64,000 nucleotides of DNA from an uncultured Candidatus Saccharibacteria bacterium. GTDB lineage: Bacteria > Patescibacteriota > UBA1384 > XYA2-FULL-43-10 > 1-14-0-10-43-13. The DNA lies in the NCBI GenBank assembly GCA_964543385.1, contig CAZIYE010000002.1, positions 34 to 64,033 on the forward strand, in the 5' to 3' direction. Shown one piece after another: positions 1 to 64,000 of this stretch. Position 1 is the stretch's first letter, and each line of letters starts with the position of its first letter. The notes below the pieces were generated by a model. That model was not told where the DNA came from, did not search any database, and worked only from the letters and a program-made list of their open reading frames with translations. The position numbers were made by a program, and so were the translations under genes.

Positions 1-109
1 ATAGAGATGAGCAAGAAATCTACTAATAAATAACTAATTATAATAGTCACTTGCAAATTGACTTCTTCGGTATTTTTGTGTACAATAATCACATTATTGC
101 GATTTGTTT

Positions 110-185
110 CGGGGATTGGCTCAGTTGGTAGAGCGCCCGCTTTGGGAGCGGGAGGTCGTGAGTTCGAGTCTCGCATCCCCGACCA
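110..185 (+). tRNA. tRNA-Pro (anticodon TGG)
   Basis: Cloverleaf read by eye: acceptor CGGGGAT/ATCCCCG (C1:G72), D-stem GCTC/GAGC, anticodon loop TTTGGGA, T-loop TTCGAGT, encoded CCA. Confidence 0.9.
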
Positions 186-226
186 ATATCAATGAATATG
201 AAATACAAAATCATCCTCCCTGTATT

Positions 227-301
227 GCGGGTATCGTATAGCGGCTATTATGCGACCCTTCCAAGGTTGAGATGCGGGTTCGACTCCCGCTACCCGCTCC
301 A
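227..301 (+). tRNA. tRNA-Gly (anticodon TCC)
   Basis: Acceptor GCGGGTA/TACCCGC, anticodon stem CGACC/GGTTG with loop CTTCCAA, T-arm GCGGG-TTCGACT-CCCGC, encoded CCA. Confidence 0.85.
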
Positions 302-364
302 ATAAATAAGAGGAGGTGGTGTGGTTCGTTTTTTTTGTATCTGGTAAGATGGCAATTATCGACA

Positions 365-700
365 TTGATCCTTGCACCTTCTGTAGCTTTCTTCAAACAT
401 TCACCAAGTATTTGGGGCACAAAAGAAGATTGGATTTCAGCAATTGTAGCTAATCTGATAGGCGGCTGTATCTTTTTCTGGGTTGATATATTTATCTTTA
501 AGAGCAAAAGTATCGAGAAATGGGAAATACTCAAAAGCGGCAAGTGTCATGATTGCGGCAAGAGTGATTTAGTAAAAAGGTTAGTTATAGCGCCTGGCGG
601 GTATGACAAATCAGACGACGAAGAGCCAGAATATAGATGTGTTATGTGCTCAGAAAAGAAGTTAGTTCAGTTAAAGAAACTTAGGAAAATAGCATCGTAA
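365..700 (+). CDS. small membrane-associated zinc-ribbon protein (hypothetical); start uncertain (TTG at 365 assumed, since the ORF track start at 272 lies inside tRNA-Gly)
   Basis: Open frame between tRNA-Gly and tRNA-His; one hydrophobic segment (ISAIVANLIGGCIFFWVDIFIF) and a CxxC...CxxC pair (CHDCGK...CVMCSEKK). Confidence 0.4.
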   Translation: MILAPSVAFFKHSPSIWGTKEDWISAIVANLIGGCIFFWVDIFIFKSKSIEKWEILKSGKCHDCGKSDLVKRLVIAPGGYDKSDDEEPEYRCVMCSEKKLVQLKKLRKIAS

Positions 701-705
701 AATAT

Positions 706-781
706 GGCGGCCATAGTGAAGTGGTTATCACGGCAGTTTGTGGCACTGCAATGATGGGTTCAATTCCCGTTGGCCGCCCCA
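706..781 (+). tRNA. tRNA-His (anticodon GTG) with encoded G-1
   Basis: Acceptor GCGGCCA/TGGCCGC with an extra 5' G opposite discriminator C, anticodon stem GCAGT/ACTGC with loop TTGTGGC, encoded CCA. Confidence 0.85.
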
Positions 782-787
782 AAATTT

Positions 788-864
788 GCGTCCATAGCTC
801 AGCTGGATAGAGCGCCTGTCTTCGGAACAGGAGGTCGGGGGTTCGAATCCCTCTGGGCGTACCA
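788..864 (+). tRNA. tRNA-Arg (anticodon TCG)
   Basis: Acceptor GCGTCCA/TGGGCGT (G1.U72 wobble), anticodon stem CCTGT/ACAGG with loop CTTCGGA, T-arm GGGGG-TTCGAAT-CCCTC, encoded CCA. Its last 20 nt are duplicated at 974-993. Confidence 0.9.
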
Positions 865-869
865 GTAAG

Positions 870-2507
870 TTATACGATAAGAATTAAAGTTATTTGAGGC
901 AAATCTAGTCGATTTGTAGAGGGATGAGAACCACCGACAGATTTGAGAAGTGGGTTGGGGGACCCGCAGGTGAGAATCCCTCTGGGCGTACCAAGAAGGA
1001 CAGGCTTCCTTTGAAAAGCCAATAATGCAGTCCAGAAGGGACTAATCTCGGTGTTTAAGTAGTCATTTCCGTCCCATGGCAACCCATTAGGGTATATTGA
1101 ACACATGAGCGTGCGCTTCTGTTTTAGGTCAGATTTTAGGTAAGTTTCGGTGATATTTACAAGCTTTGTTTTGACAAAAATAGTGATGGCTTCCAAATTA
1201 TACTTTTGGATTAGGTCATCATTTTTTGTTACATTAAGAGCCTGAATCTTTTCTTCGACCTTTCTATTTTGCTCCTTAAAAATATCGTCAGAGTAAACTC
1301 CTTGGATATTTTTCTCAATCAGAATCTGGCGAAAGTCATAGAGCTTCTTTAACTCCGTATCAGCAATCTCGCGTCTTTTTTGCAGCGTTGTTAGCCGTTC
1401 GCGATATTTTTGTCGGAGCCAAGCATTAAAATAGTCTGCCGTCTCTGCTTTTGGTTTTATGCCACCCAACAGCTCCTCAGTTTTATCATCTATCTTCACT
1501 CGATTTGTATTCGTCCCTTTGCAGCGATGCGGGCAGAAATAGTAGGGATAGCGTTGGTTTTTGCCCTTGCACCAGCCGGCAGTTAAAGATGCACCGCAAA
1601 TACTACACTTAACAATTCGGCGGAGCGGGAAGTCTGGATTATCAACGTTTCTTCGGGCTAGTGGCTTAGAAATATTCACATTTCTTCCATCTAAGACCGC
1701 TTGCACCTTGTAAAATTGCTCCTCGGTTACCATCGCCGGATGCTGACCTTGAACTTCAAGGTTGTATTTTTTTGAAAAGACTTTTCCCATATAAAACTTG
1801 TTTTTAAATATTTTACTCAAAGTTTGCGCCCTGATCATGCCCTCCTTGCCGTCTCTTTTGCCGCCTTTAATTCCGGCATCTCTTAAGATTTGCGCAACCT
1901 CTTTCAATGTCTTGTGCTCGGTTGCTATCAAGTCCCATGCTTTTCTGACCAGATCGAAAGTTTCCGGATCTTTGACAGCGTAACCGCTTTGATTAAGATA
2001 GCCAAGCGGAACAAAGCCGTTGCTAAGTCCTGACATAAATCGAGCTTTCATACCATTTTTTGATCTCTCGCTTCTAACATCATTATCCATCTGCGCAAAA
2101 CCAGCGAGCATTGTTTCGATAAACTTTTCCGTTGGGCTGCTGCCAGTAGGCTCTGTCGCAGAAACCAGCTTAATATCACATTCAGCCAACTTCTTTCGGA
2201 TAGCCAAATAGTCGGCTGTTTGGCGTGAGATTCGATCTAGTCGATAGACAATAACTGCTTCCACCTCTTTCTTGTGCTGCCGGCAATATTCGAGCATTTC
2301 AAGCAGAGCAGGTCTGCCAGCAATTGTCTTTGCAGATTTGCCTTCATCTCGAAAGATTTCGCCAACTTCTAGCTTTCGTTTCTCGGCTTCTTTTTTACAA
2401 ATATTTTCCTGAGTTTCGAGAGAATAATTATCAACCTGTTCTTCGGTTGAAACCCGCAGATAGATTACCGCTTTCGAAGCTTGCGCCGGAAAAATGTTAT
2501 TCATCAC
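870..2507 (-). CDS. large serine recombinase (resolvase/invertase N-terminal catalytic domain + recombinase domain + zinc ribbon)
   Basis: N-terminal VIYLRVSTEEQ...YRLDRISR serine-recombinase catalytic motif; central recombinase domain; CSICG...CPHRC zinc ribbon followed by a coiled-coil-like region; SD GGAGGGG upstream. The C-terminal ~60 aa are low-complexity and read across the tRNA-3'-end repeat. Confidence 0.85.
   Translation of the reverse strand: MMNNIFPAQASKAVIYLRVSTEEQVDNYSLETQENICKKEAEKRKLEVGEIFRDEGKSAKTIAGRPALLEMLEYCRQHKKEVEAVIVYRLDRISRQTADYLAIRKKLAECDIKLVSATEPTGSSPTEKFIETMLAGFAQMDNDVRSERSKNGMKARFMSGLSNGFVPLGYLNQSGYAVKDPETFDLVRKAWDLIATEHKTLKEVAQILRDAGIKGGKRDGKEGMIRAQTLSKIFKNKFYMGKVFSKKYNLEVQGQHPAMVTEEQFYKVQAVLDGRNVNISKPLARRNVDNPDFPLRRIVKCSICGASLTAGWCKGKNQRYPYYFCPHRCKGTNTNRVKIDDKTEELLGGIKPKAETADYFNAWLRQKYRERLTTLQKRREIADTELKKLYDFRQILIEKNIQGVYSDDIFKEQNRKVEEKIQALNVTKNDDLIQKYNLEAITIFVKTKLVNITETYLKSDLKQKRTLMCSIYPNGLPWDGNDYLNTEISPFWTALLAFQRKPVLLGTPRGILTCGSPNPLLKSVGGSHPSTNRLDLPQITLILIV
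974..993 (+). repeat. 20-bp direct repeat of the tRNA-Arg(TCG) 3' end (GAATCCCTCTGGGCGTACCA); att-like duplication
   Basis: Exact match to 845-864, 129 bp downstream. Preceded by GGGGG like the tRNA T-stem but with a divergent T-loop. Lies inside the 3' end of the recombinase ORF (minus strand). Confidence 0.8.
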
Positions 2508-2833
2508 CCCTCCCTTAATACCTCTCTTAATGTTTTGTTATTGAAAATTTGTCTCTCAAATTCATCCATCCAACAGTCGAGCAGAAACTCAAATTCCGTT
2601 AAATGCGCTTGGAGTTCTGAGTCGGAAAGGCTGGTTGCAACATCACCGAGTATCTTTCTCGCCCTGGCTAATTTATTTTCTGCTTTATCAAAATCAAAGA
2701 TATTTTCGAGGGCTGATTCAATCGAGTTGTCTTTGTGTTCTGAAAAATTGACTGCTGGCTCTTTGACTACTGGATAATTAGTCACAAATTGAGTTCTTGC
2801 AATTGGATTTAGAAGTTGTAGTTGACCGGACAT
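2504..2833 (-). CDS. hypothetical protein (109 aa) adjacent to the recombinase; possible accessory/regulatory factor
   Basis: ORF with SD AGGAGG (complement of 2841-2846) and a 40-bp palindrome immediately upstream; no family recognised. Confidence 0.55.
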   Translation of the reverse strand: MSGQLQLLNPIARTQFVTNYPVVKEPAVNFSEHKDNSIESALENIFDFDKAENKLARARKILGDVATSLSDSELQAHLTEFEFLLDCWMDEFERQIFNNKTLREVLREG

Positions 2834-2848
2834 TGAACACCCTCCTAT

Positions 2849-2888
2849 CTATGACTATATCCATAGTTTACTATGGATATAGTCATAG
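2849..2888. promoter_or_regulatory. near-perfect 40-bp palindrome (CTATGACTATATCCATAG-tta-CTATGGATATAGTCATAG) directly upstream of the 109-aa gene
   Basis: 18-bp arms are exact reverse complements. Sits between the SD of the 2504-2833 gene and the end of the 2974-3771 gene. Candidate operator or recombination site. Confidence 0.6.
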
Positions 2889-2973
2889 TGTCAAGAGAAA
2901 TGGTCGATAGTTTATCAATAAAATAGCCAGTCCTAGAGTACAAATATAGGTGTTCAAATATACGCCAATTTAA

Positions 2974-3771
2974 CTACGCTTTTTCCCAAACATCACCGCC
3001 AGATTCATTCGATTTGAGGCTCTCTAGTAAGGCGAACTGAATCGTAAAATCAGCATCTGGGTACTCATCGGCTCTGAGTCTTCGAGTATACCTTTTGGCA
3101 TAAATTAGTAGGTACATCGAATGACAAACAAAAAGTAGAGTCGGGAATTCATCCTCTATGTTATCCTCCCAGCCATTGGAATAGTACAGATCAAAATATC
3201 TTTTAATTTTATTACGGACTAAGGCGAAAGAAGAATATCTCTCAATTACTTCTAATAGGTAATACATTGTCACACTTTTGTTACTTGCTCGCTTTGCAAA
3301 AAGAAGTTCGGGCTTAATCTTGGCCTCCGTCAGGAAACAATAATCCGAATATGGCTCAGCCAATTCTGTTTTGGTTATAACTGAAGAATTCTCCGCTTCC
3401 ATATTTTTATTTAAAAAAGCCAGGCTAAGATCAGCAAGCAAAAGGGCATCGGTAATATGACCAGATGATCCAGACCCTGCTTCTGTTGTTATCTTAGGGA
3501 AGTACTTAGGGGTGATGAGATATTTTTTCGACAAATACGGAAGACTGTTAGGAGCTAGGTAATAGATAGATGGCCTTGTTCTTTCGACATAGCCGTTTGA
3601 CCAGATTCTTTTTAGATATTCATTTTCTGTTAGGTCTTTAAGCCAGCTGTTTATTCTTCTATGATCTTTATGTTTTAGGAATGATTGTATCTGTATTCTG
3701 TTTAGGAATTTGAATTTATATATTAGAGTTAGGATTTCTTGTTGTTTAGTTGTTATTGTTTGATTTGTCAT
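2974..3771 (-). CDS. replication-relaxation family-like winged-HTH protein (plasmid/ICE-type)
   Basis: N-terminus TTKQQEILTLIYKFKFLNRIQIQSFL matches the Replic_Relax pattern (LTxxQxxIL..IY.FRFL...QI..L); size 265 aa. Confidence 0.5.
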   Translation of the reverse strand: MTNQTITTKQQEILTLIYKFKFLNRIQIQSFLKHKDHRRINSWLKDLTENEYLKRIWSNGYVERTRPSIYYLAPNSLPYLSKKYLITPKYFPKITTEAGSGSSGHITDALLLADLSLAFLNKNMEAENSSVITKTELAEPYSDYCFLTEAKIKPELLFAKRASNKSVTMYYLLEVIERYSSFALVRNKIKRYFDLYYSNGWEDNIEDEFPTLLFVCHSMYLLIYAKRYTRRLRADEYPDADFTIQFALLESLKSNESGGDVWEKA

Positions 3772-3821
3772 GTTTTTTTGATTGATTATTTTTAGGACGA
3801 GTATTATTTATTTTTTCCCTA

Positions 3822-3854
3822 ACCTACCTAACCATATATGTGTATAGGGTAGGT
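3822..3854. repeat. hairpin (ACCTACC ... GGTAGGT) with 19-nt AT-rich loop, flanked by CCTAACC repeats
   Basis: 7-bp perfect stem seen in sequence; sits in the non-coding stretch upstream of the Replic_Relax-like gene. Confidence 0.4.
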
Positions 3855-3903
3855 GCTAAATATTTTCAAATTTAGCTTCAAAAACCCATATTTTTTGCCA
3901 CAG

Positions 3904-3929
3904 ATGACTGGGACAATTGACTGGGACAA
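3904..3929. repeat. two tandem 13-bp direct repeats (aTGACTGGGACAA / tTGACTGGGACAA); iteron- or operator-like
   Basis: Adjacent copies identical in 12 of 13 nt, ~135 bp upstream of the Replic_Relax-like gene start. Confidence 0.5.
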
Positions 3930-4232
3930 AACACTGGCCATCTAATACATTGTATAACACAAAATATGAAGGCCTCCAAGCCCAGAATGAGTTATTATGA
4001 TATCTCTCTGAAACAGACTGAAAAATGCAGTTTTATTAAGCTGAAAAATTTCTCAGCTAATTCTTAGTTCTTACTATAGTATTGGTGTAGTTTTTAAAAG
4101 AGACTTTGTTATTTTGAAGAACTAGGGCAAAAATTAACTACATATCCAATTTTTGATATTATCTGTAAATACTGCTTAAGGGATTGTCTAGATAGTGTGG
4201 AATTTATGGATTTATTAGAGACCGATATTGTT

Positions 4233-5180
4233 TTAGGTACGGACATTTTGCACTTTTAGCCTGAGGACTTGATTCGGTGTTTTGCCGTTCAGTCCGCAGT
4301 GTTTTAAATCATTGTAATACATATTCCAAAGCTTTGCTTGGTATTTTAATTCCTCCTCTGTTTTGTATCTAATCTTCTCATAAAAACTCTCCTGATCAGA
4401 TCGATGACTTCTCTCAACGCAACCGTTTTGAGCTGGTTTGCCTGGGTCAATCAAGTAATGAGCGATATCTAATCTCTCGCACTCAATATCTAGCGGATGA
4501 AGGTTTGGGTTAAATGGATCTTTGCTCTTAAGATAGCCGGTGTATCTGTTTGTGAAGATGCTGCCATTGTCAGTCTTAATTGCTTTAATCCGGTACGGAA
4601 ACCTTTGAATTACCTCGTTTAGGAAGTTCAGAGCATCAACATTGGCTTGCTGGTCATAGATCTTTAGGTAGCGCCATCTGGAGGCGCAGTCTATGGCAGT
4701 GAACTGGTAATACCTCTTCTCGTTGATCTTATCTGGCACGTATTTGACATCGATCTCAATTAGTTCACCGGGCAGGAGTAGTGTCTTTGGCTTCTGTGGA
4801 TACTGCTTCCTTGTGCGGTATTTCCGAGTCAGGCCGTCTGTCTTTAGGATCTTGCCAATAGTTCTCTCGTGGAGAAAGATGCCTTCGTCCGCCAGATCCC
4901 ACTTGATCTTTAGAGCACACTCGTCGTTCATCTCGTGGCGCAGCTCCAGCACCCGTTCTTTGATTCTGATTGGCGTTTCGTTGGGCTGAGACCTTGGTCT
5001 GGTTGAGTGGTTTTCAAGGCCGGCCAATCCATCCTCTCGGTATTGTTTTAACCAATACTTAATGGCTCTTTCTGAGAAAGGACAGACCAAGGCAAGGTCT
5101 TTAATCTTCATCCTTTTTTCCAAGACAGGAGTAATCCATCTTAGTTTTTCTTCTTGTGTCGAATTGGGCATTATCTTCAT
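4233..5180 (-). CDS. IS481-family DDE transposase (HTH + integrase-core/rve domain)
   Basis: N-terminal HTH and HSTRPRSQP motif typical of IS481; DDE core with IKTDNGSIF ... NGCVERSHRS. Confidence 0.85.
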   Translation of the reverse strand: MKIMPNSTQEEKLRWITPVLEKRMKIKDLALVCPFSERAIKYWLKQYREDGLAGLENHSTRPRSQPNETPIRIKERVLELRHEMNDECALKIKWDLADEGIFLHERTIGKILKTDGLTRKYRTRKQYPQKPKTLLLPGELIEIDVKYVPDKINEKRYYQFTAIDCASRWRYLKIYDQQANVDALNFLNEVIQRFPYRIKAIKTDNGSIFTNRYTGYLKSKDPFNPNLHPLDIECERLDIAHYLIDPGKPAQNGCVERSHRSDQESFYEKIRYKTEEELKYQAKLWNMYYNDLKHCGLNGKTPNQVLRLKVQNVRT

Positions 5181-5220
5181 GCTCCAAGTTAACCAAAAAG
5201 TGCAAAAAGTGTGTACACAT
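4235..5220 (-). mobile_element. IS481-family insertion sequence (~980 bp) with imperfect ~21-bp terminal inverted repeats
   Basis: IRL GTACGGACATTTTGCACTTTT (4238-4257) against the reverse complement of IRR AAAAGTGCAAAAAGTGTGTAC (5196-5216). A single transposase ORF fills the element. No clear target-site duplication. Confidence 0.8.
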
Positions 5221-5232
5221 TACCATATTTAC

Positions 5233-5262
5233 TTGAAGAAATAGCGGCCACTATTGTATAAT
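5233..5262 (+). promoter_or_regulatory. putative sigma-70 promoter (TTGAAG - 18 nt - TGtTATAAT, extended -10) for the large surface-protein gene
   Basis: Hexamers read directly; located 16 nt outside the IS right end and 34 nt upstream of the ATG. Confidence 0.4.
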
Positions 5263-5295
5263 ATAAACAGTTGAAAAATTATCTTTGTGAGGGCC

Positions 5296-8200
5296 ATGAT
5301 TAAAAAAAGCAGTTACCTTAAAATTTGCTTCGTCATATTTCTAATTTTGGGAATTTCTTTTCCACCTGTTTCAAGAATTGCTAAAGCGAGTAATCCAACT
5401 TACTATGTTAGTGTTATCAATGGACAACTGAAATACCGTCTTGATAATTGGCCTGACGGAAGTAACGGCACTATTCCAAATCCGAGTGATTTAAACCAGT
5501 TATTCTTTGACCTGAACAATGACAAGAGTATAGTTCTTGATGCTGGCACATATTCTGGAACGTTGCTAGATGCCACAGACGGTATTGATATTGGGCGATC
5601 CGGACAACACATTCGCTCTGCTGTCAGTACTGATCCTGATTATGCAAATCGATTAGGCGAGGTAATCATCGATGGGGCAGGCATGAATGATGATGTTTTT
5701 GTTCTAAATGCCTCCAATAATATCTCCGGCATCACTATTCGGGGAGCTGATGGGGGAAAGAGAAACTTGGTTATCTCTAGTGGGACAGCAATTATCAATG
5801 ACATGATTTTGTCGGGCGGTGATTCCGGTTTTCTTTTTTCCGGTTCTAGTAATGTGACATTAAATCGTGTAAAAGTGAGTAACGTTAGCAGTTATATCGG
5901 CGATGTCAACGGAGCTTCGGCAAACACTACTTTTAATTATGGCCAATTTACCGACAATGCCAGTCCGATCAGAGTTTTTAATGGCAATTTGACAGTTAAT
6001 AATTCAACCCTTGCCGGCACAAAGAACGAAGCGATTTATATAGCTAATAACAATGGCCAGCAAGTCATGGTAAATAACAGCATTATTACAGCATCCAGTA
6101 CTGATAACGCCAATAAAAATGCAATTTTAAATAGCTCCTCAAATGCGAGTTGCACGGTAAACAATACTCTCATCCACTCAAATCCGATGAATGGGAATTA
6201 CTTAACTAGCGGCTGCACCTTAAACAATGCGACGACTGATGAAGCTGCTGGTTTCATTTCGCCAAAGAGGCAGGGAATGGTTTCGATTGTGATTGACGAC
6301 GCTGCTAGCAAAGACTGGTTCGGCACGATGGCCGACCTAGCTGAAGAGAGAAATTTCCGGCTTACTTGGGCCGTCGACACAAGATACATGTCAATTCATG
6401 AATACTGGGGTAGTGCTATCGATTTTGCAAACCGCGGCCATGAAATTGCTTCCCACTCCAGCTCTCATTCTTATCTGACAGAGTTAAGAGGTATTAATAT
6501 TCAGTACATTGGGACCGGTGCTGCGGCGACCTTGTCGATCGATGCTGCAACAAAAACCCTAACAACCTCTGTGGCTGACAAGCCATCCGATAACCTTTCT
6601 ATCAACTTAAACAATTACACACTTCATGGTCTAGCCAATTTTATTGCTAGTTCTAAGGGTGGTTCGGCCTACGTGGGCACAATTGCGTCAAGTAACAACA
6701 ATGAAGTTCCTGCCAGCATTTTAAGCACAGTTTCAAATCAAAGCATCAAAGAATCCATTTATATTGCCAATTTAAATGCTGATGCATACTACAGTTATGA
6801 AATACAAGGGTCAAAAACAGCAATCGAAACACAGATCGGCAATGGGTATGTGGTAAAATCTTTACACTATCCTTTCTGGCAAAGCAACTCTAACGTCAGA
6901 GACGCAGTCTCATCTGCCGGATATATTGGCGCAAGAGGCTTTGATGGTACTCGCTTGATTTCCGATATTGCCGCCTTTGAAACATACGGAATTCAAGTCG
7001 GAAACCTTTTTGGAGCTTTAAACACTAATCCAAACGAGACCCAAATAAAAGGAAGAGTTCATGCCTTGGCGCAATATCTTAATCATGTCGGTGGATTTAT
7101 CACGCTTGTTGCGCACAATAGCTTAATGGAGGGCGACTATACTCAACAGGAGTGGATCTGGGTGATGGACGCGCTAAAGGAAAGCGGTATTCAAGTTTTA
7201 CCATACGGCGAAGCAATAGAAGGGATAATTCAAGATGCAGAGTCTACCAGTGGAAGTGACGGGAGTCTTCATTATCTTAGAAGTCAATTGCACCTAGGAG
7301 ATCAATCGGATTATAGTCTGAGTCCTTTGTCGGTTGGAATAGATGCTGGTTCTAATCTTAGCCTAACAGCAGACTTTCTCGGGAATCCAGTTTATGGCTC
7401 CCCGGACCTTGGCGCTTTTGAATTTCAACCTAATTATCTCATTGGCGATGATCAAATTGACATAACTGCCGGCGCTAAAATCTATGCTGATGGCAAGTTT
7501 CGCAATCTTGGAACTAGCTCTGGAAATATCGCTGACTTAGTTGTCAAACCAGAGGGTGGCAATTTCAGTACTTATGGACAAAATGAAACTAGACCCGTCT
7601 GGCTTGAAATTGAGAATATTGTTTGGTCAAATACCGGCACCCGACATAAGCAATGGGTGGAAAACTCTGATTTCCCTGGTCTTACAAATACTTTGCATGT
7701 TGTTGGTGATTTGTTACCGAGTAAATTATATAATGTTAAAGTAGATAGCGTGCTCGGGCAGAATATTACGGGTGATGCATGTACTTCTGGTGTTTGCCGA
7801 TCTGACTCAAATGGGCAAATAACCTTCACCTATACAGGCACTTATTCTGCACACACCTTTGATATCGAAGAGGGTGATAATTTTGGACCTCAAATTGTGA
7901 GTGTCACCGCTGAAAACCAGGATGGTTATTATTATGCTGGCGACACTCTCAATATTCTAGTCGAGTTCTCTGAGAACGTAGCTGTTGCTGGGATTCCTCG
8001 ACTGCAGATGCGTACTAATAATGGAGATAAATATGCAAATTATTATTCTGGTAGCAACTCTTCTGTATTAGTATTCAATTATTTAGTCGAGATTGGCGAC
8101 CGGACTGATGATCTAGACTATTCTAATGTTGATTCTTTGGATCTTAATTCTGGAACAATCCGAGATTCTGTTGGTAATGATGCGGTTTTGTTATTGCCGC

Positions 8201-8925
8201 TTCCTGGTCAGCAATACTCGTTGGGCTTTAACAAGACTATTATTATTGATCAGGAGCAGCCTGTCGTTACAGATGTGACTTCTATCTCATCAAATGGCAC
8301 ATATAAGGTGGGTCAAGCCATTATTATTCGACTTATTGCTTCTGAGACGGTTATAGTGTCCGGAAAACCGAAATTGCAGCTTGATACTAATAACGGTGAC
8401 CGCTTTGCTATCTATAGCCAAGGTTCGGGTTCTCCAAATATTGACTTTTCTTTTGAAGTCGACGTTAACGATTCAACAGAAAGATTAAACTATGTTGATA
8501 TAAATTCCCTGGGTATGAATGGCGGCTCGATTGTTGATTTAGCAGGAAATCCTCTAGTTGCAATTTTGCCATCGCCATCCGGCCCCAATTCCCTTGCTCA
8601 TTATGCAAAAATTTTTATAGCGAAAACCACTAATGATTTTAACTCTCAAGGTACTCAAGATGATGGCCAGAGCATTTCCTCAATTAATTCTGAAAAAATA
8701 GTCACTCCCAAAACAATCGATGACAATTTAGAGGTAGCGGAAAATGAAAATACTGAACTAGCTCAAAAAGATACAGATAGAAGTAATGGTCAAAAAGAGT
8801 CAGCAATAAACGAGGTTAATGCTAAAAAAACACCTTTTAATACCATCGCACTTATTATCATATTGGGTATTGCTATTTCAGCTATTAGCTTTAGCGCTTT
8901 ATCTAAGTTAAAACCCAGAAAATAA
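5296..8925 (+). CDS. large secreted/cell-surface protein (~1,210 aa): signal peptide, right-handed beta-helix repeats, NodB/CE4 polysaccharide-deacetylase domain, two tandem ~110-aa Ig-like repeats, C-terminal TM anchor with basic tail
   Basis: N-terminal MIKKSSYLKICFVIFLILGISF signal. N/S/T-rich beta-helix-like repeats (NNSTLAGT, NNSIITAS). CE4 motifs VIDDA ... HEIASHSSSH. Two paralogous repeats (PQIVSVTAENQDGYYYAGDTLNI... / PVVTDVTSISSNGTYKVGQAIII...). C-terminal IALIIILGIAISAISFSALSKLKPRK. The ORF track start (GTG 5287) was moved to the ATG at 5296. Confidence 0.8.
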   Translation: MIKKSSYLKICFVIFLILGISFPPVSRIAKASNPTYYVSVINGQLKYRLDNWPDGSNGTIPNPSDLNQLFFDLNNDKSIVLDAGTYSGTLLDATDGIDIGRSGQHIRSAVSTDPDYANRLGEVIIDGAGMNDDVFVLNASNNISGITIRGADGGKRNLVISSGTAIINDMILSGGDSGFLFSGSSNVTLNRVKVSNVSSYIGDVNGASANTTFNYGQFTDNASPIRVFNGNLTVNNSTLAGTKNEAIYIANNNGQQVMVNNSIITASSTDNANKNAILNSSSNASCTVNNTLIHSNPMNGNYLTSGCTLNNATTDEAAGFISPKRQGMVSIVIDDAASKDWFGTMADLAEERNFRLTWAVDTRYMSIHEYWGSAIDFANRGHEIASHSSSHSYLTELRGINIQYIGTGAAATLSIDAATKTLTTSVADKPSDNLSINLNNYTLHGLANFIASSKGGSAYVGTIASSNNNEVPASILSTVSNQSIKESIYIANLNADAYYSYEIQGSKTAIETQIGNGYVVKSLHYPFWQSNSNVRDAVSSAGYIGARGFDGTRLISDIAAFETYGIQVGNLFGALNTNPNETQIKGRVHALAQYLNHVGGFITLVAHNSLMEGDYTQQEWIWVMDALKESGIQVLPYGEAIEGIIQDAESTSGSDGSLHYLRSQLHLGDQSDYSLSPLSVGIDAGSNLSLTADFLGNPVYGSPDLGAFEFQPNYLIGDDQIDITAGAKIYADGKFRNLGTSSGNIADLVVKPEGGNFSTYGQNETRPVWLEIENIVWSNTGTRHKQWVENSDFPGLTNTLHVVGDLLPSKLYNVKVDSVLGQNITGDACTSGVCRSDSNGQITFTYTGTYSAHTFDIEEGDNFGPQIVSVTAENQDGYYYAGDTLNILVEFSENVAVAGIPRLQMRTNNGDKYANYYSGSNSSVLVFNYLVEIGDRTDDLDYSNVDSLDLNSGTIRDSVGNDAVLLLPLPGQQYSLGFNKTIIIDQEQPVVTDVTSISSNGTYKVGQAIIIRLIASETVIVSGKPKLQLDTNNGDRFAIYSQGSGSPNIDFSFEVDVNDSTERLNYVDINSLGMNGGSIVDLAGNPLVAILPSPSGPNSLAHYAKIFIAKTTNDFNSQGTQDDGQSISSINSEKIVTPKTIDDNLEVAENENTELAQKDTDRSNGQKESAINEVNAKKTPFNTIALIIILGIAISAISFSALSKLKPRK

Positions 8926-9034
8926 ATAGCTAATCTATGCAAGAGTTTTTGAGATGATGTCCAGCAAGTGGTATTTCCTTGCGAGTGAAATCTGAACCTT
9001 GTTTTTTGGGCCTAATTTTGTTATGATATGGAGC

Positions 9035-9247
9035 ATGATGAGTAAAAATGAAAGCTCGATAAGCTTAGGTGATCAGATAAGAACTGCTAGAGAAAAGGCA
9101 GGACTGACACAAGCGGATGTTGCGAAGGCGGCTAGTATTGACGTCAGTTATTATGCTGAGATTGAGCGAAATGCTGTAAACCCTTCATATCGTAAGATTC
9201 AAGCGATTGCAAAAGTCCTCAAGATCAAGTCGATCAGTGTTTCATAA
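9035..9247 (+). CDS. XRE-family helix-turn-helix transcriptional regulator (ORF track start 8999; ATG at 9035/9038 more likely)
   Basis: LGDQIRTAREKAGLTQADVAKAASIDVSYYAEIERNAVNPSYRKIQAIAKVLKI matches the Cro/C1 HTH_3 pattern; a disrupted paralog lies at 19599-19817. Confidence 0.75.
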   Translation: MMSKNESSISLGDQIRTAREKAGLTQADVAKAASIDVSYYAEIERNAVNPSYRKIQAIAKVLKIKSISVS

Positions 9248-9285
9248 TCTACTCATTGTTTACATCGTTAAAAGCACTCATCAAC

Positions 9286-9336
9286 TGGTTTAGCCAGCTT
9301 AAAAGGTGTTCAAAACAAAGTCCCTCAAGGGTACCA
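9286..9336 (+). repeat. conserved 'arm' (TGGTTTAGCCA-n7-AGGTGTTCAAAACAAA) followed by a degenerate tRNA-Arg-like 3' end (CCCTCAAGGGTACCA); putative distal att site of the integrated element
   Basis: The same arm with the same spacing recurs at 19857-19890 after the XRE pseudogene. 9322-9336 matches the tRNA-Arg(TCG) 3' end CCCTCTGGGCGTACCA at 12 of 16 positions, in direct orientation. Confidence 0.5.
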
Positions 9337-9457
9337 TGAAGAAGATTTATACATTTTATTATTTGGTTATTAAATTATTTATTGTTTAAATTTAATAAAA
9401 ATTATTCGTTAAATAGTCAAATGAAAAAATAACTAAATGAACAAATATGTGATTTTT

Positions 9458-9533
<76 letters not shown>

Positions 9534-9645
9534 TGAAATAAGACAGACCCATCAACGGGTCTTTTTTAAATCAGAGTGAGGGAACACCTTAAAACCGCAA
9601 TAAATAACAATCCCTCAACATGGAGATTGTTATTTATATGAACTA

Positions 9646-9978
9646 TTAATTATTTCTATCCTGGTCATCTTTTCTGCGGCGTATTTCCTCATGATAACTA
9701 GTACTTGGTCTTTCTTCTCTTGATACACCTATAATAGCCCTTACAATGGCTATAAAGACAACGGCACCGATCACTCCCCAAAGAATACCTAAAACTGAAA
9801 AGGCGCCAGAACTCAGCGCAGTTCCTATTCCTAATACGCTGCCGAAGAACCATCTTCCAATAAGTGATCCGATAATTCCCACGATCATATCAGTTACGAT
9901 TCCTTGTCTAGTTTTCATTATTGCACTTGCAATCCAACCTATTAGAATACCAGTGATGATTGCTAGAATCCAACTCAT
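9646..9978 (-). CDS. GlsB/YeaQ/YmgE-family (transglycosylase-associated) small membrane protein
   Basis: MSWILAIITGILIGWIASAIM...GIIGSLIG...G pattern of Gly-rich TM helices, ~110 aa, charged C-terminal tail. Confidence 0.75.
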   Translation of the reverse strand: MSWILAIITGILIGWIASAIMKTRQGIVTDMIVGIIGSLIGRWFFGSVLGIGTALSSGAFSVLGILWGVIGAVVFIAIVRAIIGVSREERPSTSYHEEIRRRKDDQDRNN

Positions 9979-10040
9979 CGCAATCCTTTCATTAAATTTA
10001 TTTTTAAATCCTCAAACATTATCTGATGATTAACCTCGAC

Positions 10041-10406
10041 CTAATTTATGTCATCAGAATCTTGGTCTTTGTTTTTATCATTTTTCTCCCGAAATTCCTG
10101 ATGATAAGCAGCTCCCATTTCATTACGTTGTGAACGGGCTTTGCTTACAGAAATACCTTCGACAATCCATGAGAGAATTAGAGAACCCAAAAGTGCCCAG
10201 GTCAATCCTCTGGTGCTGAAACTGTCAAGATTAGCGCTGAGCCCACCTCCTTGACCGAACAAATTGCCAAAAAGCAGAACACCCAGAAAAGCACCAATTC
10301 CGCCGGCAATTGTGTCAGACACAATGTTACGTTCACTACGACGAAATGCATAACTTGAAAACCAGCCAACAAGTCCGCCAATTAATATTGCTAAAATCCA
10401 ACTCAT
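10041..10406 (-). CDS. GlsB/YeaQ/YmgE-family small membrane protein (tandem paralog)
   Basis: Same MSWILAI... N-terminus and Gly-rich TM pattern as the neighbouring gene. Confidence 0.75.
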   Translation of the reverse strand: MSWILAILIGGLVGWFSSYAFRRSERNIVSDTIAGGIGAFLGVLLFGNLFGQGGGLSANLDSFSTRGLTWALLGSLILSWIVEGISVSKARSQRNEMGAAYHQEFREKNDKNKDQDSDDIN

Positions 10407-10598
10407 CTAAACTCCTTTCCTAAATAATTATTTCCATACAAAATTCATAATAGATATAATTCAGTTCGGTTACGATGTTCTTTTTCACAAATTATAATTA
10501 CCGAACTTGATTCGCCTTGAAAAATTTCTAGTAATTTGGTATTATATTTTAAGTTTTAGTAGGCTATTAATTTCTTGCCTCGACATCAAACTATAAAA

Positions 10599-10673
10599 GG
10601 ATTGGTAGCTCAATGGTAGAGCAGTGGCCTCTTAAGCCATTGGTTGTGGGTCCGATTCCCACCCAATCCACCA
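10599..10673 (+). tRNA. tRNA-Lys (anticodon CTT)
   Basis: Acceptor GGATTGG/CCAATCC, anticodon stem GTGGC/GCCAT with loop CTCTTAA, T-arm GTGGG-TCCGATT-CCCAC, CCA encoded. Confidence 0.9.
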
Positions 10674-10676
10674 AAA

Positions 10677-10751
10677 GGCCTCATCGTCTATCGGTTAGGA
10701 CACCACGCTTTCAATGTGGTAAGAGGGGTTCGACTCCCCTTGAGGCTACCA
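10677..10751 (+). tRNA. tRNA-Glu (anticodon TTC)
   Basis: Acceptor GGCCTCA/TGAGGCT (G1.U72), anticodon stem CCACG/TGTGG with loop CTTTCAA, T-arm AGGGG-TTCGACT-CCCCT, CCA encoded; begins 3 nt after tRNA-Lys. Confidence 0.85.
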
Positions 10752-10951
10752 AATGAATCGAACAACTTTATATTAATGATTTATCTCTCTGGAATTCATA
10801 TTCTGGTGTTCGATAAACATTGCGAGTTATATGAAAAAGCATTGCTGCGAGGCGATGCTTTTTCATTTACAAAACTAAGTACTTGACAACATAGTATTTG
10901 GGTATATATTCATAAAGTAGACATAAAAAATTTTGAAAGGAGGTGAGAAAA

Positions 10952-11191
10952 ATGCCAAATTTAGATCAAACAGGTCCGCAAGGACAGGGTCCCATGACCG
11001 GACGAGGAATGGGTCCATGTGGAGGCGGAGCGCGTCGAGGGATGGGTTGTGGTAGAGGTTACGGACGTTTCGCAGGCCGTTCATATCTATCAAAATCCGA
11101 GGAATTGGATGAGCTGGAAGATGAAGCCAAGGCAATGGAAGCTGACCTAAAAGCTCTCAAGGAAAGAATCTCTGAGATCAGGGGAGAATAG
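10952..11191 (+). CDS. DUF5320-like glycine-rich small protein (GPMTGRG...C motif, C-terminal coiled coil)
   Basis: MPNLDQTGPQGQGPMTGRGMGPCGGG... matches the DUF5320 N-terminal motif as remembered; strong SD AAAGGAGGTGAG 7 nt upstream of the ATG at 10952 (ORF track shows an earlier GTG). Confidence 0.6.
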   Translation: MPNLDQTGPQGQGPMTGRGMGPCGGGARRGMGCGRGYGRFAGRSYLSKSEELDELEDEAKAMEADLKALKERISEIRGE

Positions 11192-11196
11192 AAAAA

Positions 11197-11239
11197 GCCG
11201 TCCCGATGCTCCGGAAATTTATCCGGAGATCGGGGCGAC
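11197..11239 (+). terminator. compound GC-rich hairpin after the DUF5320 gene (no clear U-tract)
   Basis: Inner stem CTCCGG/CCGGAG and outer stem GTCCCGAT/ATCGGGGC read from sequence. Confidence 0.35.
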
Positions 11240-11299
11240 CCGCAATTAGATTATTATCAAAAAATCATCTTTAATCAATATTAAAGCGAGGGAAAAGTA

Positions 11300-12031
11300 A
11301 TGAGATTAGAAAATAAGGTTGCTATTGTAACAGGCGCTTCATCTGGCATAGGAAGAGCAATCGCCGAAAAATTTACAAAAGAAGGTGCCAGGGTTATTTA
11401 TTCCGACATAAACGCACCGGAAGGTTTCGAAAAAACGGACAGTGTCCTGTTTGTTAAATGCGATGTTTCTAAATCAGAAGAAGTAGAAACTTTAATCGAC
11501 AAAGCAATTGATCATTTTGGCAGGATTGACATTATGGTAAACAACGCCGGAATCGGCGGATTAGGCGGTGTGCTTGATGTAACTGATGAAAATTGGGATA
11601 AAACAATCGGAATAAATCTTTCTGGCGTAATGTATGGTATGCGGGCAGCGGCTAATAAAATGAAGGAAGCTGGCATTAAAGGCGTAATTATAAATATGAG
11701 TTCAATTTTGGGTAGTGTCGGTTTTAATGGAGCTATCGCATACTGCGCGGCAAAAGGGGGTATTGTTCAACTCACTCACGCAGGATCTCTCGACCTCGCT
11801 CAGTACCAAATTAGGGTAAACGCTATTGCCCCAGGTTTCATTGAAACAAATATGACAAAAGATATACTTAAAAATGAACAATTTAATCAATTAGTAACTG
11901 GTTCAACTCCATTGGGCTATGTTGGCGAGCCGGATGATATTGCCAATGCCGCTGTTTACTTGGCATCAGATGAGGCCAAATATGTCACCGGTAATATTCT
12001 TTATGTTGATGGCGGCTGGACGGCTAAATAG
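11300..12031 (+). CDS. short-chain dehydrogenase/reductase (FabG-like, NAD(P)-dependent)
   Basis: TGASSGIG Rossmann motif, NNAG, catalytic YCAAK; 243 aa. Confidence 0.85.
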   Translation: MRLENKVAIVTGASSGIGRAIAEKFTKEGARVIYSDINAPEGFEKTDSVLFVKCDVSKSEEVETLIDKAIDHFGRIDIMVNNAGIGGLGGVLDVTDENWDKTIGINLSGVMYGMRAAANKMKEAGIKGVIINMSSILGSVGFNGAIAYCAAKGGIVQLTHAGSLDLAQYQIRVNAIAPGFIETNMTKDILKNEQFNQLVTGSTPLGYVGEPDDIANAAVYLASDEAKYVTGNILYVDGGWTAK

Positions 12032-12041
12032 AAAGGAAGCA

Positions 12042-12524
12042 ATGAGACCAAGAAAATTTAGGCATGTTTGTATGAATCCTGAAATAAGATTCTTTAAACC
12101 TCAGGGTGTTCCGATGAGCCAGTTGGAAGTTATTGATCTAACTGACGAAGAGCTTGAAGCATTAAGGCTAAAGAATATAGAGGATCTAGATCAAATAGTT
12201 GCCGCAGAAAAAATGGGCACATCGCAAAGTACTTTCCAAAGGATTCTAACTTCGGCTTACAAAAAAATTTCCGACGCGTTGGTAAACGGCAAAGCGATTA
12301 AAATCAAAGAGATTGAAAGACCGATGAGAAAGTTTGAATGTTGGAAGTGCAAACACACATGGGAGGAGCCTTTTGGCAATGGCAGGCGCGGAATTGATAT
12401 GAGCTGCCCGGAGTGCAAAGGCGAAGAGATTCATCGTTGTGATAACAACGGTCATGGTTTTGGCAATCAATTTTGGGGGCACAAAGGTGGAACGGATAAA
12501 ATAGATAAAAGCTCTGGCAATTAA
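12042..12524 (+). CDS. DUF134 (UPF0251) predicted DNA-binding protein with C-terminal C4 zinc ribbon
   Basis: FKPQGVP...LTDEELEALRLKNIEDLDQIVAAEKMGTSQSTFQRILTSAYKKISDALVNGKAIKI is the DUF134 signature; C-terminal CWKC...CPEC. Start reassigned to ATG 12042 (SD AGGAAG) after the SDR stop. Confidence 0.65.
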   Translation: MRPRKFRHVCMNPEIRFFKPQGVPMSQLEVIDLTDEELEALRLKNIEDLDQIVAAEKMGTSQSTFQRILTSAYKKISDALVNGKAIKIKEIERPMRKFECWKCKHTWEEPFGNGRRGIDMSCPECKGEEIHRCDNNGHGFGNQFWGHKGGTDKIDKSSGN

Positions 12525-12598
12525 ATATTTTCGATATTAAAGATCAATAAATCAATGACCTATACGAAGAAGAGTGAATAATTAACTAAATAATTTTC

Positions 12599-12817
12599 AT
12601 GCAAAAATCAAAAATATCAGGGATTCTAATGATTTCCTCAGCTATAATTCTCGCAGCCTTAGTAATCGGCTATACTGTTCTATTTTCAATTTTTGGGATC
12701 AAATCCGGTGGTTCGTTTTTAATGGTTATTCCCTTACTTGTAATCGCAGTTGGCGTAATAATGGCTCTATTTTTTCTTTTGCGCGCTGGAATTAAGCAGA
12801 TAAAAAATAATAAATAA
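12599..12817 (+). CDS. small two-TM membrane protein (hypothetical)
   Basis: 72-aa ORF, two hydrophobic helices. Confidence 0.5.
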   Translation: MQKSKISGILMISSAIILAALVIGYTVLFSIFGIKSGGSFLMVIPLLVIAVGVIMALFFLLRAGIKQIKNNK

Positions 12818-12852
12818 TTTAGCGTTGTTTTATAATGCTGACGGAGGAGTAA

Positions 12853-13122
12853 ATGAAAGTACTAAAATTTGGTGCCATATGGTGTCCTGGTTGTTTGATT
12901 ATGAAGCCGATGTGGCAAGAAATTGAGAAAGAAAACAGTTGGCTTAAGAATGAATACTATGACTATGATGAAAACAGAGAGATGGCTGATAAATGGCAAG
13001 TCAATGATACTCTGCCTACTTTTATCTTTGTCGATAAAGACGAGAACGAGATTCTACGCCTACAGGGCGAGCGCTCAAAGACAGAACTGTTAAAACTTAT
13101 TGAAGAGTATAAGGACAAGTAA
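12853..13122 (+). CDS. thioredoxin-like protein (WCPGC active site)
   Basis: KFGAIWCPGCLIMKP motif, 89 aa, SD GGAGGAG upstream. Confidence 0.75.
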   Translation: MKVLKFGAIWCPGCLIMKPMWQEIEKENSWLKNEYYDYDENREMADKWQVNDTLPTFIFVDKDENEILRLQGERSKTELLKLIEEYKDK

Positions 13123-14291
13123 TGAAGAAGATTGCAGCTATACTTTTTGCGGCATTTTTTGCTGCAACACTATTTTTACCTTTAAGGTCTTTTGCGGCCG
13201 AAGAAAAGATAATTTTCTTTTGGGCAGAGGGCTGTCCTCACTGCGCAGCTGAAAGCGTATTTTTGGAAAAGCTGGTATCGGAGAATTCTGGGCTTTCAGT
13301 AGAAAAGCATGAGGTATCCAAAAGCAAAGAAAATCAACAGCTTCTAGTCGATTGGAGTAAAAAGTTAAATTTTGATGCCAACGGTGTCCCTGTGACGATT
13401 ATCGGAGAAAAATATGTATTGGGATACATGGATGGTATTACCGATTCGAAGATTGAAAGTTTCCTTGTTTCCCCTGCAGACCTTAAGGGTAGTGGCGAAG
13501 TTTGCGCAATTGATCGACCATGTGATGACAAAGAGGTAAACAATCACAAGATAAAACTGCCTTTTTTTGGCGAGATTGAAACCAAAAACTTCTCACTGCC
13601 GATTCTCTCAATTGTTATCGGCATACTTGATGGCTTCAATCCTTGCGCTATGTGGACTCTGCTATTTTTGATCAGCTTGCTTCTCGGTATGAAGGATAGA
13701 AAAAGAATGTGGATACTGGGGTCTGCTTTTATTGTTGCCTCTGCCGCAGTTTACTTTGTCTTTATGTCGGCGTGGCTGAATCTGTTGCTTTTTATCGGAT
13801 TAATTGCGACAGTCCGCATAATCATCGGCTTGGTCTCGCTTGGCGGTGGAATGTACAGTCTCAAGGATTTTGCGACCAATAAAGAGGGCGGCTGCAAAGT
13901 TACGGATAATGAAAAAAGGAAGGCAACTTTTGAGAAAATAAAGCATATTGTTCACGAAAGAAGCTTCATCTTGGCTCTTTTTGGAATCATTATATTGGCC
14001 TTTGCTGTTAATCTTGTGGAGCTTATTTGCTCAGCTGGCCTTCCGGCTGTATATACTCAAATCCTGACGATGAGCAACTTGCATGTTTGGCAGTATTACC
14101 TCTATATCTTGCTTTATGTTTTCTTTTTTATGCTCGACGATCTTATTATCTTTTTCATCGCGATGTTTACATTGCAACTCACGGGTATAACTACTCGCTA
14201 CTCTCGAATTTCTAGACTAGTTGGTGGTATACTGATGTTAGTAATCGGTTTAATTTTAATATTTAAGCCTTCATGGCTAATGTTTGGATAA
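13122..14291 (+). CDS. thioredoxin-fold domain fused to a CcdA/DsbD-like transmembrane thiol-disulfide transfer domain
   Basis: Signal peptide, WAEGCPHCAAE CxxC motif, then multi-TM region with conserved Cys in GFNPCAMW and ELICSAGLP as in DsbD/CcdA. Confidence 0.55.
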   Translation: MKKIAAILFAAFFAATLFLPLRSFAAEEKIIFFWAEGCPHCAAESVFLEKLVSENSGLSVEKHEVSKSKENQQLLVDWSKKLNFDANGVPVTIIGEKYVLGYMDGITDSKIESFLVSPADLKGSGEVCAIDRPCDDKEVNNHKIKLPFFGEIETKNFSLPILSIVIGILDGFNPCAMWTLLFLISLLLGMKDRKRMWILGSAFIVASAAVYFVFMSAWLNLLLFIGLIATVRIIIGLVSLGGGMYSLKDFATNKEGGCKVTDNEKRKATFEKIKHIVHERSFILALFGIIILAFAVNLVELICSAGLPAVYTQILTMSNLHVWQYYLYILLYVFFFMLDDLIIFFIAMFTLQLTGITTRYSRISRLVGGILMLVIGLILIFKPSWLMFG

Positions 14292-15511
14292 GTATGCTTA
14301 ACGAAATTATTAAAAATTACACTAAAAAAATTGTTTTCTCTGCACTTTTTTTATTTTTGGCTCTCATACCGTTTGCAGCTAAAGCCGCAGAACAAGTTTC
14401 GGTTGATGAGGACTCAATCAATTTTCAAGAAGTGGGAAAAGTAAGTCTTGAAGAAAATTCTGAAAATATAGGCAACACTTCTGAATCGGAGCAAAAAATT
14501 GAGGCCTTGGTTCTGGAAGTTCTAAACCAAAAAGAAGTTGAAGATGAACTTGGTAAAAAAATCGTCTTACAAAATATTAAATTGAGAGGTTTGAATAACG
14601 GATACAAAGGTAAGGAGATAGAATTCTTGGGGATCGAAAATAATATTTCGACGAAACAAACTTATGAAAAAGGCGATAGGTTATTCGTTTGGATAAAAGA
14701 TGATACTAATGGCAGAACGGTAATAATCGAAGATGCCGTTCGAACCAATTCAATTATTTGGCTCTTGCTGATATTTGTCGCAGTAGTACTCATTATTGCT
14801 AGAGGTCATGGCTTAAGATCGCTCATTTCCTTATTTTTAACTTTTGTCATCATAATTAAGTGGGTTGTCCCAGCGATATCTAGTGGATCAAATCCATTAT
14901 TCATAACTCTCCTCGCTGCTTTTGCGATTCTTTTATCCTCAATTTTGTTAGTCTATGGGTGGAATAAAAAATCAGGCATTGCTATTGCTGGTACTTTTGC
15001 AGGTGTTTTAATAACTCTTGTTTTATCAGTAATCTTTAGCAACTTAACTGAGCTGACTGGTTTTGCAGCCGAAGAAAGCATGTATCTGATCGATATCTTT
15101 AAAAACGAAATTAGCCTAAAAGGATTGTTATTATCAGGTTTTGTTCTTGGCTCTCTCGGGATACTGGACGATATTGCTGTGACACAGGTCTCCGCTGTCG
15201 AAGAAATTAGAAGAGCCAACCCAAATATTTCACAATCGAATCTTTACAAAAGCGCCATGAGGGTCGGAATTGATCATATTTCTTCGATGATCAACACTCT
15301 GTTTTTAGCTTACGCTGGTGCCTCCTTTTTCTTGTTATTTTTATTTAATATTAAACAGCCGCCTTTTGAAAACTTTTCTGCTGTGATTAACAACGAAATA
15401 ATTTCCACTGAAATAGTAAGGACTTTGGTTGGCAGTATCGGTTTGATTTTATGCGTTCCAATTACTACATATATCGCAAGTACATTTTTCCATAAAAATG
15501 CTAGTAAATAG
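14273..15511 (+). CDS. polytopic membrane protein with N-terminal extracytoplasmic domain (possibly YibE/F-like)
   Basis: Signal/TM at N-terminus, soluble ~130-aa region, then 6-7 TM helices; family assignment tentative. Confidence 0.5.
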   Translation: MANVWISMLNEIIKNYTKKIVFSALFLFLALIPFAAKAAEQVSVDEDSINFQEVGKVSLEENSENIGNTSESEQKIEALVLEVLNQKEVEDELGKKIVLQNIKLRGLNNGYKGKEIEFLGIENNISTKQTYEKGDRLFVWIKDDTNGRTVIIEDAVRTNSIIWLLLIFVAVVLIIARGHGLRSLISLFLTFVIIIKWVVPAISSGSNPLFITLLAAFAILLSSILLVYGWNKKSGIAIAGTFAGVLITLVLSVIFSNLTELTGFAAEESMYLIDIFKNEISLKGLLLSGFVLGSLGILDDIAVTQVSAVEEIRRANPNISQSNLYKSAMRVGIDHISSMINTLFLAYAGASFFLLFLFNIKQPPFENFSAVINNEIISTEIVRTLVGSIGLILCVPITTYIASTFFHKNASK

Positions 15512-15545
15512 TCAGCATCACAATTAGGTTAAAAGAAGGGGCAAG

Positions 15546-15914
15546 ATGATAAAATCAGATGACGGATCAAAAACAATAAGATGGATAGCAAGAATTTTGG
15601 CTACCGCTTTTTTATTGTTTGGTCTGCCTTTTTATTTTGGTTATGGTAACCCGCTGCCTTTTGTTAGTCCTGGTTACACTTTGTGGGACAATGTTTGGCT
15701 AACAATTTTCCCGGTTGTTTTTGTAGGATTAGCAGTTGGCTGGTTAAATGAGAAGGTTGGCGGACTTTTGATAGTGATCCCGATAATAATTGGATTCATG
15801 ATGGTGTTTGTCGCAGACAAAGACATTTCCCCTCACATGCTGATACCATTTATTGTAGGTGTTTTGTATATTCTATCTAATAAAGAAATACGTAAAAAAA
15901 CTGGAGAAAAATGA
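15546..15914 (+). CDS. small multi-TM membrane protein (hypothetical)
   Basis: 122-aa ORF with 3-4 hydrophobic helices; overlaps the next gene by 4 nt. Confidence 0.5.
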   Translation: MIKSDDGSKTIRWIARILATAFLLFGLPFYFGYGNPLPFVSPGYTLWDNVWLTIFPVVFVGLAVGWLNEKVGGLLIVIPIIIGFMMVFVADKDISPHMLIPFIVGVLYILSNKEIRKKTGEK

Positions 15915-16657
15915 CATTTCTGTACATTCTTATTGCTTCGTTGCTAATCAGTTCGTGTGCTCTTATCGGTGTTTTTACCATGAGCATGAAAGAGAAATTT
16001 CTAAATAAGATTCTACTAAAACTGGTGGCTCTTTCGTCCGGCGCTCTTTTGGGCGGTGCTTTTATTCACTTGATGCCCGAAGGAATTGAAAAGTTTGGCA
16101 ACAACGAGAAGTTTTTCTTTGTAATACTTATTTCTCTTTTGGTTTATTTGCTTATCGAGAAAATCCTCCACTGGCGGCATTGCCATGCTGGCGGCGATTG
16201 CCCGATCCATTCATTCGGCTACATGAACCTTCTGGGCGACGGAGTTCATAATTTCATTGACGGTCTGATTATTGCCTCATCTTTTATGGTAAGTATTCCT
16301 CTTGGTATTACCACCACAATTGCGATAGCTCTTCATGAAATTCCCCAGGAGGTTGGAGACTTTGGCGTGTTGCTTTACGCAGGCATAGAGAAGAAGAAGG
16401 CTTTATTGTTAAATTTTTTAGTCGCACTAACTGTTGTTGCTGGAGCAATCACGGGATGGTTTTTGCTATCTCATATTGAGAACATCACCAGTTTCCTTTT
16501 GCCTGTTGCGGCAGGCGGATTTATCTACATTGCACTTAGCGATATGATCCCAGAGCTTCGCAAAGAACATGACATGAAACAGTTTTTTACCATTTTTGCC
16601 TTCATTTTATTGGGAATCTTGCTTATGCTCGCAACAAAAATGTTGGGAGGAGAATAG
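15911..16657 (+). CDS. ZIP-family divalent metal (zinc) transporter
   Basis: HNFIDGL and HEIPQEVGDFGVL motifs characteristic of ZIP/ZupT transporters. Confidence 0.8.
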   Translation: MTFLYILIASLLISSCALIGVFTMSMKEKFLNKILLKLVALSSGALLGGAFIHLMPEGIEKFGNNEKFFFVILISLLVYLLIEKILHWRHCHAGGDCPIHSFGYMNLLGDGVHNFIDGLIIASSFMVSIPLGITTTIAIALHEIPQEVGDFGVLLYAGIEKKKALLLNFLVALTVVAGAITGWFLLSHIENITSFLLPVAAGGFIYIALSDMIPELRKEHDMKQFFTIFAFILLGILLMLATKMLGGE

Positions 16658-16663
16658 GAAATT

Positions 16664-17164
16664 ATGACTAATACTAAGATTTTTATAATCGTTGCTGCTC
16701 CCATAGTTGTCTTTTCTGGAATAATAATATTTGCTTCGGCAAAAAATACTGATTCAGCGAAAGACAATTCAACATTGGTTAGCTCAATTAACGAAAATCC
16801 GAATGGGAATGTGCTTGGTGCCAATACCAATGACGAATCAATTTCAGCAAGCAACATTTACAAAAAGATAAGTATTGCTGAAGCCCAAAGCTTAATAGTG
16901 GAAAAAAAGGATAATCAGAATTTCAAAATACTCGATATCCGTACCAAAGAAGAGTTTATTTCGGGAAATATTGACGACTCAAATAATATTGACTTCTATG
17001 GTGAATTTGAGCAGGAAATATCAAAACTTGATAAGAATATTTCATACTTAATCTATTGCCGGAGCGGCAACAGAAGCGGTCAAGCGATGGAAATATTTAA
17101 GAGGCTAGAATTCAAGGAAGTATATGATTTGGAGGGTGGATATAGCGCATGGCTGAGTTCGTAG
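16664..17164 (+). CDS. rhodanese-domain sulfurtransferase with N-terminal membrane anchor
   Basis: ILDIRTKEEF...YCRSGNRSG active-site Cys loop...GGYSAW. Confidence 0.75.
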   Translation: MTNTKIFIIVAAPIVVFSGIIIFASAKNTDSAKDNSTLVSSINENPNGNVLGANTNDESISASNIYKKISIAEAQSLIVEKKDNQNFKILDIRTKEEFISGNIDDSNNIDFYGEFEQEISKLDKNISYLIYCRSGNRSGQAMEIFKRLEFKEVYDLEGGYSAWLSS

Positions 17165-17895
17165 CAAAAAATTTACCGGTATTGCTTTTAGCCTTTTTGT
17201 CAGGACTAGCTACTTTGCTGGGTGTATTTCTTGGGAGTCGTGGAAAGAAAACGGTTATCCATATTTCATTTGGCACCGCTTTTGCTGCTGGGATTATGGT
17301 CTTGATATCGCTTTTCGAACTAATTCCAGGAGCGTATAATAATATCCAACTCAAATCATTATTATGGGTAGCAATAGGAGCCGGATTGGTCTGGGGTATA
17401 AACAAAATTCTTCCCCATCTTCATTCTGTTAATGCAATTGAAGACTGTGATGCCAAATGTATGGTGCGAATGTCATACCTTTTAGCGATAGGACTAATAC
17501 TTCATGACTTCCCTGAGGGTTTTGCAATCCCGAGCTCATTTGAGTCATCGAAAGATCTCGGTTTTTTACTCGTAGCCGCGACTTTCATTCATAATATTCC
17601 CGAAGGATACGTCTTAACGGTTGCATCAGCCAAATACAAAAGCAGCAAATTTTTCTATAAATCAGCATTATTCTCTGGTATATCGACTCTTTCAGGGGCA
17701 ATTCTTGGAGTAATCTTGATACACTACTTTTCCTTTTTAAATCCGATATTTCTCTCAATAGCAGCAGGGGCTATGCTCTTTATCTCATTTCATGAATTAA
17801 TTCCAACTTCGCTAAGAAATGGCAGGAAAAGAGTGCTCGCAACCGGATTATTCACTTCTGTCTTGTTGTATTTTCTATTAGAAATAGCCTTTTAG
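17149..17895 (+). CDS. ZIP-family metal transporter (second copy, ZupT-like)
   Basis: HDFPEGFAI and HNIPEGYVL motifs; 8 predicted TM helices. Confidence 0.8.
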   Translation: MAEFVAKNLPVLLLAFLSGLATLLGVFLGSRGKKTVIHISFGTAFAAGIMVLISLFELIPGAYNNIQLKSLLWVAIGAGLVWGINKILPHLHSVNAIEDCDAKCMVRMSYLLAIGLILHDFPEGFAIPSSFESSKDLGFLLVAATFIHNIPEGYVLTVASAKYKSSKFFYKSALFSGISTLSGAILGVILIHYFSFLNPIFLSIAAGAMLFISFHELIPTSLRNGRKRVLATGLFTSVLLYFLLEIAF

Positions 17896-18024
17896 ATAAA
17901 TTATTCGGTCGTCAAAATATTCATTTTTGGCAGCTAAAGTCTTTATCTATTACTTTTTTAAATTTTGTTTGTCTTAGTTGGTTGTGGTAAAATCAACATA
18001 GAAACATTATTAACGGAGGGAAAA

Positions 18025-18657
18025 ATGGACTCAAGTAAAAAGGTATTTTTCTGGATACTGGGGATTATCTTGTTTTTAGCTTTGGCAGCAATTTCTGTTT
18101 ATGCATATAATCAAAGTAAAGATCTGAAAAACAAAGAGAACGAAATCAGTACTCTGGAGAGCCAAGCGCAAACACAGAGTCAAGCCGAGCCAACAACAGC
18201 TGAAAATTGTACCGGAGATAGCTGTCTGTCTGTTGAGGGCCTAGAATATCCTGCCGGACAATTGCCAACCGAAGTATCAAATGCAGTTAAGTCGGCACTT
18301 GATGATGAATATAAAGCATATTCTGTCTATGATGCTGTGATTGCAAAAATTGGGTCAGTTAGACCATTTTCGATGATTATCCGAGCAGAAGAAAGCCATA
18401 TTGCCTCATTAAAATCAATACTGGACAAGTATGGTGAAACTATTCCCGCCAATCCATATGCTGGGAAAGTTACGGTTAAAGATACGCTAAAAGAAAATTG
18501 CCAAATCGGGGTCGATGCAGAAATTGCCAATGTTGCGCTGTATAAAGACCAGCTCCTGCCAAAAGTTGCAACATACTCTGACATCACTTCAGTCTTTAAC
18601 AATTTGATGAATGCTTCTAATGATAAACATTTGCCATCTTTCGGAAAATGCAATTAA
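18025..18657 (+). CDS. secreted ferritin-like domain protein (DUF2202-like)
   Basis: Signal/TM then DDEYKAYSVYDAVIAKIGSVRPFSMIIRAEESHIASLKSILDKYG pattern of DUF2202 ferritin-like proteins; ATG 18025 preceded by GGAGGG. Confidence 0.5.
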   Translation: MDSSKKVFFWILGIILFLALAAISVYAYNQSKDLKNKENEISTLESQAQTQSQAEPTTAENCTGDSCLSVEGLEYPAGQLPTEVSNAVKSALDDEYKAYSVYDAVIAKIGSVRPFSMIIRAEESHIASLKSILDKYGETIPANPYAGKVTVKDTLKENCQIGVDAEIANVALYKDQLLPKVATYSDITSVFNNLMNASNDKHLPSFGKCN

Positions 18658-18713
18658 TGCGCAGGCAAAAAGCAAAGAGATAGAAAGATTAACAACTTAG
18701 AAACTGGAGGAGG

Positions 18714-19487
18714 ATGAACAAAATCATAGCTTTTTTAGCAATAGCGTTGCTACTGCCGACCATTGCAATTGCTGCTAATACATCTGCGGGACAAAACGGA
18801 AATAGCGGTTCTAGCGATTCTGGCAGCATAAGTTCCAACCAAGATGATTCCGGTTCCGTGACAAATAGTACCACAACTAGTCAAACTAACAGTAATGGAA
18901 ACGCAAGCTCAACAAGTTCCAACCAAACTCAAAATCAGAACCAGGTTCAGACACAAACAAATAACCCTGGCGTGGGAACAATGACTCAGGAGCAGATAGA
19001 AGCGAGAATCACTGAGCAAATTCAGGAAAGCAAGCCAACCTATACGCCAAGAAACGAGCAGGCAACGGCCAGGATGAGTACTGTTGCAACTGCGGCAGAA
19101 GAATTGATTCGAGTATCTAATAGAGTTGAAAATCAAGGTATCGGTGACCAGATTAGAACAATCGCCCAGACTCAAGCCAAGAACCAAGACAAAATCAACC
19201 AATCAATCGATAAGGCGGAAAAAAGAACCGGTTTTGCGAAGTTTTTTATCGGTGATAACTATAAGGAACTAAAAGTTGCCAAGCAATCAATGCAAGAAAA
19301 CCAAGAAAAAATAAGAGAATTAAAAACTCTAATGGATCAAGTTGGAACCGATGCGGACAAGTTTGTAATCGCGAATCAGATAATGACATTGCAGGAGCAG
19401 AATCTTGCAACCAGAGATCAAATCGAAGAGACAGATGGTGGATTTAGCCTATTTGGCTGGATAAATAGATGGTTTAATAAATATTAA
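18714..19487 (+). CDS. secreted Ser/Thr/Asn/Gln-rich low-complexity protein with C-terminal coiled coil (hypothetical)
   Basis: Signal peptide MNKIIAFLAIALLLPTIAIAA, long S/T/N/Q tract, SD GGAGGAGG upstream. Confidence 0.6.
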   Translation: MNKIIAFLAIALLLPTIAIAANTSAGQNGNSGSSDSGSISSNQDDSGSVTNSTTTSQTNSNGNASSTSSNQTQNQNQVQTQTNNPGVGTMTQEQIEARITEQIQESKPTYTPRNEQATARMSTVATAAEELIRVSNRVENQGIGDQIRTIAQTQAKNQDKINQSIDKAEKRTGFAKFFIGDNYKELKVAKQSMQENQEKIRELKTLMDQVGTDADKFVIANQIMTLQEQNLATRDQIEETDGGFSLFGWINRWFNKY

Positions 19488-19598
19488 ATAAAAATTAGTG
19501 AAATAGATCATTTTCGGACTAAACACTATTTCATCAACTGGTGATGAAATAGTGAAAAAGGATAGTCAGCATTGTATTCAATAATAAATTTGATATAT

Positions 19599-19817
19599 AT
19601 GAATAGCGAAAATGCCGATAAAATTTTAAAAGATCTGGGTAGTAGAATAAAAAAAGCCCGATAAGAGATCGGTCTAACCAAAGCGGAAGTCGCAAAAGCG
19701 GTTGGCATGCATGTCAATTATTATACACAGATCGAGCGAGGCGAGGTAAACCCTTCTTGCGAGAAACTTCAAGCCATCGTAAAAGTGATCAAGCTGAAAA
19801 CGCTTGATATGTCTTAG
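19599..19817 (+). pseudogene. XRE-family HTH regulator paralog interrupted by an in-frame TAA (19672-19674)
   Basis: Translates MNSENADKILKDLGSRIKKAR*EIGLTKAEVAKAVGMHVNYYTQIERGEVNPSCEKLQAIVKVIKLKTLDMS. Collinear with the intact copy at 9035-9247; stop falls where the intact copy has EKAGLTQ. Confidence 0.6.
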
Positions 19818-19856
19818 TTATTTTCATCCGCTCCGTCCTCAAAAGATCTCATAAAA

Positions 19857-19907
19857 TGGTTCAGCCAATCCATGAGGTGTTCGAAACAAATTGCATCGAG
19901 GCTACCA
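19857..19907 (+). repeat. second copy of the conserved arm (TGGTTCAGCCA-n7-AGGTGTTCGAAACAAA) followed by a tRNA-Glu-like 3' end (TCGAGGCTACCA)
   Basis: Same spacing as 9286-9336. 19896-19907 matches the 3' end of tRNA-Glu (TTGAGGCTACCA, 10740-10751) at 11 of 12 positions; lies in the ogt downstream region. Confidence 0.45.
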
Positions 19908-19953
19908 AAATAAAAACTTCATCTTCGGATGGAGTTTTTATTTTGCTTATAGT

Positions 19954-20424
19954 TTATTTTTCTATTTTAAGTAATTTTTGTTTACATTCTTTTCCTGCAG
20001 TGAAGCCTCCTAGTGAACCATCCCTTTTGATTACGCGATGGCATGGTATCAATATACATATCGGATTGTGTGCCACTGCATTTCCAACTGCTCTCACTGC
20101 TTTTGGCTTGCCAATCTTTTTCGCTATTTCGGCATATGTGCTCGTTGAGCAGATAGGTATTTTTGTCAATGCATTCCAAACTTTCTTCTGGAAAAGTGTC
20201 CCCTGAACAGAGATAGCTAAATTGAATTCTGTTCTCTTGCCTAAAAAATATTCCTGAAGTTCAACATTTGCTTGCTTCAATATTGGCTCATCCGAATCTT
20301 GTATCCAGTCGCTTGGCGCAGTATTGAAATAGCGATCTCTCTCTATGTGTAGACCTGTGATATGAATTCCGTCTGTACTGATAATCAATTTTCCGACAGG
20401 TGAGTCAAAAATATTATATTTCAT
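19954..20424 (-). CDS. ogt: methylated-DNA--protein-cysteine methyltransferase (O6-alkylguanine-DNA alkyltransferase)
   Basis: Active-site PCHRV motif and a conserved winged-helix DNA-binding region; 156 aa. Confidence 0.85.
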   Translation of the reverse strand: MKYNIFDSPVGKLIISTDGIHITGLHIERDRYFNTAPSDWIQDSDEPILKQANVELQEYFLGKRTEFNLAISVQGTLFQKKVWNALTKIPICSTSTYAEIAKKIGKPKAVRAVGNAVAHNPICILIPCHRVIKRDGSLGGFTAGKECKQKLLKIEK

Positions 20425-20719
20425 TTATTTTTTTATTCGAATTAGTAGTATAGCGGCATTAATTTTTTGTAATTCATCTTATGAAAAGCATAGCACTCAT
20501 AGGCATTACATTAAAGCATTAATAATATTCACTAAAACTGTTGTACATATTTGCATTTTACTCTAAAAAAATATATAATCGGGGTGTCGATATTCTCACA
20601 AATTTATAAATACTTAATGAACAAAACTTTCTCATATATCAAAATCAAATTCAAAGCTGGGGCGCAAGATCATTTTTGGGCTTAATTTTGTTTTGATCTA
20701 GGGAATTTGGAAGGAGTTG

Positions 20720-22243
20720 ATGATTAACCTAATTTTGACTGCAGTTATATGTCTCGCTGCAGGAGGCGCTGCTGGTTATTTTTTGTATCGAAAAACAGCA
20801 AAAGGCAAAATTGCGAATGCTGAAGAAAAAGTAGAAAAGATAGTAGAGGATGCTAAGACTAAAGCAAAAGAGCTATTGCTTGAGGCAAAAGACGAGGCTA
20901 TCAAAGAGAAAGAGTCTGCCAAGAAGGAATATGATGAGAAATCAAAATCCTTAGAGAAAATAGAAAGTGATCTACGAAGAAGAGAACTAACCATTGATAC
21001 GAGATTTGAAGAAGTCGAGAAAAGCAGAAAAGATTTGACTAAGAAACATGATGAAATCGAAGAGATAAAGCAAACACTCAGAGATTTGAGAAAAAAACAG
21101 GAAGAGAGTCTCGAGAGAATTGCCAAGATGACCAAGGATGATGCTAAAAAAGTCTTGTTAGACTTGGTTGAAAAAGAGGGTAAAGAAGAGCTTGTTAAGA
21201 AAATCAAAGAAGTCGATGAGTATGTACGCGATTCGGCTGACGAGAAGGCAAAGGGAATTATTATTACTGCAATGCAGAGAGTCGCAGCTGAAACTTCAGC
21301 CGAAACTACAGTTTCTACTATTCAAATACCTAGTGATGAGATGAAGGGACGAATCATTGGTCGTGAGGGCAGAAACATTCAATCCTTTGAAAAAGTAACA
21401 GGTGTAGATCTGATCATTGATGACACTCCAGATGCAGTTGTTATCTCTTCTTTTGATCCAGTAAGACGTGAAGTAGCTAGAGTAACTCTTATGGATCTTG
21501 TTACTGACGGACGCATTCACCCTACTAGAATCGAAGAGGCTTTTGAAAAGGCTAAAAAGGTTGTTGCTGCAGATATCAAAAAATCTGGTGAAGAGGCAGC
21601 TTATGAGGTTGGAGTAACCGGATTGCCTACAGAAGTTATTAAAGTTTTGGGTCGTTTAAAATTTCGGACTTCTTTTGGTCAAAATCAATTACAACATGCA
21701 ATAGAGGTATCACGATTAGCCGGTCTTGTTTCTGAAGAAATTGGCGCAAATACTGTCTTGGCTAAAAAGGCTGGACTTTTACATGACTTAGGAAAAGCAG
21801 TCGATCATGAAGTTCCTGGTTCTCACGCAGTGATCTCGGCAGATATTTTGCGAAAATTCAATTTACCTGCAGACCTTATACATGCAGTAGAGGCTCACCA
21901 TGAGGACGTTCCTCTGGAAACAGCCGAGGCTGCTATTATTCAAATTGCAGATGCAATCTCTTCTGCTAGACCTGGTGCTAGGCGAGAATCTTTACAGCTT
22001 CACATCAAGAGACTTCAGGATCTTGAAAGAGTCGCAAATTCATTCCCAGGGGTTGAAAAGGCCTATGCTATTCAAGCTGGTAGAGAGGTTAGAATTTTAG
22101 TAAAACCAGAAGATGTAGATGACTTAACATCTGCAAAGCTTGCTAAAGAAATCGCCAAAAAAGTTGAAGAAGAAGTCCAATATCCTGGTCAAGTTAAGAT
22201 TCAGGTCATACGCGAGGTTCGAGCTGTAGAATATGCCAAGTAG
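20720..22243 (+). CDS. rny: ribonuclease Y (N-terminal TM anchor, coiled coil, KH domain, HD domain)
   Basis: KH motif [28 protein letters not shown] motif LLHDLGK; ~507 aa; SD GGAAGGAG. Confidence 0.9.
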
Positions 22244-22332
22244 ATATTAAACAACAGATGACGAATATCACTAACTATACTAATCATTGTTATCATTCGT
22301 AATATCTGTCTTATTAGTAATCTGTGATTATA

Positions 22333-23130
22333 ATGAAAAATAAAACAATCAAAATTTTATTTATAGGTGATATTGTTGGAAAGCCTGGTCGCAATGTTGT
22401 TAAACATTTTTTGGCAGAGCTGAAGAATAATGAGAATATTGATTTTGTCATTGCAAATGGTGAAAATCTGTCTGCTGGCAAAGGCATCACCTTCGATAAA
22501 TATGAAGAGATGATTGCGGCAGGTATCGACTATTTTACCTCCGGCAATCATATATGGAATAATCGCGATATCATACCTTATATGAAAGATAATTCTGTTA
22601 AGATACTGAGACCAGCAAATTATCCAAACGATCCTCCTGGATCAGGCTTTGCTAATATAAAAGTTGGGGATACTAAAATAACCATCGCTAATTTAATGGG
22701 ACGAGTTTTTATTCCTGGTCTATTTGATGATCCATTCGCCAAAGGCAAGGAAATCGCTGATGCTAATAAAGATTCAATAATTATAATAGATTTTCATGCT
22801 GAGGCAACCTCGGAAAAAATTGCTCTTGGCTATTATCTTGATGGTCAAGTTGCTGTGGTAATTGGGACTCATACACATGTTCAAACTGCTGATGAAAAAA
22901 TCCTTCCTGGCGGAACCGGGTTTATCTCTGACGTTGGTATGTGCGGCCCGATTAACTCTGTATTGGGCGTCGATAAGGACATTATTGTAAAGGGGTTCTT
23001 GACAGGCCTACCTCAATCGCATAAAGTAGCGGTAGGCAATAGCATGCTGAACGCTTGCGTGATTGAGATTGATATTTCGACCAAGAAAACCTTGTCCATA
23101 AAACGAATATCAGAAATACTGAAAATTTAA
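22333..23130 (+). CDS. ymdB: YmdB-family metallophosphoesterase (2',3'-cyclic-nucleotide phosphodiesterase-like)
   Basis: ILFIGDIVGKPGR...ANGENLSAGKGIT signature; conserved position immediately after rny. Confidence 0.8.
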   Translation: MKNKTIKILFIGDIVGKPGRNVVKHFLAELKNNENIDFVIANGENLSAGKGITFDKYEEMIAAGIDYFTSGNHIWNNRDIIPYMKDNSVKILRPANYPNDPPGSGFANIKVGDTKITIANLMGRVFIPGLFDDPFAKGKEIADANKDSIIIIDFHAEATSEKIALGYYLDGQVAVVIGTHTHVQTADEKILPGGTGFISDVGMCGPINSVLGVDKDIIVKGFLTGLPQSHKVAVGNSMLNACVIEIDISTKKTLSIKRISEILKI

Positions 23131-23164
23131 ATAACATAATCTTCCTCGGAAGGAGGTGAGAAAG

Positions 23165-23437
23165 TTGAATAAAAACGAGCTAATAAATGAAGTTGCTAGG
23201 CGTACAGGTCTTTCTCGCCGTGAAGCTGAGGTTGGTGTCCAAACTATGCTTGATCTCGTCGCAAAAGAGCTTACATCAGGTGGTAAGGTCACATTGACAG
23301 GGTTCGGAACATTTGATGTCGGCAAGAGACGTGAAAGAGCCGGAGTAAATCCTCGAACGGGCAAGCCAATCAAGATCCCTGCTACTAAGATGCCTCGCTT
23401 CAAACCAAGCAAGAATATGAGAGTTAAGGTTAAGTAA
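23165..23437 (+). CDS. hup: HU-family DNA-binding protein (TTG start assumed; ORF track shows GTG 23156)
   Basis: (M)NKNELINEVA...GFGTF...RERAGVNPRTGKPIKIPA HU/IHF fingerprint; SD GGAGGTGAG upstream. Confidence 0.85.
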   Translation: MNKNELINEVARRTGLSRREAEVGVQTMLDLVAKELTSGGKVTLTGFGTFDVGKRRERAGVNPRTGKPIKIPATKMPRFKPSKNMRVKVK

Positions 23438-23450
23438 GATCTAAAACAAA

Positions 23451-23484
23451 CTGCAAAAACCATCATTAATGATGGTTTTTGCAG
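23451..23484 (+). terminator. perfect 34-nt palindromic hairpin (CTGCAAAAACCATCATT/AATGATGGTTTTTGCAG) after hup; bidirectional intrinsic-terminator-like
   Basis: 17-bp perfect stem with a U-run in the 3' arm. Confidence 0.6.
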
Positions 23485-23542
23485 TTAACAGGCTACTAAA
23501 ATTAGACGCAATATGCTAAATTAAGTTAGAGGAAAAATTTTT

Positions 23543-23618
23543 GCCCGCGTAGCTCAGTGGATAGAGCGCCGCCGTCCTAAGGCGGGCGTCGTAGGTCCGA
23601 TTCCTACCGCGGGTACCA
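23543..23618 (+). tRNA. tRNA-Arg (anticodon CCT)
   Basis: Acceptor GCCCGCG/CGCGGGT (G1.U72), anticodon stem CCGCC/GGCGG with loop GTCCTAA, T-arm GTAGG-TCCGATT-CCTAC, CCA encoded. Acceptor and D-arm identical to tRNA-Arg(TCT) at 9458. Confidence 0.9.
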
Positions 23619-23649
23619 TACAACGATTTTTAAATAAATATTTTGAAAG

Positions 23650-24366
23650 ATGGATAAGAAAAAGACTACAAAAGTTATTGCATTAAGGTCTTTAATAGCA
23701 GTCTTGTGTGTTGGCTTTGGTATTCTTGTTTCGGCGCAGCTACGTTCCTTGCCGGATAGGATCTCTAATCCAATAGCGCCCTATATGAGCTTGAAAGAAA
23801 CAAAAGTAGAGCTTTATAGTGAACAAGATCAGCTAAAGGGTGAAATAAAAAAGCTTCAGCAAGAGCTAGGGCAAACTCAGCGAGAGAATGAGGATATCAT
23901 ACTCACAAAGGATGAGATAAGGTCGTTAAATACTCAAAAAACTCTAGCTGGACTAACTAAACTTAACGGTCCTGGCATCATCGTTAAGCTTGATGACAGC
24001 AAAACGGCAAGCCCAACTGAAGAATCAATTATTCACGCTGCTGATTTGCGAGATATAATCAATTTGCTTTGGGGATCTGGTGCTGAAGGTATTGCTATCA
24101 ATAGTCAGCGAATTGTCCTAAGCAGTGCTATCGATTGTATAGTAAATACTATTTTGATAAATAATGTCAGAATAACAACACCTTTTCAGGTAGAGGCAAT
24201 AGGTGATCAGGAGCTAATGATTCTAAATATCAAAAATAAAGATATGCTTCCAAATTTATATGACAGAGTCTCTTCTCAAAATATTATTTTAGAAGTTCAA
24301 AAAAATAACGATATTACAGTTCCTGCGTTCGATGGTTCATTCAGCATTAATTCAGGCGCCAACTAA
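23650..24366 (+). CDS. DUF881-family membrane protein (YlxW/YlxX-like, cell-division associated)
   Basis: N-terminal TM, coiled coil, then GPGIIVKLDDS ... DLRDIINLLWGSGAEGIAINSQRIV ... PFQVEAIGD pattern of DUF881. Confidence 0.7.
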   Translation: MDKKKTTKVIALRSLIAVLCVGFGILVSAQLRSLPDRISNPIAPYMSLKETKVELYSEQDQLKGEIKKLQQELGQTQRENEDIILTKDEIRSLNTQKTLAGLTKLNGPGIIVKLDDSKTASPTEESIIHAADLRDIINLLWGSGAEGIAINSQRIVLSSAIDCIVNTILINNVRITTPFQVEAIGDQELMILNIKNKDMLPNLYDRVSSQNIILEVQKNNDITVPAFDGSFSINSGAN

Positions 24367-24367
24367 T

Positions 24368-25012
24368 ATGTTTAAGAAATCAGATTATCTTATAATCTCG
24401 ATACTCCTATTTTTTCTGGGTATCTTTATAGTTACACAATATAAATCTGGTAAGGAATATATCAAAGCAATCAAGCCAGAGACTAACGAGGTTCTAGCAG
24501 TAGAAGTGTCAAAGCTCACAAAAACCAACTCAGATTTACGCACTCAGGTAAGATCACTAACCCTAGAATTAGATAAATACAAAAACTCCTCTGAATCAAA
24601 AAAGATACTTTATGAAAAGTATACTAAGGATTTAGAAAATTTGAATGTTATCAATGGCTTTTCGCCAAAGACTGGCCAGGGCGTCTTGCTTAAAGTTGAT
24701 GGTAAGATGGCGACCCCACAAATCGTTGATCTTGTTAATGCTATAAGAAATATTGGTTCGGACCTTATCCTGATAAATGAAACAAGAATATTAATTAATA
24801 CAGATCTATCAAAGTTTAAGGATCTTAGCGGTTATAATATTTCTATCTATGGTAATAGTAAAATGCTAAAATCAGCTCTGGAGAGAAGAGGTGGGATAGT
24901 CGAGCAAATTTCGACAAAAGACATGAAAATATCAGTTGAAGAGAAGGATAATGTGACTATCTCTAAAGGAAATAGTATTATTATAAAATATTCTAGATCA
25001 ATAATTAATTAG
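24368..25012 (+). CDS. DUF881-family membrane protein (tandem paralog)
   Basis: Same architecture (TM, coiled coil, GQGVLLKVDG ... VNAIRNIGSDLILINETRI); start moved to the ATG right after the upstream stop. Confidence 0.65.
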   Translation: MFKKSDYLIISILLFFLGIFIVTQYKSGKEYIKAIKPETNEVLAVEVSKLTKTNSDLRTQVRSLTLELDKYKNSSESKKILYEKYTKDLENLNVINGFSPKTGQGVLLKVDGKMATPQIVDLVNAIRNIGSDLILINETRILINTDLSKFKDLSGYNISIYGNSKMLKSALERRGGIVEQISTKDMKISVEEKDNVTISKGNSIIIKYSRSIIN

Positions 25013-25019
25013 GAGGCAA

Positions 25020-26021
25020 ATGACACAGAAAATAAAAGTTGATATATCTGTAGTGTCCGTTTTAAAAATACTAGCAGTATTAGGTACTATTTATCTTCTC
25101 TTTGTCATTAGGGAGGTGATAGTTTTACTATTCATCGTGGCTATTCTAGTTATTACTTTCAGACCTATCGTAAAAAGTTGGTCAAAAGCAATAGGAAAAC
25201 CACTATCAATTTTATCATTGGTACTTATTCTCATACTTTTTATTGCTGGATTCGTTTATGTTATTATTCCACCTCTTGTGGAACAAACTAAACAGCTAGC
25301 CAATGTAATACCAGATTTACTTACACAATCGTCATTTATTCGTGCTCATGTGCCTGAAATAGGAAAGGGTATCTCCACGATTGCTGAAAGTCTTGGCGGG
25401 GTTACCAGTAGCTTTATTTCATTTACGGCCAGTGTGTTCGGCGGAATAGTCTCATTTTTCACAATAATTATATTAACGATCTACTTTTTGGCAGATGAAA
25501 AAATATTCCAAAATTTCAGAGCATTGATTCCAAAACACAAAGAAGGCGATGCCTATGTTTTGATGGGCAAAATCAGTATAAAGATTGGAGATTGGCTGAG
25601 AGGACAATTGTTGCTTGGTTTGATAATAGGTGTGTGTGTTTATATAGGTTTGAGCCTAATTGGTGTTAAATATGCCTTGGTGTTAGCCATTATTTCCGCC
25701 GTTCTGGAAATTATCCCAATTGTTGGTCCCGTTATCTCTGGCGCACTTGCGGCACTAATAAGTTTATCAATATCTCCGCTGACGGCTCTTATCGTGGTTA
25801 TCTTTTATATATTATTATCACAGCTAGAGAATACTCTTATAGTACCTAAAGTTATGCAAAAAGCGGTTGGCTTGCCTCCAGCAATTATAATTATTGCTGT
25901 TTTGATTGGTGGTAAAATCCTTGGTATTATTGGCGCGCTATTGGCTGTACCAATAGCCGCTATACTTTTTGTTGTAGTACAAGAGTGGGGTATCATTAGA
26001 AAGATCACTTCCAAGGAATGA
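25020..26021 (+). CDS. AI-2E (UPF0118) family transporter-like membrane protein
   Basis: ~333 aa, 7-8 TM helices with conserved central motifs of the family; assignment by overall pattern. Confidence 0.6.
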   Translation: MTQKIKVDISVVSVLKILAVLGTIYLLFVIREVIVLLFIVAILVITFRPIVKSWSKAIGKPLSILSLVLILILFIAGFVYVIIPPLVEQTKQLANVIPDLLTQSSFIRAHVPEIGKGISTIAESLGGVTSSFISFTASVFGGIVSFFTIIILTIYFLADEKIFQNFRALIPKHKEGDAYVLMGKISIKIGDWLRGQLLLGLIIGVCVYIGLSLIGVKYALVLAIISAVLEIIPIVGPVISGALAALISLSISPLTALIVVIFYILLSQLENTLIVPKVMQKAVGLPPAIIIIAVLIGGKILGIIGALLAVPIAAILFVVVQEWGIIRKITSKE

Positions 26022-26437
26022 AAACAGAATTTTACAACAAAAAAGCCCGTTTTGATTATGAAATCATCGAATCCATGGAGGCCGGAATTGTCCTAACTGG
26101 TGAAGAAATCAAAGCCATTAGAACAGGGAGAGTCAGTCTCGTCGCTTCATATGCAAAGATAATTAGTGGTGAAGTTTTTTGGCTGGGTGGAAATTTTCTT
26201 GGTATCACAGTACCGGATAGAACCAAAAAACTTCTTTTGAATAAAAGTCAGATAAAAAGCCTGATTGGAAAAATACAGGAAGGAGGAATGACCTTAATTC
26301 CTCTAAAACTTTATCTCAAAAAAGGTAAGGCTAAATTAGAGTTAGGCCTTGGCCGTGGTAAGAAAAAGTATGATAAGAGAGAATCTATAAAACGTCACGA
26401 TCAAGAGCGAGAGGCTGCTCGCAGGATAAAAGTTTAG
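26018..26437 (+). CDS. smpB: SsrA-binding protein
   Basis: KKARFDYEI...GIVLTGEEIKA...KLYLKKGKAKLELGLGRGKKKYDKRE typical SmpB; its partner tmRNA is found at 32348-32735. Confidence 0.9.
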   Translation: MKTEFYNKKARFDYEIIESMEAGIVLTGEEIKAIRTGRVSLVASYAKIISGEVFWLGGNFLGITVPDRTKKLLLNKSQIKSLIGKIQEGGMTLIPLKLYLKKGKAKLELGLGRGKKKYDKRESIKRHDQEREAARRIKV

Positions 26438-26985
26438 TTTACTAAAGGTTTTTTACTATATTGGCATCCGCAATATTGTTGTCTATATAATCCGAAATTA
26501 TTTGATAGTTCGATTGATTTTTTATATCCATCTTCTTTCTTAAAATCAAAAAAAATAAAATTGTCAGAAATATTTTCCCCAATTTCCTTTATCATCGCTG
26601 AGTTTTTGTGTGGCGATATCGGTAATGTGGTAGAAAAATTTGATTCTAACTGTTTGCTAAAATCAGCTGTTTTTCTCAATCTGAACTCAATGCATTTTCT
26701 GCATCTTTCGCCACCTTCTGGCTCATTGTCGAGGCCTTTTATATATTGATGCCATTGTGAATTTTCAGAGATATAATCATAATTGTTATCGATTATGATT
26801 CCTCTGCAATCTTTTTTTTCTAAAAAATTCTTTAACGTCTCGTGCCTTTTTTCATGTTCGGAAAAGGGCTCAATATTGGGGTTATACCAAAAAATTAAGC
26901 TTATGATATTAAGAGTTTCTAATTTTTCTAGTGATGCTGTAAGACATGGAGCGCAGCAGGTGTGAAGTAAAATTTTATTTTCCAT
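26434..26985 (-). CDS. queH: epoxyqueuosine reductase QueH (DUF208)
   Basis: LLHTCCAPC N-terminal Cys cluster and conserved C-terminal Cys (CGCQYS) of QueH. Confidence 0.8.
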   Translation of the reverse strand: MENKILLHTCCAPCLTASLEKLETLNIISLIFWYNPNIEPFSEHEKRHETLKNFLEKKDCRGIIIDNNYDYISENSQWHQYIKGLDNEPEGGERCRKCIEFRLRKTADFSKQLESNFSTTLPISPHKNSAMIKEIGENISDNFIFFDFKKEDGYKKSIELSNNFGLYRQQYCGCQYSKKPLVN

Positions 26986-27951
26986 TTAAATTTTTTCTAT
27001 TATCCTGAGTTTAGCGCTTCTCGATCTTATATTTATTTCCATTTCTTTGTCTGTCGGGAGAATCGGTTTTCTTGTTATTATTTTGACCGTAGGTTTTTTG
27101 CCGCATATGCAGGGCATTGCCTTTGGACATTCGCATGGATCGGTTAGCTTTAGAAAAGCATGTTTAACTATCCGATCTTCCAGGGAATGGAACGTTATAA
27201 TTGCAAGTCGGCCGCCTTTTTTCAGAGTGTCTGCAAAATTATAAATAGCTTCATCTAATTTAGTAAGTTCTGAATTTACTTCAATCCTTAAAGCCTGAAA
27301 AGTTCTAGTAGCAAAATGTGTCCGGCCATGTTTGAATTTATCAGGCATTGATTTTGCTATTATATCTAATAGATCGCCAATTTTTTCTATCTTCTTTGTT
27401 TTTCTTATATCGCAAATATTCCTGGCAATCCTTTTTGCGAAAGGCTCTTCGCCATATTCTTTGAGAATGTGTTCCATCCTGGCCTCGGGGTAATTGCCGA
27501 GAATATATTTTGCGTCAAATTTTTTTGTTTGATCCATCCTCATGTCGAGAGGTTGATTAGGATCTTTGAAAGAAAAACCACGCTCTGATCTATCCAACTG
27601 CATAGATGAGACGCCAAGATCTATCAGCGCTCCGCTAATAGATGGTGCGTTTAAATCGCCTAAGATGGTTTTGATATTTTTGAAATTGTCATGAACCAGG
27701 GTAAAATTTTCTTCTAATCCAGCCTTCTTAGTATTAGATTCAGCAATTATTAGTGCTTCTTGGTCTTGGTCTATTCCTATAATTCGAAGTTCATTTGTCG
27801 AAATTTGGAAATTATCAGCTAGAGCTAGACTGTGTCCAGCGGCTCCGAGAGTGCCATCAACAAAAATTGGATTCTTTAAATCCTTCAAATAATCAAAACA
27901 TTCTACTATTTCTTTTTTTAATACCGGTATATGCATTAGCCGAAGAATCAT
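26986..27951 (-). CDS. rsmH: 16S rRNA (cytosine1402-N4)-methyltransferase RsmH/MraW
   Basis: MHIPVL..., DGTLGAAGHS SAM-binding motif, 321 aa. Confidence 0.85.
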   Translation of the reverse strand: MILRLMHIPVLKKEIVECFDYLKDLKNPIFVDGTLGAAGHSLALADNFQISTNELRIIGIDQDQEALIIAESNTKKAGLEENFTLVHDNFKNIKTILGDLNAPSISGALIDLGVSSMQLDRSERGFSFKDPNQPLDMRMDQTKKFDAKYILGNYPEARMEHILKEYGEEPFAKRIARNICDIRKTKKIEKIGDLLDIIAKSMPDKFKHGRTHFATRTFQALRIEVNSELTKLDEAIYNFADTLKKGGRLAIITFHSLEDRIVKHAFLKLTDPCECPKAMPCICGKKPTVKIITRKPILPTDKEMEINIRSRSAKLRIIEKI

Positions 27952-28025
27952 TGATATTTACTCTATTTCTGTAAGATTCTATCATAAAATTGAAAATTTA
28001 TCCACGTTGATATATCATAGTACCC

Positions 28026-29612
28026 ATGGATACAAAAAAAATACCCTTCGTGACACCAGAAGGATTAGATTTCATTTCCAATTTTTCTTCGAGCTTTGCC
28101 GAAGCTAATAATTTAAAATCTGATAATGACAAAACAATCAGCTCGGCTTTTATCTATGAAAAGCTCAGGGTTGCCGTCGAATATCAGGAAGAACATCTGA
28201 TTTTAAAGAATGCGATGAGCAGGATACTCAGGAGAAAATGTACACTTTCTCCTAATATTAATGCTGACCAATTATTTTCCGATCTTATTAGCGAACTGGC
28301 TTGGGCAAACTATATAAATCCTGAAGTGCTGAAAGAAAAAGATTCTGAGAGTATAATCTCTATTATTGATAAATATCTAACCATACTCAAATATGCCAAA
28401 ACCGGTCGCTTTGCGCGTCACGAGTTGAATCATGCTGTCATGGACTGGCTTGCATGCGAAATTGATGAGTTTCTAAGACCAGACAAAAGCGAGCAAATTA
28501 TTGTTGACTATGCCTACAACACTCTTATTAAGAGTCTGGATTTGTCAGAGGTTAGAATTGACGAGAAAGAAAATGAAATTCAGATGAAGGGTGCAATCTA
28601 TGGATTCATCCTGAAGCCGGATTATGCACAGGTGCAATATTGGTTTCTGAAAAATATCTACCCCGATTGGAATAGCTGGGGGATAGAAGAGATGAAGAAG
28701 ATGGCTAGAAGCTTCGATCCATACTATAACAAGCTTGACCATGCACTAAATCATCCGTACCGTAAAAATTATATCCAATTTGTAAAACGCCTCATCCCTC
28801 CATTTATACTCTTATACTCTGTCATGATAAAGAAAAAACTCAGTGCTTCGGAGGTAGGGGAGAAGCCGGCGTTATTGCATAGCCTTATTATGGAAGAATA
28901 TAACCTTAAAGTTGCCGAAGCAAGAAATAAAGTATGGAGAGGTACCTTTAGGGCTTTAATATTTATATTAATAACAAAAATTTCTCTGGCCTTTATTATT
29001 GAAATACCTTTTGACAAATATGTCTCTGGTTCGATTGATATGGTTTCTTTGATAATAAATATCTCCTTGCCTCCGTTGCTGATGTTATTTGCTGGTACAT
29101 TTGTCAAATCTCCTTCTCGTCGAAATTACAAAACAATCTCGGATAGTGTCATCAGTCTTTTGACTCAAAATCAGTTGGATAATAAAAAATACACTCTTGT
29201 TAAAAGCCGATCCACTACATTCATGTTCTTTAATTTAGCTTATTCCTTCATTTCTTTGGGTATATTGTCTGCAGTAATTTGGCTATTGCTCTATCTCAAA
29301 TTTAATATTGTTAGCATTACACTTTTCTTTTTCTTTGTCTCTGTTGTCTCTTTCTTCTCATTTAGAATTAGAAATATCGCCCTGGAGCTAGCGATGAAGA
29401 GGGGGCGGGATGATGCTCTTACTTCGATACTAGAACTTGTCTTCATGCCTTTTATTCGTATTGGAAAATTCTTCTCTGATCGGTTTGCTTCTTTTAACCC
29501 AATGATTTTGGCTTTGGATTTTCTTATTGAGGCTCCGCTTAAAACAGTCATAAAAATTATGAACTCTTGGCTGCGCTTTATAAACGCAAAAAAAGAGGAA
29601 TTAGAATTATAA
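28026..29612 (+). CDS. large hypothetical membrane protein (528 aa; soluble N-terminal half, 4-6 C-terminal TM helices)
   Basis: Long ORF with good coding character; no family recognised. Confidence 0.6.
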   Translation: MDTKKIPFVTPEGLDFISNFSSSFAEANNLKSDNDKTISSAFIYEKLRVAVEYQEEHLILKNAMSRILRRKCTLSPNINADQLFSDLISELAWANYINPEVLKEKDSESIISIIDKYLTILKYAKTGRFARHELNHAVMDWLACEIDEFLRPDKSEQIIVDYAYNTLIKSLDLSEVRIDEKENEIQMKGAIYGFILKPDYAQVQYWFLKNIYPDWNSWGIEEMKKMARSFDPYYNKLDHALNHPYRKNYIQFVKRLIPPFILLYSVMIKKKLSASEVGEKPALLHSLIMEEYNLKVAEARNKVWRGTFRALIFILITKISLAFIIEIPFDKYVSGSIDMVSLIINISLPPLLMLFAGTFVKSPSRRNYKTISDSVISLLTQNQLDNKKYTLVKSRSTTFMFFNLAYSFISLGILSAVIWLLLYLKFNIVSITLFFFFVSVVSFFSFRIRNIALELAMKRGRDDALTSILELVFMPFIRIGKFFSDRFASFNPMILALDFLIEAPLKTVIKIMNSWLRFINAKKEELEL

Positions 29613-29625
29613 AATAAGGAGAAAT

Positions 29626-30024
29626 ATGTTAGAAGAAAAAGTTATCTTAGTTGTAGATGATGATCTAACTCTTTTGGAGATGTATGTTGAGAGAATCAAG
29701 GCCGAAGGAGCCATTGTTATAGAGGCCAGGGATGGAGAAGAAGCACTCGAGAAGATTCGCGAAACAAAACCGAATATTATAATGCTTGATGTTATGATGC
29801 CCAAAATCAATGGATTTGACGTTCTAAAACAAATAAAAAGCGATGTTGAGACAGCTGGTATTCCAGTAATCATACTAACTGCGCTATCAGACGACCAAAA
29901 AAGAAGACAGGGTTTACAACTCGGCGCTGCTGATTTTATTGTCAAAGCAGAAACTTTACCTATCGATGTTATTGAGAAAATTAGGAATCTTCTTGCAACT
30001 GAAAGTATGGGGCAGCCACTATAA
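29626..30024 (+). CDS. stand-alone response-regulator receiver (CheY-like REC) domain protein
   Basis: ILVVDDD ... phospho-acceptor D in IIMLDVMMP ... conserved T/K positions; 132 aa, no output domain. Confidence 0.8.
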   Translation: MLEEKVILVVDDDLTLLEMYVERIKAEGAIVIEARDGEEALEKIRETKPNIIMLDVMMPKINGFDVLKQIKSDVETAGIPVIILTALSDDQKRRQGLQLGAADFIVKAETLPIDVIEKIRNLLATESMGQPL

Positions 30025-30527
30025 ATTATTTGAGAGAGTTTACGACAAAATTGATGACCATCGGTCGTCATCTAGTCGAATCATTTCTCATACGGATGTA
30101 TTAGGTCCAGTCAAATTATTTTTAGCACCAACTTGTACTGAAAAAATATATTGAGTCTCGCACGATTATATATTTATTTTATTGGAGAAGAAACCTTGCA
30201 ATCTCTGCAAAATAAAACTTTTTCTGTTTTCTTTACTACAGAGACGCCATCAGCGTCTTTTGTAATTACTGATTTCTCTTTTTCTTCCATCTTGCTTCCA
30301 CAACGGGGACAGTTCATACTGGGCCTTTCTCTTACTTATCTTAAACACTAGACTCAATCAGGCATTAATGCAAGGATTTACTGGATATTTGCCATTTTTC
30401 TATATAACAAATTTCCCCATAAATATATCTGTGTGTTATATCTTTGGGCTTAATATGTAATGGCAAGGTGCCTTGGCTTGATCGTAAAATTATGATATAG
30501 ATAATAAGTTAAGTCATTGCAATAACT

Positions 30528-31214
30528 ATGGTCAATGGAGAAATGAAGCAAAATTTCAAATATATAGATGTAATCACCGTAATATTTGTCGCAGTATTAT
30601 TGATATCTAATATCGCCTCGACAAAAATCACCCAGATCGGTGGTTTTTCTCTTGATGGCGGTACAATACTTTTTCCTCTAGCCTATATTTTTAACGATAT
30701 CTTGACCGAGGTTTATGGATATAGGCAATCAAGGAAGGTTATTTGGTTAGGTTTTGCTAGCGCTATTTTGATGTCCATAACCCTTGGTTTGGTCGGATTT
30801 TTGCCCTCCGCGAATGGCTGGGAGAACCAAGATGCTTATCAAAAAATTCTTGGTCAGGCGCCAAGAATAGTTATCGCAAGCCTTTGTGCTTATCTAGTGG
30901 GAGAGTTCTCAAATTCTTTTATCCTTGCAAAAATGAAAATTGCCTCCAAGGGAAAATGGCTCTGGATGAGAACTGTAGGATCAACATTAGTAGGTGAGCT
31001 ATTAGACAGTCTGATCTTTATCGTCATTGCTTTTTCTGGCGTTTTGCCAAAAGAACTAATAATCGCTCTGATCGTCTCAAACTATGTATTTAAAACGGCT
31101 ATCGAGATAATTTTCACTCCGATAACTTATGTTATAGTTAACTTCTTGAAGAAGGCAGAGGGCCAAGATTACTATGACAAAAAGACAAATTTTAATCCAT
31201 TTGCTTTAAAATAG
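30528..31214 (+). CDS. yhhQ: queuosine-precursor transporter (YhhQ/DUF165, VUT family)
   Basis: NIASTKITQIGGFSLDGGTILFPLAYIFNDILTEVYGY matches the YhhQ signature; 6 TM helices. Confidence 0.75.
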   Translation: MVNGEMKQNFKYIDVITVIFVAVLLISNIASTKITQIGGFSLDGGTILFPLAYIFNDILTEVYGYRQSRKVIWLGFASAILMSITLGLVGFLPSANGWENQDAYQKILGQAPRIVIASLCAYLVGEFSNSFILAKMKIASKGKWLWMRTVGSTLVGELLDSLIFIVIAFSGVLPKELIIALIVSNYVFKTAIEIIFTPITYVIVNFLKKAEGQDYYDKKTNFNPFALK

Positions 31215-31310
31215 CTTAGCCCAATTATTACTCCGATCTCTTGCATGTGTAGGATGGCGCAACTATAATTATCAGTAGATTCCAATTTTATATATTAAAA
31301 AAAGGAACAA

Positions 31311-31541
31311 ATGAGCAAAGATATAATCAGGAGATTAATCGGCGACTCCATCGTTGTAGAGGAGAGATCAATACCTATCTACACTCGTCATCTAAAAGAT
31401 TCCTTATTTTGGTCGCCATTTTCTCCGAAAGAGGAAGAATCCATCAAAAGCAAACTCCAGATTCTCGAATCACAGTCAGAGGAACATGTTATTTTGCTGC
31501 GAAAACTTGGTGAATTATTAAGGGAGGAACAATGTTCATAA
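31311..31541 (+). CDS. hypothetical small protein
   Basis: 76-aa ORF, overlaps the next ORF by 10 nt; no family recognised. Confidence 0.4.
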   Translation: MSKDIIRRLIGDSIVVEERSIPIYTRHLKDSLFWSPFSPKEEESIKSKLQILESQSEEHVILLRKLGELLREEQCS

Positions 31542-31732
31542 AAAGAGAATATCTAAAATATTTCAACGAGATTGAGCAAGTCGAGGCAGAGATGATTCGA
31601 CGAGCCAAAGAATTACAAAAAGTCTTCGAAGGTAGTAGAGAAGCTACAGCGCTAGTCAACACGTGGCTTGCAGATGAAGAATCCCATCGCGAAATTGCAC
31701 AAGAACTTATCAAAATAGTCAAAAAGAGATAG
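31532..31732 (+). CDS. hypothetical small helical protein
   Basis: 66-aa ORF; no family recognised. Confidence 0.4.
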   Translation: MFIKREYLKYFNEIEQVEAEMIRRAKELQKVFEGSREATALVNTWLADEESHREIAQELIKIVKKR

Positions 31733-31787
31733 ATATCGGCCTTAATAAAGGGTTGATAAAGTAGTCAATTACTGCTACATTTTTGTA

Positions 31788-32234
31788 ATGTATAAAAGAA
31801 TATCAAACTTCAAATATAAGCGTTTGCGTCATGCCGTATCTGTCCCATTTATTTTTGGTATGGCGATACCAATCGTCATACTGGATTTTTTTATAGAGAT
31901 TTATCACCATGTTGCCTTTCCTCTCTATGGACTGCCAATTATCGAACGCAAGAAATACATTAGAATAGATCGCCAAAAATTATCCTATGTCGAAAACTTC
32001 GATAAGATCTGGTGTATGTACTGCGGCTATGCAAATGGTGCGCTGAATTATGCTGTCAAAATCGCTGGTGATACAGAGAAATATTGGTGTGGTATTAAGC
32101 ACAAGGAGGGTGATGGATTTATTCCTCCGGCCCACCATAAGGATTTCCTCCCGTACGGTGATGAGAAAGCATACCGCGATCTCGTAGATCAAAAAGAATG
32201 CAAACTTGCTAAAGATAGCAATAAATATAACTAA
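31788..32234 (+). CDS. hypothetical protein with N-terminal TM and Cys/His cluster (CMYCGY...YWCGIKH)
   Basis: 148-aa ORF; no family recognised. Confidence 0.5.
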   Translation: MYKRISNFKYKRLRHAVSVPFIFGMAIPIVILDFFIEIYHHVAFPLYGLPIIERKKYIRIDRQKLSYVENFDKIWCMYCGYANGALNYAVKIAGDTEKYWCGIKHKEGDGFIPPAHHKDFLPYGDEKAYRDLVDQKECKLAKDSNKYN

Positions 32235-32347
32235 TATAAAAACTACAAATCATCTCTTGGGCTATCGGTGTAATGATTTTGTTGCGGCTAATTTTTTGAT
32301 CTCAACTTCCAACAAAAAAGAACCTGAAACTAGTCCAGATTCCCTTA

Positions 32348-32735
32348 TGGTGGAGGCGGTCGGAGTTGCACCGGCGTCCAAAAGGTCAAAAACATACATT
32401 CTACAAGTTTAGACACGATTAAATTTTTCAGACTAAGCTTAAATCGTGACCAAAAAACTTTTGTCCTGCCTCAAGAAATCTTAATCGAGCACGCTTGAGA
32501 ACCGTACACGCAGCATCCCGATGTATAACACCCGTGATCCATCGTCGAGACGCAATGGGCGGATGCAGTCGCTATTAAGCAGCAACTGGAGCGAAAGCAA
32601 AGCCAGCAAAAGCTGTCTTTACGCGCTCAACAAGTGATTTTGCACTTGAGTTTTTTGTATGCACTTTGAAGCGGCAATACTTACTTACTTGCAATATGTT
32701 TTTAAAGTACCTTCTGTCGAAGCTAATACGCCCCC
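32348..32735 (-). ncRNA. ssrA: tmRNA (SsrA), ~388 nt; predicted tag peptide (A)KSLVERVKTAFAGFAFAPVAA
   Basis: On the minus strand: 5' GGGGGCGUAUUAGCUUCGACAGAAGG (compare E. coli GGGGCUGAUUCUGGAUUCGACGGG); 3' GGACGCCGGUGCAACUCCGACCGCCUCCACCA (compare E. coli GGACGCGGGUUCAACUCCCGCCAGCUCCACCA). Acceptor stem has the G3.U70 alanine-identity pair. Internal frame from resume codon GCA to GCU GCU UAA; region is GC-richer than its surroundings. Confidence 0.85.
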
Positions 32736-32796
32736 ATGTGAAAAAAATATGTTCAATTTTTGAACTTCATAATTTTATAACTTTATGAGTCTATTG

Positions 32797-33066
32797 TCAA
32801 CGTTTAGTGCTATCAACTATATTAACAATTTTCTCGATCAATCCACCCAAAAAGCTGTTACCATCAAGTCCTAGGTGGGTTAGGAAATATACTACGCCTG
32901 CAGCGATAATCGCTGAGCCAATAAAGAAACCAAATCCATAGAGAATGCCTCTGAGAAAATTCCAACGTAGGCTCGACTGTTTTTTCCAGTAATGTTTTAA
33001 TTCTGATAAAACCTCGTGAAGGTCTCTCAAATCATCACTCAATAATTTCTCTGAATTTTGGTCCAT
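32797..33066 (-). CDS. small single-TM membrane protein (hypothetical)
   Basis: 89-aa ORF with one hydrophobic helix. Confidence 0.5.
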   Translation of the reverse strand: MDQNSEKLLSDDLRDLHEVLSELKHYWKKQSSLRWNFLRGILYGFGFFIGSAIIAAGVVYFLTHLGLDGNSFLGGLIEKIVNIVDSTKR

Positions 33067-33137
33067 TATTGCTCCATTTTATTTTGTTAAATTATAGCAT
33101 CTTTTGCCATAACGTAAAATAATGTTATGATTTCTTT

Positions 33138-33689
33138 ATGATTTTAACATTTTCTATTTTTATTTTGATAGTTTTGCTGCTGGTGGTTTTTTGGCAGGGG
33201 TCATTGCTCATAGCTACAATGATTGGCTCACCTGTAGTTTATTCATATCGCGGAGCAGTTATAGACTCGATGGAATTAGCCGGAGCAAAGAAGGGGGATC
33301 TTGTTATAGATCTCGGTTGTGGTAGCGCTAGGACATTGATTACCGCTGTCCAGAAATTTGGAGTAAAAGGTGTCGGAGTAGACAGGTCCCTATATTGTTA
33401 CCTTAGATCTCTGATGAATGTTTGGCTAAGTGGCAATCGAAAAAATATCAAGATTATCTTGGGCGACTTCAAGAAGGCGGAGGAGGATTTAAAGAAGGCC
33501 GATATTGTTTACCTATATTTGCTAAATACAACTCTAAAACAAATTGAAGATTGGATCTTCCAATCTATCGGCGATAAAACAAAAATTATTTCCTTGGCTT
33601 TTTATTTTGAAAAGCATAAGCCTATTGCTGAAGCCATGACTTTTACTCTTGGTAAGGAGACAAAAGCGAGACTATATAATAAAAAGTAA
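33138..33689 (+). CDS. class I SAM-dependent methyltransferase-like protein with N-terminal TM
   Basis: LVIDLGCGSARTL (motif I) ... GVGVD; 183 aa. Confidence 0.6.
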   Translation: MILTFSIFILIVLLLVVFWQGSLLIATMIGSPVVYSYRGAVIDSMELAGAKKGDLVIDLGCGSARTLITAVQKFGVKGVGVDRSLYCYLRSLMNVWLSGNRKNIKIILGDFKKAEEDLKKADIVYLYLLNTTLKQIEDWIFQSIGDKTKIISLAFYFEKHKPIAEAMTFTLGKETKARLYNKK

Positions 33690-33742
33690 TAACTATCATT
33701 TTGACTCTTGACAAGATGTAAAGCCTGCTTTACATTTTAGAT

Positions 33743-34492
33743 ATGGAAGAAAAAGATTTACCAATCGAAAACAGGCTTAAGGACTTGCGAAAAGAAAAGC
33801 ACCTTAGTCAAGAGGAATTAGCCGATGCAATCGGTATTTCTCGTCAGTCAATAATCTCACTTGAACAAGGCAGATCAATGCCTTCTGTTCCGTTGGCGAT
33901 TTCCCTATGTCGGTATTTTGATGCCGCATTTGAAGAACTTTTCGACTTCGAGCGCGAAGTTGATAGAGAAATCAACAATGCAATTCACAATGGTAGTATT
34001 AATATAAAAGTAATTAATGATCCAGAAGTCGGATCGAGAAAGGACAATGCTATGGTAGAATTAGAGCCATGGAGACCTTTTAGAGAAACAGTATCCTTGA
34101 GAGACGCAATGGATCGGCTTTTAGAGGATAGTTTTATTACTCCTGCCAAAATGGGGGGTATGCCTCGAATTGATGTCAAAGATAAGAAAGACTCAATTGT
34201 AGTTAAAGCCGAGTTGCCAGGAATCAAGGAAGAGGACATCAATGTCGAAATCCTCGATAATGTCATGACAATCTCAGGTGAGAAAAAAGAGGAAAAAGAA
34301 GAGAAAGAAGAGGACAAAGGCTATTATTACAAAGAAAGCCATACTGGAAAATTCTCTCGAAGTTTCACCCTGCCATCTGAAGTAATGACCGAAAGGGCCG
34401 TTGCTGATATGAAAAATGGTATTCTCACAATCACTGTTCCAAAAATAGAGCCAAAGAAAGCTCAAAAGATAAGCATCGCCCCAAAGAGATAA
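33743..34492 (+). CDS. XRE-family HTH domain fused to a complete Hsp20/alpha-crystallin small heat-shock protein
   Basis: Residues ~8-65 LRKEKHLSQEELADAIGISRQSIISLEQGRSMPSVPLAISLCRYFD (HTH_3). Then WRPFRE ... PRIDVKDKKDSIVVKAELPGIKEEDINVEILDNVMTISGEKKEE ... GKFSRSFTLP ... GILTITVPK (alpha-crystallin domain) in one uninterrupted frame. Confidence 0.75.
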   Translation: MEEKDLPIENRLKDLRKEKHLSQEELADAIGISRQSIISLEQGRSMPSVPLAISLCRYFDAAFEELFDFEREVDREINNAIHNGSINIKVINDPEVGSRKDNAMVELEPWRPFRETVSLRDAMDRLLEDSFITPAKMGGMPRIDVKDKKDSIVVKAELPGIKEEDINVEILDNVMTISGEKKEEKEEKEEDKGYYYKESHTGKFSRSFTLPSEVMTERAVADMKNGILTITVPKIEPKKAQKISIAPKR

Positions 34493-34563
34493 AGGCCATC
34501 TAAATAATAAATAACCCCGAAATTTAATCGGGGTTATTTATTATTAAGGACGGACCTATTATT

Positions 34564-35190
34564 TTATGAAAGAAAATCTTTGCCACTCCAATCATCCATA
34601 AATTCTCTTAGATATTTTGCGATAATCTCATGTCTCCTATCTGCAATTATTCTAGCAGTTTTAGTATTCATCATATCTCTTAAGAGCAAAAGTTTTTCAT
34701 GAAAGTGGTTTATACTTGATCCATTTTCTTCCTGAGATTCTTCAGGGTCGAAAATTGGTCTATTTATCTGTGCGCCGTAAGCAAATGTTCTGGCAATACC
34801 AATAGCACCTAGTGCATCGAGTCGATCTGCATCTTGGACGATTTGTGCCTCTAGTGTCTCTGGTTTTATAGCATGCCTTTTATCCTTGAAGCTCACTGTT
34901 AAAATTACATCAATAATTCTATCAATCTTTTCTTGGCCAATCCCTAGAGTGTCCAACCATTTCCGCGTCTTGGATCTCTCTTTCTCATCTTCTACACTTG
35001 AGAACTTGTGATCATCAATATCATGAAGCAGAGCAGCCATCTCTACAATAAAAGCATCGGCTTTTTCCTTTTCGCAAATATATTGTGCAGCTTTCCAAAC
35101 CCTCTGAGTATGCCACCAATCATGACCAGAAATGTCATCCTTGAAAAAATCTTTTACAAAATCAATTGTTTTCTCTATTTCTTTATTCAT
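34564..35190 (-). CDS. HD-domain metal-dependent phosphohydrolase
   Basis: HTQRV ... LLHDIDD HD motif; 208 aa. Confidence 0.8.
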   Translation of the reverse strand: MNKEIEKTIDFVKDFFKDDISGHDWWHTQRVWKAAQYICEKEKADAFIVEMAALLHDIDDHKFSSVEDEKERSKTRKWLDTLGIGQEKIDRIIDVILTVSFKDKRHAIKPETLEAQIVQDADRLDALGAIGIARTFAYGAQINRPIFDPEESQEENGSSINHFHEKLLLLRDMMNTKTARIIADRRHEIIAKYLREFMDDWSGKDFLS

Positions 35191-35257
35191 ATATCTATTA
35201 TATCAGAGATTATTTTTCTAAATAAAAAAAAGGTCATCACTATCGATGATCTTTTTT

Positions 35258-35334
35258 TGGTGGGGCTGGGCGGACTCGAACCGCAGACCTCTTCAATGTC
35301 AATGAAGCGCTCTAACCAACTGAGCTACAGCCCC
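35258..35334 (-). tRNA. tRNA-Val (anticodon GAC)
   Basis: Minus-strand read: acceptor GGGGCTG/CAGCCCC, D-arm GCTC-AGTTGGTTA-GAGC, anticodon stem CTTCA/TGAAG with loop TTGACAT, CCA encoded. Confidence 0.85.
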
Positions 35335-35538
35335 AAGTATTTATTTCCCAGATTGGAACAACAAGAATATTAGCAAATTATTTGCAATTATTCAACTTCG
35401 ACAGCGATAAATCAGCTCACTGTGGAAAACTAGAGTTACTTAAAATTCATTAACTATCTATAATAAACATACAAACAAAAATAAAAACAAAATTGGCGCT
35501 TATTTATAGTGAAAGCGCTTTTTTAATCCCCAAAATAT

Positions 35539-35979
35539 ATGAAGATCAAAGCAAAAAAATTAAATAAAGATGCCATTGTTCCTGTCCATTTATTACATGG
35601 TGACGCAGGGTTGGACTTACATTCCGTAATAGATGTAACTTTAAACTCAGGAGAGAGGCTTGCAGTGCCTACAGGGCTAGCATTTGAGCTGCCGGAGGGC
35701 TATGTATCATTGATCTGGGATAAGAGCGGATTAGCTCTGCGAAATGGTATAAAAACGATGGGCGGGGTGATAGAATATACTTATCGGGGTGAATATAAAA
35801 TAATATTGCTAAACACGACCAATACGCCGTTTCATATTAAAAAGGGTGATAAAATCGCCCAGATGCTGGTGCAGCCAATAATGTCAGTTGATGTTGAAGA
35901 AGTCGAAGAATTAAGCGAGACAGAGCGCGGACTACATGGATTTGGCTCTGCTGATGAGAAGCTAAAGAATGGAAAATAA
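35539..35979 (+). CDS. dut: dUTP diphosphatase (canonical trimeric dUTPase)
   Basis: GLDL, PTGLAFELPEGY, motif III GGVIEYTYRGEYKIILLNT, C-terminal GFGS motif V. Confidence 0.85.
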   Translation: MKIKAKKLNKDAIVPVHLLHGDAGLDLHSVIDVTLNSGERLAVPTGLAFELPEGYVSLIWDKSGLALRNGIKTMGGVIEYTYRGEYKIILLNTTNTPFHIKKGDKIAQMLVQPIMSVDVEEVEELSETERGLHGFGSADEKLKNGK

Positions 35980-36652
35980 AACCGGAAAATTCATTGTCAT
36001 AGATGGTTCTGACGGGTCAGGTAAAAAGACCCAGTCTGATTTATTGATTGAAAGCTTGAAAAAAGCAGGGCATGAGACCGCTTATTATGATTTTCCTGAT
36101 TATGATTCATTCTTTGGTAAGATGGTAGGCCGATACCTCAATGGAGAATTCGGCGAAGCAGATCAGGTCAGCCCCTATCTTGGCTCACTTTTATATGCAG
36201 GGGATCGCTGGCAAGCAAGTAAACAAATAGAAAAAGATCTTTCAGAAGGCAAAATTGTCATTTCAAACCGATACACGCAGTCAAATATGGGCCATCAGGC
36301 TGCAAAAATAGACAATATTGATGAAAAAGAAAAGTATTTGAAATGGCTTGAAGAGCTAGAGTTTAATATTTATAAAATACCAAAACCAGACTTAGTTTTA
36401 TTTTTACATGTCCCAGTAGAGATAAGTCAGAATCTGTTTGTCGGAAAGGGAAAGCGCAAATATACAAAGGCAGTCAAAGATATCCACGAAGGGAATGTCG
36501 ATTTTATGAAGAGGTCGGTCAATGAATATCTCCGTTTAACAGAAAAATATCCAGAGTGGCGAAGAATTGATTGTACAGAGGCAGAAACCCTACTGTCAAA
36601 GGAAGAGATTGCTGATAGAATTTATTCGATGATAACGAAAGAAGTTTTATGA
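35969..36652 (+). CDS. tmk: thymidylate (dTMP) kinase
   Basis: FIVIDGSDGSGKKTQ P-loop, DRW/lid region; 227 aa. Confidence 0.85.
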   Translation: MENKTGKFIVIDGSDGSGKKTQSDLLIESLKKAGHETAYYDFPDYDSFFGKMVGRYLNGEFGEADQVSPYLGSLLYAGDRWQASKQIEKDLSEGKIVISNRYTQSNMGHQAAKIDNIDEKEKYLKWLEELEFNIYKIPKPDLVLFLHVPVEISQNLFVGKGKRKYTKAVKDIHEGNVDFMKRSVNEYLRLTEKYPEWRRIDCTEAETLLSKEEIADRIYSMITKEVL

Positions 36653-36797
36653 TCAGAGATAGGTAAATTTAGATGTTATTCCGGCCTTAATCATTCCTTT
36701 CTCATCAAAGCGGATGTTGAGCGAGGTGGAATCGGAATGTACAAAATAGCAATTAGATCCCAAATAAAATTTGGGATGAAAAAATAAAGGAGCCATT

Positions 36798-38039
36798 ATG
36801 AATTTGAAAGATCAAGACAAAGAAATATTTGAAGTAATCAATTGTGAAAAAGAGCGCCAAGTCGAAGGTTTAGAGATGATTGCTTCTGAAAATTATGTCT
36901 CAGAAGCTGTCCTCGAAGCAACTGGTTCAATCCTCACTAACAAGTATGCTGAGGGCTATCCATACTCTAGATATTATGGTGGCTGTGAGTGCGTTGACAA
37001 AGGAGAGTCATTAGCAATTGAGCGATTAAAGAAATTATTTGGCTGCAAATTTGCCAATGTTCAGCCACACTGTGGATCAAGTGCAAATATGGCAGCTTAT
37101 GCTGCTATCCTTGCGCCAGGTGATAAATTGCTCGGACAAAGTTTAGATGCTGGAGGACATTTGACTCATGGAGCCAAAGTTTCTTTTTCTGGGAAATGGT
37201 TTGAGTCATACAGCTATGGACTTGATTCAGAAACTGGACAGTTAAATTATGAAGAGATCAGAAAAATTGCACTTGAAGTAAGGCCAAAAGTTATTATGTG
37301 TGGGTACTCAGCATATCCAAGAAAAATAGATTTCAAGAAATTTAGAGAGATTGCTGACGAAGTAGACGCATATTTGATTGCAGATATAGCCCACATAGCC
37401 GGATTAGTTGCTACTGGCTATCATGATTCTCCTATTGGTATCGCTGATATAGTTACATCAACAACTCATAAAACTCTAAGAGGTCCACGTTCCGGCATCA
37501 TTATGACAAATAATGAAGAATTGGCAAAGAAGATTGACAAAGCGGTTTTCCCGATGCTTCAGGGTGGTCCACTCGAGCATGTTATTGCCGCTAAGGCAGT
37601 TGCATTTGGCGAAGCGCTAAAACCTGAATTTAAGATATATATAAGCAATGTTTTAGATAATATGCAGACTTTTGCCAAGACTTTAATGTCTTTTGATTTT
37701 GACTTGGTCACTGGCGGGACAGAGAATCATCTAATATTAGTCGATCTTAGAAGCAAGAGCATAACCGGTAAGGAATTCGAGTATGCTCTACACGAAGCAG
37801 GGATTACAGTAAATAAAAATGCTATTCCCAATGACCCAAATCCGCCAAAAGTTACTTCCGGCATCAGAGTTGGGACAGCCGCATTAACAACCCGCGGAAT
37901 GGGTGTTAAAGAAATGCAGCGGATTGCTGAAATGTTTAATATCGTTGCTGAAAATATCAGCGATGAGCAAAAACTTGCCGAAATCAAACAAGAGATTAAA
38001 GAAATGACCGAAAATTTCCCAGTACCGGGCATTAAATAA
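36798..38039 (+). CDS. glyA: serine hydroxymethyltransferase
   Basis: EMIASENYVS, PLP-lysine region TSTTHKTLRGPRSG; 413 aa. Confidence 0.9.
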   Translation: MNLKDQDKEIFEVINCEKERQVEGLEMIASENYVSEAVLEATGSILTNKYAEGYPYSRYYGGCECVDKGESLAIERLKKLFGCKFANVQPHCGSSANMAAYAAILAPGDKLLGQSLDAGGHLTHGAKVSFSGKWFESYSYGLDSETGQLNYEEIRKIALEVRPKVIMCGYSAYPRKIDFKKFREIADEVDAYLIADIAHIAGLVATGYHDSPIGIADIVTSTTHKTLRGPRSGIIMTNNEELAKKIDKAVFPMLQGGPLEHVIAAKAVAFGEALKPEFKIYISNVLDNMQTFAKTLMSFDFDLVTGGTENHLILVDLRSKSITGKEFEYALHEAGITVNKNAIPNDPNPPKVTSGIRVGTAALTTRGMGVKEMQRIAEMFNIVAENISDEQKLAEIKQEIKEMTENFPVPGIK

Positions 38040-38048
38040 GGATTAGCG

Positions 38049-38357
38049 ATGGATTTTTCAGAATTACAAGAAAAAATTATTGCCAATGCAGAGCGATATT
38101 CAAAAAAACATGATATTTTAATTAATGATGATTATGCAATTCATAAATTATATGAAGAAGTTGGCGAGTTTTCTCAAGCCTGGCTTATTCACAATCGCCA
38201 ATGCAGAGAATCGAAATATGTTGAAAAAGAGATGTCCAAGAAGATGATCTCGCACGAATTGGCTGATATAATCGGAATTGCGGTAGTGATAGCAAATTTG
38301 CAGAAAATAAACTTAGAAAAAGCAATTGACCAAAAATGGATTAATAGAGAAAAATAA
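38049..38357 (+). CDS. MazG-like single-domain nucleoside-triphosphate pyrophosphohydrolase
   Basis: LYEEVGEFSQAW ... ELADIIGIAVVIANL EExxE/ELAD motifs of the all-alpha NTP-PPase fold; 102 aa. Confidence 0.6.
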   Translation: MDFSELQEKIIANAERYSKKHDILINDDYAIHKLYEEVGEFSQAWLIHNRQCRESKYVEKEMSKKMISHELADIIGIAVVIANLQKINLEKAIDQKWINREK

Positions 38358-38358
38358 T

Positions 38359-38913
38359 ATGATATTAGGAGTAACTGGAACAATTGGCGCTGGCAAAGAT
38401 TTGATTGCAAGATATCTGGAAAGTAAAGATTTTCAGCATATTTCTACTGCCGATATCCTTAGAGAAGAAGTCTCTCAAAAAGGCTTATCCTTAGAACGTG
38501 AATCATTACGCACTTTTTCAAACGATTTAAAGAAAGAAAAAGGTGGCGATTATCTAGCAAGGGAGGCTGTTGCTAGAATGAAAAGTGATAATATTATAAT
38601 ATCCGCAATAAGAGCAGTAGAAGAAGTCGATTACCTAAAAAAACTAGATAATTTTTATCTTATTTTTATTGATGCTCCTGTTGAATTACGATATGAAAGA
38701 ATCAGAAAAAGATCACGGATAGGCGAGAAGGAAATAGCCTTTGAAGAGTTTAAAAGAAAAGAAGACTTAGAAATGTTTGGCCAAAGCTCACAAAGACTAG
38801 ATTATTGCAGGGAGAAGGCCGATTTCATAATTAGTAATACTAGCTCCATAGATCAATTAAATATAGAAATTGACAATCTGCTAATCAAGATTAGGGAAAG
38901 TGGAAATAAATGA
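38359..38913 (+). CDS. P-loop (deoxy)nucleoside-monophosphate kinase-like protein with GxxxxGKD Walker A (T4 gp1 dNMP-kinase-like / CoaE-like fold)
   Basis: MILGVTGTIGAGKDLIARYL. The GKD (not GKS/T) P-loop is shared with T4 gene-1 dNMP kinase (GVKRSGKDTTADFI). 184 aa. Start moved to ATG 38359 after the mazG-like stop. Confidence 0.5.
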   Translation: MILGVTGTIGAGKDLIARYLESKDFQHISTADILREEVSQKGLSLERESLRTFSNDLKKEKGGDYLAREAVARMKSDNIIISAIRAVEEVDYLKKLDNFYLIFIDAPVELRYERIRKRSRIGEKEIAFEEFKRKEDLEMFGQSSQRLDYCREKADFIISNTSSIDQLNIEIDNLLIKIRESGNK

Positions 38914-39740
38914 CACAGTTTGATCATGTATACCAAGATGCAATAGCCAGAGTTCTGAATGAAGGAGTGGAAGATTTTAATGTTCGTACTGGCATGAAAG
39001 TAAAGGCAGTGCCGGGACTTACTTTTCAGTGTGATTTTGGTTTTCCGATATTAACATTACGCAAAATCCCCATAAAACTATTTATAGCTGAGATGGTTTG
39101 GTTTCTTTCTGGTAGCAAGGATCCAGATGATTTCTTAAGTAAATATACGAAAATATGGGATGATTTCCGAGAAGAAGATGGTACTATTGCTGCGGCTTAT
39201 GGTCATCGCTGGAGACACCATTTCGGGCGTGATCAGATAAAAGACTTAATTTCCCTTCTCCAGAATGAGCCATCTTCGCGCCACGGTGTGGTCGTAACAT
39301 GGGATCCGGCAGACGACGGTCTTGGCAGCGGCACGAAAAAGAAAAACGTACCTTGTCCATACACATTTACCGTAAATATTATCGGTGATAGACTTCATTT
39401 GCATTCAATAGTTCGCTCAAATGATATGATGCTTGGCTGCCCTCACGATACAGCCGGCTTCTCATTGCTCCAATATTTATTAGCAGCAAAACTTGGCGTA
39501 AGACCAGGCGTTTATACACATTCAGTAAGCAATGCTCATATATATGAAAATCATTATGACCAGGCATGGGAGATCGTGAATAGAGAAAATTCTCACCCCC
39601 CAATCGTTTTTGAGCCCAGGCCAGATTATCTAGATAGAGCAATGGCAGGGGACGAAAGCGTAATAAATGAAATTTACGAAACATTAACAGAACAATACAA
39701 ACCTAGATCAGCAGTTAAAAAAATGAAGATAGCATTATGA
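38910..39740 (+). CDS. ThyA-family pyrimidine-nucleotide C5 (hydroxy)methyltransferase; cytosine-type active site (Asp at the uracil-specifying Asn position); predicted dCMP methylase or hydroxymethylase rather than canonical thymidylate synthase
   Basis: Aligns by eye to E. coli ThyA: R21 (VRTGMKV), E58 (IAEMVWFL), Y94 (AAAYGHRWR), C146 (NVPCPYTF; His147 replaced by Pro), R166-S167-(N)-D169 (VRSND), H207/Y209 (NAHIY). The GLPFNIASY block reads GCPHDTAGF, so E. coli N177 is Asp, as in T4 gp42 (RSND...FGFRND). Confidence 0.7.
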   Translation: MTQFDHVYQDAIARVLNEGVEDFNVRTGMKVKAVPGLTFQCDFGFPILTLRKIPIKLFIAEMVWFLSGSKDPDDFLSKYTKIWDDFREEDGTIAAAYGHRWRHHFGRDQIKDLISLLQNEPSSRHGVVVTWDPADDGLGSGTKKKNVPCPYTFTVNIIGDRLHLHSIVRSNDMMLGCPHDTAGFSLLQYLLAAKLGVRPGVYTHSVSNAHIYENHYDQAWEIVNRENSHPPIVFEPRPDYLDRAMAGDESVINEIYETLTEQYKPRSAVKKMKIAL

Positions 39741-40264
39741 AAACAATAATAATCATGGCTCAGTCACTTGATGGTGTGATAGCTTATGACGCTGACCACG
39801 CCGCGAACTGGACATCGAAAGAAGATAAGCAGTTTTTTATATCTGAAACCAAGAAAGCCGGAGTAATAATTTTTGGCAGAAATACCTATAAAACTTTTGG
39901 CGACAAACCTTTGCAAGGCAGACTAAACCTTGTGATGACCCTGGATGAAAGTGAAAAGCAATTTGAAAAGCCAGGTCTTGTTGAATATGCGGTTAAAAAA
40001 GAGCCATCGGAAATATTAAAAATGTTAAAAAAGAGAGGCTTTAAAAAAGTTTTTGTCGGCGGAGGAAGTATGATTAATTCACTTTTCCTTGATAAGGGGT
40101 TAATCGATGAACTTTGGATAACCATTGAGCCAAAAATTTTTGGAAAAGGATTAAAAATACTCACTGATCAAAAAAGAGATATTAATCTTGTTTTGAAAAC
40201 AGTTAAAAAAGCAAACCAATCAGTTTTATTAAAGTACGGAGTGAATTATGGGAATTCTAACTAG
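39737..40264 (+). CDS. folA: dihydrofolate reductase
   Basis: IIIMAQSLDGVIA ... IFGRNTYKTFGDKPLQGRLNLVMT ... VFVGGGSMINSLFL parallel E. coli FolA blocks ([37 protein letters not shown]). Confidence 0.75.
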   Translation: MKTIIIMAQSLDGVIAYDADHAANWTSKEDKQFFISETKKAGVIIFGRNTYKTFGDKPLQGRLNLVMTLDESEKQFEKPGLVEYAVKKEPSEILKMLKKRGFKKVFVGGGSMINSLFLDKGLIDELWITIEPKIFGKGLKILTDQKRDINLVLKTVKKANQSVLLKYGVNYGNSN

Positions 40265-40964
40265 AAAAGAAATTTTGACTGCTATTGCTGATGGGGAGCT
40301 TAGTTTTGAGCCAGGCTTAGACCAATTTCAGCTACAACCAGCTGCAATCGACGTTCGGGTTGGTATGAACTTTTTCATACCAAAAATTTGGTCATTTGGA
40401 GAAGAGGGAAGAACGGGCTTGAATACTGATCATCTTGATAACGAAAAAAAGAATGAGTTTTTAGATAGTCTACATTTAAAACATGGGCAGACCTTTGAAT
40501 TGCTCCCAGGGGAATTTATCTTAATTTCGACTCTAGAAAAGATTTCTATGAAGTCAGGCAGACTTGTCTCTATCCTTTATCCTAGGAGTTCCACGACCAG
40601 AAGAGGTATATCTATTGAATCTGGCGTTATAGATCCTCATTACGAAGGCTCTCTTATGATCCCTGTTTTTAATATGACTAGAACGCAAAAAATCAAGATA
40701 TATCCCGGTGAAAGAATTGCCCAGCTTGTTTTTTCTACTACCGAGAGTGTTCTTTCTAAGGAAGAGTCCTTGAATCATGGACTTGCAAAACCTAAATATC
40801 AGGGAGTCCAAGGCTATCAGTTGGATTATAAGTTCGATCCGCATGATGAAATCAATTTAGTCAAAAATGGCCAATTGGATAAATTAAAAAAGAATCACCT
40901 AATTTCATTAGACGAAAGGGTTGAAAGTGGCGACGAAAAAAATCAACTACCCTTATCTGCCTAA
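40248..40964 (+). CDS. dCTP-deaminase/dUTPase-superfamily protein (Dcd-like jelly-roll); catalytic Glu of true dCTP deaminases apparently absent, so possibly a dCTP/dUTP pyrophosphatase
   Basis: AIDVRVG ... LPGEFILISTLE ... YPRSSTTRRG ... IDPHYEGSLMIPVFNMT ... IYPGERIAQLVF. Dcd S111/R115 conserved, but the VLEF Glu (E. coli E138) aligns to Pro/Val. Confidence 0.6.
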   Translation: MGILTRKEILTAIADGELSFEPGLDQFQLQPAAIDVRVGMNFFIPKIWSFGEEGRTGLNTDHLDNEKKNEFLDSLHLKHGQTFELLPGEFILISTLEKISMKSGRLVSILYPRSSTTRRGISIESGVIDPHYEGSLMIPVFNMTRTQKIKIYPGERIAQLVFSTTESVLSKEESLNHGLAKPKYQGVQGYQLDYKFDPHDEINLVKNGQLDKLKKNHLISLDERVESGDEKNQLPLSA

Positions 40965-41808
40965 AGGTAGAGAAATCAAGTTTGTCGGTTCTGAAAATGA
41001 ATATATATTAGCGGCTAAAGAGGCTGCTATGAAGGCTGGCTGCAGAAAACAGCCAACAGGAGCAGTCTTGGTCAAAGACGGCAAAATAATAATGACGGCT
41101 ACCAATGCAAGTACTACGGTCAGCGTCTGCCCCAGAGTATTAAAAGGAAGCAAGACTGGAACCGACTATCATTTTTGCAAGGAAGTTTGTAATCAAGACG
41201 GGCACTCTGAATATAGCGCAGTACAAAAATGTCTAGAGAAGGGGATAGACATAAAAGACGCTGATATTTATCTCTGGGGACATTGGTGGTGCTGCAAACC
41301 ATGTTGGGACAAGATGATCGAAGGAGAAATCAAAAATGTTTATCTGGAGAAAAATGCAGATGAAAAATTCATGTTTTCCGCAACTATCGGCAAAATCTAT
41401 ATTTCAGGTGCTCTCACCATACAGCCAAAGGGTAAAAATTTAAGAAAATCATATGAAAATTTAGCAGCAGTTTGCTCAAACTTTTGTAGCAATGTTTATG
41501 TGCCACATCTTAATAGCACGGATCCGATCAAGGATCCCAATGAAGTGCCGTCTATTGTTTGGAAAACTGATCACAGGGAAGTAGCTTCTTCTGATATCGT
41601 AGTCGCATATGTTGGCGCACCATCTCTAGGGACTGGCGCAGAGCTTGAGATCGCCAGAATGGCGGCTTCAGATATAGTAGTTTGGTGGTATAAAGGTGAA
41701 ATGGTTAGTAGAATGTGTCTTGGAAATCCAAATGTTAAATATAAGTTGGAAGTTATCAATGACCAAGATTTAGCCCATCAGCTTAAGTTAGTCCTAAGGA
41801 ATTATTAG
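40921..41808 (+). CDS. fusion: dCMP/cytidine-deaminase zinc-binding domain + nucleoside 2-deoxyribosyltransferase-like (NDT/Rcl/MilB-family) domain
   Basis: N-terminal HSEYSAVQKC ... WWCCKPCWDKM (H-x-E ... PC-x-x-C deaminase zinc site). C-terminal IYISGAL ... IVVAYVGAPSLGTGAELEIARMAASDIVVWW resembles the NDT-family D-x-G-T-x-x-E motif. TTG start at 40921 overlaps the dcd-like gene; true start uncertain. Confidence 0.65.
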   Translation: MKVATKKINYPYLPKGREIKFVGSENEYILAAKEAAMKAGCRKQPTGAVLVKDGKIIMTATNASTTVSVCPRVLKGSKTGTDYHFCKEVCNQDGHSEYSAVQKCLEKGIDIKDADIYLWGHWWCCKPCWDKMIEGEIKNVYLEKNADEKFMFSATIGKIYISGALTIQPKGKNLRKSYENLAAVCSNFCSNVYVPHLNSTDPIKDPNEVPSIVWKTDHREVASSDIVVAYVGAPSLGTGAELEIARMAASDIVVWWYKGEMVSRMCLGNPNVKYKLEVINDQDLAHQLKLVLRNY

Positions 41809-41849
41809 GTTTTGATATTTACTTTTTTTGTTAAAGTGGTAAAATAATA

Positions 41850-42046
41850 GAATTATCCAAGTTGATGATGGGAGTACCGCCCCGGAGACTTGGCGCAAAC
41901 TCAAGCGAATGAGTAAATTAAGATCCAAATCGAGATGGAACCGCCCCCAAATAAAGGGAGCTCTCGAGTTCTTTGGGTCTTTTTTGTTACAATAAATTTA
42001 TTAAATATTTCAAACCCCATTTTTGGGTAATCAAAGAAGGACAAAG
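41850..42046 (+). promoter_or_regulatory. structured leader upstream of thrS with a terminator-like hairpin (CCCAAATAAAGGGAGCTCTCGAGTTCTTTGGG) followed by TCTTTTTTG; possible attenuator/T-box-like element
   Basis: GC-richer ~200-nt untranslated region. Duplicated motif GATGGGAGTACCGCCCC / GATGGAACCGCCCCC. GGGAGTACCGCC weakly resembles the T-box core GGGTGGTACCGCG. Hairpin plus U-run ends ~60 nt before the thrS ATG. Confidence 0.3.
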
Positions 42047-43774
42047 ATGCAAGAGAAAATCGACATCGAAAAAGTTAGACACTCGCTTAGCCATGTTTTG
42101 GCTGCAGCTGTTTTGGATATGTTTCCAGAGGCAAAGCTCGGTATCGGACCGGCTATTGAGAATGGTTTTTATTATGATTTTGATTTGCCAAGAACTTTAA
42201 TCCCAGAAGACCTGCCAATCCTTGAGGAGAAAATGAAAAAAATGATTGCTGGTGATTTTGCCCTAGAATGCAGGAAGGAGCCGAAAGACAAGGCTGAAAA
42301 TTTTTTCAAAAAAATAGGTCAACAGTATAAATCTGAATTAGCAAGTGAAATTGATGATGAGAGTGTCTCAATATATGACATAAAAGACGAGAAAAGCGGT
42401 CAATATGTATTTGCTGATCTTTGCGCTGGGCCACACATCGAGTCTGCGAAAAATTTAAGAAACATTGGCTGGAAATTAGATAAAATCGCTGGTGCTTATT
42501 GGCGTGGTAATGAAAAGAATAAGATGTTGCAGCGTATTTATGGGTTGGCTTTCGAAACTAGAGACGAACTAAAAGAATATGAGCTGATGATGATCGAAGC
42601 AGCTAAGCACGATCATAAAAAATTAGGCAAAGAGCTGGATTTGTTCTCTTTTCATCCCGAAGCTCCGGGTATGCCCTTCTGGCACGAAAAAGGGATGGCT
42701 ATTTGGACTCAGCTTGAAAAATTTGGCAAATCAATTCGTAAGAAATATGATTATATTGAGATCAAGACTCCACTTCTAGCCAAAAATAGCTTATGGATAA
42801 CATCTGGCCACTGGGACCATTATCGAGATGGCATGTTCACTTTTAATATCGGCGAAGATATTTATGGACTGAAACCCATGGATTGTCCATTTAATGTAAA
42901 GATTTATCAGACGAAACCAAGATCATATAAGGATCTGCCAATTCGTTACACAGAAATAGGTCATGTTCACCGCAAGGAGCAATCGGGTGAATTAAATGGT
43001 CTTTTGAGAGTACAAGAAATTACCCAAGATGATTCTCATATATTTATGAGAGAAGACCAAATCGGCGAAGAAATTGGTAAATTATTAAAAATGGTCAAAG
43101 AATTTTATAAAAAACTCACATTAGAACCAGAGTTTTTCCTTTCGACTAGACCGGAAAAATATATAGGTGAGATTAAGACTTGGGACAAGGCTGAAGATGA
43201 CTTAAGAAAGGTACTTGAGTCTGAAAAAATCAGCTATGAGCTGAAGGAAAAGGATGGCGCATTTTATGGCCCAAAAATCGATGTTAATATCAAAGATGTG
43301 TTTGGTAGATCTTGGCAGTTAGCCACTATCCAGTTAGATTTTCAATTACCCGGACGCTTTGATTGTGAATATATAGACGAAAATGGTGAAAAAAAGACTC
43401 CAGTCTTAATACATGCTGCAGTATTTGGTGCGTTTGAACGCATGATTGGCATCTTAATTGAGCATTTTGGTGGTGCTTTTCCAACATGGTTGGCGCCAAT
43501 TCAAGCTCAAATACTGCCGATTGCTGATAGACATCTCGAATATGCAAAGAAAATCAGAGAAGCATTGCAAGACCAAGGAATCAGAGTCTCTATTGATGAT
43601 AGAACAGAATCCATCGGCAAGAAAATCCGTGAAGCTGAAATGCAAAAAATCCCTTACATGCTAATAGTCGGTGACAAAGAAATCGAAGCCAAGAAAATAG
43701 CAGTTCGAAAATATGGAGAAGGGGATAGGGGGCAGATAGATGCTGAGGAATTAATCAAAGAGATAAATGGCTAA
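42047..43774 (+). CDS. thrS: threonine--tRNA ligase (short form lacking the N-terminal TGS domain)
   Basis: Editing-domain HxxxH (HSLSHVLAAA), class II motifs (FRHE-like region, GELNGLLRVQEIT, anticodon-binding domain); ATG 42047 preferred over the ORF-track start 42023. Confidence 0.9.
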   Translation: MQEKIDIEKVRHSLSHVLAAAVLDMFPEAKLGIGPAIENGFYYDFDLPRTLIPEDLPILEEKMKKMIAGDFALECRKEPKDKAENFFKKIGQQYKSELASEIDDESVSIYDIKDEKSGQYVFADLCAGPHIESAKNLRNIGWKLDKIAGAYWRGNEKNKMLQRIYGLAFETRDELKEYELMMIEAAKHDHKKLGKELDLFSFHPEAPGMPFWHEKGMAIWTQLEKFGKSIRKKYDYIEIKTPLLAKNSLWITSGHWDHYRDGMFTFNIGEDIYGLKPMDCPFNVKIYQTKPRSYKDLPIRYTEIGHVHRKEQSGELNGLLRVQEITQDDSHIFMREDQIGEEIGKLLKMVKEFYKKLTLEPEFFLSTRPEKYIGEIKTWDKAEDDLRKVLESEKISYELKEKDGAFYGPKIDVNIKDVFGRSWQLATIQLDFQLPGRFDCEYIDENGEKKTPVLIHAAVFGAFERMIGILIEHFGGAFPTWLAPIQAQILPIADRHLEYAKKIREALQDQGIRVSIDDRTESIGKKIREAEMQKIPYMLIVGDKEIEAKKIAVRKYGEGDRGQIDAEELIKEING

Positions 43775-44192
43775 TCCAAAACCTGGAAAAGATTATATCG
43801 GTGTTGGTGGAGGGGTATTAATTATCAACGATAAAAAAGAAACTCTTTTGTTGAAACGAGGCAAGAAGGCAAAAAACGATATTGGAATCTGGTGCAAGCC
43901 TGGCGGCGCAGTGGAGTATGGGGAGACCGTTGAGGCAATGATGAAAAGAGAGGTCAAAGAAGAATTAAATATAGATATAGAAATCATTAAATGGCTCAAA
44001 CATACAGATCATTTTGTTGATGGCGATCACTGGGTCGCATTTAATTGCGTTGCCAAAATTATAAATGGTAATCCGGAAAATATGGAACCTCTTAAACATT
44101 CCGAAATAAAGTGGTTTAGTCTTGATAAAATGCCGAAAAATCTAGCTGCACCTACTAAAGATGCAGCAGAAGAATATCTAAAAAGTCTATGA
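43767..44192 (+). CDS. NUDIX hydrolase
   Basis: Nudix box GGAVEYGETVEAMMKREVKEELNI; 141 aa. Confidence 0.8.
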   Translation: MANPKPGKDYIGVGGGVLIINDKKETLLLKRGKKAKNDIGIWCKPGGAVEYGETVEAMMKREVKEELNIDIEIIKWLKHTDHFVDGDHWVAFNCVAKIINGNPENMEPLKHSEIKWFSLDKMPKNLAAPTKDAAEEYLKSL

Positions 44193-45343
44193 AATTTCCA
44201 AAAGGTTTTTTATTTGGTTCTGCTACTGCTGCCCATCAAATTGAGGGCGGCAATTATGATAATGATTGGTATCAATGGGAGAAAATCCCAGGGAATATTA
44301 TCGATGGCTCGACTTCGGAAGTCGCTAATGATAGCTGGAACAATTGGCGTGAGGACATACGACTCCTAAAACAGACCAAGCAGAATGCTTATCGGTTCTC
44401 TATAGAGTGGGCTAGAATTGAGCCAAAAGAGGGGGTCTTTGATTATGAAGTAATAAAGCAGTACAAAGAGATATTACTTGAGCTTAAGAAAAATGGCATT
44501 AAATCAATGGTCACGCTTTTTCATTTTACTTTTCCTTTCTGGCTGGCAAAAAATGGAGGTATTGTGAACAAGAAGATAGGTTTCTATTTTGAACGTTATG
44601 CTATGGTTGTAGCCAAAGAGCTCGGCGAACTCATCGACCTATGGGCAATCCTGAATGAACCAAATGTTTATCTGCTCAAGGGCTATATCCATGGTGATTG
44701 GTGTCCGGGCCAAAAAAATTATTTCAAGATGATCAAAGGATGGTTTAATTTCATAGATTGCCAGAAAAGAGCATACAAAAAAATTAAAAAAATCGTCAAA
44801 AATGCAAGAATTGGTATTGCGATGAATATCGCTGTTTATAGGCCAGCGACCGAAAATTTTTTAGATAAAATTTTCACTTGGGCTACTCCAAAAATTACTC
44901 ATGAAATATTTTTATTTTTTATAAAAAATTATTGTGATTTTTTTGGTATTAATCACTATATGAAATTTATTGTTGGTTTTGGCAAGAGTGCAAAACAAGC
45001 AGGAGAGAATCAGTCCGATTTTGGTTGGGGAATAAATCCAGAAAGCCTTTACGAGGTTATTAAGGAAAATATCCATTGGGGTAAGCCAATTTATATAACA
45101 GAAAATGGTATTGCAGACGCAGATGATAAGTTGCGGCCGGAATTCATAAAAGATGCTTTAGGACAGATCAAAAAAGCCTTAGATGACAATATGCCAGTCA
45201 AAGGGTATTTCCATTGGAGTCTAATGGATAATTTTGAATGGGCTCATGGTTACAGTATGAAGTTTGGATTGTTCACAATAGATCGCAAACCAAAAAAAAG
45301 TGCAAATATTTATAAGTGTCTTATAGAGAAATACTCTAACTAA
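44189..45343 (+). CDS. glycoside hydrolase family 1-like beta-glucosidase (compact, 384 aa)
   Basis: FLFGSATAAHQIEG N-terminal signature, acid/base ILNEP, nucleophile IYITENG. Confidence 0.75.
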   Translation: MKFPKGFLFGSATAAHQIEGGNYDNDWYQWEKIPGNIIDGSTSEVANDSWNNWREDIRLLKQTKQNAYRFSIEWARIEPKEGVFDYEVIKQYKEILLELKKNGIKSMVTLFHFTFPFWLAKNGGIVNKKIGFYFERYAMVVAKELGELIDLWAILNEPNVYLLKGYIHGDWCPGQKNYFKMIKGWFNFIDCQKRAYKKIKKIVKNARIGIAMNIAVYRPATENFLDKIFTWATPKITHEIFLFFIKNYCDFFGINHYMKFIVGFGKSAKQAGENQSDFGWGINPESLYEVIKENIHWGKPIYITENGIADADDKLRPEFIKDALGQIKKALDDNMPVKGYFHWSLMDNFEWAHGYSMKFGLFTIDRKPKKSANIYKCLIEKYSN

Positions 45344-46359
45344 CTATTAGAAATATCATTTAATATTCGCCAACGACGTTCTTTCTCAATCCATGGGATA
45401 GGATCTCCTAGCTTAAAAGCAGCAGTACCTTCTCGTGGGGAATATTTATTATTGAAGGCTTGCGAAAATTTCACACTTGTTAATACATCAACAGTTTCTT
45501 GAAAATCATCCAGAGTTTCGTCTGGAAAGCCAACTATAGTATCAGTCGATAATTTTACATCAGGAATTTTATTTTGTATTTTTCTTATTAATTCCAAATA
45601 TATCTCTTTTGTGTACGGTCTATTCATCGCCTTTAATATCTTATTGCTACCAGATTGTATCGGCAGGTGAATAGATTTTGCAATTTTTGGTAGTGATGCA
45701 ATAGCATCAATTATATCGTCGCTCATATCCTTGGGATGATTCGAAGTAAAATAAACAACAAAGTCCCCTGGAATATTGTTGATTTCTTTTAGCAGTTTGG
45801 AAAAACCAAATTCATAAGAATTTACATTTTGGCCCAGAAGCCATATTTCTTTATGGCCGGCGTCAGCCACCTTTTTCACGTCTTCAATTATTTCTATGGC
45901 AGGACGTGATATTTCTCTACCGCGGGTATATGGCACTGCACAATAAGAGCAAAAATTATTGCAACCTTTCATAATAGGTATATAATTCGATCTCTTTTGT
46001 CCTTCTTTTAACAAGCTAGACAGAACTAGAGCTTGATCACCATCAAGGCTCAGGAAATCTTTCAAACTATCGATATCGCCATTGTCCCAGATCTTAGCTC
46101 CCTTGTTGGCAAATATTTTTTTATCTTTTTCGAGAATACAGCCAGATACAAAGACCTTTTTCCCTTCTTTGATAAAATTCTTAGTAATACTCATAGCTCG
46201 ATCAACCCCGGTTTTTCGGACAGAACAATTCAAGAGAAACACTATGTCGGCCTCTTCTTTATTTGTTTCTCGTAAACCCAAGTTTCTTAGGACAAAAGCC
46301 AGGCGGGCAGCATCCCACTCGTTATATTGGCAGCCAAATGATTTGATGAAAAAATTCAT
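45340..46359 (-). CDS. MiaB/RimO-family radical-SAM methylthiotransferase-like protein (no obvious TRAM domain)
   Basis: N-terminal MTTase domain FGCQYNEWD, radical-SAM CNNFCSYC; start taken at MNFFIKSFGCQ (ORF track shows an earlier Met at 46398). Confidence 0.7.
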   Translation of the reverse strand: MNFFIKSFGCQYNEWDAARLAFVLRNLGLRETNKEEADIVFLLNCSVRKTGVDRAMSITKNFIKEGKKVFVSGCILEKDKKIFANKGAKIWDNGDIDSLKDFLSLDGDQALVLSSLLKEGQKRSNYIPIMKGCNNFCSYCAVPYTRGREISRPAIEIIEDVKKVADAGHKEIWLLGQNVNSYEFGFSKLLKEINNIPGDFVVYFTSNHPKDMSDDIIDAIASLPKIAKSIHLPIQSGSNKILKAMNRPYTKEIYLELIRKIQNKIPDVKLSTDTIVGFPDETLDDFQETVDVLTSVKFSQAFNNKYSPREGTAAFKLGDPIPWIEKERRWRILNDISNS

Positions 46360-46467
46360 TGTGTGTATTTTAAAATAAATTGAATCAAGTGAAAACATAC
46401 CAGAAAAATGTGTGTTTTTCTATCGGTCTTTTGTAAACCTCTGATTATGGTCAGCATGTGCTAAAAC

Positions 46468-46492
46468 AAAAATGCCCTTACGGGCATTTTTG
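46468..46492. terminator. bidirectional intrinsic terminator hairpin AAAAATGCCCTTACGGGCATTTTT downstream of the L25 gene
   Basis: GC stem GCCC/GGGC flanked by A-run and T-run on both sides. Confidence 0.65.
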
Positions 46493-46519
46493 CAATATGT
46501 AACAGAATTGACGGTAAAA

Positions 46520-47197
46520 TTACTCGGTTTTTTTCTCTTCAGCCTTTTTCTCTTCAGCGCCTTCTTCAGCTGGAGCTTCACCCTTGTTTTCAACTTCGAT
46601 AGCCTCAACATCTTCCACGATCTCTTCGTTTAGAGCCTCCATTTCAGCTTCGCTTCGTGGCTCCTGAACAAATGCAATAATTTCTTCTAGATCACTCAAA
46701 ATTTCAATAGTTTCAGGGAGTTTAAGATCGGAAACTTTAATATTTTTTTCGAAATCATCCAATACAGATATATCGACTGTAATTTCGGACATAAGATCAC
46801 CCGGCAAACACTCAACCTCGATAGAATCAACAGGAGTGATTAGGGAACCTTCTAGATTTATAACAGCGTTTGAATCGCCAACAAATTCTAATGGGATTTC
46901 AGCATGAATCTTTTCTTTCATATTTACCTTTAAGAGGTCGATATGAATGATGTCTCCGGAGATTGGATCAATTTGAGTGTCGTGAACCAATACTTTGAAC
47001 TTTTTTTCACCAGCAGTAACATCTATAAGATTGGAAGTTCCAGCATCTTTAAAAATTTTTTCGAAATCTATTCTATCTACGGCGATTGCTATTGGCTCAA
47101 AATGTTTACCATAAACAACAGCAGGAATCTTGCCTTCTTGTCTAAGCTTATTGGCTTTTGCATTTTTTTCAGTGGTCTTGAGTTTAAACTCTGTCAT
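46520..47197 (-). CDS. rplY: 50S ribosomal protein L25/general stress protein Ctc with acidic C-terminal tail
   Basis: MTEFKLKTTEKNAKANKLRQEGKIPAVVYG ... typical L25/Ctc N-domain; E/K/A-rich tail. Confidence 0.85.
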   Translation of the reverse strand: MTEFKLKTTEKNAKANKLRQEGKIPAVVYGKHFEPIAIAVDRIDFEKIFKDAGTSNLIDVTAGEKKFKVLVHDTQIDPISGDIIHIDLLKVNMKEKIHAEIPLEFVGDSNAVINLEGSLITPVDSIEVECLPGDLMSEITVDISVLDDFEKNIKVSDLKLPETIEILSDLEEIIAFVQEPRSEAEMEALNEEIVEDVEAIEVENKGEAPAEEGAEEKKAEEKKTE

Positions 47198-47209
47198 TTT
47201 TACCTTAAA

Positions 47210-47530
47210 TTATTTATTGGTATTGTTATTTTTTGAATTTTCAAATAGATTTTCGAAACTTCCATTAAAATCTTTAAAAAACTTGTATGTTTCGATTACA
47301 TCGTTAGAGGTAATTTCAGTTCTCCTAGCCATAGAAGCAGGCGATTGCTTTGCTAGACTTACAGTAGCCAGTAGGGGCATGTGGCTCGAACAGTTGAGTT
47401 CTAGGAAAACCAATGAATCAACAACACCACGGATCTGAATCAAAGGAAAATCGTACGATTTGCCGCACTGAGGGCAACGTACATTTTTCTGAACAGTTAC
47501 AAGTAATTTGTATAGATCTTGATGATTCAT
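47210..47530 (-). CDS. hypothetical zinc-ribbon protein (CPQCGK)
   Basis: 106-aa ORF immediately downstream of uvrB on the same strand. Confidence 0.5.
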   Translation of the reverse strand: MNHQDLYKLLVTVQKNVRCPQCGKSYDFPLIQIRGVVDSLVFLELNCSSHMPLLATVSLAKQSPASMARRTEITSNDVIETYKFFKDFNGSFENLFENSKNNNTNK

Positions 47531-47590
47531 AATACCACGAAATTATAGCTCTTTAAGGGTCAAAAGTCAAGCTCAGAGCCGTTTAGCCTA

Positions 47591-49597
47591 TTAGATATTC
47601 TGCTCCATAATCGCAATTTGGTCTCTTAGTTCTGCTGCTCTCTCAAATTCCAACTTTAGGGCAGCCATTTCCATCATCTTTTTCATCTCCTTGATGATAT
47701 GATATTTTTCTTTCTTGGGTAATTTGTTAAACTCACCATCAATTTTTGACAGTCTCTGTTCTTCTTCAATTATTTCAGGCGAAACATCCTTTTGTATACT
47801 CAAGGGAGTGATATTATGTTTTTGATTAAATTCTTCTTGCATTTTTCGTCGCTTTGACGTCTCATCTATAGTTAGCTTCATGGATTTAGTAATATTATCG
47901 GCATACATTATCACCCTTCCTTCAACATGTCTCGCTGCTCTTCCGGCTGTTTGGGTTAGGGAAGTTGCACTTCTTAAGAACCCTTCTTTATCCGCGTCCA
48001 AAATAGCAATCAGTGATACTTCTGGAAGATCTAATCCCTCTCTAAGTAAATTTATTCCCACTAAAACGTCAAATTTACCCAATCGAAGTTTATGGAGTAT
48101 TTCTAACCGCTCGAGTGTTACGATATCTGAGTGGAGATAGGCAACTTTAATATCCTTTTCTAGTAGAAAATCTGTTAATTCTTCAGCCATTCGTTTAGTA
48201 AGGGTGGTAACAAGCACCCGCTGATTTTTCTTTGTAGTTAATGTGATTTCAGAAATAAGATCATTTATTTGGTTCTTAGTTTTTCTTACTTCTATCACTG
48301 GGTCAAGCAATCCGGTAGGACGAATAAACTGTTTAATAATCGCGTCATACTTTTTATGATTTTCCCCTACAATATTTTCTTCCGAACTTTTCAATAGTTC
48401 ATATTGTCCTGGGGTTGCAGAGACAAAAACTACCTGATTTATTTTCTTATAAAACTCTGGGTATCTAAGCGGTCTATTATCATAAGCCGAAGGAAGTCTG
48501 AAGCCATAATCAACCAATTTATTTTTTCTAGATCTGTCTCCCTCAAACATCGCTCCTATTTGTGAGACGGTAATATGTGATTCATCAATGAACATCAAGA
48601 AGTCCTTCGGAAAATAATCAATCAATGTAGTCGATGGTTCTCCCGGTTTTCTATCATCAAAATATCTTGAATAGTTCTCGATTCCAGAGCATGTCCCGGT
48701 TTGCTCAATCATTTCTATGTCAAAATTAGTTCTCTGCTCAATTCTTTCTGCTTCAAGCAATTTTCCTGATTTCTTAAACTCTGCTATTTGAATGTGTAAA
48801 TCGTTTCTAATCTCTACGACGGCACGTTTAAGTTTTTCTGGTGGTGTCATGAAGTGTGTTACTGGAAATACTTCAAATTCATTGAAATTTTTAAGACCGT
48901 TTCCTGTTATCCAATCCATTTCCTGAATTCTCTCAACGACATCTCCAAAAAAATCAATTTTATAAGAATTATTTGAGTAGGCTGGCATCAGTTCTAGAGT
49001 ATCACCTTTGAGTCTGTATGATCCTCTCTTGAGATCAATATCGTTGCGTTCGTATTGTAGGACGTTAAGTCTTCGTAGAAATTCATTCCTATCAATCTTT
49101 TCTCCTACTTTGAAGAAGAAATTTTCCCCGAGATAAAATTCAGGTGAACCTATACCATATATACAGGAAACAGAAGCGACGATGATCACATCTTTTCTAG
49201 TCAGCAATGCATGAGTAGCAGCATGGCGTAATCTTTCGATCTCATCATTTATCGATGAGTCTTTCTCTATGTACGTATCTGAATTGGGGATATAAGCTTC
49301 TGGCTGGTAGTAGTCATAGTACGAAACAAAGTAGTGTACTTCATTCTCTGGAAAGAATTCCCTGAATTCGTCGGCAAGCTGAGCGGCTAATGTTTTATTG
49401 TGGGCTATAACAAGTGTTGGTTTCTGCACATTCTGGATAATATTGGCCATTGTAAATGTTTTACCACTACCAGTTATACCCCAAAGTGTCTGATGTTTAA
49501 CACCTTTTTCAATATTCTTCGTTAAACTAGAAATAGCTTCCGGTTGATCACCGGCAGGCTGATATTTCGATTGAATTTTAAAATTATTTTGAATCAT
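47591..49597 (-). CDS. uvrB: excinuclease ABC subunit B
   Basis: GITGSGKTFTMANII Walker A, DESH box, beta-hairpin region, C-terminal UVR domain (RAAELRDQI). Confidence 0.9.
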   Translation of the reverse strand: MIQNNFKIQSKYQPAGDQPEAISSLTKNIEKGVKHQTLWGITGSGKTFTMANIIQNVQKPTLVIAHNKTLAAQLADEFREFFPENEVHYFVSYYDYYQPEAYIPNSDTYIEKDSSINDEIERLRHAATHALLTRKDVIIVASVSCIYGIGSPEFYLGENFFFKVGEKIDRNEFLRRLNVLQYERNDIDLKRGSYRLKGDTLELMPAYSNNSYKIDFFGDVVERIQEMDWITGNGLKNFNEFEVFPVTHFMTPPEKLKRAVVEIRNDLHIQIAEFKKSGKLLEAERIEQRTNFDIEMIEQTGTCSGIENYSRYFDDRKPGEPSTTLIDYFPKDFLMFIDESHITVSQIGAMFEGDRSRKNKLVDYGFRLPSAYDNRPLRYPEFYKKINQVVFVSATPGQYELLKSSEENIVGENHKKYDAIIKQFIRPTGLLDPVIEVRKTKNQINDLISEITLTTKKNQRVLVTTLTKRMAEELTDFLLEKDIKVAYLHSDIVTLERLEILHKLRLGKFDVLVGINLLREGLDLPEVSLIAILDADKEGFLRSATSLTQTAGRAARHVEGRVIMYADNITKSMKLTIDETSKRRKMQEEFNQKHNITPLSIQKDVSPEIIEEEQRLSKIDGEFNKLPKKEKYHIIKEMKKMMEMAALKLEFERAAELRDQIAIMEQNI

Positions 49598-49793
49598 TTA
49601 GTGTAGTTGATTGCAGCTACCGGTCTATTGACTTAATTCCTAAAAGTGGTACTATAGCTGCTATATCCAATAATAAACCATACCATTTTTAGAGACCAGA
49701 GTCTAGGGTAAATGTATTCTAACCCTGCTCTCTAAATCCCCATATTTTTATGATAGAGAGCAGTGTCTCAGAACCCCTAGGAGGTATCGAGTT

Positions 49794-50039
49794 ATGGCAA
49801 AGCGATCTAATCCCAGCACCAAAGGTGCCAAAAAGCCGGCAACGGAAGCGAAATTGCCTGGCTGGCTGCGCAATATTGCGCGTCGTGCCAAAGCCATGAT
49901 TGAGCGTGGCCAACAGGTCATTCTGCTCATCAAAGGCAAAATCCGCGTCGGTCTTGCTTGCAAGGCCAAGGAGGTAGCTGATACCATCCTTGAAATTAGC
50001 AAGCGGCATCAGACCAAAGCAATCCAGATCGCTGCATAA
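49794..50039 (+). CDS. 81-aa basic hypothetical protein encoded in a compositionally anomalous GC-rich islet
   Basis: Strong SD CTAGGAGGT 6 nt upstream; followed by a perfect 13-bp GC hairpin (50059-50087). Local GC clearly above 50% against the surrounding low-GC background. Confidence 0.5.
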   Translation: MAKRSNPSTKGAKKPATEAKLPGWLRNIARRAKAMIERGQQVILLIKGKIRVGLACKAKEVADTILEISKRHQTKAIQIAA

Positions 50040-50115
50040 GCAGCAACATCGCAACACACTCCGGCTCGTACTGGGTACGAGCCGGAGTACCCCCCCCAAG
50101 AAGAAGTCAATTGAA

Positions 50116-50781
50116 TTACTTTATTATATCTCTTTTATCATCTCGCCATTCGGCGATTTTTTTGTGATCTCCAGATAGCAGTACCTCTGGCACTTTCCAT
50201 CCGTTATAATCTATAGGTCTAGTATATTGAGGATATTCTTTTAGATAATTACCATTTTCGTCTTTTTTCATGAAAGTTTCCTCGACTTCTGAGCCCTCTG
50301 ATAGTACGCCAGGTATCATTCTTGAAACGGCATCTATTATACACATGGCTGGAATCTCTCCACCGGTTAAAACAAAATCGCCGATAGAAATCTCTTCATC
50401 AATAAGGTGCTCCCTGATTCTTTCATCAAATCCCTCATAATGGCCACAAACTAATATTATTCTTTTATATTTTGCTAGCTCAATCGCTTTTTCTTGATTA
50501 AATCTATTACCTTTTGGAGTAAGCAAAATAGTTCTTATTTTATCTGGCTCTTGGTCTTTTATATCCGTAATAGCTTTGTCCATCACGTCGATCTTCAAAA
50601 CCATACCTTTGCCACCACCACATGGCGTGTCATCAACAGTTTTGTGTTTGTCAGTCGCATAGTCTCGAAGATTGTGACAAGCGATATTAACTAGCTTCTT
50701 TTCGCTAGCACGTTTAATGATGCTCTCTGAGAGAGGTCCATTGAACATTTCTGGAAATAATGTGATGATGTCGAATTTCAT
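50116..50781 (-). CDS. trmD: tRNA (guanine37-N1)-methyltransferase
   Basis: MKFDIITLFPEMF ..., SPOUT knot region VCGHYEGFDER; 221 aa. Confidence 0.9.
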   Translation of the reverse strand: MKFDIITLFPEMFNGPLSESIIKRASEKKLVNIACHNLRDYATDKHKTVDDTPCGGGKGMVLKIDVMDKAITDIKDQEPDKIRTILLTPKGNRFNQEKAIELAKYKRIILVCGHYEGFDERIREHLIDEEISIGDFVLTGGEIPAMCIIDAVSRMIPGVLSEGSEVEETFMKKDENGNYLKEYPQYTRPIDYNGWKVPEVLLSGDHKKIAEWRDDKRDIIK

Positions 50782-50934
50782 TTGATTGTTAACTAATTTA
50801 AATAGGTTTATTGATTATAAATCTATCATATATTCTTGTAACTCTTAAAAAAAGAGCCGCCAAGCTTTAGTCAGTCTCGGCTAGGCCGATCCTAGACGGA
50901 AGCTTGTGGCGGTCTCTTTTATATAGTATCTATA

Positions 50935-51285
50935 TTATGCTAATACATCGTTTGGAACATCATCCATAACATTGCTTGTAGTATCTTCTTCTTTATCTTC
51001 TCTGACAACTCTTTCAGATCCTTCTGGCTCAACTATTTTCAAATTCAATCTGGCATTATTCTTTGCGCCGAAGACTCTAAGTAAAGTTCTAATCGCTTTG
51101 GCAGTCTTACCATCTTTACCAATAATTTTGCCCATGTCTTCTGGATTCACATAGAGTTTGATTAAAACGCCACGTTCATCGATTGTTCGCTCTGTTTTTA
51201 CATCAGCGGGATTGTCGACAATTGCTTTTACTACGTCTTCAACAAACTTTTCATCTGCTTCTGTCATAATTTCCTTTCTTAGCAT
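50935..51285 (-). CDS. khpA: KH-domain RNA-binding protein (KhpA/YlqC-like) with acidic C-terminal extension
   Basis: GKIIGKDGKTAKAIRTLL GxxG KH motif; conserved position between rpsP and trmD. Confidence 0.8.
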   Translation of the reverse strand: MLRKEIMTEADEKFVEDVVKAIVDNPADVKTERTIDERGVLIKLYVNPEDMGKIIGKDGKTAKAIRTLLRVFGAKNNARLNLKIVEPEGSERVVREDKEEDTTSNVMDDVPNDVLA

Positions 51286-51341
51286 CGATTGCAGTTTCGA
51301 TGCGGGTTTACTAATATATCAGGCTAATGATAGCTAATTTG

Positions 51342-51752
51342 TTATTTCTCTTCAACAGCTGGTTCTACAACCTCTTCGGCTTCAACAGGTGCTTTTGTTT
51401 GTGATTCTTCACTGATTGCTTCCTCTGTTATAGCAGGCTCTGCGGTATCTGCCTCTGCCTTTTCTTCTTTAACTGGGGCTTTTGCATATACTTTTTTGGC
51501 TTTCGCATCTTTTGCTAAAATACCAAGATCGCACATAAGATTGCGGACCGTGTCAGAGGGTTGTGCACCCATGCTAATCCAATACAAAGATCTTTCTTTG
51601 TTTATAACAAGACCTTTTGGATTAGAAGCAGGATTATAGTGCCCAAGAATTTCAATAGATTTTCTCTTTACTGCTCTTTTGTGATCAGCTACTACTACAC
51701 GATATGCAGGGCTGTTTTTCTTACCGACTCTGGTTAATCTGATTCTTAACAT
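51342..51752 (-). CDS. rpsP: 30S ribosomal protein S16 with C-terminal extension
   Basis: MLRIRLTRVGKKNSPAYRVVVADHKRAVKRKSIEILGHYNP typical S16. Confidence 0.9.
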   Translation of the reverse strand: MLRIRLTRVGKKNSPAYRVVVADHKRAVKRKSIEILGHYNPASNPKGLVINKERSLYWISMGAQPSDTVRNLMCDLGILAKDAKAKKVYAKAPVKEEKAEADTAEPAITEEAISEESQTKAPVEAEEVVEPAVEEK

Positions 51753-51796
51753 TATTCTCCTAAATTACAAAAATTCACTATTAAAATAACAAATTA

Positions 51797-53119
51797 TTAG
51801 CTAAATGTCAATTCTGTACGATAGCCCCTTTTAAAATCTTCGTAGGTCATTTCATTCTTGCCTTCAGGCTTGACTCGATCTAGCGCATAGGTCAAATCCT
51901 TCTCAAAATGACCGGCAATCAATTGCACTTTTTTGTCTTTTACAACTGCGAATGCCTTTGGCCAGTCGCTAAATGCTCTAATTTTTCTGTCTACTATCTC
52001 TTTGGGTGTATCTGCGTCGACAAATCCATCTTCTTTTTTGAAAAGTCGATTGTATGTTGCCTTGCTATCATCTTGGGGTGTTGGTTCTAGATCCTTGGTC
52101 AGATAATAAGGGATAGAATTAACCAGAAGCGAAGCACCAATTTCTGCTAAGTAAGGTTTTAAAATAGTTGTTGTCTCTGTGCCACGAAGCTGGACACTAG
52201 CCTGTGAAATGATGTCACCAGCATCCATTTTTTCGCCAGTCAATATTAGAGATACTCCGGTAACCTTATCACCGTCTAAAATTGTTTGTTGAATCGGTGA
52301 TGGTCCTCTGTGCTGAGGCAAAAGAGACGGATGGATATTTATTATGCCAAATTCTGGAATATCAATTATATCTTTACTAATGATCTGTCCAAAATCGGCC
52401 ATTATCCCAAGCTTCGGTTTCAGTGCTTTAATTTTTTCAACAATGTCAGGAGATTTAATATTGTCGGTTTTGATTATTGGTAGATTATATCTGTTTGCAA
52501 TCTCCTCAATTGGATTTTTCTTTTTATTATGTTTTCTGGAAACAGCCTGGGAATTGCCGGTTATGACTGCCCTGATCTTATATTGGGGATCAATAGCTAA
52601 AATTTCTAGAGCATCGATGCCGAGAGTTCCAGTACCTATAAATATAACGTCTATCTCTCGGATATGGTCAATTAGTAGAGTTGAATTTAAATGGTCAATT
52701 TCATGTTGAAGTACTCTCGAGAATAGGCCAGTTGCCTCGATAGTCAGATTATTTCCTAATCGATCTTTGCCAGTCACAGTAACGTCGCTAGGTCTCTTAA
52801 CAATTATCTCTAAGCCAGGAAAAGACAGACACCCCTCCACCATATTTCTAGATGATTTCGATCTTTTAGTTATTTTTGGGTTGCAAATAACTGTCAGGGG
52901 AAAGGATTTAAATCTTGAGTCCTCTTCGGCCTTGTATTCGCAAACTATTACTTTTTTTGAACTTTTGACTTGAGGAGCGGCAAGGCCAACGCCATTAGCA
53001 GCTCTCATGGTATCAATCATATCATCTATGAAGGCTTGAAATTCCATACCAAAATCGCTGACCTCTTCGGTCTTGGCTCTAAGAATTGGATTGCTAGTTT
53101 TTATTATTTCTAATTTCAT
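51797..53119 (-). CDS. fused peptide deformylase (N-terminal) and methionyl-tRNA formyltransferase (C-terminal), single 440-aa ORF
   Basis: Def motifs GVGLAAPQ, EGCLSFP, QHEIDHL in residues ~40-140; then Fmt N-domain with HPSLLPQHRGPSPIQ and the Fmt C-terminal beta-barrel region, no stop between. Confidence 0.85.
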   Translation of the reverse strand: MKLEIIKTSNPILRAKTEEVSDFGMEFQAFIDDMIDTMRAANGVGLAAPQVKSSKKVIVCEYKAEEDSRFKSFPLTVICNPKITKRSKSSRNMVEGCLSFPGLEIIVKRPSDVTVTGKDRLGNNLTIEATGLFSRVLQHEIDHLNSTLLIDHIREIDVIFIGTGTLGIDALEILAIDPQYKIRAVITGNSQAVSRKHNKKKNPIEEIANRYNLPIIKTDNIKSPDIVEKIKALKPKLGIMADFGQIISKDIIDIPEFGIINIHPSLLPQHRGPSPIQQTILDGDKVTGVSLILTGEKMDAGDIISQASVQLRGTETTTILKPYLAEIGASLLVNSIPYYLTKDLEPTPQDDSKATYNRLFKKEDGFVDADTPKEIVDRKIRAFSDWPKAFAVVKDKKVQLIAGHFEKDLTYALDRVKPEGKNEMTYEDFKRGYRTELTFS

Positions 53120-53153
53120 TTGGTAATAACATTAATGGTTATATAAAAAATAT

Positions 53154-54323
53154 CTATGATTTGCCATACCCATTTGGATGGGTTTCATGCCATTTCCATG
53201 CAGTGCTTGCCATATCATCAACAGAATATTGGGCTTCCCATTTTAAGATTTCGTTTGCCTTTTTTGAGCTAGCATACGAAGCAACCGGATCTCCCGACCT
53301 TCTTGTCGAAATAATATAATTTACTTTTCTATCGCTTGCTTTTTCTACAGCCCTAATAATTTCCATCACGGTAGATCCTTTACCTGTTCCAAGATTGAAA
53401 ATGTCTGATCGTTCTGATTTTAGTAGATATTGCAATGCTTTAACGTGGCCATTTGCTAAATCTACAACATGAATATAATCTCTGACACCGGTCCCATCCT
53501 TTGTAGGGTAATCATTGCCGAATATTTCAAGTTTGTCTCTTTTGCCCATAATCTGACACATGGTAACTGTCATTAGAGTGGTTGGGCTTGGTTTGTCTTC
53601 TCCTATAGTGCCATCAATTAACGCGCCACAAACATTAAAATATCTTAATACAATTCCTTTGAGTCCAAAGAGCTTGTCATATTTCTTCATAATTATTTCA
53701 TCGAGGAGCTTTGATAACCCATAAATTGACGCAGGTATTCTAAGCATAGACAGATCATCTTCTGTCAGCTTCAGTTCTGGTCTGTTGGAAATCAAATTAT
53801 TGTAAAGATCGATAAACTTTAAGAAAAAATCTTCCCCGGATGTTTCAACTCCATCGAATTTCCCCGGTAATAGGCATGATGCAGCTGGTTTAAATCTTGA
53901 AGTATATTTCTCTTTCAGGGGGAAATCTTCATCTTTGAGTGGATTGCCATAAGTAGAAGCTGTTGACGATTTGATAATAAATTTACAACCATTTTCAACC
54001 ATTACGTCTAGGAGGTTTATAAAGTTTTCAACGTTATTCTTGAAATATTTCTCAGGCTTTTCCATTGATTCACCAACAGCAAGATAGGCTGCAAAGTCAA
54101 TTATTGCGGTTGGTCTATGTTTTTTTAATATTGCATCCATTGCTTTTTTATCACCAACATTTGCAATTTCTAATTCTGCTAAGTCAGCAATAGCTTCTTT
54201 GTGCCCATTCTCAAGACTATCAACTACTACTACATCATAACCACAGGAAACTAGTTCCTTAACCGTGATACTTCCTATGTAGCCAGCACCGCCAGTGACT
54301 AAAATTGTCTGTTTGTTTTCCAT
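53154..54323 (-). CDS. galE: UDP-glucose 4-epimerase-like NAD-dependent epimerase/dehydratase (with an internal insertion)
   Basis: ILVTGGAGYIGS Rossmann motif, catalytic YxxxK region; start taken at MENKQTILVTGG. Confidence 0.75.
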   Translation of the reverse strand: MENKQTILVTGGAGYIGSITVKELVSCGYDVVVVDSLENGHKEAIADLAELEIANVGDKKAMDAILKKHRPTAIIDFAAYLAVGESMEKPEKYFKNNVENFINLLDVMVENGCKFIIKSSTASTYGNPLKDEDFPLKEKYTSRFKPAASCLLPGKFDGVETSGEDFFLKFIDLYNNLISNRPELKLTEDDLSMLRIPASIYGLSKLLDEIIMKKYDKLFGLKGIVLRYFNVCGALIDGTIGEDKPSPTTLMTVTMCQIMGKRDKLEIFGNDYPTKDGTGVRDYIHVVDLANGHVKALQYLLKSERSDIFNLGTGKGSTVMEIIRAVEKASDRKVNYIISTRRSGDPVASYASSKKANEILKWEAQYSVDDMASTAWKWHETHPNGYGKS

Positions 54324-54336
54324 AAAATCCCTAAAT

Positions 54337-56322
54337 TTATAGTAGATTAGTTGGCTCAACATCCCATATTAAATTGGGAAATTTTTTCCATAAATCTACA
54401 ATCTCCTTATCAATCTTATCACATTTTATCATTAAATGATACCTGAATTTGTTATGAAGCTTTTGGTAAAAGCAAGCGCCTGGACCAATAATTATGAAGT
54501 TATCTTGTCTCAAAATTGCTTCTAATTTTACAATTTCAGCAAGAGCTTTATTTTTATCAGCATGTTCCGAAACTATTCTAACAATTTTGCAAAAAGGTGG
54601 GTAGTTAAAATTTTCTCTTTGGACAATCTCATTCTCGTAGAATTGATTGAGATCATGGTTTAGAGCTGATTGAATCGGTAGAGCATCCGGCCAATAGGTC
54701 TGTAGAATGGTTGATCCGCGGTTTTCTTTTCGGCCGCTACGTCCTGAAACCTGAGTCAGAATTTGAAAAGTTTTTTCATTTGCTTTGTAATGTGGCATAT
54801 TTAATCCAGTATCTGCTGATATAATTCCAACTAGATCTACATTCGGAATATCAAGACCCTTTGCAATCATCTGTGTACCTATTACTATATCTACTTCATT
54901 GTTTTTAAACTTATTATAGAAATTTTCGTAATCATTTTTGGAATTAATAGTTGTAGAGTCAACCTTGAAGATTCTGGCTTTAGGGAATAGCTTTTCAATT
55001 TCCGATACAATCTTATCAATACCAGCACCAAAAAATTTAATTCTATAACTTTGACATTCTGGGCACGATAATGGGACTGTTTCTTCGTGACCGCAATGAT
55101 GGCATGCTAAGTGCTGGTGTCTCAAATTAAAATAATAGACAAGAGGTATCGAACAATTTGGACAGAGACTGATAAATCCACAATCACGGCATGAAACAAA
55201 AGTGGCTGTGCCCCTTCTGTTTAGAAACAATAAGATTTGTTTCTTTTCCGCGAGAGTTTTGCTAATACCTTCTTGTAAGGCTTCAGAAATAGGGGAGAAA
55301 TTACCGAGTTTTACTTCATTTCGTAGGTCTACCATTTTTGAAGAGGGCAGAGAATTTGTATTATGACGATTTTTTATCTTCAGCAACTTATAAGTGCCTG
55401 TTTTCGCTTTATATAAGCTTTCAATTCTTGGCGTGGCGCTACCCAAAACGAGCAAAGCCCCGGTTTTTATGGCAATTTGTTCAGCCAATGCAACTGCATG
55501 ATATCGTGGGTTTTGTTCCTGTTTAAAAGAGTCTTCTTGTTCCTCGTCAACTATTATTAAACCAATCTTTTCGCTTGGTACAAGTAGTGCTGAGCGAGGA
55601 CCAATGATAATTGGTTTTTTCCCATTGTAAAAATCATAATAACAATTATACTTTTCGGATTTAGACAGACCGGAATGCATCAGAGCCACTTTATCTCCAA
55701 AAACCTGTTCAAAACGCTGGACGGTCTGGGGAGTAAGCATAATCTCCGGGACAAGGATAATTACCTGTTTGCCAAAATCGATTATTTCTCTTGATGCTTT
55801 TATATAAAGTTCCGTCTTGCCGCTACTTGTGACCCCATGAAGCAAAATAGGCTTGATTTCTTTGTCTTTAACAAATTCAGAGTTCAGGGATTTTTTTATC
55901 TCATTGAAAACAATTTTTTGTTCATCATTTAAAACGATATCATTTTCTGGTTTTTTATCTGCCATTCTCTGCTTGTTGTCCGTTCTCGGACGTTTCATCT
56001 GTGGTGGCAGAAAGATGGATATTGCTTCCCCTAAGTTGCAGAGATAATAATTGGAAACCCATTCGGCAATTTCCATATAAATTGTCGGTAGCAGAAAATT
56101 TATATCAACAGATTTTATTGTCTTAATCTCGTACTTTACCGTGCCATCAGCTGCTTGTTTGCTACAGATCGATTTAACAACTCCTCTGGTTATCTTTTTG
56201 CCAAATGGTATTTGCACTACCGAGCCAATTCTAATCAAATCCGCCAAATGTTCGGGGACTAAATAAGAAAAAGTTTGATTCTCAAAAAATGTTTTTATTT
56301 CTGGCACTACTTCTATAATCAT
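54337..56322 (-). CDS. priA: primosomal protein N' (replication restart helicase PriA)
   Basis: Walker A GVTSSGKTE, DEEQ box, zinc-binding Cys cluster CRDCGF ... CPNC ... CHHCGH ... CPEC. Confidence 0.9.
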   Translation of the reverse strand: MIIEVVPEIKTFFENQTFSYLVPEHLADLIRIGSVVQIPFGKKITRGVVKSICSKQAADGTVKYEIKTIKSVDINFLLPTIYMEIAEWVSNYYLCNLGEAISIFLPPQMKRPRTDNKQRMADKKPENDIVLNDEQKIVFNEIKKSLNSEFVKDKEIKPILLHGVTSSGKTELYIKASREIIDFGKQVIILVPEIMLTPQTVQRFEQVFGDKVALMHSGLSKSEKYNCYYDFYNGKKPIIIGPRSALLVPSEKIGLIIVDEEQEDSFKQEQNPRYHAVALAEQIAIKTGALLVLGSATPRIESLYKAKTGTYKLLKIKNRHNTNSLPSSKMVDLRNEVKLGNFSPISEALQEGISKTLAEKKQILLFLNRRGTATFVSCRDCGFISLCPNCSIPLVYYFNLRHQHLACHHCGHEETVPLSCPECQSYRIKFFGAGIDKIVSEIEKLFPKARIFKVDSTTINSKNDYENFYNKFKNNEVDIVIGTQMIAKGLDIPNVDLVGIISADTGLNMPHYKANEKTFQILTQVSGRSGRKENRGSTILQTYWPDALPIQSALNHDLNQFYENEIVQRENFNYPPFCKIVRIVSEHADKNKALAEIVKLEAILRQDNFIIIGPGACFYQKLHNKFRYHLMIKCDKIDKEIVDLWKKFPNLIWDVEPTNLL

Positions 56323-56436
56323 AAGGGTAATATATCACAAGCGTTCCTATTATCAGAAATCTTCATTATATTAAAAACATTTACTCATGCTACTTCCATT
56401 GATAGAAATGATATTTTATGTTATTGTAAGCAAACT

Positions 56437-57765
56437 ATGAGCGAAACAAAACTAAAAACTGTAGCAATGATCGGGCGTCCAAATGTTGGAAAGTCCACTC
56501 TTTTTAATCGTCTGGTCGGAAGAAGAATTGCAATTGAAACATCGGTTCCTGGAACAACAAGAGATCGTCTTTTTGGCGAAGTATCTTGGGGTAAATCAAA
56601 ATTTAATTTGATTGATGTCGCCGGTATGGAATTTGGTACTAAAAAAGAGATAGATTCAAATATCCAAGAAGGTATCCAATATGCGATTAATAATACAGAC
56701 CTTCTGTTATTTTTAGTTGATTGGAATGAAAAAGATAACGAAGCAGACAAAAGAATCGCCAGGCTTTTGAGAAATTTGGATAAAGAAGTGATTTTAGTAG
56801 TAAACAAAGTTGATAATCTTCAAAGACAGGGCAGCATAGATGAGTTCAAGCGTCTAGGGAATTTCAAAATTTTTCCAGTATCTGCAATCTCAGGAAAAAG
56901 TTCTGGTGACTTGCTTGATGAAATAATCAAAAGGTTACGCAAGGTTAAAGTAGTAAAACAAGAGAGTAAAGCCAAGGGTCCTAAGGTAAGCCTAGCTATT
57001 ATAGGGCGCCCAAATGTTGGTAAATCTACACTTTTAAATACAATAATTGGCGAGAAAAGAGCCATCGTTTCTTCTGAGGCTGGTACAACTAGAGACATAG
57101 TTAATATTGATTTTATGCATTCTGGCAAGGATATAAGGATTGCTGACACAGCTGGACTTAGAAGACCGGGCAAAATTTCCAAGGACACCATCGAATCTTT
57201 CAGCGTGATCAGAACTATGAGTGCCCTTAAGGAGAGCGACATAGCAATTCTTGTAATCGATGCTAGTGAAGGTCTGGTGGCCTTAGATATAAATATATTG
57301 GGCAAAGCCAAGGAGTGGGGAAAGGGTATAATCCTGGCTGTTAACAAAATTGATCTGGTTGATAAAGATCAGAAAGAGTATATGGCTAGGATGATTTGGG
57401 AATTCCAGACAAAACTTAATTTTGCTCCATGGCTGCCAATCGTCTTTATCTCAGCGCAAAACGATGAGAATATCAAGCCTTTACTAAATCAGGCCATGAA
57501 AGTATATGAGAGCAGAAGTACTACTATATCGCAGGAAGATTTGACTGAAATACTTGAGGATGCTAAAAAAAGCAACCCTCAGCTGCTTGATATCGTTGCT
57601 TTTGTGCAGAAAAAAGCTAACCCGCCTATCTTTGAGGCTATATACAAAGGCAGGACCATTCCTCACTATACACAGATTCGATATTTGGAAAACAAGCTCA
57701 GAGATGTTTGTCCTCTCAGCGGTTCCCCTATATTTATAGATCTAATGTCTAAATCCAAGAAGTAA
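56437..57765 (+). CDS. der: ribosome-associated GTPase Der/EngA (tandem GTPase domains + KH-like domain)
   Basis: Two G1 motifs GRPNVGKST (res ~8 and ~185), DTAG G3 motifs, NKxD; start reassigned to ATG 56437. Confidence 0.9.
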   Translation: MSETKLKTVAMIGRPNVGKSTLFNRLVGRRIAIETSVPGTTRDRLFGEVSWGKSKFNLIDVAGMEFGTKKEIDSNIQEGIQYAINNTDLLLFLVDWNEKDNEADKRIARLLRNLDKEVILVVNKVDNLQRQGSIDEFKRLGNFKIFPVSAISGKSSGDLLDEIIKRLRKVKVVKQESKAKGPKVSLAIIGRPNVGKSTLLNTIIGEKRAIVSSEAGTTRDIVNIDFMHSGKDIRIADTAGLRRPGKISKDTIESFSVIRTMSALKESDIAILVIDASEGLVALDINILGKAKEWGKGIILAVNKIDLVDKDQKEYMARMIWEFQTKLNFAPWLPIVFISAQNDENIKPLLNQAMKVYESRSTTISQEDLTEILEDAKKSNPQLLDIVAFVQKKANPPIFEAIYKGRTIPHYTQIRYLENKLRDVCPLSGSPIFIDLMSKSKK

Positions 57766-58476
57766 TTCATCTAACTGGTTTTGGGAATATTGTACCCCGC
57801 TATGTATTTTGAAGTACACTCCAGGTTTTTTATTTTGGTTTCCTAGCTGTGCGATTGAGACCCATGATCTGCCGGCGATATTAGCTCTTGGCAAAGCGCC
57901 CCACTCACGTGAGTCTGATGAGCCCTCTCTGTTGTCACCCATTACAAAATACTCATTTTCATTAAGTTTTTTAGTCAAAGTCTGTCCAGAGCCGATCTCT
58001 GTTTTGGTTGTCTTTGGCAAATAATCCTCTTTCAAAGTTAATCCATTTGGATTATCTATATTTATAATCGTGACAGTATTATTTTTTATAGATACTGTTT
58101 CCCCAGGCAAGCCGATTATTCTCTTAATATAATTCAGACTAGGATTCTTTGGGTATCGAAATACAACAACATCACCACGTTTTGGTTGTCCAAACATGTA
58201 CGAAGTTTTTTCTGCTAGAAGATATTCATTATTTTCATAATTTGGCATCATTGATTGGCCATCTACAATATATGGTTGAATAACAAAATATCTAAGTATG
58301 AATGCAATAATAAATACAACAAGGCCGGTTTTCAGCAGATCTAAAACGAAATCAAAAAAGTCTTGTGCTGAACCACTTTTAACCTGTAAATTGTTTAGTT
58401 GTTCAGAGTTATTTTCTAATAATTCTTTTAGTTCCTGATTACCCTGAGTCAAATTATCATGGTTATTTTCTTGCAT
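57742..58476 (-). CDS. lepB: signal peptidase I
   Basis: N-terminal TM, catalytic S in SMMP box (GQSMMPNYE), K box (YIKRIIGLPGETV), GDNREGSSDSR. Confidence 0.85.
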   Translation of the reverse strand: MQENNHDNLTQGNQELKELLENNSEQLNNLQVKSGSAQDFFDFVLDLLKTGLVVFIIAFILRYFVIQPYIVDGQSMMPNYENNEYLLAEKTSYMFGQPKRGDVVVFRYPKNPSLNYIKRIIGLPGETVSIKNNTVTIINIDNPNGLTLKEDYLPKTTKTEIGSGQTLTKKLNENEYFVMGDNREGSSDSREWGALPRANIAGRSWVSIAQLGNQNKKPGVYFKIHSGVQYSQNQLDELLLGFRH

Positions 58477-58581
58477 GTTTACCTTGTTACATTTTATAAA
58501 GATAGTTTATTCTACCAATACTTGACAGGCAGGGTCAAATGCAAGGTATAATTTAACTACAATTTAAAGATTAGGATTATT

Positions 58582-59319
58582 ATGTATCCAGAATTATTTA
58601 AGATCGGTAGTTTGACGTTCTATACTCATGGTGTCTTAGCGGTATTTGGGATATTTCTTGGTAGTTTAGCGATTTACTTGCTTGCAAGAAAAGAGAAAAT
58701 CAAGAATGGCTTCTTATTCGATAATGTAGTCTACTCGGTGTTGGTAGGAATAATCTTCGCCAGAATAACTTATTTTTTTGTTTATTCTGATCAGTTTTCT
58801 AGTATTAAGGAGATATTTTATATTTGGCAGGGTGGGATGGTCTCATATGGAGGTTTTATCCCGGGGTTTATAACATTTATTCTTTTATTGAAGGCACAAA
58901 AGGCACAATTATCTAGATGGCTAGCAATTTCAGCTATTGCCTTCCCTATAGGACTTTTTTGGGGAAGGATCGGAAATATTTTTGCTGGTGAATATTCTGG
59001 AGTTTTAACAACAAGCAAATTCAATCTCGGCGGAGTGATTCCTGTGCCATTATATGAAGCGACTCTTCTTGTGCTGATAATAGCATGTTTGTTATTGATG
59101 TATAAAAAATGGCATAAACTTTTTGAACAGTATTCATTCTTCATCTTCATTTTATCCTATACATTAGGCAGATTCATAATAGATTTTTGGAGGGATGAGA
59201 GTAAAATCTTATTTAATATCTCATTGGGTCAAATGGTGAGCTTGCTGATATTTATTATCACAGCCATATTCTTGGTCTATGGATATGTTAAAGAAAGGCG
59301 CAAAAATGCAACTATCTAA
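58582..59319 (+). CDS. lgt: prolipoprotein diacylglyceryl transferase
   Basis: Lgt signature around YIWQGGMVSYGGFIPG, 7 TM helices. Confidence 0.85.
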   Translation: MYPELFKIGSLTFYTHGVLAVFGIFLGSLAIYLLARKEKIKNGFLFDNVVYSVLVGIIFARITYFFVYSDQFSSIKEIFYIWQGGMVSYGGFIPGFITFILLLKAQKAQLSRWLAISAIAFPIGLFWGRIGNIFAGEYSGVLTTSKFNLGGVIPVPLYEATLLVLIIACLLLMYKKWHKLFEQYSFFIFILSYTLGRFIIDFWRDESKILFNISLGQMVSLLIFIITAIFLVYGYVKERRKNATI

Positions 59320-59635
59320 AGATTTTATAGATAAACAGAGGACAGCTTTGCTACAAGAGAAAAGTCGTCTTGAGGGTGAAATTAAAAAACTAGATAAATA
59401 TCCTGATTACGGTGATAAGGATGATGATAATGATATGGAATTGCGCGATTATGAGAATAATCGATCAATAGAAGATCAGCTTACCATTCTTCTCGAGAAG
59501 GTTAAGTCGGCTTTAGAATCAATAGACAATGGTAATTATGGCAAGTGTAAAAAATGCGGAGAAATGATAAAGGACGATAGGTTGGATATAATGCCATACG
59601 CAGAAGTCTGTGTCGCTTGCTTGCCTAAAAAATGA
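59279..59635 (+). CDS. DksA/TraR-family C4 zinc-finger protein
   Basis: Coiled-coil N-terminus and C-terminal CKKCGE ... CVAC four-Cys finger; overlaps the lgt 3' end. Confidence 0.65.
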   Translation: MDMLKKGAKMQLSKDFIDKQRTALLQEKSRLEGEIKKLDKYPDYGDKDDDNDMELRDYENNRSIEDQLTILLEKVKSALESIDNGNYGKCKKCGEMIKDDRLDIMPYAEVCVACLPKK

Positions 59636-60045
59636 TTAATAATAAAAATAATCCTAAATTACTCCTCTCTGCTCTATTTTTGGTTTTTTTATTACAGACC
59701 GTTTCATTTTTTGCCATTAAGTTTTCCCTAGCAACGATTAATAGTAAATTTATCCTCGGCGAGGTAGCAGATAATACTATTTCAATAGTTGTCTCAATAG
59801 TACTATTATTGATATTAAGTTTTTTTCTATTGTCAGTTAAAAATTTTTTTACCATATGGTCAGTCTTGGTTATTGCGGGCTCATTATCCAACATCATCGA
59901 CCGCTTTCTTTATGGGGGAGTAGTAGATTATTTTAGTATCCCTAAAATCTTTGTATTTAATTTATCGGATTTATTGATAGTAACAGCCATATCTGGCATT
60001 ACTATCTATTCTACGATTAAAAAAAAATACCCTCCTGACCTTTAA
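59632..60045 (+). CDS. lspA: lipoprotein signal peptidase (signal peptidase II)
   Basis: GSLSNIIDRFLYGGVVDYF and FVFNLSDLLI motifs (Asp dyad regions) of LspA; 4 TM helices. Confidence 0.8.
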   Translation: MINNKNNPKLLLSALFLVFLLQTVSFFAIKFSLATINSKFILGEVADNTISIVVSIVLLLILSFFLLSVKNFFTIWSVLVIAGSLSNIIDRFLYGGVVDYFSIPKIFVFNLSDLLIVTAISGITIYSTIKKKYPPDL

Positions 60046-60380
60046 TAGGCTAGGAAGGCATTTTATTTTTCGTTGGGTTCGCTAGTTCCTTGACCTCTTA
60101 TTTTGTTAAGAGCTGGACTACCTTGGATTGAGTTTTACCCCAATACATAGAGACGATCCAAAAAAAATTTTAAAAATCAGGCCGGGAATTAGCGTGGTCT
60201 TTATTAAAACAATTCCGAAATAAAATTGTTTTAGCTATTGATGCATTTATCGACGGTAGTTTTAATATTATTTTGTTTATTATTACAAATCATTATAAAT
60301 TAATGATTTTTTTCATATTTGCTGAAGACTTATTAAAAAAATTCATTTAAGGTTAATCCAGAAATATTAGGGATTAGAAA

Positions 60381-60827
60381 ATGAGCAATGACATAAAAGA
60401 TAATAAACCAGATGAAAAAGAAGGTCTAGTTTCAGAAATAAGTAGCGAAATTTTGGGACAACCACTCAAAAATTTGGAGACTAATGAAATAGAAATATCT
60501 TCTGATGAAGACATTGTGAGTGACCTAAGCCAAGATAAAAGAGCAAGCAAAGAAGCAATCTCTGGCATTAGGTCAGCAATTAATGTTGGGAAAAAGAATA
60601 CTGATGCTGACCTGGGCGTTGTCTCTAATGACGTTGATGCTGACTGGCAGAATGAGTCAACTTCGGAAGAAGTATCTATGGGGGAGAATCCCACTCCGGA
60701 TCAGGATCAAGTTGATTCTATATCGAGTTCATGGGGTATGAATTATCATAACCAAGAGGAACTCGATATAGAGAAGAAGGTAAAAGGTCTTGAACAGAAA
60801 AGAAGAAATGACGATAACACAGAATAA
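60381..60827 (+). CDS. acidic Ser/Asp/Glu-rich hypothetical protein
   Basis: 148-aa ORF, strongly acidic, SD AGGGAT/GAAAATG; no family recognised. Confidence 0.5.
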   Translation: MSNDIKDNKPDEKEGLVSEISSEILGQPLKNLETNEIEISSDEDIVSDLSQDKRASKEAISGIRSAINVGKKNTDADLGVVSNDVDADWQNESTSEEVSMGENPTPDQDQVDSISSSWGMNYHNQEELDIEKKVKGLEQKRRNDDNTE

Positions 60828-60839
60828 GAAAGGAGTAAT

Positions 60840-63149
60840 TTGTTATTTGGAATAAAAAAATATAACCCACTTGTTTTTATTAAAGACGCAGTAATATTTC
60901 CAGATATTCTCGTAGAACTATTTTTTAGCAATAGTTATTGTATAAATGCAGTAAAGAATGCCAAGGATGGCATGTTGATTTTGGTAACTCAAAGATCGAG
61001 TACGAGTAGTTCTCTTCCTTCGCAACAAGACCTGTTCGAGGTTGGCACAATTGGCGAAATAAAAAATATAATCTATGAAGGGGACAAATTAAGAGTCCTT
61101 TTTGAGTCGAAAAGAAGAACGTTCATAGAAAAGATCATAGATAAGAGGACATACTTTGATGCATCTCATTCTCTTATTGATGATGATAAAAGTAATGACG
61201 ATCAAACAGTTGCGCTTACAAAAAACTTAATTTCAAATATTAAAGATTTCGTAAACAAGAATCGTTTTTTACCCTTAGATATTGCAATAAAAATTTTGTC
61301 CCTTGAAGATCCGAACAAAATCATAAATAATTTAATCCCTATTCTTTCAGAGACAATTGAAACTAAGCAAGATATATTAGAAACTATCGATATAAATGAT
61401 CGTTTAGCTAAAGCAAACAAGGCAGTATCTCATGCGCTTCAAATTCATGATCTAGAGGAAAAAGTTGCCCAGCAAACTCAAGAAGAATTATCTAAAACAC
61501 AAAAAGAAGTTTTCCTCAGGGAAGAGCTTAAAACAATCCAAAAAGAACTTGGAGGAGGGGCAAGCGAGTATACCGATCTTGAAAGAAAAATCGAAATATC
61601 AGGTATGCCATTAGATATAAAAAAAGTCGCCCACAGAGAGTTAAACCACTTGGAAAAAACCCCGTCATTTTCACCGGAAGTTTCCTATATCAGGAATTAT
61701 CTTGATTGGTTGGTCTCTATGCCTTGGATTAAGTATTCTGCAAGTATTATTGATATCGAAGAAGCTAAGATAATCCTTGATAACGATCATTATGCCCTTG
61801 ATCAGGTTAAACAACGGATTCTGGAATTTCTTGCCGTGCAATCCAGGGTAGGCAAGATAAAAGGTCCGATCCTCTGTTTTGTGGGCCCTCCTGGCACTGG
61901 TAAGACATCGATAGGTAAGTCAATCGCAAAAGCCCTTGGACGTAAATTTACCAGAGTGTCTCTTGGAGGTATTAGGGACGAGGCCGAAATTAGGGGGCAT
62001 AGGAGAACGTACGTTGGGTCAATGCCTGGACGTATAATACAAAGTATTCACGAGGTTGGTGAAAAAAATCCAGTATTCATGTTGGATGAAATTGATAAAC
62101 TGGGGGTCGATTTTAGAGGCGACCCTAGCTCTGCATTGCTTGAGGCATTGGATCCTGAACAAAATTTTAATTTTTCAGATCACTATCTGGAAGTGCCGTT
62201 TGATTTATCTGATGTTTTGTTCATTACAACAGCCAACGTTTTGGAGAATATTCCTGCGCCATTAAGAGATAGGATGGAGATTATTGAATTTACTGGCTAT
62301 ACACCAGAGGAAAAATTATCGATTGCTAATAAATTCATCTGGCGCAAGATTTCTAAATCTCATGGATTGGATACCAGTATTCAAATTGATGATGCGGGGA
62401 TAACAGAAATTATTAATCTTTATACTCAGGAAGCGGGAGTACGCGGACTCGAAAGAGAGCTTTCAAAAATTGCTCGTAAGATTGCTCTTTCGATTACTGA
62501 AAAAAAAGAAAAAGTAGAAATAATAAAAAAAGATGAAGTGGAAAAATATCTTGGCCAGCCTAAAAAAATGGATTGGAAAAAAGAAGTAGAGGGACAAGTT
62601 GGAATAGTGGCTGCTTTAGCAGTGACAGAGGCTGGTGGAGAGGTGCTATCAGTAGAAGTTAGCTTTATTGATGGAGGTAAAGGTAACCTAATGCTGACAG
62701 GACATTTAGGAGAAATAATGAAGGAATCAGCCCAGGCTGCACTCTCTTACGCTAGGACAAAAGTGCATTTATTTGGTGTTAACGGCAATTTCTTTTCTGA
62801 TCACGATGTCCATATTCATGTTCCAATGGGTGCAATCCCAAAAGACGGTCCATCTGCTGGTGTTGCTATTGCTTCTGCTTTGCTCTCATCGCTATCAAAT
62901 AGAAAAGTTGACCCGGAGATAGGTATGACCGGCGAGATTACATTAAGGGGCCGAGTGTTGGGAATCGGTGGACTTAAAGCTAAAGTTTTGGCAGCTCGCA
63001 GGAACGGCTTAAAAAAAATTATTTTGCCGGAGGCAAATGAAGGCGATTTAAGTGAAATAGAAGATAGATATAAACAAAATATGCATTTCTTTATAATTAA
63101 AACAATGGACGAAGCTTTGCCCATTGTATTTGAAGGAGCTGAACAATGA
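60840..63149 (+). CDS. lon: ATP-dependent Lon protease (LonA type)
   Basis: N-domain, AAA+ Walker A GPPGTGKTS, Walker B FMLDEIDK, protease dyad DGPSAGVAIASALLS ... K; TTG start with SD AGGAG. Confidence 0.9.
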   Translation: MLFGIKKYNPLVFIKDAVIFPDILVELFFSNSYCINAVKNAKDGMLILVTQRSSTSSSLPSQQDLFEVGTIGEIKNIIYEGDKLRVLFESKRRTFIEKIIDKRTYFDASHSLIDDDKSNDDQTVALTKNLISNIKDFVNKNRFLPLDIAIKILSLEDPNKIINNLIPILSETIETKQDILETIDINDRLAKANKAVSHALQIHDLEEKVAQQTQEELSKTQKEVFLREELKTIQKELGGGASEYTDLERKIEISGMPLDIKKVAHRELNHLEKTPSFSPEVSYIRNYLDWLVSMPWIKYSASIIDIEEAKIILDNDHYALDQVKQRILEFLAVQSRVGKIKGPILCFVGPPGTGKTSIGKSIAKALGRKFTRVSLGGIRDEAEIRGHRRTYVGSMPGRIIQSIHEVGEKNPVFMLDEIDKLGVDFRGDPSSALLEALDPEQNFNFSDHYLEVPFDLSDVLFITTANVLENIPAPLRDRMEIIEFTGYTPEEKLSIANKFIWRKISKSHGLDTSIQIDDAGITEIINLYTQEAGVRGLERELSKIARKIALSITEKKEKVEIIKKDEVEKYLGQPKKMDWKKEVEGQVGIVAALAVTEAGGEVLSVEVSFIDGGKGNLMLTGHLGEIMKESAQAALSYARTKVHLFGVNGNFFSDHDVHIHVPMGAIPKDGPSAGVAIASALLSSLSNRKVDPEIGMTGEITLRGRVLGIGGLKAKVLAARRNGLKKIILPEANEGDLSEIEDRYKQNMHFFIIKTMDEALPIVFEGAEQ

Positions 63150-64000
63150 GTAGTTTTAAAATAATATGTGTATCGCCTTATCCTCCCCGTCAGTGTGGTA
63201 TTGCTAACTATACAAAAGATTTAGTTAGCTCGATAAGAATAACAAATCCAGAAGCAAGAGTAGGGGTGTATGCAATCCATGATCAGGATGGAACAGTAAG
63301 TTATCCAAAGGATGTTCGTGATCGTATTCCTTTTGAAAATATTACATCTTATATAAAAGCAGCAGAAGATATAAACAGCAGTGATTATAACACTGTAATA
63401 ATCGAGCATGAGTTTGGCTTGTATGGGGGAATAGACGGTTCTCATATATTAAACTTTGTAGATAAACTTGAAAAACCATATATCATAACTTTTCATACAA
63501 TTCTATCAGATCCAGATAAGCGTAAAATTGAGATAGTGAATCAATTAGCAAAAAAAGCATTTGCAGTAGTGGTAATGGCAGATGAAGCAATTAAAAGATT
63601 AAGTGAGATCTATGGCGTAAATAAGGAAAAGATCTACAAGATACCTCACGGTGTTCCTGATATCGCCTTGGGCAGTGAAGACAAGATTAAGATGAAACTT
63701 GGTTTGAGTGGACGAAAAGTTATATCTACATTTGGTCTGATCAGCCAAAATAAGGGCATAGAGTATGTGATAGGAGCAATGCCAAAAATTATAGAAAAGA
63801 ATCCAGAGGCCCTTTTTCTTATTATTGGCAAAACCCATCCCATTATTAGGCGTTATCAGGGTGAAAACTATAGAGATCAGCTAAAGGCACTGACTAAGAA
63901 ATATGGAATAGAAAAAAATGTAAAATTTATCAATCGGTATTTGGAGTTTAATGAGTTGATCGAATATCTTGTGGCTACTGACATCTATATAACACCGTAT
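63146..64000 (+). CDS. GT4-family glycosyltransferase (5' partial; runs off the window end)
   Basis: MSSFKIICVSPYPPRQCGIANYTKDL GT4 N-domain; ATG overlaps the lon stop by 4 nt; no stop before position 64000. Confidence 0.7.
   Translation, partial: MSSFKIICVSPYPPRQCGIANYTKDLVSSIRITNPEARVGVYAIHDQDGTVSYPKDVRDRIPFENITSYIKAAEDINSSDYNTVIIEHEFGLYGGIDGSHILNFVDKLEKPYIITFHTILSDPDKRKIEIVNQLAKKAFAVVVMADEAIKRLSEIYGVNKEKIYKIPHGVPDIALGSEDKIKMKLGLSGRKVISTFGLISQNKGIEYVIGAMPKIIEKNPEALFLIIGKTHPIIRRYQGENYRDQLKALTKKYGIEKNVKFINRYLEFNELIEYLVATDIYITPY

What the first reader, a model, noticed from the sequence alone, without database searches (positions are those of the whole stretch)
40921..41808. dCMP deaminase fused to a nucleoside 2-deoxyribosyltransferase-like domain
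A single ORF carries a zinc-dependent dCMP/CMP deaminase domain (HSE ... CCKPC) followed by an NDT/Rcl/MilB-type domain (D-x-G-T-x-x-E region IVVAYVGAPSLGTGAELEIARMA). NDT-family domains either swap bases on deoxynucleosides (salvage) or hydrolyse (modified) dNMP/CMP N-glycosidic bonds; MilB/BcmB act on hydroxymethyl-CMP made by ThyA-like MilA. Sitting directly downstream of an Asp-type ThyA homolog, the fusion could deaminate 5-substituted dCMP to dTMP or hm-dUMP, or police modified nucleotides. I know of no described example of this two-domain architecture.
Basis: partly seen in the sequence, partly recalled or inferred. Interest (0 to 1): 0.6.

Follow-up and report, generated by a model that had tools for sequence, protein, structure and literature searches.

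The report
dCMP deaminase fused to DNPH1-like domain
A real, conserved two-enzyme fusion in ultra-small (CPR/Patescibacteria) bacteria joins a dCMP-type deaminase to a nucleotide N-glycosidase-like domain, in a gene cluster that appears to make thymidylate by methylating dCMP first and deaminating afterwards, a route so far described only for phages.

Summary
The ORF is real; the likely start is GTG 40927 (293 aa). The N-half is a zinc dCMP-type deaminase (Pfam above threshold). The C-half is an NDT-superfamily domain closest to human DNPH1 by profile and fold. The fusion recurs in about 44 protein clusters from many Patescibacteria assemblies. It also occurs split into adjacent genes, and fused further to DHFR or a Dcd-like domain. 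It is therefore not a frameshift artefact.

Context carries most of the information. Across about 140 related loci, this 'GHWWCC' deaminase co-occurs with two other features. One is a ThyA carrying Asp at the E. coli N177 position, the cytosine-specificity switch. The other is a 'Dcd-like' protein that has lost the deaminase glutamate. Clusters with Asn-ThyA or ThyX lack the deaminase and instead carry a Glu-type Dcd or a Gly-type dUTPase-like protein.

Best reading: dCTP→dCMP→5-methyl-dCMP→dTMP, with the N-domain doing the last step. The DNPH1-like domain keeps the Tyr/Asp/Glu triad and the phosphate serines. It has a transferase-type Pro where DNPH1 has its water-activating Glu. It also occurs in canonical clusters, so its role is generic: dNMP hydrolase or deoxyribose-5-phosphate transferase, substrate unresolved. 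No activity has been tested.

The parts
40927..41808 (+). Fusion gene. It is 293 aa from GTG 40927. The mechanical ORF starts at TTG 40921. The gene overlaps the 3' end of the upstream Dcd-like gene by 38-44 nt.
40942..41376 (+). N-terminal zinc deaminase domain (residues ~8-152) of the dCMP-deaminase family, in the 'GHWWCC' subfamily.
   Evidence: Pfam PF00383 scores 42.2 bits. PDB sequence hit 2hvv, S. mutans dCMP deaminase, at 9e-5. Foldseek hits 1vq2, 2hvv and 4p9e.
41203..41211 (+). H95-S-E97: the zinc-ligand His and the catalytic Glu of the deaminase.
   Evidence: H95 and E97 are invariant in the 28-sequence alignment.
41278..41304 (+). G120-H-W-W-C-C-K-P-C128: the family-specific motif holding the CxxC zinc ligands (C125, C128).
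   Evidence: G120, H121, W122, W123, C124, C125 and C128 are invariant. The motif recovered 314 GTDB species hits.
41392..41805 (+). C-terminal NDT-superfamily, DNPH1-like domain (residues 158-295).
41398..41400 (+). Y160, equivalent to DNPH1 Y24 and L. leichmannii NDT Y7 (catalytic triad; associated with deoxyribose preference).
   Evidence: Invariant. Alignments. The role is taken from PMC10603095.
41497..41508 (+). Y193-V-P195-H196. P195 aligns with DNPH1 E55 (the water-activating Glu) and with P42 of the NDT 'YVPL' motif. H196 aligns with DNPH1 H56 (contacts pyrimidine O2).
   Evidence: PMC10603095; PMC12884076
41569..41571 (+). D217, equivalent to DNPH1 D80 and NDT D72 (general acid). It is Asp in most family members and Asn in several.
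41620..41643 (+). P234-S-L-G-T-G-A-E241. S235 is equivalent to DNPH1 S98 (5'-phosphate ligand; Asp in nucleoside-level NDTs). E241 is equivalent to DNPH1 E104 (covalent nucleophile).
   Evidence: S235 and E241 are invariant. Alignments.
41704..41715 (+). V262-S263-R264-M. S263 is equivalent to DNPH1 S128, the phosphate ligand contributed by the partner subunit.
40248..40964 (+). Dcd-like protein (238 aa). The dCTP-deaminase catalytic Glu (E. coli E138, M. tuberculosis E129) is Pro ('GSLMIPVFN'), and the protein has a dUTPase-like IDxxY motif. Predicted pyrophosphatase (dCTP to dCMP), not deaminase.
39737..40264 (+). DHFR/RibD_C-type dihydrofolate reductase. Its start overlaps the ThyA stop (ATGA).
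38910..39740 (+). ThyA homolog with Asp at the E. coli N177 position and Pro at the H147 position. Predicted dCMP methyltransferase.
38326..38913 (+). dNMP-kinase-like P-loop kinase.
38049..38357 (+). Small MazG/PRA-PH-like NTP pyrophosphohydrolase.
36798..38039 (+). Serine hydroxymethyltransferase (supplies methylene-THF). Identified by its sequence and by matches in related loci.
35969..36652 (+). Thymidylate kinase.
35539..35979 (+). Canonical short dUTPase at the head of the same gene string.

Best explanation
The protein is a bifunctional enzyme of the thymidylate gene cluster of a Patescibacteria (CPR) bacterium.

N-terminal domain. It is a zinc deaminase of the dCMP-deaminase family. 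Most likely it performs the last step of a 'methylate first, deaminate second' route to dTMP:
- dCTP is cut to dCMP by the Glu-less Dcd-like protein and/or the MazG-like pyrophosphatase.
- dCMP is methylated to 5-methyl-dCMP by the Asp-type ThyA. DHFR and SHMT recycle the folate.
- The deaminase converts 5-methyl-dCMP to dTMP, which Tmk phosphorylates.

C-terminal domain. It is a DNPH1-like enzyme that binds a 2'-deoxynucleoside 5'-monophosphate. It breaks the N-glycosidic bond through a covalent deoxyribose-5-phosphate ester on Glu241. My best guess is that it removes uracil-type nucleotides that an Asp-type ThyA cannot use, releasing base plus deoxyribose 5-phosphate. Candidates are dUMP, arising from deamination of unmethylated dCMP or from dUTPase, and possibly 5-hydroxymethyl-dUMP. 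It may instead hand the sugar phosphate to another base.

Shown: the two domains, their catalytic residues, the conservation of the fusion, and the co-variation of the cluster genes.
Inferred: every substrate, the order of the steps, and hydrolase versus transferase chemistry.
For: Domains:
- Pfam PF00383 is above threshold.
- The C-domain profile matches DNPH1 at 2e-8; hhalign gives 96.6% probability.
- The AF2 model has pLDDT 87.5, and Foldseek gives TM 0.75-0.81 to DNPH1.

Catalytic residues in the C-domain. Y160, S235 and E241 are invariant; S263 and R264 are nearly invariant; D217 is mostly conserved.

Functional coupling of the two halves:
- The fusion occurs in about 44 clusters.
- Split adjacent genes occur in L074, L077, L084, L089, L096 and L121; in L056 the NDT-like gene lies about 2 kb from the deaminase, next to the Dcd-like gene.
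- Triple fusions exist: DHFR + deaminase + NDT-like (P0144) and Dcd-like + deaminase + NDT-like (P0147). A DHFR + deaminase fusion also exists (P0258).

Pathway:
- In 80 genome loci seeded on the deaminase motif, 68 have a ThyA within 9 kb. In 65 of these the Asp at the N177 position could be read; the other 3 failed the pattern match.
- In 63 loci seeded on the NDT-like domain, the deaminase is present in 10 of 10 loci with Asp-ThyA. It is absent from all 11 with Asn-ThyA or ThyX. Fisher p is about 3e-6, or 4e-5 after removing near-duplicates.
- All 61 long Dcd-like proteins in Asp-ThyA loci have Pro (58) or Ser (3) at the catalytic Glu position. The 8 in Asn-ThyA/ThyX loci have Glu (5) or a Gly-type dUTPase motif (3).
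- DHFR is translationally coupled to the Asp-ThyA. This argues for reductive methylation rather than hydroxymethylation.
- A canonical dUTPase already sits in the operon, so the Glu-less Dcd-like protein is not needed as a dUTPase.

Precedent: in phage metaviromes, dCMP-deaminase-family genes lie in cis with Asp-type TS homologs. Five of seven of those TS homologs made 5mdCMP, and the deaminases convert 5mC nucleotides to T nucleotides (bioRxiv 10.1101/2024.12.05.627091).

Established knowledge: TS N229D/N177D converts TS into a dCMP methylase (Liu and Santi 1992, as cited in that preprint).

Uracil-type substrate for the C-domain. His196 sits at the position of DNPH1 H56, which contacts O2 of hmdUMP, whereas cytosine-specific MilB has Glu there. 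Tyr160 sits where ribose-specific MilB has Phe (PMC10603095).
Against: - No activity has been measured.
- The link between the deaminase and the Glu-less Dcd-like protein is explained equally well if deamination merely moved from dCTP to dCMP (dCMP to dUMP) and the ThyA still uses dUMP. Only the Asp switch in ThyA discriminates between the two readings.
- A canonical dUTPase, which makes dUMP, is in the same operon.
- One locus (L133) has an Asp-ThyA and a Pro-type Dcd-like protein but no GHWWCC deaminase within 8 kb.
- The NDT-like protein also occurs in canonical clusters where dUMP is the wanted intermediate, with no residue differences from the fused form. A dUMP-destroying role there would be wasteful.
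- DNPH1's water-activating Glu55 is replaced by an invariant Pro. This argues against efficient hydrolysis.
- dTMP itself is a uracil-type dNMP and would have to be excluded from the C-domain's substrates.
- The loci are phylogenetically related and were sampled through two biased seeds.
Confidence: 0.5

Rival explanations
1. Conventional chemistry in a new arrangement. The N-domain is an ordinary dCMP to dUMP deaminase. In these lineages it replaced the deaminase activity lost by the Dcd-like protein, which now only cuts dCTP to dCMP. The ThyA, despite its Asp, still methylates dUMP. The C-domain is a generic dNMP hydrolase.
For: - The co-variation of the deaminase with the Glu-less Dcd-like protein fits this reading equally well.
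- dUTPase is in the operon.
- Family membership is dCMP deaminase.
- DHFR, SHMT and Tmk are the ordinary partners of a dUMP-using TS.
Against: - It gives no reason for the strict Asn to Asp switch in ThyA that accompanies the deaminase: 65 of 65 readable cases, and 10 versus 0.
- Asp at this position is the experimentally established cytosine-specificity determinant. It marks all characterised cytosine-nucleotide TS homologs (PMC5175136, listed).
- H147 is also changed, to Pro.
Confidence: 0.2
2. [quoted passage not shown] It moves the sugar phosphate from one dNMP to a free pyrimidine base. Examples are thymine to dTMP, or dUMP + cytosine to dCMP + uracil. It therefore feeds or bypasses the thymidylate pathway rather than cleaning the pool. 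This reading is compatible with either role for the N-domain.
For: - The invariant Pro195 in 'YVPH' aligns with P42 of L. leichmannii NDT 'YVPL' and replaces DNPH1 E55. Mutating E55 slows hydrolysis of the covalent intermediate 150-fold.
- DmtZ combines a phosphate pocket with the transferase-type Pro and does both reactions. In phage Wayne it is fused to a dUTPase-family enzyme.
- NDT-like + DCD-like fusions exist in this family too (L143, P0257).
- The protein occurs in thymidylate clusters of all three TS types. This fits a salvage route to dTMP that does not depend on the TS type.
Against: - The hhalign match to the NDT is weak (E 0.0016, probability 16%), so the Pro equivalence rests on a three-residue motif.
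- In DmtZ, the Pro57Ala mutation did not change transfer.
- Apart from DmtZ, all characterised natural NMP/dNMP-level members of the superfamily are hydrolases.
- No acceptor-base specificity can be read from the sequence.
Confidence: 0.3
3. The C-domain is a non-catalytic nucleotide-binding or oligomerisation module. For example, it could act as a dTMP/dNMP sensor replacing the dCTP/dTTP allosteric site of classical dCMP deaminases.
For: - Only a minority of GHWWCC deaminases carry it: about 22 fused and 4 split among the best 80 of 314 species hits. It is therefore dispensable for deamination.
- DNPH1-type domains are dimers.
Against: - The nucleophile Glu, the Tyr and both phosphate serines are invariant or nearly so across fused, split and free-standing forms.
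- Free-standing orthologs exist without any deaminase.
Confidence: 0.07
4. The two domains are separate genes joined by a sequencing or assembly frameshift.
For: Split versions do exist in some genomes.
Against: - The same continuous architecture is found in about 44 clusters at 90% identity from ENA, JGI, NCBI and Logan assemblies.
- It is found in at least 9 representatives at the 50% identity level and in about 20 GTDB species genomes.
- The AF2 model is confident across the linker.
Confidence: 0.01

Closest known systems
Human DCTD (dCMP deaminase) plus DNPH1 (5-hydroxymethyl-dUMP N-hydrolase), two separate enzymes acting in sequence
   Same: The two protein families are the same. The order of the two reactions matches the N-to-C order of the fusion: deaminate a 5-substituted dCMP, then cleave the resulting uracil-type dNMP. 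The C-domain shares DNPH1's Tyr/Asp/Glu triad, both phosphate serines and the His that contacts O2 (PMC10603095).
   Different: Here the two are one polypeptide inside a thymidylate-synthesis operon. DNPH1's LTEHV motif is YVPH, with Glu55 replaced by Pro, and Arg30 is Thr. The likely main job of the deaminase here is biosynthetic (dTMP), not sanitising.
Phage route to thymidine through 5-methyl-dC nucleotides (Xanthomonas phage XP12; MetaGPA 'mSCD' deaminases next to Asp-type TS homologs; bioRxiv 10.1101/2024.12.05.627091)
   Same: An Asp-type TS homolog, a dCMP-deaminase-family enzyme and a MazG/PRA-PH-like pyrophosphatase lie in cis. The proposed flow is dCMP to 5mdC nucleotide to dT nucleotide.
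   Different: Those are viruses with 5mC-substituted DNA, and the best-studied enzyme prefers triphosphates and ssDNA. Here the genes sit in a cellular chromosome with tRNAs, tmRNA and thrS, next to DHFR, SHMT and Tmk. The GHWWCC deaminase was not found in 2.9 million viral contigs. Phage genomes gave only weak partial matches. No NDT-like fusion is mentioned in that work.
DmtZ (NDT-family dAMP hydrolase / deoxyribose-5-phosphate transferase of Z-genome phages), fused to the dUTPase-family DutZ in phage Wayne (PMC12884076)
   Same: It is an NDT-superfamily domain that works on dNMPs. It keeps the Tyr/Asn(Asp)/Glu triad, has small uncharged residues at the phosphate pocket and carries the transferase-type Pro. 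It is fused or adjacent to another nucleotide-pool enzyme.
   Different: The fusion partner is a dUTPase-family enzyme, not a deaminase. The base is a purine (adenine/2-aminoadenine). The context is a phage.
MilA/MilB (and BcmB, BlsM): a ThyA-like CMP hydroxymethylase followed by an NDT-like CMP/hmCMP N-glycosidase in nucleoside-antibiotic pathways
   Same: A ThyA homolog with cytosine specificity is paired with an NDT-superfamily NMP glycosidase. The fold matches (TM 0.71-0.73 to 4jem/4ohb; profile E 8e-3).
   Different: MilB has Phe for ribose and Glu for cytosine where this domain has Tyr and His (PMC10603095). There is no antibiotic gene cluster here. The NDT-like protein here also accompanies Asn-ThyA and ThyX.
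T4 dNTP-synthesis set (gp56 dCTPase/dUTPase, gp42 dCMP hydroxymethylase, gp1 dNMP kinase, Cd dCMP deaminase, Frd DHFR)
   Same: The enzyme families are the same and sit side by side: a dUTPase-superfamily pyrophosphatase, an Asp-type TS homolog, a dNMP kinase (phrog_139), a dCMP deaminase (Foldseek 1vq2) and DHFR.
   Different: T4 keeps a separate Asn-type Td for dTMP, and its Cd makes dUMP. None of the T4 enzymes is fused to an NDT-like domain. This comparison rests on my own knowledge of T4.

Membership tests
Cytidine/deoxycytidylate deaminase zinc-binding superfamily (PF00383), dCMP-deaminase branch | Profile match above the curated threshold | tested here: met
   42.2 bits against a cut-off of 25, over residues 26-142. 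The match to the ComEB equivalog is far below its cut-off (33 versus 219 bits), so this is a divergent subfamily.
Cytidine/deoxycytidylate deaminase zinc-binding superfamily (PF00383), dCMP-deaminase branch | H(A/S)E motif plus (P)CxxC zinc ligands | tested here: met
   H95, E97, C125 and C128 are invariant in 28 sequences. The Pro before the first Cys is replaced by Cys124 (GHWWCC).
Cytidine/deoxycytidylate deaminase zinc-binding superfamily (PF00383), dCMP-deaminase branch | Deaminase fold similar to solved dCMP deaminases | tested here: met
   Foldseek hits to T4 Cd (1vq2), S. mutans (2hvv) and S-TIM5 (4p9e) at E about 1e-5.
Cytidine/deoxycytidylate deaminase zinc-binding superfamily (PF00383), dCMP-deaminase branch | Substrate is dCMP (or 5-substituted dCMP) at the monophosphate level | not testable with these tools
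   Inferred only from family and context. A phage relative prefers triphosphates.
Nucleoside 2-deoxyribosyltransferase superfamily (PF05014) | Profile match above the curated threshold | tested here: inconclusive
   This sequence scores 20.8-23.0 bits against a cut-off of 28.8. However, 19 of 20 homologs hit the family (best 1.5e-9), and several relatives carry a precomputed PF05014 assignment.
Nucleoside 2-deoxyribosyltransferase superfamily (PF05014) | Catalytic Glu nucleophile with the Tyr and Asp of the triad | tested here: met
   E241 and Y160 are invariant. D217 is Asp in most members and Asn in several.
DNPH1/Rcl (2'-deoxynucleoside 5'-phosphate N-hydrolase) | 5'-phosphate pocket: Ser at the NDT D92 position and Ser from the partner subunit | tested here: met
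   S235 is equivalent to S98, and S263 to S128.
DNPH1/Rcl (2'-deoxynucleoside 5'-phosphate N-hydrolase) | Conserved LTEHV motif with Glu55 (water activation) and His56 | tested here: not met
   The motif is YVPH. The His is kept in most members, but the Glu is an invariant Pro. The motif definition is from PMC10603095.
DNPH1/Rcl (2'-deoxynucleoside 5'-phosphate N-hydrolase) | GSIRGG loop with Arg30 | tested here: not met
   The loop is SGALT(I/N), with no Arg.
DNPH1/Rcl (2'-deoxynucleoside 5'-phosphate N-hydrolase) | Hydrolysis of hmdUMP or other dNMPs | not testable with these tools
   An enzyme assay is needed.
MilB/BcmB CMP N-glycosidases | Phe in place of the triad Tyr (accepts ribose) and Glu at the H56 position (binds cytosine) | tested here: not met
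   This domain has Tyr160 and His196. The features are from PMC10603095.
DmtZ-type deoxyribose-5-phosphate transferases | Transferase-type Pro combined with a phosphate-accommodating pocket | tested here: inconclusive
   Pro195 aligns with P42 of L. leichmannii NDT 'YVP' in a weak hhalign match (E 0.0016). No direct alignment to DmtZ was possible.
Classical nucleoside-level NDT (PDT/NDT class I/II) | Asp/Asn that bind the free 5'-OH (L. leichmannii D92, N123) | tested here: not met
   Both positions are Ser (S235, S263).

The most novel reading that the evidence does not exclude
The cluster comprises a Glu-less Dcd-like dCTPase, a MazG-like pyrophosphatase, an Asp-type dCMP methylase, a T4-gp1-like dNMP kinase and the deaminase-glycosidase fusion. 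It could be the cellular counterpart of the XP12 phage pathway. On this reading, these Patescibacteria would not only pass through 5-methyl-dCMP on the way to dTMP. They would also incorporate 5-methyl-dCTP and replace much or all genomic cytosine by 5-methylcytosine. The fusion enzyme would set the 5mC:T ratio and destroy unmodified or uracil nucleotides.
Probability: 0.05. Interest if true: 0.95.

Novelty: new variant of a known kind. Interest (0 to 1): 0.72.

Why it matters
If the inference holds, a large group of bacteria makes thymidylate without dUMP as the intermediate, by methylating dCMP and then deaminating it. Thymidylate synthesis is one of the most conserved steps of DNA precursor metabolism, and this order of reactions has been described only for phages with 5mC DNA. 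It would change how ThyA homologs with Asp at the N177 position, 'dCTP deaminases' and 'dCMP deaminases' are annotated in hundreds of CPR genomes.

The fusion joins in one chain the two activities that human cells use in sequence (DCTD, then DNPH1) to deal with modified cytosine nucleotides. It also offers a bacterial DNPH1 relative that carries a transferase-type active-site Pro. That makes it a candidate for a second natural deoxyribose-5-phosphate transferase, which would be useful for enzymatic nucleotide synthesis.

Every step can be tested directly with recombinant proteins and an E. coli thyA complementation assay.

Tried and rejected
- Frameshift or assembly artefact: rejected.
- Phage or prophage origin of the window: rejected. 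The window carries 9 tRNAs, a tmRNA and thrS. The deaminase motif was not found in the viral contig collection. Only weak, deaminase-only matches appeared in 50,697 phage genomes. The two Xanthomonas phage contexts I opened were uninformative.
- MilB-type CMP hydrolase: rejected on the Tyr and His residues.
- Nucleoside-level NDT: rejected on the two Ser residues.
- A role for the NDT-like domain specific to the Asp-ThyA pathway: rejected. Near-identical active sites occur in free-standing orthologs next to Asn-ThyA and ThyX.
- DeoC or other catabolic neighbours of free-standing NDT-like genes: I looked and found only HD, kinase, Tmk, dUTPase, adenosine deaminase and SAH hydrolase.
- Literature searches for the architecture, or for a cellular 5-methyl-dCMP route, found nothing. 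One search failed on syntax.
- The afdb50 fold library was unavailable, and the mSCD preprint has no held supplement. I could therefore not compare against AFDB architectures or against the sequences of characterised 5mC-selective deaminases.
- My first regular expression for the Dcd motif missed many sequences. An alignment replaced it.


Full report
**Observation.** The frame 40921-41808 (+) is open and encodes 295 codons from a TTG. A GTG at 40927 has an AAAGGG ribosome-binding-like motif 7 nt upstream. An identical 293-aa protein (P0001) is on record from four contigs. The gene is therefore most likely 40927-41808, and it overlaps the end of the upstream gene by about 40 nt.

**N-terminal domain.**
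- Pfam dCMP_cyt_deam_1 matches residues 26-142 at 42.2 bits, against a cut-off of 25.
- The best solved relative by sequence is the S. mutans dCMP deaminase (2hvv, 9e-5).
- The AlphaFold2 model (28-sequence alignment, mean pLDDT 87.5, pTM 0.72) matches T4, S. mutans and cyanophage S-TIM5 dCMP deaminases.
- H95, E97, C125 and C128 are invariant. So is an unusual G-H-W-W-C-C string around the first zinc cysteine, and a C70-P-R72 triplet.
- The match to NCBI's ComEB equivalog is far below its cut-off. This is a divergent subfamily, which I call GHWWCC.

**C-terminal domain.**
- Alone, the window sequence falls short of Pfam's threshold for Nuc_deoxyrib_tr (20.8-23.0 against 28.8 bits).
- 19 of 20 homologous C-domains hit that family, the best at 1.5e-9.
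- A profile of the C-domains finds DNPH1/Rcl chains at 2e-8. It then finds the CMP glycosidase BcmB (1.4e-5), an NDT (1e-3) and MilB (8e-3).
- hhalign against human DNPH1 gives 96.6% probability and E = 5e-10 over 111 columns.
- The model superposes on DNPH1 with target-normalised TM 0.75-0.81, and on MilB with 0.71-0.73.
- Residue by residue, the equivalences to DNPH1 are: Y160 = Y24, H196 = H56, D217 = D80, S235 = S98, E241 = E104 and S263 = S128.
- The roles of those DNPH1 residues come from PMC10603095. E104 forms the covalent deoxyribose-phosphate ester, and D80 protonates the leaving base. Y24 goes with deoxyribose, where MilB has Phe for ribose. H56 contacts O2 of the uracil ring, where MilB has Glu for cytosine. 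S98 and S128' hold the phosphate.
- Two DNPH1 hallmarks are missing. Arg30 of the GSIRGG loop is Thr. Glu55, which activates the water that releases the covalent intermediate (E55A/Q is 150-fold slower), is an invariant Pro in a Y-V-P-H motif.
- That motif aligns with Y40-V-P42-L of the L. leichmannii transferase, in an overall weak hhalign match (E 0.0016). In the same alignment, the two residues that bind the free 5'-OH in nucleoside transferases (D92, N123) are Ser here.
- The domain therefore has a dNMP-type phosphate pocket combined with a transferase-type Pro. This combination was reported in 2026 for phage DmtZ, a dAMP hydrolase that is also the first natural deoxyribose-5-phosphate transferase. 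In one phage DmtZ is fused to a dUTPase-family enzyme (PMC12884076).

**Is the fusion real and conserved?**
- About 44 clusters at 90% identity cover at least 88% of the query at lengths of 261-321 aa. They reach down to 35% identity and come from NCBI, JGI, ENA and Logan assemblies. Named sources are Moranbacteria, Uhrbacteria, Portnoybacteria and 'Patescibacteria group'.
- In a library clustered at 50% identity, at least nine representatives span both domains.
- A scan of one genome per GTDB species with the motif [YW]GHWWCC found 314 species, all of the listed ones CPR-type MAGs. Several carry placeholder names such as 'uncultured Gammaproteobacteria'.
- Of the best 80 loci, about 22 have the fusion. 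In three more the NDT-like gene follows the single-domain deaminase directly (L074, L077, L084). In L056 it lies about 2 kb away, next to the Dcd-like gene.
- Free-standing C-domain orthologs reach 68% identity to the window's C-half. One sits right behind a 162-aa deaminase (L089).
- Larger fusions exist: DHFR + deaminase + NDT-like (P0144), Dcd-like + deaminase + NDT-like (P0147), DHFR + deaminase (P0258) and NDT-like + DCD-like (P0257, L143).
- The two halves therefore work in one functional neighbourhood, and fusion and fission have happened repeatedly. The NDT-like half is an accessory: most GHWWCC deaminases lack it.

**The neighbourhood.** In the window, the + strand carries the following genes in order:
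- dUTPase (35539-35979)
- Tmk
- SHMT
- a MazG/PRA-PH-like pyrophosphatase
- a dNMP-kinase-like protein
- a ThyA homolog
- a DHFR whose start overlaps the ThyA stop
- a 'Dcd-like' protein
- the fusion, followed by thrS

The window is cellular: it has nine tRNAs and a tmRNA. The ThyA homolog has Asp where E. coli ThyA has N177, and Pro where it has H147. The Dcd-like protein passes the dCTP-deaminase models. However, when aligned with the M. tuberculosis and E. coli enzymes, it has Pro at the catalytic Glu (E129/E138), and it has a dUTPase-like IDxxY motif.

- In the 80 loci seeded on the deaminase, 68 have a ThyA within 9 kb. All 65 that could be read have Asp.
- In the 63 loci seeded instead on the NDT-like domain, the deaminase (fused or adjacent) is present in all 10 loci with an Asp-ThyA. 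It is absent from all 11 with an Asn-ThyA (9) or ThyX (2). Exact p is about 3e-6, or about 4e-5 after dropping near-duplicates. This is not corrected for phylogeny.
- All 61 long Dcd-like proteins in Asp-ThyA loci have Pro (58) or Ser (3) at the catalytic Glu position. The eight in Asn-ThyA/ThyX loci have Glu (5) or a Gly-type dUTPase motif (3).
- Three genes therefore switch together: ThyA Asn to Asp, Dcd losing its deaminase Glu, and a dCMP-family deaminase appearing.
- One exception was seen. L133 has an Asp-ThyA and a Pro-type Dcd-like protein, but no GHWWCC deaminase within 8 kb.

**Mechanism of the N-domain (inferred).** Replacing this Asn by Asp turns thymidylate synthase into a dCMP methylase (Liu and Santi 1992, as cited in the preprint below). 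Asp marks the known cytosine-nucleotide TS homologs. DHFR stays translationally coupled to the Asp-ThyA. That implies DHF is produced, so the reaction is methylation rather than hydroxymethylation.

The simplest pathway that needs all three changes has four steps:
1. dCTP to dCMP, by the Glu-less Dcd-like protein and/or MazG.
2. dCMP to 5-methyl-dCMP, by the Asp-ThyA.
3. 5-methyl-dCMP to dTMP, by the GHWWCC deaminase.
4. dTMP to dTDP, by Tmk.

The canonical clusters instead deaminate first (Dcd) and methylate second.

The same logic has been demonstrated for phages. In metaviromes, dCMP-deaminase-family genes lie next to Asp-type TS homologs and PRA-PH-like genes. Five of seven such TS homologs made 5mdCMP, and the deaminases convert 5mC nucleotides to T (bioRxiv 10.1101/2024.12.05.627091). 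That study looked only at viral data. I found no report of such a route in a cellular organism.

The main rival is that deamination merely moved from the triphosphate to the monophosphate level (dCMP to dUMP), and that the ThyA still uses dUMP. This explains the Dcd/deaminase pairing but not the ThyA switch.

**Mechanism of the C-domain (inferred).** The conserved triad and phosphate ligands argue for a catalytically active enzyme acting on 2'-deoxynucleoside 5'-monophosphates through a Glu241 ester. Tyr160 points to deoxyribose, and His196 is consistent with a uracil-type pyrimidine. In a pathway whose ThyA cannot use dUMP, such an enzyme could dispose of two kinds of nucleotide: dUMP, made by the operon's dUTPase or by deamination of unmethylated dCMP; and hmdUMP, made from hm-dCMP. 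This mirrors the human DCTD-to-DNPH1 sequence. That is my best guess for why it is fused to the deaminase.

Three facts temper this.
- Orthologs with indistinguishable active-site residues sit in canonical clusters, next to Asn-ThyA, ThyX, Glu-type Dcd, dUTPase, Tmk, kinases and HD proteins. There, dUMP is the wanted intermediate.
- The Pro that replaces DNPH1's Glu55 suggests slow hydrolysis and possible base exchange, as in DmtZ.
- dTMP would have to be excluded from the substrates.

A deoxyribose-5-phosphate transferase that salvages a free pyrimidine into the dTMP pathway fits the distribution across all three cluster types at least as well. I rate hydrolase versus transferase as open.

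**Comparison and novelty.** Both domains belong to known superfamilies.
- The deaminase half passes the family tests, as a divergent branch.
- The C-half is a member of the NDT superfamily and works like DNPH1. It fails two DNPH1-defining features, so I do not file it as a DNPH1 ortholog.
- It is also not a MilB-type enzyme or a nucleoside-level NDT.
- The two-domain architecture itself is not described in any paper I could search. In databases it is labelled 'deaminase', 'deoxycytidylate deaminase', 'hypothetical protein' and, once, '2'-deoxynucleoside 5'-phosphate N-hydrolase'.

The wider result is a co-varying three-gene switch that implies a dUMP-independent thymidylate route in a major bacterial radiation. 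That is the more surprising part, and it is directly testable.

**Caveats.**
- Everything about substrates is inference.
- The loci were sampled through two biased seeds and are phylogenetically related.
- Only flanks of 9 kb or less were examined, so a second TS or deaminase elsewhere in these genomes cannot be excluded.
- The pyrophosphatase activity of the Glu-less Dcd-like protein is assumed from the dUTPase-superfamily fold.
- The NDT alignment that supports the Pro equivalence is weak.

Noticed in passing
window 40248-40964 (+): The gene would be annotated 'dCTP deaminase' (it passes TIGR02274). It has Pro in place of the catalytic Glu and a dUTPase-like IDxxY motif. The same Pro/Ser substitution is found in all 61 long Dcd-like proteins next to Asp-type ThyA genes. 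It is likely a dCTP (or dUTP) pyrophosphatase that is mis-annotated across CPR genomes.
   Followed up: yes
window 38910-39740 (+) and 65 related loci (L007-L086): The ThyA homolog has Asp at the E. coli N177 position and Pro at the H147 position, with an inserted 'DGLGSGxKKKNVPC' loop. It is highly conserved (55-66% identity) even where the neighbouring deaminase has diverged to 35-40%.
   Followed up: partly
L133:7453-10927: This is a 183-kb contig with a class II-like RNR that does not look CPR-like. It carries a small Dcd-like gene, a free NDT-like gene, an Asp-ThyA, a second divergent 342-aa TS-like paralog and a Pro-type Dcd-like gene. It has no GHWWCC deaminase within 8 kb, which is an exception to the coupling seen elsewhere.
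   Followed up: partly
P0144, P0147, P0258, P0238, P0209 (representative library): Further fusions of the GHWWCC deaminase exist: DHFR + deaminase + NDT-like, Dcd-like + deaminase + NDT-like, DHFR + deaminase, deaminase + HD domain, and deaminase + HAD hydrolase.
   Followed up: partly
L143:4863-6176; P0257; L149:174-1979: More distant NDT-like domains are fused to a DCD-like barrel with a C-terminal membrane segment. Another is fused to a Ser/Thr protein kinase plus an HTH domain. These may be different (conflict or regulatory) systems in high-GC organisms.
   Followed up: no
L001:10518-11693; also L010, L011, L029, L034, L036, L097, L100: Fusions of thymidylate kinase and dUTPase, about 400 aa long, recur in the same clusters.
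   Followed up: no
window 40921-40929: The mechanical ORF starts at TTG 40921. GTG 40927 has the better-spaced Shine-Dalgarno-like motif and matches the database protein length (293 aa).
   Followed up: yes
window 34564-35190 (-); L001:11755-12390; L087:8141-8719; L110:6923-7921: An HD-domain protein (a possible 5'-deoxynucleotidase or dNTPase) recurs beside these thymidylate clusters, and is once fused to the deaminase (P0238).
   Followed up: no
window 33743-34492 (+), 30528-31214 (+), 32348-32735 (-): Other genes in the window include an HTH_3 + Hsp20 fusion protein, a Vut_1 'putative vitamin uptake transporter' (possibly relevant to folate supply) and the tmRNA gene.
   Followed up: no
L011, L015, L018, L019, L023, L025, L030 and others (record titles): Many TPA-assembled MAGs that carry this CPR-type cluster are titled 'uncultured Gammaproteobacteria bacterium' or 'Candidatus Saccharibacteria'. 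These names look like placeholders rather than real taxonomy.
   Followed up: no
L150 (Xanthomonas phage Langgrundblatt2) 701-1018; L151 (phage Pfeifenkraut) 5001-5255: The only phage-genome matches to the deaminase half are short (about 105 aa), weak (28-34% identity) ORFs in Xanthomonas, Stenotrophomonas and Streptomyces phages. In Pfeifenkraut the match lies on the strand opposite the annotated small ORFs.
   Followed up: partly
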